A stretch of 16,638 nt of DNA. Origin: Bdellovibrionota bacterium. Its GTDB lineage: Bacteria > Bdellovibrionota > UBA1018 > UBA923. The translations under genes were made by a program, and so were the position numbers. The stretch spans positions 1 through 16,638 of the forward strand of contig JBFMCE010000085.1 in assembly GCA_040754655.1 (NCBI GenBank), read 5' to 3'. Of the stretch, positions 1-16,638 are shown piece by piece. Every line of letters starts with the position of its first letter. Position 1 is the first letter of the stretch. The notes beneath the pieces are model-generated. The model worked only from the letters and a program-made list of their open reading frames with translations, searched no databases and was not told where the DNA came from.

Positions 1-501
1 GATGCCATGTTGAAAGCTCTTCGGTGAGAAAGTTTTTTCAGAAAGGTTCAATTTCGAAAAACATTCTTTGACCAGATTTAATTGATCGCTGTCGTCATAA
101 ATAACGAACTGCTGCGAGTAAGGAGTGCGTTCAATCTCACGGCGCAGGATCCGCGTGCAAACCGAGTGAAAGGTACCGATCATCGGCTGTGAGAAAAAAA
201 CCGAACTCGAAAGATATGTTGGAATCGGCTCAAGGGCATCGGCCGCAAGTCCCAGAGCTCGACTGACGCGCTCACGCATCTCGCCTGCCGCCTTGTTGGT
301 GAACGTGACCGCTAGAATTTGATGCCCGGCAACGCCAACATTGCTCATCAGATGGACGATCCTGGCAGTAAGCATCTTAGTTTTTCCGCTTCCTGCTCCG
401 GCAATGACAAGAACGGGGCCGTGGGTCGCTTCTACACCTGCCCTTTGACGGTCATTAAGATCTCGAAAAAAAGGGGTATCTGGAAATGTCTGCGATGCCA
501 T
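1..501 (-). CDS. uvrD: UvrD/PcrA/Rep family ATP-dependent DNA helicase, N-terminal 167 aa (runs off the window start)
   Basis: Absent from the ORF track because it has no stop in the window. Manual translation from ATG at 501 gives MASQTFPDTPFFRDLNDRQRAGVEATHGPVLVIAGAGSGKTKMLTARIVHL...ILAVTFTNKAAGEMRERV...IGTFHSVCTRILRRE...FVIYDDSDQ. This contains the Q motif, Walker A (AGAGSGKT), motif Ia (TFTNKAA) and TFHS of SF1 helicases. Confidence 0.95.
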   Translation of the reverse strand, partial: MASQTFPDTPFFRDLNDRQRAGVEATHGPVLVIAGAGSGKTKMLTARIVHLMSNVGVAGHQILAVTFTNKAAGEMRERVSRALGLAADALEPIPTYLSSSVFFSQPMIGTFHSVCTRILRREIERTPYSQQFVIYDDSDQLNLVKECFSKLNLSEKTFSPKSFQHGI

Positions 502-602
502 AGAGCGCGTAGTAAAGCATAAATCGCACAGACGTGGAAGCGCTCAGTGGCTGAGCTCTGTTCAAATTCCTGCAAAGCAGGTGCAGGGATTTCAACAGAG
601 CT

Positions 603-2366
603 TTATCGGTCAGAGATGGCGATGCTCGCTACTTCGTGCTTATACCGTCCGACAATAGACGACTCAAAGAGCAGTCCGCAAAGACGGCGGTCTTCGTCGA
701 CAACCGGCACGCATGGGCTTTCTTGCAAAATTTCTAACGCCTTTTCAAGGCTTTCCGAAAGCGAAACCGTCGGAGTAAAAGAGTCGACCAGATCTCGAAT
801 CTCAACAACCCTCTCTAATGCTTGGATCTGCTGCGATGTAGCATCAGCGTTCAAAACCCTTCTGATCTGGCTTGGCATTCTCTCAAGAGCAAGAAGCCCA
901 AGAAATTTTTCGTCCATCGACAGCACACCGATAAAGTTGTGTCGTGAACGAACAACCGCATCACGAAGATCAAACAAACTTGCGTCATCAGAAATCGTGA
1001 CGAAGTCGGTATACATTGCATCCATGGTCTTCAATTTCCCCAGCAAGCTCGCCACCCGCCCCCCAACAATACGGACACCGCGGCGCGACGCCAAAATCTC
1101 ATGCAAAGGACGCGTCCCAAGGAAAAACGTCATGGCGCGAGCAGCAATCACCGCGATCGTCGCAATGCACCAGACCTGTGGATCTCTTCCCACTTCAAGA
1201 ACCAAGGCCGAAGCCGCCACTGGTACGGCGAACAGTCCGCACAAAACGGAAACCGCGCCAGAAATCGTAAGAGGCAGAAGAGCAGACTGCAAATCAAAGA
1301 GCCCCGCGATCGCCCCTCCCAAACTATAGCCGAAAAGACTCCCTAGGACGAGTGCGCTGGTGAACAAACCACTGGATCCCCATCCTGAGAATGCGAGCAG
1401 CAACAAACTCCAATGCGCGATCAAGATGACAAACGCAGTCAGTGATGAGAGTTTCAACCATGCAAGATCGTACCAGAGCCGATGAGGTTCAGTATAAGCC
1501 TCTGGAACAAGCCAGACTAAAACCCCCATCGACACGCCCGTGACTAAAAACGAAACCCAGGCCCTTTTGCGCGTCAATTGCTGATAGGCTTCAGCCGCTT
1601 TTACGAACATGCGTGAACTGAAGCTCGAAAGAGCGCCCCCACCGAGGCCAACCACAACCGCCGCCAAAGACATGAAAAGCCAATTCTTCGCTTCAAGGTG
1701 CAAGGGCTCAAGGCCTGAGAACAAGTAGCTGATGATGTTCGAAGAAGCCCGGTTTCCATCAATAAAAAATGTTGATGGAACGATAGACTGCAAGAACGTC
1801 GCCGTTCCGTACGCCACCAACGCTGCAAGCACCGCGGATCCCCTAACCCTGGCTTCAAGAACATGCAAGAGCTCGAGTGTGATCAAAATTCCGCTGAACG
1901 GGGCTCCAAGCGCCACCCCCAACGACGATGAAAGGGCGCAGACGACGAAGGTTTGCCTCTCTTCGATGAAGAAACGCGCGAACCTCGAAAAGAAAGGCAA
2001 TGTCGAAAAACAAAGCTCAAGGATCCCCCCCTCGATGCCGAAGATACCCCCGATCAAAGCATTCAGCACCGAGACGACTCCTCTCGCCACCCAACGCATC
2101 GGAGCGATCCGAAAGACGCCAAAAAAATAGCTTTCGAGGATATCTGTGAGATTGTCTTTTTTAAGGGGAGCGGTATTTCTTCTCTGTCGCCATCCTGCAA
2201 GCGAATGCAAGACGGCCGCCACGGCTCCGATCAACGGAGGGGCAAGGTACCAAAAGTGGTTCAACTGTTCATGAATGGCCGGAAAATTCAGCACAAGGTG
2301 GACCAATGCAAAGCAGCCCACCCCCACGACTCCTGCGAAGACCCCAACCAGTATTGGAATCACCAT
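603..2366 (-). CDS. CLC (voltage-gated chloride channel/transporter) family membrane protein with C-terminal CBS pair; signature motifs degenerate
   Basis: 587 aa with many hydrophobic helices. GIEGG corresponds to GREGP, LGAPFSGILITLE to FNAPLAGxxFxxE, and GSSGLFTSALVLG to GGSGGIFxPxLxxG. C-terminal CBS repeats (MDAMYTDFVTI..., PCVPVVDEDRRLCGLL). Confidence 0.85.
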   Translation of the reverse strand: MVIPILVGVFAGVVGVGCFALVHLVLNFPAIHEQLNHFWYLAPPLIGAVAAVLHSLAGWRQRRNTAPLKKDNLTDILESYFFGVFRIAPMRWVARGVVSVLNALIGGIFGIEGGILELCFSTLPFFSRFARFFIEERQTFVVCALSSSLGVALGAPFSGILITLELLHVLEARVRGSAVLAALVAYGTATFLQSIVPSTFFIDGNRASSNIISYLFSGLEPLHLEAKNWLFMSLAAVVVGLGGGALSSFSSRMFVKAAEAYQQLTRKRAWVSFLVTGVSMGVLVWLVPEAYTEPHRLWYDLAWLKLSSLTAFVILIAHWSLLLLAFSGWGSSGLFTSALVLGSLFGYSLGGAIAGLFDLQSALLPLTISGAVSVLCGLFAVPVAASALVLEVGRDPQVWCIATIAVIAARAMTFFLGTRPLHEILASRRGVRIVGGRVASLLGKLKTMDAMYTDFVTISDDASLFDLRDAVVRSRHNFIGVLSMDEKFLGLLALERMPSQIRRVLNADATSQQIQALERVVEIRDLVDSFTPTVSLSESLEKALEILQESPCVPVVDEDRRLCGLLFESSIVGRYKHEVASIAISDR

Positions 2367-2380
2367 CTTAAGGAAAAAGT

Positions 2381-4198
2381 CTACTCTACTGTCACCGATT
2401 TCGCGAGGTTTCTTGGCTTATCAACGTCAGTTCCTTTGAGAACCGCCGCATGATACGCCAAGAGCTGCGCCGGAATGGATGCCAAGAGGGTATCACTCCA
2501 ATCGCCAGCGAAGTCATACCCTAAAAAATAGTCTGACATCTTTTTAAGCTGCAAATCACCTTTCGTGCCGATGGCTACGATCCGTCCGCCTCTCGCCTTC
2601 ACTTCTTGAAGATTCGAGATTGTTTTCTCATAGAGCTCATCCCGAGGTGCAAGCACCACAACCGTCATGCTTGGTTCAACCATCGCGATGGGGCCATGCT
2701 TCAGTTCACCCGCAGGATATCCTTCTGCGTGGATGTAGCTGATCTCTTTAAGTTTCAGCGCGCCTTCCAAGGCGATGGGAAACAACCTGCCCCGAGCGAT
2801 GAACAAAAACCCCTTTGATTGGATGCACTCTTGAGCGACGTGTTGCACTTCGGCGGCCTGATCGAGCGCTCCTTGCAAAAGATGCGGAAGCTTTGAGAAA
2901 AAATGGATATCAAACGTTTCGTTGCGCCCGATATACTGGCCGATAAGCATCAAAACCAAGATCTGGGTGGTGAATGCTTTGGTCGAAGCGACTCCGATTT
3001 CAGGACCAGCCGCCGTGAATAACGTTGTTGAAGCTTCGCGAGAAAGCGTTGAGCCCCGTACGTTGCAGATCGCCGCCGTCATTGCGCCAGCGCGTTTCGC
3101 TTCTCGAAGAGCGGCTAGCGTATCCGCCGTCTCTCCGGATTGGCTAATCGCGATGACCAAGGTGTCAGGGCCCACTACGGGATCGCGGTACCGGTATTCG
3201 CTCGCAAGATCGACTTCAACTGGAATCCGGACTTCGCGTTCAAGGATGTACTTTCCGATCAAGGCGGCGTGCCATGCGGTTCCACAGGCGAGAAGTTGAA
3301 TTTTTGAAGCCTTCTTCATCATGGCCGCAAGAATTTCGAAACGAGCGGCCCCTGTATCGCGTTCGACGAGGTTGTCGAGAGTGTCAAGAACCGCCCTGGG
3401 CTGTTCATGAATCTCTTTGAGCATGTAGTGAGGAAAGCCCGCCTTATCCATGCTGCTCAAAGTCCAATCCAGCACAACCGGGCTTCGGGAAATCGGCTGC
3501 CTTGAATTTTGAGGCTCTCTGAGCGAGAAGATCGCAAACTTATCCCGTTCGCACACCACCATGTCTTCGTTCTCTAGAAATGTAACGGTATTGGTATGCT
3601 CTAGGATGGCCTGCGCATCGCTAGCCACAAAGGTGCCCTTGGCGTTTTGAGCGCGCGCAACCACAAGCGGAGTGCCATTGCGAATAGCCACGACCCGATC
3701 CGGAAATTCATCATTCACGACCACGACACTGCAAGAACCTTCAAGCCTCAAAAACGCGAGACGAACCGATTCCTCAAAACCAATGCCCTGCCTCCGATAC
3801 TCTTCCACGAGGTGCCCGAACAACTCGGAGTCGGTTTCACTCACCATGCGGTAACCTTTGGAAACCAGTTCTTCGCGAAGCGATTCGTAGTTTTCGATGA
3901 TTCCGTTATGAACCAATACGGTTGAGCCCGTTCGATGAGGGTGCGCATTCACAGCGTTGGGTTTCCCATGGGTTGCCCAGCGCGTATGTCCTACCCCAAT
4001 CGAACCCTTCAAGGGTTTTCCCTGATGGAGGCTCGCGATGTTCTCAAGTTTTCCTTCGGCCTTCAGGATTTCAAAGCCATGGCCATTTGCACAAGCGATG
4101 CCGGCCGAGTCATACCCTCGATATTCAAGCCGCTTTAGCCCTGCTATTAAAAAGTCTGCACAATCTTTTTCACCGACGTAGGCAATGATCCCGCACAT
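2381..4198 (-). CDS. glmS: Glutamine--fructose-6-phosphate aminotransferase (isomerizing)
   Basis: MCGI N-terminus (catalytic Cys), LEYRGYDSAG, GHTRWATHG, HNGIIEN, SQSGETADT, EGALKLKE, ELKHGP, C-terminal PRNLAKSVTVE. Confidence 0.99.
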   Translation of the reverse strand: MCGIIAYVGEKDCADFLIAGLKRLEYRGYDSAGIACANGHGFEILKAEGKLENIASLHQGKPLKGSIGVGHTRWATHGKPNAVNAHPHRTGSTVLVHNGIIENYESLREELVSKGYRMVSETDSELFGHLVEEYRRQGIGFEESVRLAFLRLEGSCSVVVVNDEFPDRVVAIRNGTPLVVARAQNAKGTFVASDAQAILEHTNTVTFLENEDMVVCERDKFAIFSLREPQNSRQPISRSPVVLDWTLSSMDKAGFPHYMLKEIHEQPRAVLDTLDNLVERDTGAARFEILAAMMKKASKIQLLACGTAWHAALIGKYILEREVRIPVEVDLASEYRYRDPVVGPDTLVIAISQSGETADTLAALREAKRAGAMTAAICNVRGSTLSREASTTLFTAAGPEIGVASTKAFTTQILVLMLIGQYIGRNETFDIHFFSKLPHLLQGALDQAAEVQHVAQECIQSKGFLFIARGRLFPIALEGALKLKEISYIHAEGYPAGELKHGPIAMVEPSMTVVVLAPRDELYEKTISNLQEVKARGGRIVAIGTKGDLQLKKMSDYFLGYDFAGDWSDTLLASIPAQLLAYHAAVLKGTDVDKPRNLAKSVTVE

Positions 4199-4459
4199 AA
4201 TTGATAAGCTCTAGTCCTTCTCTCTCAAACACTTGATGATAAAAATCGTAGTCTATTCAGCTCGCCCACAAAGAAGCAAGTGTGAAGTAAAGATCGCTCA
4301 AAAAAGCTTAATAATACCAATATCTTAAAAAAATAAACCAACCCCTTCTCACTTTAACTCTGGTTTCTACGCCGACCAGAAACCCAAACTCACCCGAAAC
4401 TTCCCTTGAATCCAACAATTGCTCAGCAATCTTTTTCTACAACGTGCGCAGGAGTTGTC

Positions 4460-4476
4460 TATAATAATATAGAGGT
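4460..4476 (+). promoter_or_regulatory. Putative sigma70 -10 box and ribosome-binding site of the PilZ gene
   Basis: TATAAT at 4460-4465 and GAGGT at 4472-4476, upstream of GTG at 4486. No convincing -35. Confidence 0.5.
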
Positions 4477-4485
4477 AAGTAGAAC

Positions 4486-4908
4486 GTGAGCCTAGACGCC
4501 TCCAAACAAAGTCCATCAGGTACTGGAACAAAAAAAGAAAATCCCGCTGATCGGCGCCAAGAAGGCCGCCGGGTTGTTCATGAGAAATGCAAAGTCATAC
4601 TCTCGATCGCTGACAATGGGGCATCCGGAACCGCTCCGATCTCTGGCGTTGTCACTGATATCAGCGCTAAAGGAATTGGAATCTTTAGCGAAGCCTTCCT
4701 CAACAACACGACCACCATCATGATCATCCTCAAAGGACGGCGCTTTGAACATGAGTTGCAAGCGAAGGTCGCCTGGTGCCGCCGCATTCCTACGACGGGC
4801 CGGATCATCAAGGCATCGCAGGCGTTGAACTGGAGAATGGGATTGATGTTCGACTTCCGGTCAGACGAAGAAAGAGCGCTCCTAGAGAAGCTCTCCGTAT
4901 CCTTGTAA
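4486..4908 (+). CDS. Single-domain PilZ protein (probable c-di-GMP receptor)
   Basis: RxxxR motif (DRRQEGR) and D/NxSxxG motif (DISAKG), followed by typical PilZ beta-strands (KVAWC, WRMGLMF). SD GAGGT precedes the GTG start. Confidence 0.88.
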   Translation: MSLDASKQSPSGTGTKKENPADRRQEGRRVVHEKCKVILSIADNGASGTAPISGVVTDISAKGIGIFSEAFLNNTTTIMIILKGRRFEHELQAKVAWCRRIPTTGRIIKASQALNWRMGLMFDFRSDEERALLEKLSVSL

Positions 4909-4921
4909 CAATAAACTTAAA

Positions 4922-6376
4922 CTACTTCCGTCGTTTGTACTTCTTAGCGTATCCTGGCTTCACGACTTGCCTTGTTCTCGCGATGACCAAAGAGTCTGGC
5001 TCGGAAACTGACTCCGTGACCGTGCTTCCCGAGGCGATATAAGTTCCATCTGCGATTTGAATCGGAGCCACAACTTGCGAATCACTTCCGACGAAGACAT
5101 CGTCTCCGATTATGGTTTGATGTTTTCGGCGCCCCTCCCGAACGGTGCCATCATAATTGCAGGTCACGAAACCACACCCCAAGTTCACGTTCGATCCGAT
5201 CTCGGCATCACCGATATAACTCAAGTGCGCCGCATTGGTGTGCGATCCTATGATCGATTCCTTCACTTCCACAAAATTCCCGACACGCACATGATCTTTC
5301 AATTGAGACCCTGGGCGAAGCTGCACCATGGGTCCAACGATGCATTCCTTGCCTATGATCGATTTCTCGGCAACTGTGGAATTACGAATCACGCTCGACT
5401 CGCCGATGGCCACCTCGGTCAAGTCGCAATGAGAACCGATCTGCACCCGATCTGCAATTTTTGAGCGACCATGAATCGAGGTAAAAGGCGCTATCGCACA
5501 GTCAGAGCCGAATTCGACTTGGGGGCCGATATACGTGTGGCGCGGTTCGGCTAAGAAAACGCCTGCCTGCATCAGCTTTTTTGCCGTCTTATAATAGAGG
5601 GTCTGCTGAGCAGCGGCCAACTCTTCCATATTGTTGACCCCAGCTAGAGTGTTGGGGTCATCGAATTGATACGCAAGGATTCTTTTCTTTTTCTTGTATG
5701 CATAGGAAAAGACGTCGGGGAGATAAAACTCTTGGGCCTTGTTCTTATTCTTCATCTGGCCCAAAGCGCCTTCAAGAGTCTCGCGGTCAAAGAGATAAAC
5801 CCCTCCATTGTATTCGCGGATCTTTCGCTGCGAAACGGTCGCATCCTTGTACTCTACGACCCCTACGAACTTCCTCGACGCCCGTAAAATTCGGCCGTAC
5901 TGCCCGGCATCATCCAAGGTTGCGGATGCAAGCGAAGCGACACTCTTGTTTTGCTGATGGGCTTCGAGAAAAGCCTCAAAGTCACTTGCAGAGAAAATGG
6001 GAAGATCTCCGTTGAAAACCGCTATGGTTCGAAAAGGAAGTTTTGTTTTCTGAAAACTCTCTAAAGCCAACTTTACCGCATGCCCTGTTCCCAACTGCTG
6101 CTCCTGGGTGGTGTAAATGACTGGCGTCTGGACTTTCGAAGATCCGCGCAACCCCTCGACCATTTGCTTGACCTGATCGCGGCCATGACCAATGACAATG
6201 TTGAAGCGAGAACCCTGGTAAGGCCGCAACGCCTGATCGAGCGCATCCAACAAAAGCGCAAGCATGGGTTCTCGGCAGACTTTATGCAAAACCTTCGGAG
6301 TTTGTGAACGCATGCGGGTGCCCAAACCAGCGGCCAGTATGATCACTCCCAAACTTCTGTCTAAAGAACGAGGCAT
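4922..6376 (-). CDS. glmU: Bifunctional UDP-N-acetylglucosamine pyrophosphorylase / glucosamine-1-phosphate N-acetyltransferase
   Basis: LAAGLGTRMRS, PKVLH, QLGTGHA, GDLP, YGRI, hexapeptide repeats, GNFVEVK, HLSYIGDA, CNYDG. Start moved to ATG 6376, which has GGAG upstream and removes the overlap with the MATE gene. Confidence 0.98.
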   Translation of the reverse strand: MPRSLDRSLGVIILAAGLGTRMRSQTPKVLHKVCREPMLALLLDALDQALRPYQGSRFNIVIGHGRDQVKQMVEGLRGSSKVQTPVIYTTQEQQLGTGHAVKLALESFQKTKLPFRTIAVFNGDLPIFSASDFEAFLEAHQQNKSVASLASATLDDAGQYGRILRASRKFVGVVEYKDATVSQRKIREYNGGVYLFDRETLEGALGQMKNKNKAQEFYLPDVFSYAYKKKKRILAYQFDDPNTLAGVNNMEELAAAQQTLYYKTAKKLMQAGVFLAEPRHTYIGPQVEFGSDCAIAPFTSIHGRSKIADRVQIGSHCDLTEVAIGESSVIRNSTVAEKSIIGKECIVGPMVQLRPGSQLKDHVRVGNFVEVKESIIGSHTNAAHLSYIGDAEIGSNVNLGCGFVTCNYDGTVREGRRKHQTIIGDDVFVGSDSQVVAPIQIADGTYIASGSTVTESVSEPDSLVIARTRQVVKPGYAKKYKRRK

Positions 6377-6442
6377 CGGCAATCTCCATGGATAAAGAGC
6401 TAACCAAGTTGTACCATTGCATTGGTTCAAGTAAAAGAAGAC

Positions 6443-7819
6443 ATGAGTTCAAGGATGAAGAGAAACCACGAAATCGTTTCGCTGATGAAACTAGCGCTTC
6501 CGGTCGCAACCGCGCATTTGGCTCACATGTCGATGCAGATTGTCGACACGATGTTCGTGGGGCGGGTCAGCGCCGAGGCGATCGGCGCAGTATCGGTCGG
6601 AAACGCCGTTTTCGCGGTCTTCATGGTGATGGGCATCGGGCTTTCACTTGGACTTGATTTCATCATCTCGCACGCTTTCGGCGCTGGCAAGCAAGACGAG
6701 TGCAACCGATCACTGATCCAATCGATTTATCTCTGCACGTTCGTATCTATTCCTGGCATAGGAGTGATGTACCTGGCCTCTGGCCTCTTCGAGTGGTTCG
6801 GAATCGAACCCCAGGTAGCGATACTCGCGAAGGGGTATCTCAGGATTCTTTCCTGGAGCTTATGGCTCGTTCTGATGTTCAATGCATTTCGCCAATATCT
6901 TCAAGCCATGGGCGTGGCCAATGCCGTGATGGTTATTATGGTGCTCGCAAATGTGCTGAACATTGCCGCCAACTGGGTTTTTGTTTTTGGGAAACTTGGC
7001 TTTCCGGCGCTCGGAGTGGAAGGCTCAGGGCTTGCGACGCTTCTCTCGCGCGTCTTCATGCTGCTTGCCATTCTTGCATACGTGGCACGCAGGGATAAAA
7101 AGTACAGCCTAGGCCTGCTTGCGACTTCGATGGAATTTTCACGAACCCGCATGATGAGGATCGTTGAGCTGGGTTTACCGGCAATGGGACAAGTCATGCT
7201 TGAAGTCGGCGTATTCGCACTCGCCACCCTTCTCGCGGGAAAACTGGGTTCGACGGTGCTAGCCGCTCATCAAATCGCGCTGCACATCGCAAGCCTCACG
7301 TTCATGGTGGGCATGGGCGTTTCAGCCGCCGCTGCTGTTCGCATTGGAAGCGCTTTGGGCCATGGAAACCAGGATCAGGCGATCAAGACGGGATGGACAG
7401 CCGTTGTTTGCGTCGCCTTACTCATGGGTGTCTTCGCGATTCTGATGTTTGCCTTGCGCGAGCCTTTGATGGGATTGTTCACTTCAGACCCTTTGGTGAT
7501 TGAGGCGGGTAAGGGCTTGCTCATTCTCGCAGCCTTCTTTCAGCTCTTTGATGGCACGCAGGTCGTTGGCGCCGGAATACTGAGGGGGATCGGGGAAACA
7601 AGAGCATCGATGTTCGCCAATCTCGTGGGCCATTGGTTTGTTGGACTACCCCTTGGGATAGGTCTTTGTTTTGGACTGGGCTTGGGCGCTCAAGGATTGT
7701 GGATTGGGCTTTCAACAGGGCTTATCTTTGTTTCTCTCGCGCTGATGATGGTTTGGAGAAAGAAAGTGCGGCGCATGCGCGCAACCTCTTTTGCGCTCGA
7801 GCCGCGACTCTCGCGTTAG
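6443..7819 (+). CDS. MATE family efflux transporter (NorM-like)
   Basis: About 12 TM helices, VDTMFVG, ISHAFGAG, FGKLGFPALGVEGSGLAT, LAAHQI, FQLFDGTQVV, GILRG. Start is ATG 6443 or 6455 rather than TTG 6422. Confidence 0.95.
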   Translation: MSSRMKRNHEIVSLMKLALPVATAHLAHMSMQIVDTMFVGRVSAEAIGAVSVGNAVFAVFMVMGIGLSLGLDFIISHAFGAGKQDECNRSLIQSIYLCTFVSIPGIGVMYLASGLFEWFGIEPQVAILAKGYLRILSWSLWLVLMFNAFRQYLQAMGVANAVMVIMVLANVLNIAANWVFVFGKLGFPALGVEGSGLATLLSRVFMLLAILAYVARRDKKYSLGLLATSMEFSRTRMMRIVELGLPAMGQVMLEVGVFALATLLAGKLGSTVLAAHQIALHIASLTFMVGMGVSAAAAVRIGSALGHGNQDQAIKTGWTAVVCVALLMGVFAILMFALREPLMGLFTSDPLVIEAGKGLLILAAFFQLFDGTQVVGAGILRGIGETRASMFANLVGHWFVGLPLGIGLCFGLGLGAQGLWIGLSTGLIFVSLALMMVWRKKVRRMRATSFALEPRLSR

Positions 7820-8038
7820 TCGCCTCTTCCCCGCCGCACGAGAGTGGCACTGCAATTTTTGCCGGTGGCTCGTTTTCTCTAACTTAAGTTTATTTAGAAA
7901 CCTGCCGTTAGTCTTCTTCAAGGGGCGCTCGTGAAATCAAATGAGGCCTTGAAGGAGTGAGTGTCATTTTTTTGACTTCTTTCCGTACGCATCTTCTTTG
8001 TACCGTCAAAATATCCGCGTGACTCGCTCAAAAAAGAT

Positions 8039-8067
8039 TTTGCGTCCATCAGGTGCGCTGCTACACT
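8039..8067 (+). promoter_or_regulatory. Putative sigma70 promoter of dksA (extended -10)
   Basis: TTGCGT (8040-8045), 16-nt spacer, TACACT (8062-8067) preceded by TGn. Confidence 0.5.
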
Positions 8068-8113
8068 CTTTTACTTGAGTGCAGTTCGAACCTATGGAGC
8101 GGGAGTAGTGCAC

Positions 8114-8473
8114 ATGGAAAAGAAAAATCTAGTGAAGTTCAAGAAACTTCTTTTGGAAGAAAAGCAGCGTATCATCAACAACAGTCGCAAAGACCTTGAT
8201 GATATCAAGATCGATATCGATGATCTTCCAGATGAAACAGACCTTGCGGCCACCGAAGTCAGCCAAACCTTGGCTTTCAAGTTGCGCGATCGTGAGCGAT
8301 TGCTGCTCGCCAAGATCGACCAGGCTTTAGAGAAAATCGAAGACGGCACCTTCGGTGTTTGCGAATCTTGCGAAGAACCTATCGAGCCTCGAAGGCTTGA
8401 GGCGCGCCCGGTGAGCACTCTTTGCATCGCTTGCAAAGAGATGGAAGAACACCGCGAAAAGATTTTCGCTTAA
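8114..8473 (+). CDS. dksA: RNA polymerase-binding transcription factor DksA (DksA/TraR C4 zinc finger)
   Basis: Coiled-coil tip DxxDxA (DETDLA), LRDRER, CxxC-17-CxxC (CESC...CIAC), RLEARP. SD GGAG at 8102-8105 precedes ATG 8114. Confidence 0.93.
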   Translation: MEKKNLVKFKKLLLEEKQRIINNSRKDLDDIKIDIDDLPDETDLAATEVSQTLAFKLRDRERLLLAKIDQALEKIEDGTFGVCESCEEPIEPRRLEARPVSTLCIACKEMEEHREKIFA

Positions 8474-8499
8474 GTTCTCGCGAATCTCAGGCAATCGAT

Positions 8500-9153
8500 T
8501 TAAAGAAGGTCGCGTTCACACGCGCCGAGGTGCGATGCCTTACCGGTTTTGACCACCCTTACGCCTTCAAGAGCATTTAAGATCGCCCAAGGATCCAAGA
8601 CCAAACGGTAGTTCAATTGATGGGCTTTCCCACCTATAGACAAATCAGCCCTCGAATCATAACCAAGCGAGATCCCTTGTTCGAAAATGCCTTTGTAACG
8701 AATTGAATTGAGTGCTTGATTGAGTTCTTGAGGCAAATCAAAAACAAGCTTGGTTTGATCTCCCCCTACGGAACTCAGCGAAGCGTAGGTACGATTTTTG
8801 ACTTCTGGATAGCGACCAATCCACTCGATAAGCTCGTTGGCCAAGTGGGGATCAGCGAGCACAACTACGGTATAAAACTTCTTCAAAGACAAAAAACCGC
8901 TTCTACTTTTTACAACAAGGCCAGTGGGCAATCCTTTTCCAGTTTCTTTTAGAAGCTTTTCAAAAACATTTGAAACCAGCGTACTTTCTTCCAAATAACT
9001 CACCTTGGACGGATTGGCTAACTTCAGCTCTAATAGGACGGGCTCATTTTTGGCTCGATCTTCTGCTTCTTTGGGATCGCCGCTGTAGGCGCTAAATGAA
9101 GCGACCATCCCAAGTGAAGCTAAGACTAAAAGGAAGTACCCTTGTAGACTCAT
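8500..9153 (-). CDS. Hypothetical exported protein (217 aa)
   Basis: Long ORF filling the dksA-lon gap, with an N-terminal hydrophobic signal-like segment (YFLLVLASLGMVASFSAYS). ATG 9153 is preferred because ATG 9165 overlaps the -10 box. No recognisable domain. Confidence 0.75.
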   Translation of the reverse strand: MSLQGYFLLVLASLGMVASFSAYSGDPKEAEDRAKNEPVLLELKLANPSKVSYLEESTLVSNVFEKLLKETGKGLPTGLVVKSRSGFLSLKKFYTVVVLADPHLANELIEWIGRYPEVKNRTYASLSSVGGDQTKLVFDLPQELNQALNSIRYKGIFEQGISLGYDSRADLSIGGKAHQLNYRLVLDPWAILNALEGVRVVKTGKASHLGACERDLL

Positions 9154-9163
9154 AGCGCAATGC

Positions 9164-9190
9164 ATTATAATTTATGCCCAATTCTGTCAA
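9164..9190 (-). promoter_or_regulatory. Consensus sigma70 promoter of the orphan exported gene
   Basis: Minus strand reads TTGACA (9190-9185), 15 nt, TATAAT (9169-9164). Both hexamers are perfect but the spacer is short. Confidence 0.6.
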
Positions 9191-9373
9191 CTTTAGGAAC
9201 TTTCTTCCTACTCTTATTGCATAAAAGTCACCAACTTACGCGCTTTCAATAGGTTCGCAATCCCTTCCTAAAGGTTTGAGTTGCACAGACCGATTCGTCT
9301 CACAAGAGCTCAAGCAAGTGGTTTGAGTGGGAAAACAAGCATCAGGGAAGATTGCAGACGAGGAGACCACAGA

Positions 9374-11803
9374 ATGGTGACCAACTACGACGGCGAACAG
9401 ATTGAAATTCCAGCTACCTTACCAATGCTACCGGTGAGAGACATCGTTGTCTTTCCGTACATGATCATACCTTTATTCGTAGGACGCGACTCTTCAATAA
9501 AAGCAGTTGAAGAAAGCCTTTCGCGAAACGACCGGTTGATTTTGCTGGCAAGCCAAAAAGACATCTCTGACGAACACCCTAACCCGGACGGGATCTACCA
9601 GATCGGCACGGTCGCAATGATCATGCGGATGCGCAAGCTTCCCGACGGACGAATCAAGATCTTGACCCAAGGCCTTTGCAAAGCCCATATCGATGAATAT
9701 GTTCAAACCAACCCGTTCTTCGAAGCCAAGATCACCAAGCTTGAAGAAAAGAACATCGAGACTTCGGTCGAAACCGAGGCCCTCATGCGCACGGTTCGCG
9801 AACAACTCGAAAAAGTAATCAGCCTAGGCAAAATGCTGTCTCCTGACATCTTGATGGTTCTTGATGACATCACAGATCCAGGACGTTTGGCGGATCTTGT
9901 CGCGTCAAACCTTGGCCTTAAAGTGGCTGAAGCGCAGATCATTCTTGAAACCACGAGTTCAGTTGAAAGACTCAAGAAGATCAATGACATCCTTCAAAAG
10001 GAACTGGAAGTCTTAGCGATCCAGGCGAAAATCCGCTCGCAAGCAAAAGACGAAATGACCAAAACGCAGAAAGAATACTTTTTGCGCGAACAAATCAGGG
10101 CAATAAAGTCAGAGCTTGGCGACAATGACAACAAAGGCGAAGAGATCCAGGAGTTGAAGGATAAAGTCGCCGCATGCAAGATGCCGCCTGAAGTTGAACA
10201 AGAGGCATTGAAGCAACTCTCCCGGCTCGAACGCATGCATCCTGATGCGTCTGAGGCCTCGATGCTTCGCACTTATATCGATTGGCTGGTCGACATGCCT
10301 TGGTCGAAATCAACCAAGGACAATCTCGACATCATGAGAGCCAAACAAATCTTGGACGAAGACCACTACAATTTGACCAAGATCAAAGAACGCATCCTCG
10401 AATACCTGGCCGTGAGAAAACTCAAGGACAAGATGAAAGGCCCGATTCTTTGCTTCGCAGGACCTCCTGGCGTGGGCAAGACGAGCTTGGGCCGTTCGAT
10501 CGCCAGGGCGCTTGGCCGCGAGTTCATCCGAATCAGCCTAGGCGGGGTGAAAGACGAGGCAGAGATCCGCGGACACCGCAGAACTTATGTCGGAGCCCTT
10601 CCCGGCCGCGTGATCCAAGGCCTGAAGCAGGCTGGCACGAACAACCCAGTCTTCGTTCTTGATGAGATCGACAAGTTGGGCAGCGATTTCAGGGGCGACC
10701 CGTCGGCAGCTTTGCTTGAAGTTCTCGATCCTGAGCAGAACTTCGCGTTCCGCGACCATTATCTGAACGTCTCATTCGACCTTTCGCATGTGATGTTCCT
10801 GGCCACTGCGAACATGCTCGATACGATTCCAAGCGCGCTTAGAGACCGCATGGAGATCATTCAACTTCCGGGCTACACGGAAGAAGAAAAGGTTCGCATC
10901 GCCCAGAACTATCTGATCAAAAAACAGATCTTTGAAAACGGCATCAACGACAAACACATCGAGTTCACAGAAGAAGGCGTCAAATCGGTGATCTCCGGCT
11001 ATACGCGTGAAGCAGGGCTTCGCAACCTCGAAAGAAACATCGCCACGATCTGCAGAAAGACCGCAAAACGCGTGGCCGAAGGCAACGAAGAACGAGTTTG
11101 CGTGAATAAAGAGATTGTCGCGAAATTCTTGGGCCCAGCCCAATTCGTTCGTGAAGACGAACAAGAAAAAGACGAAGTTGGCGTGACCACCGGACTTGCC
11201 TGGACCCAATTCGGCGGAGAGATCCTGTACATCGAGACCACGACGATGAAGGGCAAAGGCAGCATCACGCTCACCGGTCAGATGGGCGACGTCATGAAAG
11301 AATCAGCCCAAGCGGCAATGGGCTTCATCAGATCACGCGCACTAGAGTACGGGATTGATGAAGATGTTTTCGCCAAGACCGATTTGCATGTGCATATCCC
11401 TGCGGGAGCGATCCCCAAGGATGGGCCTTCAGCTGGAATCACGATGGCGACGGCGATCGTAAGTCGCCTCACCTGCGTGCCAGTAAGACGTGACATCGCG
11501 ATGACTGGCGAGATCACCCTTACGGGAAAAGTCCTCCCGATCGGAGGATTGAAGGAAAAAGCCTTGGCCGCGATGCGACATGGAATCAAAACGATCGTGA
11601 TCCCTGAGAAGAACAAGAAAGACCTCGAGGACATCCCTGAAGAATACCGTCAAAAACTGACGTTTATTCCGGTCAAAACCTTCGACGACGTTCTAGCGGT
11701 CGCTTTGGCTTCTTCGGACGCGGTAGTGGGCCGGAAAAAGAAGAACAAAGGCCCCACGCCCGTGAAACTCAGGAAATCAGGAGCCGTGGACCGGGCCGCA
11801 TAA
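9374..11803 (+). CDS. lon: ATP-dependent protease La (LonA)
   Basis: LON N-domain ([10 protein letters not shown]), Walker [19 protein letters not shown], Walker B VLDEIDK, catalytic PKDGPSAG and GGLKEK. SD AGGAG at 9361-9365 precedes ATG 9374. Confidence 0.99.
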
Positions 11804-11847
11804 GAAGCTTGCGGCCCCGCGGATAAGAGTCGTAGATTGGTAGACTC

Positions 11848-12963
11848 ATGGGTCTCTATATAGGTACGAACTCTTTAGCCGTCATCGCGGTATTGCTGTG
11901 TATTTCGGCTTTTGCGTCTTCAAGCGAGACCGCATTCTTCTCATTGAACCGATTTCAGCTCAGGCGCATACGCGAACGTTTCAGGCCCTCATACGACCGC
12001 ATCCGCACGTTGCTCCGTTACCCCAGCAGGCTTCTGATCATGATCTTGCTGATGAACGAAGTCGTGAACATTTCGATTTCAACGCTGACGACCGAGTTTC
12101 TCCAAAAGAACCTCGCTACGATTTTCGACAATCCTTTCCTGAAGAGGTTTGAAAGCTCTGAGAACTTCCAATGGCTGTTCACTTCGCTCGTCTCTTTGTT
12201 TCTCACTTTGCCTCTCTTGCTGCTTTTCGGGGAAATCACCCCGAAGTACATCGCGGCGAAAATGAACAGACTTGTCGCCATGTTGAACTGCAGACCTTTG
12301 ATTGTCCTCTATAAGATCATTTACCCTGTTCTTTGGGTCTTCGATTTTTTGATCAGCACGACGCTACAACGCTTTAAGGCTGAAGGAAGAGATCATCTGA
12401 GCAAGGCGATGTCCGTGCTTTCCGAGGAAGACTTCATGGTTCTCATGGAACAAGGGCACAGAGAAGGCACCGTGCACCACGCCGAGAAGCGCTTGATCAA
12501 GAACGTATTTGAATTCGACGACAGCACGGTGGCCGACGTGATGACCCCGATCCATCAAGCCTTCAGCGTTTCCGCTTCAGCGAAGCTCTTCGACATCCTT
12601 CCAGAGATTCAATCACAGAAATACTCTCGCGTGCCCGTGCACCACAAGACAAGACGCAAGATCGCCGGCATTCTCTATATCAAAGACCTGCTTACGCTTC
12701 GAAACCATCCCAAGCTCGCCGAACTTGACGTCAAATCGCTCATGACACGCCCTATGTACGTCGGACCCAACGTCAGGCTTTCGGTGCTCTTTAGAAGGTT
12801 CAAAGAGACCAAGACTCACATGGCGGTCGTGATCAATCGTTCGATAGAACCCGATGCCGATGATGAAGAGTCTGATCATGATGCGATCGGCGTCGTAACG
12901 ATGGAAGATGTGCTTGAGAGCATCTTCGGCGAGATTTCCGACGAGAGGGATATCCAATCATGA
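11848..12963 (+). CDS. CNNM/DUF21 + CBS-pair protein (HlyC/CorC/CorB family Mg2+/Co2+ transporter-like), lacking the C-terminal CorC_HlyC domain
   Basis: SAFASSSETAFFSL, NEVVN, FGEITPK, YSRVPV, GILYIKDLL, THMAVV, GVVTMEDVLESIFGEISDE. The protein ends directly after the CBS pair. Confidence 0.93.
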   Translation: MGLYIGTNSLAVIAVLLCISAFASSSETAFFSLNRFQLRRIRERFRPSYDRIRTLLRYPSRLLIMILLMNEVVNISISTLTTEFLQKNLATIFDNPFLKRFESSENFQWLFTSLVSLFLTLPLLLLFGEITPKYIAAKMNRLVAMLNCRPLIVLYKIIYPVLWVFDFLISTTLQRFKAEGRDHLSKAMSVLSEEDFMVLMEQGHREGTVHHAEKRLIKNVFEFDDSTVADVMTPIHQAFSVSASAKLFDILPEIQSQKYSRVPVHHKTRRKIAGILYIKDLLTLRNHPKLAELDVKSLMTRPMYVGPNVRLSVLFRRFKETKTHMAVVINRSIEPDADDEESDHDAIGVVTMEDVLESIFGEISDERDIQS

Positions 12964-14216
12964 GCCTCTCATTGCTGGCGATGCTCATGCTCGGAGCGCT
13001 TTTGATCGAGGGCTTCTTCTCTGGCTCAGAGATGGCGCTTATTTCGGCTGACCGATTGAGCCTTCATAAACAAGCCCAGCTCGGCAACCGCGGCGCAAAG
13101 ATCGCCTTGAAACTATTGGCCAAGCCAGAGCACGTGCTTGCCACCACGCTCATAGGCACGAATCTCTGCATGGCCTTTCAAGCGACCGCGGTGACGATCT
13201 ATATTTATAAAAACCTCGGCCCAGACTACGAGATGTATTCGGTGCTCATCTTGTCTCCGCTCATCTTGATCTTCGGGGAAATCCTTCCTAAGACGGTTTA
13301 CCAGCGATATGCCGAGAGCCTCGCTCCTCGGGTCGCGCCACTCGTTGATTTCGCTAGAACGCTGCTTGCGCCAATCATTTGGCTGTTGAGCAAGTATACC
13401 GATTGGCTCTCGAAGAGGCTGCAGCCTCTGGAAGAAATGGTGACGGGCCGTCACCGAACCAGTCACCGCGAAGAGCTTCGCTACCTTCTCACCTACGGAC
13501 AAAAAGAAACTTCACTCAAAACCTCGGAAAGGCGGATGATCCGAAAAATCCTGGATTTCTCAAAAGCCGAGGTCAAAAGAGCGCTCATCCCCTTGGTAAA
13601 TGTCGACATGATCGAAGACACATTGAGCGTAGGCGAAGCCATCGAATCCTTCAATAAATACGGCCACTCTCGTTTGCCGGTTTACCACGAGAGAGTCGAC
13701 AACGTGGTCGGAGTCGTGCACTTGTTCGACTTGTTCGCGGAACAAAACTCGTCGAAGCCCGTAACAAAGATCATGCAGCCAGCCTTCTACGCTCCAGGCA
13801 GCCAACAACTTGAGAATTTGTTGTTCACCATGCAGAAAAGAGGAACCCAAATGTCGATCGTGGTCGATGAGTACGGCGGGGCCGTCGGGATCGTCACGCT
13901 CGAAGACATCTTGGAAGAGATTGTCGGCGACATCAAAGACGAGTACGACCAGGAAAGCACCCAATTCCGTTCGATTGGGCCCGAGGAGTACTTGATTCAA
14001 GGTCAGATGGAAGTCGCGGCTATCAACGAAACCTTGAAACTGGGGATCCCCAAAGGCGACTACGAAACGCTTGCCGGATTCCTTCTTCAACAATTCGACC
14101 GGATTCCAGAAGAGGGCGATGAATTGTATTACGGCGAGCTCAAGTTCGTGGTGCGGTCCGCCTCGAGCAAACAAATAAAAACCGTTGAAATAAGTCGCCT
14201 AAAACAGATCAATTAA
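12960..14216 (+). CDS. CNNM/DUF21 + CBS + CorC_HlyC domain protein (HlyC/CorC/CorB family)
   Basis: GFFSGSEMA, LIGTN, FGEILPK, HSRLPVY, VVDEYGGAVGIVTLEDILEEIVGDIKDEYD, YETLAGF. ATGA overlap with the preceding paralog. Confidence 0.95.
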   Translation: MSLSLLAMLMLGALLIEGFFSGSEMALISADRLSLHKQAQLGNRGAKIALKLLAKPEHVLATTLIGTNLCMAFQATAVTIYIYKNLGPDYEMYSVLILSPLILIFGEILPKTVYQRYAESLAPRVAPLVDFARTLLAPIIWLLSKYTDWLSKRLQPLEEMVTGRHRTSHREELRYLLTYGQKETSLKTSERRMIRKILDFSKAEVKRALIPLVNVDMIEDTLSVGEAIESFNKYGHSRLPVYHERVDNVVGVVHLFDLFAEQNSSKPVTKIMQPAFYAPGSQQLENLLFTMQKRGTQMSIVVDEYGGAVGIVTLEDILEEIVGDIKDEYDQESTQFRSIGPEEYLIQGQMEVAAINETLKLGIPKGDYETLAGFLLQQFDRIPEEGDELYYGELKFVVRSASSKQIKTVEISRLKQIN

Positions 14217-14228
14217 CACGCCTAGCCA

Positions 14229-14268
14229 GGACTTTTCCTCCAGTTCCCCCCTGCCTCAGGAAAAGCCC
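14229..14268. terminator. Inverted repeat / stem-loop after the lon-corC-corC unit, possible terminator
   Basis: CTTTTCCT (14232-14239) pairs with AGGAAAAG (14258-14265), extendable by GG/CC, with an inner CAG/CTG. No U-tract follows, so it is not a classical intrinsic terminator. Confidence 0.35.
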
Positions 14269-14301
14269 CTAGCCCCGCCCCTGACGGAAAGAGTTACCCG
14301 A

Positions 14302-14331
14302 TTGTAGTTTGCGCGCGCCTCCTGCTACACT
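14302..14331 (+). promoter_or_regulatory. Putative sigma70 promoter of the cheY-like operon (extended -10)
   Basis: TTGTAG (14302-14307), 18 nt, TACACT (14326-14331) preceded by TGn. SD AGGAGG at 14339-14344. Confidence 0.5.
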
Positions 14332-14356
14332 TGCTTGTAGGAGGCAAGAGAAGCCT

Positions 14357-14770
14357 GTGGCAAAAACAGCCCTAATCGTTGACGACATCGCATTCGCGAG
14401 GAAATTGATCAAAGACATCCTGACTGCCGCCAAATACACGGTGATCGCGGAAGCCGCGGATGGAGACGAGGCGGTGAAGCTTTTTGAGAAGTACAAACCG
14501 GACTTCGTGACCATGGACATCGTCATGCCACACAAGGGCGGCATCGAAGCCACCAGACAGATCCTCGACCGCAACAAAGACGCCCGCATCATCATTGTTT
14601 CAGCGATGGGCCATGAACAGATCCTCATGGATGCCATCAATGCCGGAGCCAGGGACTATTTATTGAAACCCTTTTCACCCGACGATTTGCTGAAAGCCGT
14701 CGAAAAGGTTTTGAAAGAAGAAGACCAAGAGCCAGGCGCGTCAAAAGGAGTACCTCATGGAGCACCTTAA
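14357..14770 (+). CDS. Single-domain response regulator, CheY-like
   Basis: LIVDD, phosphoacceptor VTMDIVMP, IVSAMG, LKPF. Resembles Bacillus/Thermotoga-type CheY. GTG start at 14357 follows AGGAGG. Confidence 0.93.
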   Translation: MAKTALIVDDIAFARKLIKDILTAAKYTVIAEAADGDEAVKLFEKYKPDFVTMDIVMPHKGGIEATRQILDRNKDARIIIVSAMGHEQILMDAINAGARDYLLKPFSPDDLLKAVEKVLKEEDQEPGASKGVPHGAP

Positions 14771-15209
14771 ACAGAACTTGTTCCCCAACCAATTCGACTT
14801 TTTCCACTTGGGGCGCATTGAATCTATTCGCACGAAATGGCAGCTGAAAAAACCGCCTTACAGCCCGTTCATAGTGCTCTTCCGGTTCAGCGGAGATGAA
14901 CTTGGCTATGGGCTGGTTGCGTTTGACCGGACGCCTGCAAACATCGATGAGGAGTCGATGGCGCTTGAGATCGCCAATATCCTCACGTCGAAGTTCGCCA
15001 CTCAACTGGCTGACGCGGCGAATGGGTCGGTGCAAATCTCGCCTCCCGAGGTTGTGAGAGAAAACGATCAAAAACACCGTTATTTGATGGGGCTGCTCAA
15101 TAGCTCTTCAGGCACGGAGATCGCTCAAAAGAACTACCGTTTTGTTCAGAAGAATCAAACTTTAAGATTGGCCATGGTGTACCTGCCCTCGCAGACAGGC
15201 CAAACGTAA
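14757..15209 (+). CDS. CheX/CheC-like phosphatase-family protein
   Basis: FSGDELGYGLVAF beta-hairpin, catalytic ExxN helix (SMALEIANIL), ISPPEVV. Overlaps the CheY-like gene and has SD AAGGAG. Confidence 0.7.
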   Translation: MEHLKQNLFPNQFDFFHLGRIESIRTKWQLKKPPYSPFIVLFRFSGDELGYGLVAFDRTPANIDEESMALEIANILTSKFATQLADAANGSVQISPPEVVRENDQKHRYLMGLLNSSSGTEIAQKNYRFVQKNQTLRLAMVYLPSQTGQT

Positions 15210-15235
15210 CGCATTTAAGGCAAGGAGCGCCCCCA

Positions 15236-15586
15236 ATGATCAAGCTCGCGTTTCAACTCTTCAAGATACTCGTCATTGCCATCGTAACCTTGCTCATCGG
15301 GCAAATCCCGGTAGGGCAAAAACGAATCAGCGATCATGTCTGGGATATGACCCGCTCGAAGTTCGTTCAAGTACCCATACATTGGATCTCGCAACGCTTT
15401 GATTTCAGTGATGGGAAAACGGGCCAGGGCAAGCTCGCCAAAAAGAACGGCCGCACCGAAGACCTGAACTCGCGCTCAAGACCTCCAGCCACGGCCGATT
15501 CAGAATATGGCGAGTCTGATCAAGGTCGGCTCAGCGGTTTGTTGAAACAACAACCCGAACCTGAAGACGACGATCAAGACGAATAA
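15236..15586 (+). CDS. Hypothetical membrane-anchored/exported protein with low-complexity charged tail
   Basis: SD AAGGAG, N-terminal hydrophobic helix (ILVIAIVTLLIG), acidic C-terminus. Co-oriented 26 nt after the CheX-like gene. Confidence 0.75.
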   Translation: MIKLAFQLFKILVIAIVTLLIGQIPVGQKRISDHVWDMTRSKFVQVPIHWISQRFDFSDGKTGQGKLAKKNGRTEDLNSRSRPPATADSEYGESDQGRLSGLLKQQPEPEDDDQDE

Positions 15587-15608
15587 GAAAGCTTATCTCA
15601 AGGGCAGA

Positions 15609-15824
15609 TCAGCCGCCTACATTCGTGCCAGTCGAAACAACGCCTCTTCTGCCGGAATTGCCGTGGGCTGCGGGCAATCGCCTATTATCACGGCCATCGC
15701 AATCAGCCTTACTCAGAAGCCTGGCATTATCACGGATCTCGCTATCTTCGGCCCAAGCGGTGCCCAACAACGCTGGGGTTACCACAAACAGACTCATCAA
15801 GAGCATCAATATTCGGATCTTCAT
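15609..15824 (-). CDS. Small secreted peptide B (71 aa, Sec signal, single Cys)
   Basis: Strong SD GAGGAG upstream of ATG. Signal MKIRILMLLMSLFVVTPALLGTAWA ends in AxA. A sigma54-type promoter lies upstream. Confidence 0.8.
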   Translation of the reverse strand: MKIRILMLLMSLFVVTPALLGTAWAEDSEIRDNARLLSKADCDGRDNRRLPAAHGNSGRRGVVSTGTNVGG

Positions 15825-15923
15825 CGCTTCTACTCCTCTTCAACATCAACTTTGAACAGCTTCAACTCTCACAGTCACATCAACAACTACTCCTGCCTTG
15901 GAGTGCTCTCTAGAGAACAGTAA

Positions 15924-15940
15924 AGCAAGGCCAGTGCCAG
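15924..15940 (-). promoter_or_regulatory. sigma54 (RpoN) -24/-12 promoter upstream of peptide B
   Basis: Minus strand CTGGCAC-TGGCC-TTGCT matches TGGCAC-N5-TTGCW with exact spacing. Confidence 0.8.
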
Positions 15941-16149
15941 ATCTGGGTCTTCAGGACACAGGCCAGGCTTCTCCACCGAGGTGTTGCAGTGACACGGCTT
16001 CCGTCAAAAAATTTTACAGCAGTTTTGGAAAGACAAGCGTGGGCATGTGAAGCAGAAAGTTTGCTTCGAGGATTCATGAAAAGTGCGTGGAAATGCACCG
16101 AAAATACTCCGATGCAAGAGATCACAAACTCAAACGATCTAAGATCGTC

Positions 16150-16356
16150 TTATCTCGCGGAACGGCTGGTCGTAGCGCGGCGCCGAAGGCTCTTGCCTTC
16201 TTTTCCGTCGTCCACGCCAAATTCCTTGTTTACGACGTTTGCAGACACCGTTTCGCAGTAGTCTTGCTCAGAGGCTTCATCGTCATCATCTGTCGCAAAA
16301 GCCTTGGGAACGGCAAGCACGCCTAAGATCAGCAGAACCATCATCATCAACTTCAT
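16150..16356 (-). CDS. Small secreted peptide A (68 aa, Sec signal, single Cys)
   Basis: SD GAGGAG 5 nt before ATG. Signal MKLMMMVLLILGVLAVPKAFA ends in AxA. A sigma54-type promoter lies upstream. Confidence 0.82.
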   Translation of the reverse strand: MKLMMMVLLILGVLAVPKAFATDDDDEASEQDYCETVSANVVNKEFGVDDGKEGKSLRRRATTSRSAR

Positions 16357-16398
16357 ACCTACTCCTCAAAAAACACTAGTTCTCTAGGAGCTATGTTT

Positions 16399-16414
16399 TG
16401 CAAGGCAAATGCCA
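16399..16414 (-). promoter_or_regulatory. sigma54 (RpoN) -24/-12 promoter upstream of peptide A
   Basis: Minus strand TGGCAT-TTGCC-TTGCA matches TGGCAY-N5-TTGCW with exact spacing. Confidence 0.8.
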
Positions 16415-16538
16415 CGGCACAACCTCGTAATTTTATTTATTTTTACCGATTTTCGCTTCAGAGAGAGGGTTTCCGCATTTTTTTCAGATGTAAAAAAGTT
16501 AGTCACTTAGAGGTTTAAAAACCAAAGGCGCCCCTAAA

Positions 16539-16555
16539 TTGACTTTACAAGTCAA
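16539..16555. promoter_or_regulatory. Perfect palindromic operator-like site
   Basis: TTGACTT-TAC-AAGTCAA in an AT-rich divergent intergenic region. Confidence 0.6.
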
Positions 16556-16612
16556 CTAATTTTATTTATAAAGATCCATTAGTTTTTGCCTTAAACCCAA
16601 GGAGTCGAACTC

Positions 16613-16638
16613 GTGAAACGCACTAAACCTTCTATTCT
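16613..16638 (+). CDS. Start of an unidentified CDS truncated by the window end (MKRTKPSI...)
   Basis: SD AAGGAG at 16599-16604 followed 8 nt later by GTG AAA CGC. The frame is open to the end of the window. Confidence 0.5.

Follow-up and report, generated by a model that had tools for sequence, protein, structure and literature searches.

Our analysis indicates that two small genes of a Bdellovibrionota bacterium, ORF-A and ORF-B, code for the Bacteriovorax-type equivalents of the small hit-locus proteins. They would be Sec-exported, disordered proteins with a single cysteine, separately driven by sigma-54 and most likely acting in the periplasm on the Bd0109-like/Tad apparatus, with the ORF-C/CheC/CheY module as a possible further or alternative target, a reading to which we give a probability of roughly 0.7. 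The hit locus is the classic, still unexplained genetic switch that governs whether Bdellovibrio depends on prey or lives without it. The correspondence is drawn from the gene order conserved in relatives, with no sequence similarity to Bd0108 detected. ORF-B holds the place of a 66-amino acid (aa) ORF that lies in the so-called “hit sRNA” of Bdellovibrio, and ORF-A the Bd0108-like place further upstream. This gene order, which matches that of the published Bd0108 and BMS0183/BMS0184 small proteins, speaks against the novelty claimed in an earlier note on this DNA, which had proposed an undescribed peptide signalling or effector system.

Two small genes with predicted signal peptides

The window, namely the whole stretch of DNA that we analysed, corresponds to a complete contig (C85) of 16,638 bp from a 3.78-Mb genome assembled in 196 contigs and 90% complete. 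ORF-A (16150–16356, minus strand) codes for 68 aa, with a putative signal peptide of 21 aa ending in AFA before a threonine, and a mature part of 47 aa with one Cys in the motif DYCE. ORF-B (15609–15824, minus strand) codes for 71 aa, with a putative signal peptide of 25 aa ending in AWA before a glutamate, and a mature part of 46 aa with one Cys (KADC; ADCD). The signal-peptide cuts were obtained with our own crude rule on n-, h- and c-regions, not with SignalP; this rule recovers the residue-24 start of mature Bd0108 given in the published account of that protein (PMC4267844), and by it both ORFs encode small proteins with a cleavable signal peptide of Sec type. The two mature parts have an acidic N-terminus and a tail rich in R/S/T/G, and their single Cys lies amid charged residues, at mature positions 13 and 17. 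The protein lengths, the Sec signals, the acidic N-terminus, the single Cys and the type of tail had been described in the earlier note and were recovered here, as was its statement that the two share an architecture with little identity: no BLASTP alignment between them was obtained at E<=100 and hhalign gave a probability of family homology of 0.9%.

The same note had considered the C-terminal half as probably disordered. The AlphaFold2 (AF2) models agree, with mean pLDDT of 52.5 for ORF-A and 56.4 for ORF-B and pTM of 0.20 for both. The helix of the signal peptide is the sole part modelled with any confidence and, in the ORF-A model, no secondary structure is found beyond residue 17. Both mature proteins are accordingly predicted to be intrinsically disordered. 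Their coding character was evaluated by codon usage, using as a yardstick in-frame chunks (mean 0.209, sd 0.091) and the 95th percentile of out-of-frame chunks (0.063). With a score of 0.279, the highest among its six frames, ORF-A is clearly coding; the score of ORF-B (0.077) is borderline and its same-phase antisense frame reaches 0.158. A hairpin placed right after the ORF-A stop (16132–16150, minus strand; z −1.41) is a weak terminator candidate that a separate scan did not flag.

Putative sigma-54 promoters and candidate activator sites

The pattern TGGCAYNNNNNTTGCW (TGGCAY-N5-TTGCW) occurs exactly twice in the window, at 16399–16414 and 15924–15939 of the minus strand, in both cases upstream of one of the two ORFs and on the same strand. 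Shuffled sequences contained 0.06 matches on average and two were reached in 0 of 200 shuffles. The pair is not a chance find, and the proposal of the earlier note that each gene has its own −24/−12 promoter is upheld. A sigma-54-dependent transcript usually starts about 12 nt past the GC of the −12 element. On this basis, the ORF-A box TGGCATTTGCCTTGCA (16399–16414) would direct a start near 16388, with a leader of ~32 nt, and the ORF-B box TGGCACTGGCCTTGCT (15924–15939) a start near 15913, with a leader of ~89 nt. Each ATG is preceded by the same strong ribosome-binding 9-mer, GAGGAGTAG, located at 16359–16367 for ORF-A and at 15830–15838 for ORF-B, as the note had also pointed out. The ORF-B leader (15825–15913, minus strand) additionally carries GTTGA repeats, and its RNA shows no stable or significant fold (z −0.47). 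No sigma-70-like promoter was found in 15200–16638, and ORF-A and ORF-B are probably each a separate sigma-54 unit.

Sigma-54 promoters remain silent unless they are switched on by an enhancer-binding ATPase. The genome codes for one rpoN, the gene that the earlier note would have looked for, and for 18 proteins with strong matches to Sigma54_activat (E<=1e-56), with 11 GAFTGA motifs; the window itself holds neither rpoN nor activator genes. The genome-wide scan for the same promoter pattern, also envisaged in that note, gives 50 matches against 4 for the backwards control.

In the regions upstream of ORF-B-type genes from 10 genomes, the sigma-54 box is kept at the orthologous place while its flanks vary, and TGGC and TTGC are the sole invariant columns of the alignment, which omits the genome G002, whose box sits 373 nt upstream. 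Two further motifs recur among 49 upstream regions of relatives. TGTCTAA/TTAGACA, often arranged as a dyad, is present in 18 of them (mean of shuffles 0.75, maximum 4), and 12 have a TGTGTC no more than 30 nt before the box (shuffle mean 0.31), separated from it by a 4-nt gap in 11 cases. The window contains look-alikes only. The palindrome TTGACTT-GTA-AAGTCAA (16539–16555), a candidate activator site situated ~130 nt before the −24 element of ORF-A, only resembles the dyads of the relatives. Upstream of ORF-B, the region 15955–16018 (minus strand) includes candidate regulator sites, namely a TGTGTC at 15955–15960, with a gap of 15 nt to the box compared with the 4 nt of the 11 relatives, and the dyad-like TGTAAAATTTTTTGACG at 16002–16018.

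Conserved neighbourhood and selection in relatives

Convergent on ORF-B lies ORF-C (15236–15586, plus strand), which codes for 116 aa with an N-terminal membrane helix and is the counterpart of Bd0103 by position only, the BLASTP comparison of the two not being significant (E 0.44). It is preceded on the plus strand by a CheC/CheX-like gene (14757–15209; PF04509, 9.5e-8) and by a gene for a stand-alone CheY-like receiver (14309–14770; PF00072, 1.8e-29). The stretch 14309–15586 corresponds to the other flank of the hit locus, made of a convergent small membrane protein gene and a CheY-like receiver gene, as found in the Bdellovibrio genome G359. Neither Pfam nor NCBIfam has a family for ORF-A, ORF-B or ORF-C, and the annotation of the window genes with these databases reveals no modifying enzyme, transporter or immunity gene, in line with the earlier note.

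Relatives of ORF-C are present in eight of the nine further genomes that make up the family, and a second family has them in both of its genomes. In all 10 of these genomes, as well as in one metagenome contig, the order CheY-like, CheC-like, ORF-C is continued by a small convergent ORF that codes for a signal peptide and a single mature Cys, and the mature Cys of the relatives' ORF-B-type proteins is mostly in the form K-x-[DE]-C. ORF-B itself has weak but genuine relatives in a single genus of the same family, where three genomes gave matches (E 1.4e-6 to 6.2e-5), and a profile search recovered the type from 5 of the family's 10 genomes. A word-index homologue search with ORF-B returned only itself, and its top score against the ESM Atlas (0.83) is at chance level. 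ORF-A gave nothing below E 0.05 in 60 relatives and, in a full HMMER search of 1.84 billion representatives, only itself. BLASTP at E<=1e-3 left the mature ORF-A and ORF-B as singletons linked neither to Bd0108 nor to the 66-aa ORF, and Rfam at E<=1 gave only sub-threshold chance matches. The search of metagenomes for close relatives of this organism gave none with ORF-C alone and one distant contig with an alignment.

In relatives, the same strand often carries another small ORF with a signal peptide further upstream, and in some cases two. In four genomes (G001, G002, G006 and G023), the small ORFs are preceded by genes for a Tad ATPase, a TadB-like protein and a 560-aa secreted YD-repeat protein. 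These two modules, Bd0109/Tad and ORF-C/CheC/CheY, are contiguous in most genomes searched, including those of the genus Bdellovibrio. In G005 and G015 the ORF-B-type gene lies on the same contig as the Bd0109-type gene, several kb away from it, and still adjoins ORF-C/CheC/CheY. The ORF-B-type gene is therefore away from Bd0109 in at least three genomes (these two and the metagenome contig), so that its partner may not be Bd0109. In the genome studied here, contig C121 carries, in this order, a 523-aa CpaC-like protein, a 722-aa ATPase, a 293-aa TadB-like protein and a 560-aa Bd0109-like protein (5162–6844). The latter has DUF6531 together with RHS repeats, and its full-length identity to Bd0109 of G359 is 35% (E 3e-98). 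Downstream of it lies an ORF for 67 aa with a signal peptide and three Cys, and next comes a convergent 511-aa gene. The end of C85 overlaps with no other contig end and, since ORF-A and ORF-B are on C85 and the Bd0109-like gene is on C121, they are not neighbours in this assembly; the placement directly downstream of Bd0109 is that of the relatives.

We extended the comparison to 79 Bd0109-type loci of the class, of which 66 were retained. The excluded ones were 7 in which the end of the locus truncated the match and 6 whose downstream sequence was shorter than 400 nt. Small signal-peptide ORFs are found directly downstream in 60 of the 66: one in 30 loci, two in 22 and three in 8. As background we used the 831 small signal-peptide-like ORFs retrieved with the same rule from the whole genome of our organism. 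Exactly one mature Cys is present in 88 of 98 class ORFs (of the others, one lacks Cys and nine contain between two and five) versus 248 of 831 in the background, and a sigma-54-like box occurs within 170 nt upstream of 49 of the 98 versus 6 of the 831; the class loci are mutually related and these counts therefore overstate their independence. ORF-A and ORF-B are two of the six background ORFs with such a box. In total, 107 mature sequences fell into 73 mutually unalignable BLASTP clusters, 61 of them single-Cys throughout, with the median Cys at mature residue 17. The mature parts in the class are of low complexity and rich in A/S/G/K/T/E/P.

Because no organism close enough to this one was found, selection was tested in the genes of relatives. 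Within one genus, dN/dS was 0.23–0.28 for ORF-B-type genes and 0.13–0.22 for ORF-A-type genes, the value for ORF-C of the same pair being 0.14. The annotated sense frame had the lowest dN/dS of the six. These genes are under purifying selection in relatives.

The hit locus of Bdellovibrio

In the published accounts of the locus, Bd0108 is a secreted disordered protein of 101 aa with a CXXC motif that binds the RHS/YD protein Bd0109, and bd0108 is co-transcribed with tad genes (PMC3818213, PMC4267844). A 261-nt RNA described as non-coding (HD100 96455–96716) lies downstream of bd0108 and is up in bd0108 mutants (PMC3818213). Bacteriovorax marinus SJ has at the place of the hit locus a tandem pair of 67-aa proteins, BMS0183 and BMS0184 (PMC3526173; PMC4267844), reported as having no significant homology to Bd0108 (PMC4267844).

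The coordinates of G359 agree with those published for HD100, and its Bd0108 is identical, letter for letter, to the public “hit” sequence. The genes follow in the order CpaC, Tad ATPase, TadB, Bd0109, Bd0108 and a 66-aa ORF, with Bd0103 and CheY then convergent. The 66-aa ORF (96483–96683) lies in the “hit sRNA” interval and codes for a predicted signal peptide and one Cys. Both published sRNA primers fall within it: the reverse primer matches G359 at 96633–96652, and the forward primer is present in G359 and absent from 116 genomes of the order of our organism. Upstream of the ORF come a hairpin after bd0108, the sequence TGGCAC-N5-ATGCA and then AAGGAG. This sigma-54-like box, with one mismatch to TTGCW in its −12 part, is invariant in four genomes of the genus, and the 197-nt spacer that includes it is 96% conserved. 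Among the same four genomes, the 66-aa ORF shows 12–15 synonymous versus 1–3 non-synonymous changes (dN/dS 0.02–0.04), and Bd0108 a dN/dS of 0.05–0.08. The genome studied here belongs to the same phylum as the Bdellovibrio genomes examined.

The main-text passages of the literature found, including PMC3818213, PMC4267844, PMC3526173, PMC11209729, PMC11323537 and PMC13689555, contain no statement that the hit sRNA is protein-coding or that the hit locus is under sigma-54. Automatic pipelines have already called the 66-aa ORF a hypothetical protein in several strains, with no original HD100 accession listed.

Discussion

Like the predicted products of ORF-A and ORF-B, Bd0108 is a small, disordered, Cys-bearing protein with a Sec signal peptide and no Pfam family. 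Its gene comes after the YD-repeat gene, where the Tad operon ends, and has on its other flank genes for a small membrane protein and a CheY-like protein, the latter flank as in the window. The differences are also clear. Bd0108 has 101 aa and a CXXC motif, and its gene starts 15 nt past bd0109 without a sigma-54 box of its own, whereas ORF-A and ORF-B each have their own box and a single Cys and are not located beside a Bd0109-like gene in this assembly. BMS0183 and BMS0184 resemble them in their layout, as tandem genes for signal-peptide proteins of about 67 aa in the same bacterial class, with mature parts that have little or no similarity to Bd0108, and the pair adjoins a Bd0109 homologue. 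In the paper that describes it, this pair is termed a duplication, by contrast with ORF-A and ORF-B, which show no detectable homology; this comparison is by description and not by sequence, and the passages on the pair make no mention of promoters, Cys pattern or a CheY flank. Finally, the 66-aa ORF resembles ORF-B in being the last gene before a convergent membrane-protein gene, and differs from it in having been published as non-coding and in having a Cys that fits a lipobox-like rule. Several observations count against the hit-locus reading, namely that the two genes are apart from the Bd0109-like gene in this assembly, that they show no sequence similarity to Bd0108 or the 66-aa ORF, that ORF-A has no relative at all, that the codon score of ORF-B is borderline, that Bd0108 has a CXXC instead of a single Cys, that ORF-C corresponds to Bd0103 by position only and that ORF-B-type genes are separated from Bd0109 in at least three genomes.

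The most probable course of events can be proposed as follows. An activator ATPase bound upstream would open each sigma-54 promoter, the genes being silent until then, and the short mRNAs would be translated from their strong ribosome sites. Export by Sec and cleavage by signal peptidase I would yield disordered periplasmic proteins of ~46 aa that, by analogy with Bd0108, would bind and tune the Bd0109-type protein and the pilus apparatus. The adjacent ORF-C/CheC/CheY module could be an alternative or additional target, and the presence of a lone Cys hints at a redox role or at disulfide formation. We also considered that this Cys might pair with the vicinal CC of Bd0109-type proteins and found no support for the idea: the CC is found in 39 of 47 of them, yet it is missing in the Bd0109 of G359, whose locus does have a single-Cys ORF.

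Other interpretations have to be weighed against this one. ORF-A and ORF-B might be small periplasmic proteins under sigma-54 control that belong to the CheY-like/CheC-like/ORF-C module, unconnected in function with both Bd0109 and the pilus, the frequent adjacency to the hit locus being a matter of history only. Although we regard this as unlikely, it agrees with the fidelity of ORF-B-type genes to ORF-C/CheC/CheY when they are apart from Bd0109, as seen in G005, G015, the metagenome contig and apparently the present genome. It also agrees with a pattern across 49 loci, of which 19 combine a sigma-54 box on the final small ORF with a CheY-like gene that is convergent and less than 3 kb away, 4 have the box alone, 2 have CheY alone and 24 have neither of them. 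However, these loci are related and not independent, the two modules are contiguous in most genomes searched, and CheY and CheC are cytoplasmic. The untranslated status of one or both ORFs, whose transcripts would then be small RNAs, or the ORFs mere products of chance, is very improbable. The publication of the Bdellovibrio counterpart as a non-coding sRNA (PMC3818213) would fit with it, as would the borderline codon score of ORF-B and the fact that the searches gave no relative of this organism close enough for a direct selection test. By contrast, a signal peptide, a strong ribosome site and a single Cys persist in dozens of lineages whose sequences cannot be aligned, dN/dS in relatives is 0.02–0.28 with the sense frame the lowest of six, no Rfam family reaches threshold and the leader has no significant fold.

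The earlier note had offered as possible roles pheromone precursors, prey- or host-directed effectors and regulators of the envelope or pilus. The last of these fits best with our results. The released signals or prey-directed effectors, whether pheromone, bacteriocin or RiPP-like, are quite unlikely to be what these genes encode, although the products look small, exported, tightly switched and fast-evolving, which speaks for this reading. Neither the window nor the listed loci of relatives include a receptor kinase, an immunity gene, a transporter dedicated to such peptides or an enzyme that would modify them, and the pheromone/RiPP-like role thus finds no support in accessory genes; the leader is a Sec signal peptide and not one of RiPP or double-glycine type, and the low-complexity mature parts retain just one Cys. 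Least credible of all is that ORF-A and ORF-B are small lipoproteins in which the single Cys is the lipidated residue. The Bdellovibrio 66-aa protein has been automatically named “Lipoprotein” in one source and, with four others, fits a PROSITE-like lipobox rule, but these are only 5 of 103 sequences, and the two Cys of the window, at mature positions 13 and 17, stand among charged residues. Lipoprotein identity was rejected for ORF-A and ORF-B, neither of which fits the rule.

Beyond the assignment of ORF-A and ORF-B to the hit-locus small proteins, a broader and more tentative scenario can be envisaged, which we hold to be possible and rather doubtful as it stands. Across Bdellovibrionota, the small gene that closes the hit locus, with ORF-B and the 66-aa ORF as examples, might define an undescribed class of secreted, disordered, single-Cys proteins gated by sigma-54 and its activators. 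Together with the CheY-like, CheC-like and Bd0103-like genes, it may form a signalling module downstream of Bd0108/Bd0109 that helps to set the switch between attack and growth. If this were true, the higher level of the “sRNA” reported for bd0108 mutants would reflect the activator-driven induction of a secreted protein and not riboregulation. Absent from the literature found are the −24/−12 boxes as sole invariant columns in 10 genomes, the single Cys in 88 of 98 class ORFs and the 66-aa ORF within the “hit sRNA” behind a sigma-54-like box. An input through sigma-54 and its activators, a single Cys conserved in unalignable partners and a coding “hit sRNA” would make the question of the switch directly testable. 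Taken by itself, the window, whose extreme end also carries the start of a plus-strand gene, has gained a tidy annotation for two orphan genes.

Sigma-54 boxes across the genome

The whole genome of this Bdellovibrionota bacterium (GCA_040754655.1) contains 50 sigma-54 boxes (TGGCAY-N5-TTGCW) versus 4 matches to the backwards control motif. Many of these boxes lie upstream of ORFs with signal-peptide-like or lipoprotein-like starts, a pattern suggesting that sigma-54 controls a large regulon of predicted exported proteins.

A conserved ORF within the Bdellovibrio hit RNA

At the hit locus of a Bdellovibrio-genus genome (G359), the RNA published as a “non-coding sRNA” (PMC3818213) contains a 66-aa ORF (G359:C1:96483-96683, equivalent to 1351-1551, minus strand, of the extracted locus L141) whose product has a signal peptide and just one Cys; this residue also conforms to a lipobox-like rule. 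Its dN/dS of 0.02-0.04 indicates strong purifying selection, and the TGGCAC-N5-ATGCA box upstream of it is invariant among the four Bdellovibrio-genus genomes compared.

Bd0109-type proteins and their neighbors

Of 47 Bd0109-type proteins that were aligned, 39 contain a vicinal Cys-Cys pair (NECCG), which is missing from the Bd0109 of G359. In the Bd0109-like protein encoded on contig C121 of the studied genome, which has three Cys in total, the pair corresponds to residues 388-389. Directly 3′ of its gene lies an ORF of 67 aa (C121:6943-7146, plus strand; 3279-3482 of locus L051) that has a signal peptide and contains three Cys, followed by a convergent gene of 511 aa. No sigma-54 box was found on C121.

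Leaders and neighboring genes in the window

GTTGA repeats (AGTTGAAGTTGATGTTGA) are found in the leaders of ORF-B-type genes, immediately 5′ of the ribosome site, both in the window (15825-15913, minus strand) and in loci L019, L020, L021 and L044; a fold test of the window leader gave nothing significant. In the related genome G005 (L044, G005:C5:3000-11000), the ORF-B-type gene is directly adjoined by glmS, a PilZ gene and a glmU-like gene, which also occur in the window (2381-6430), ~9 kb away. Between the dksA-like gene and lon, a 221-aa ORF (8500-9165, minus strand) matches no Pfam or NCBIfam family. At the contig end (16612-16638, plus strand), AAGGAG precedes the GTG start of an ORF divergent from ORF-A that continues past the contig end.
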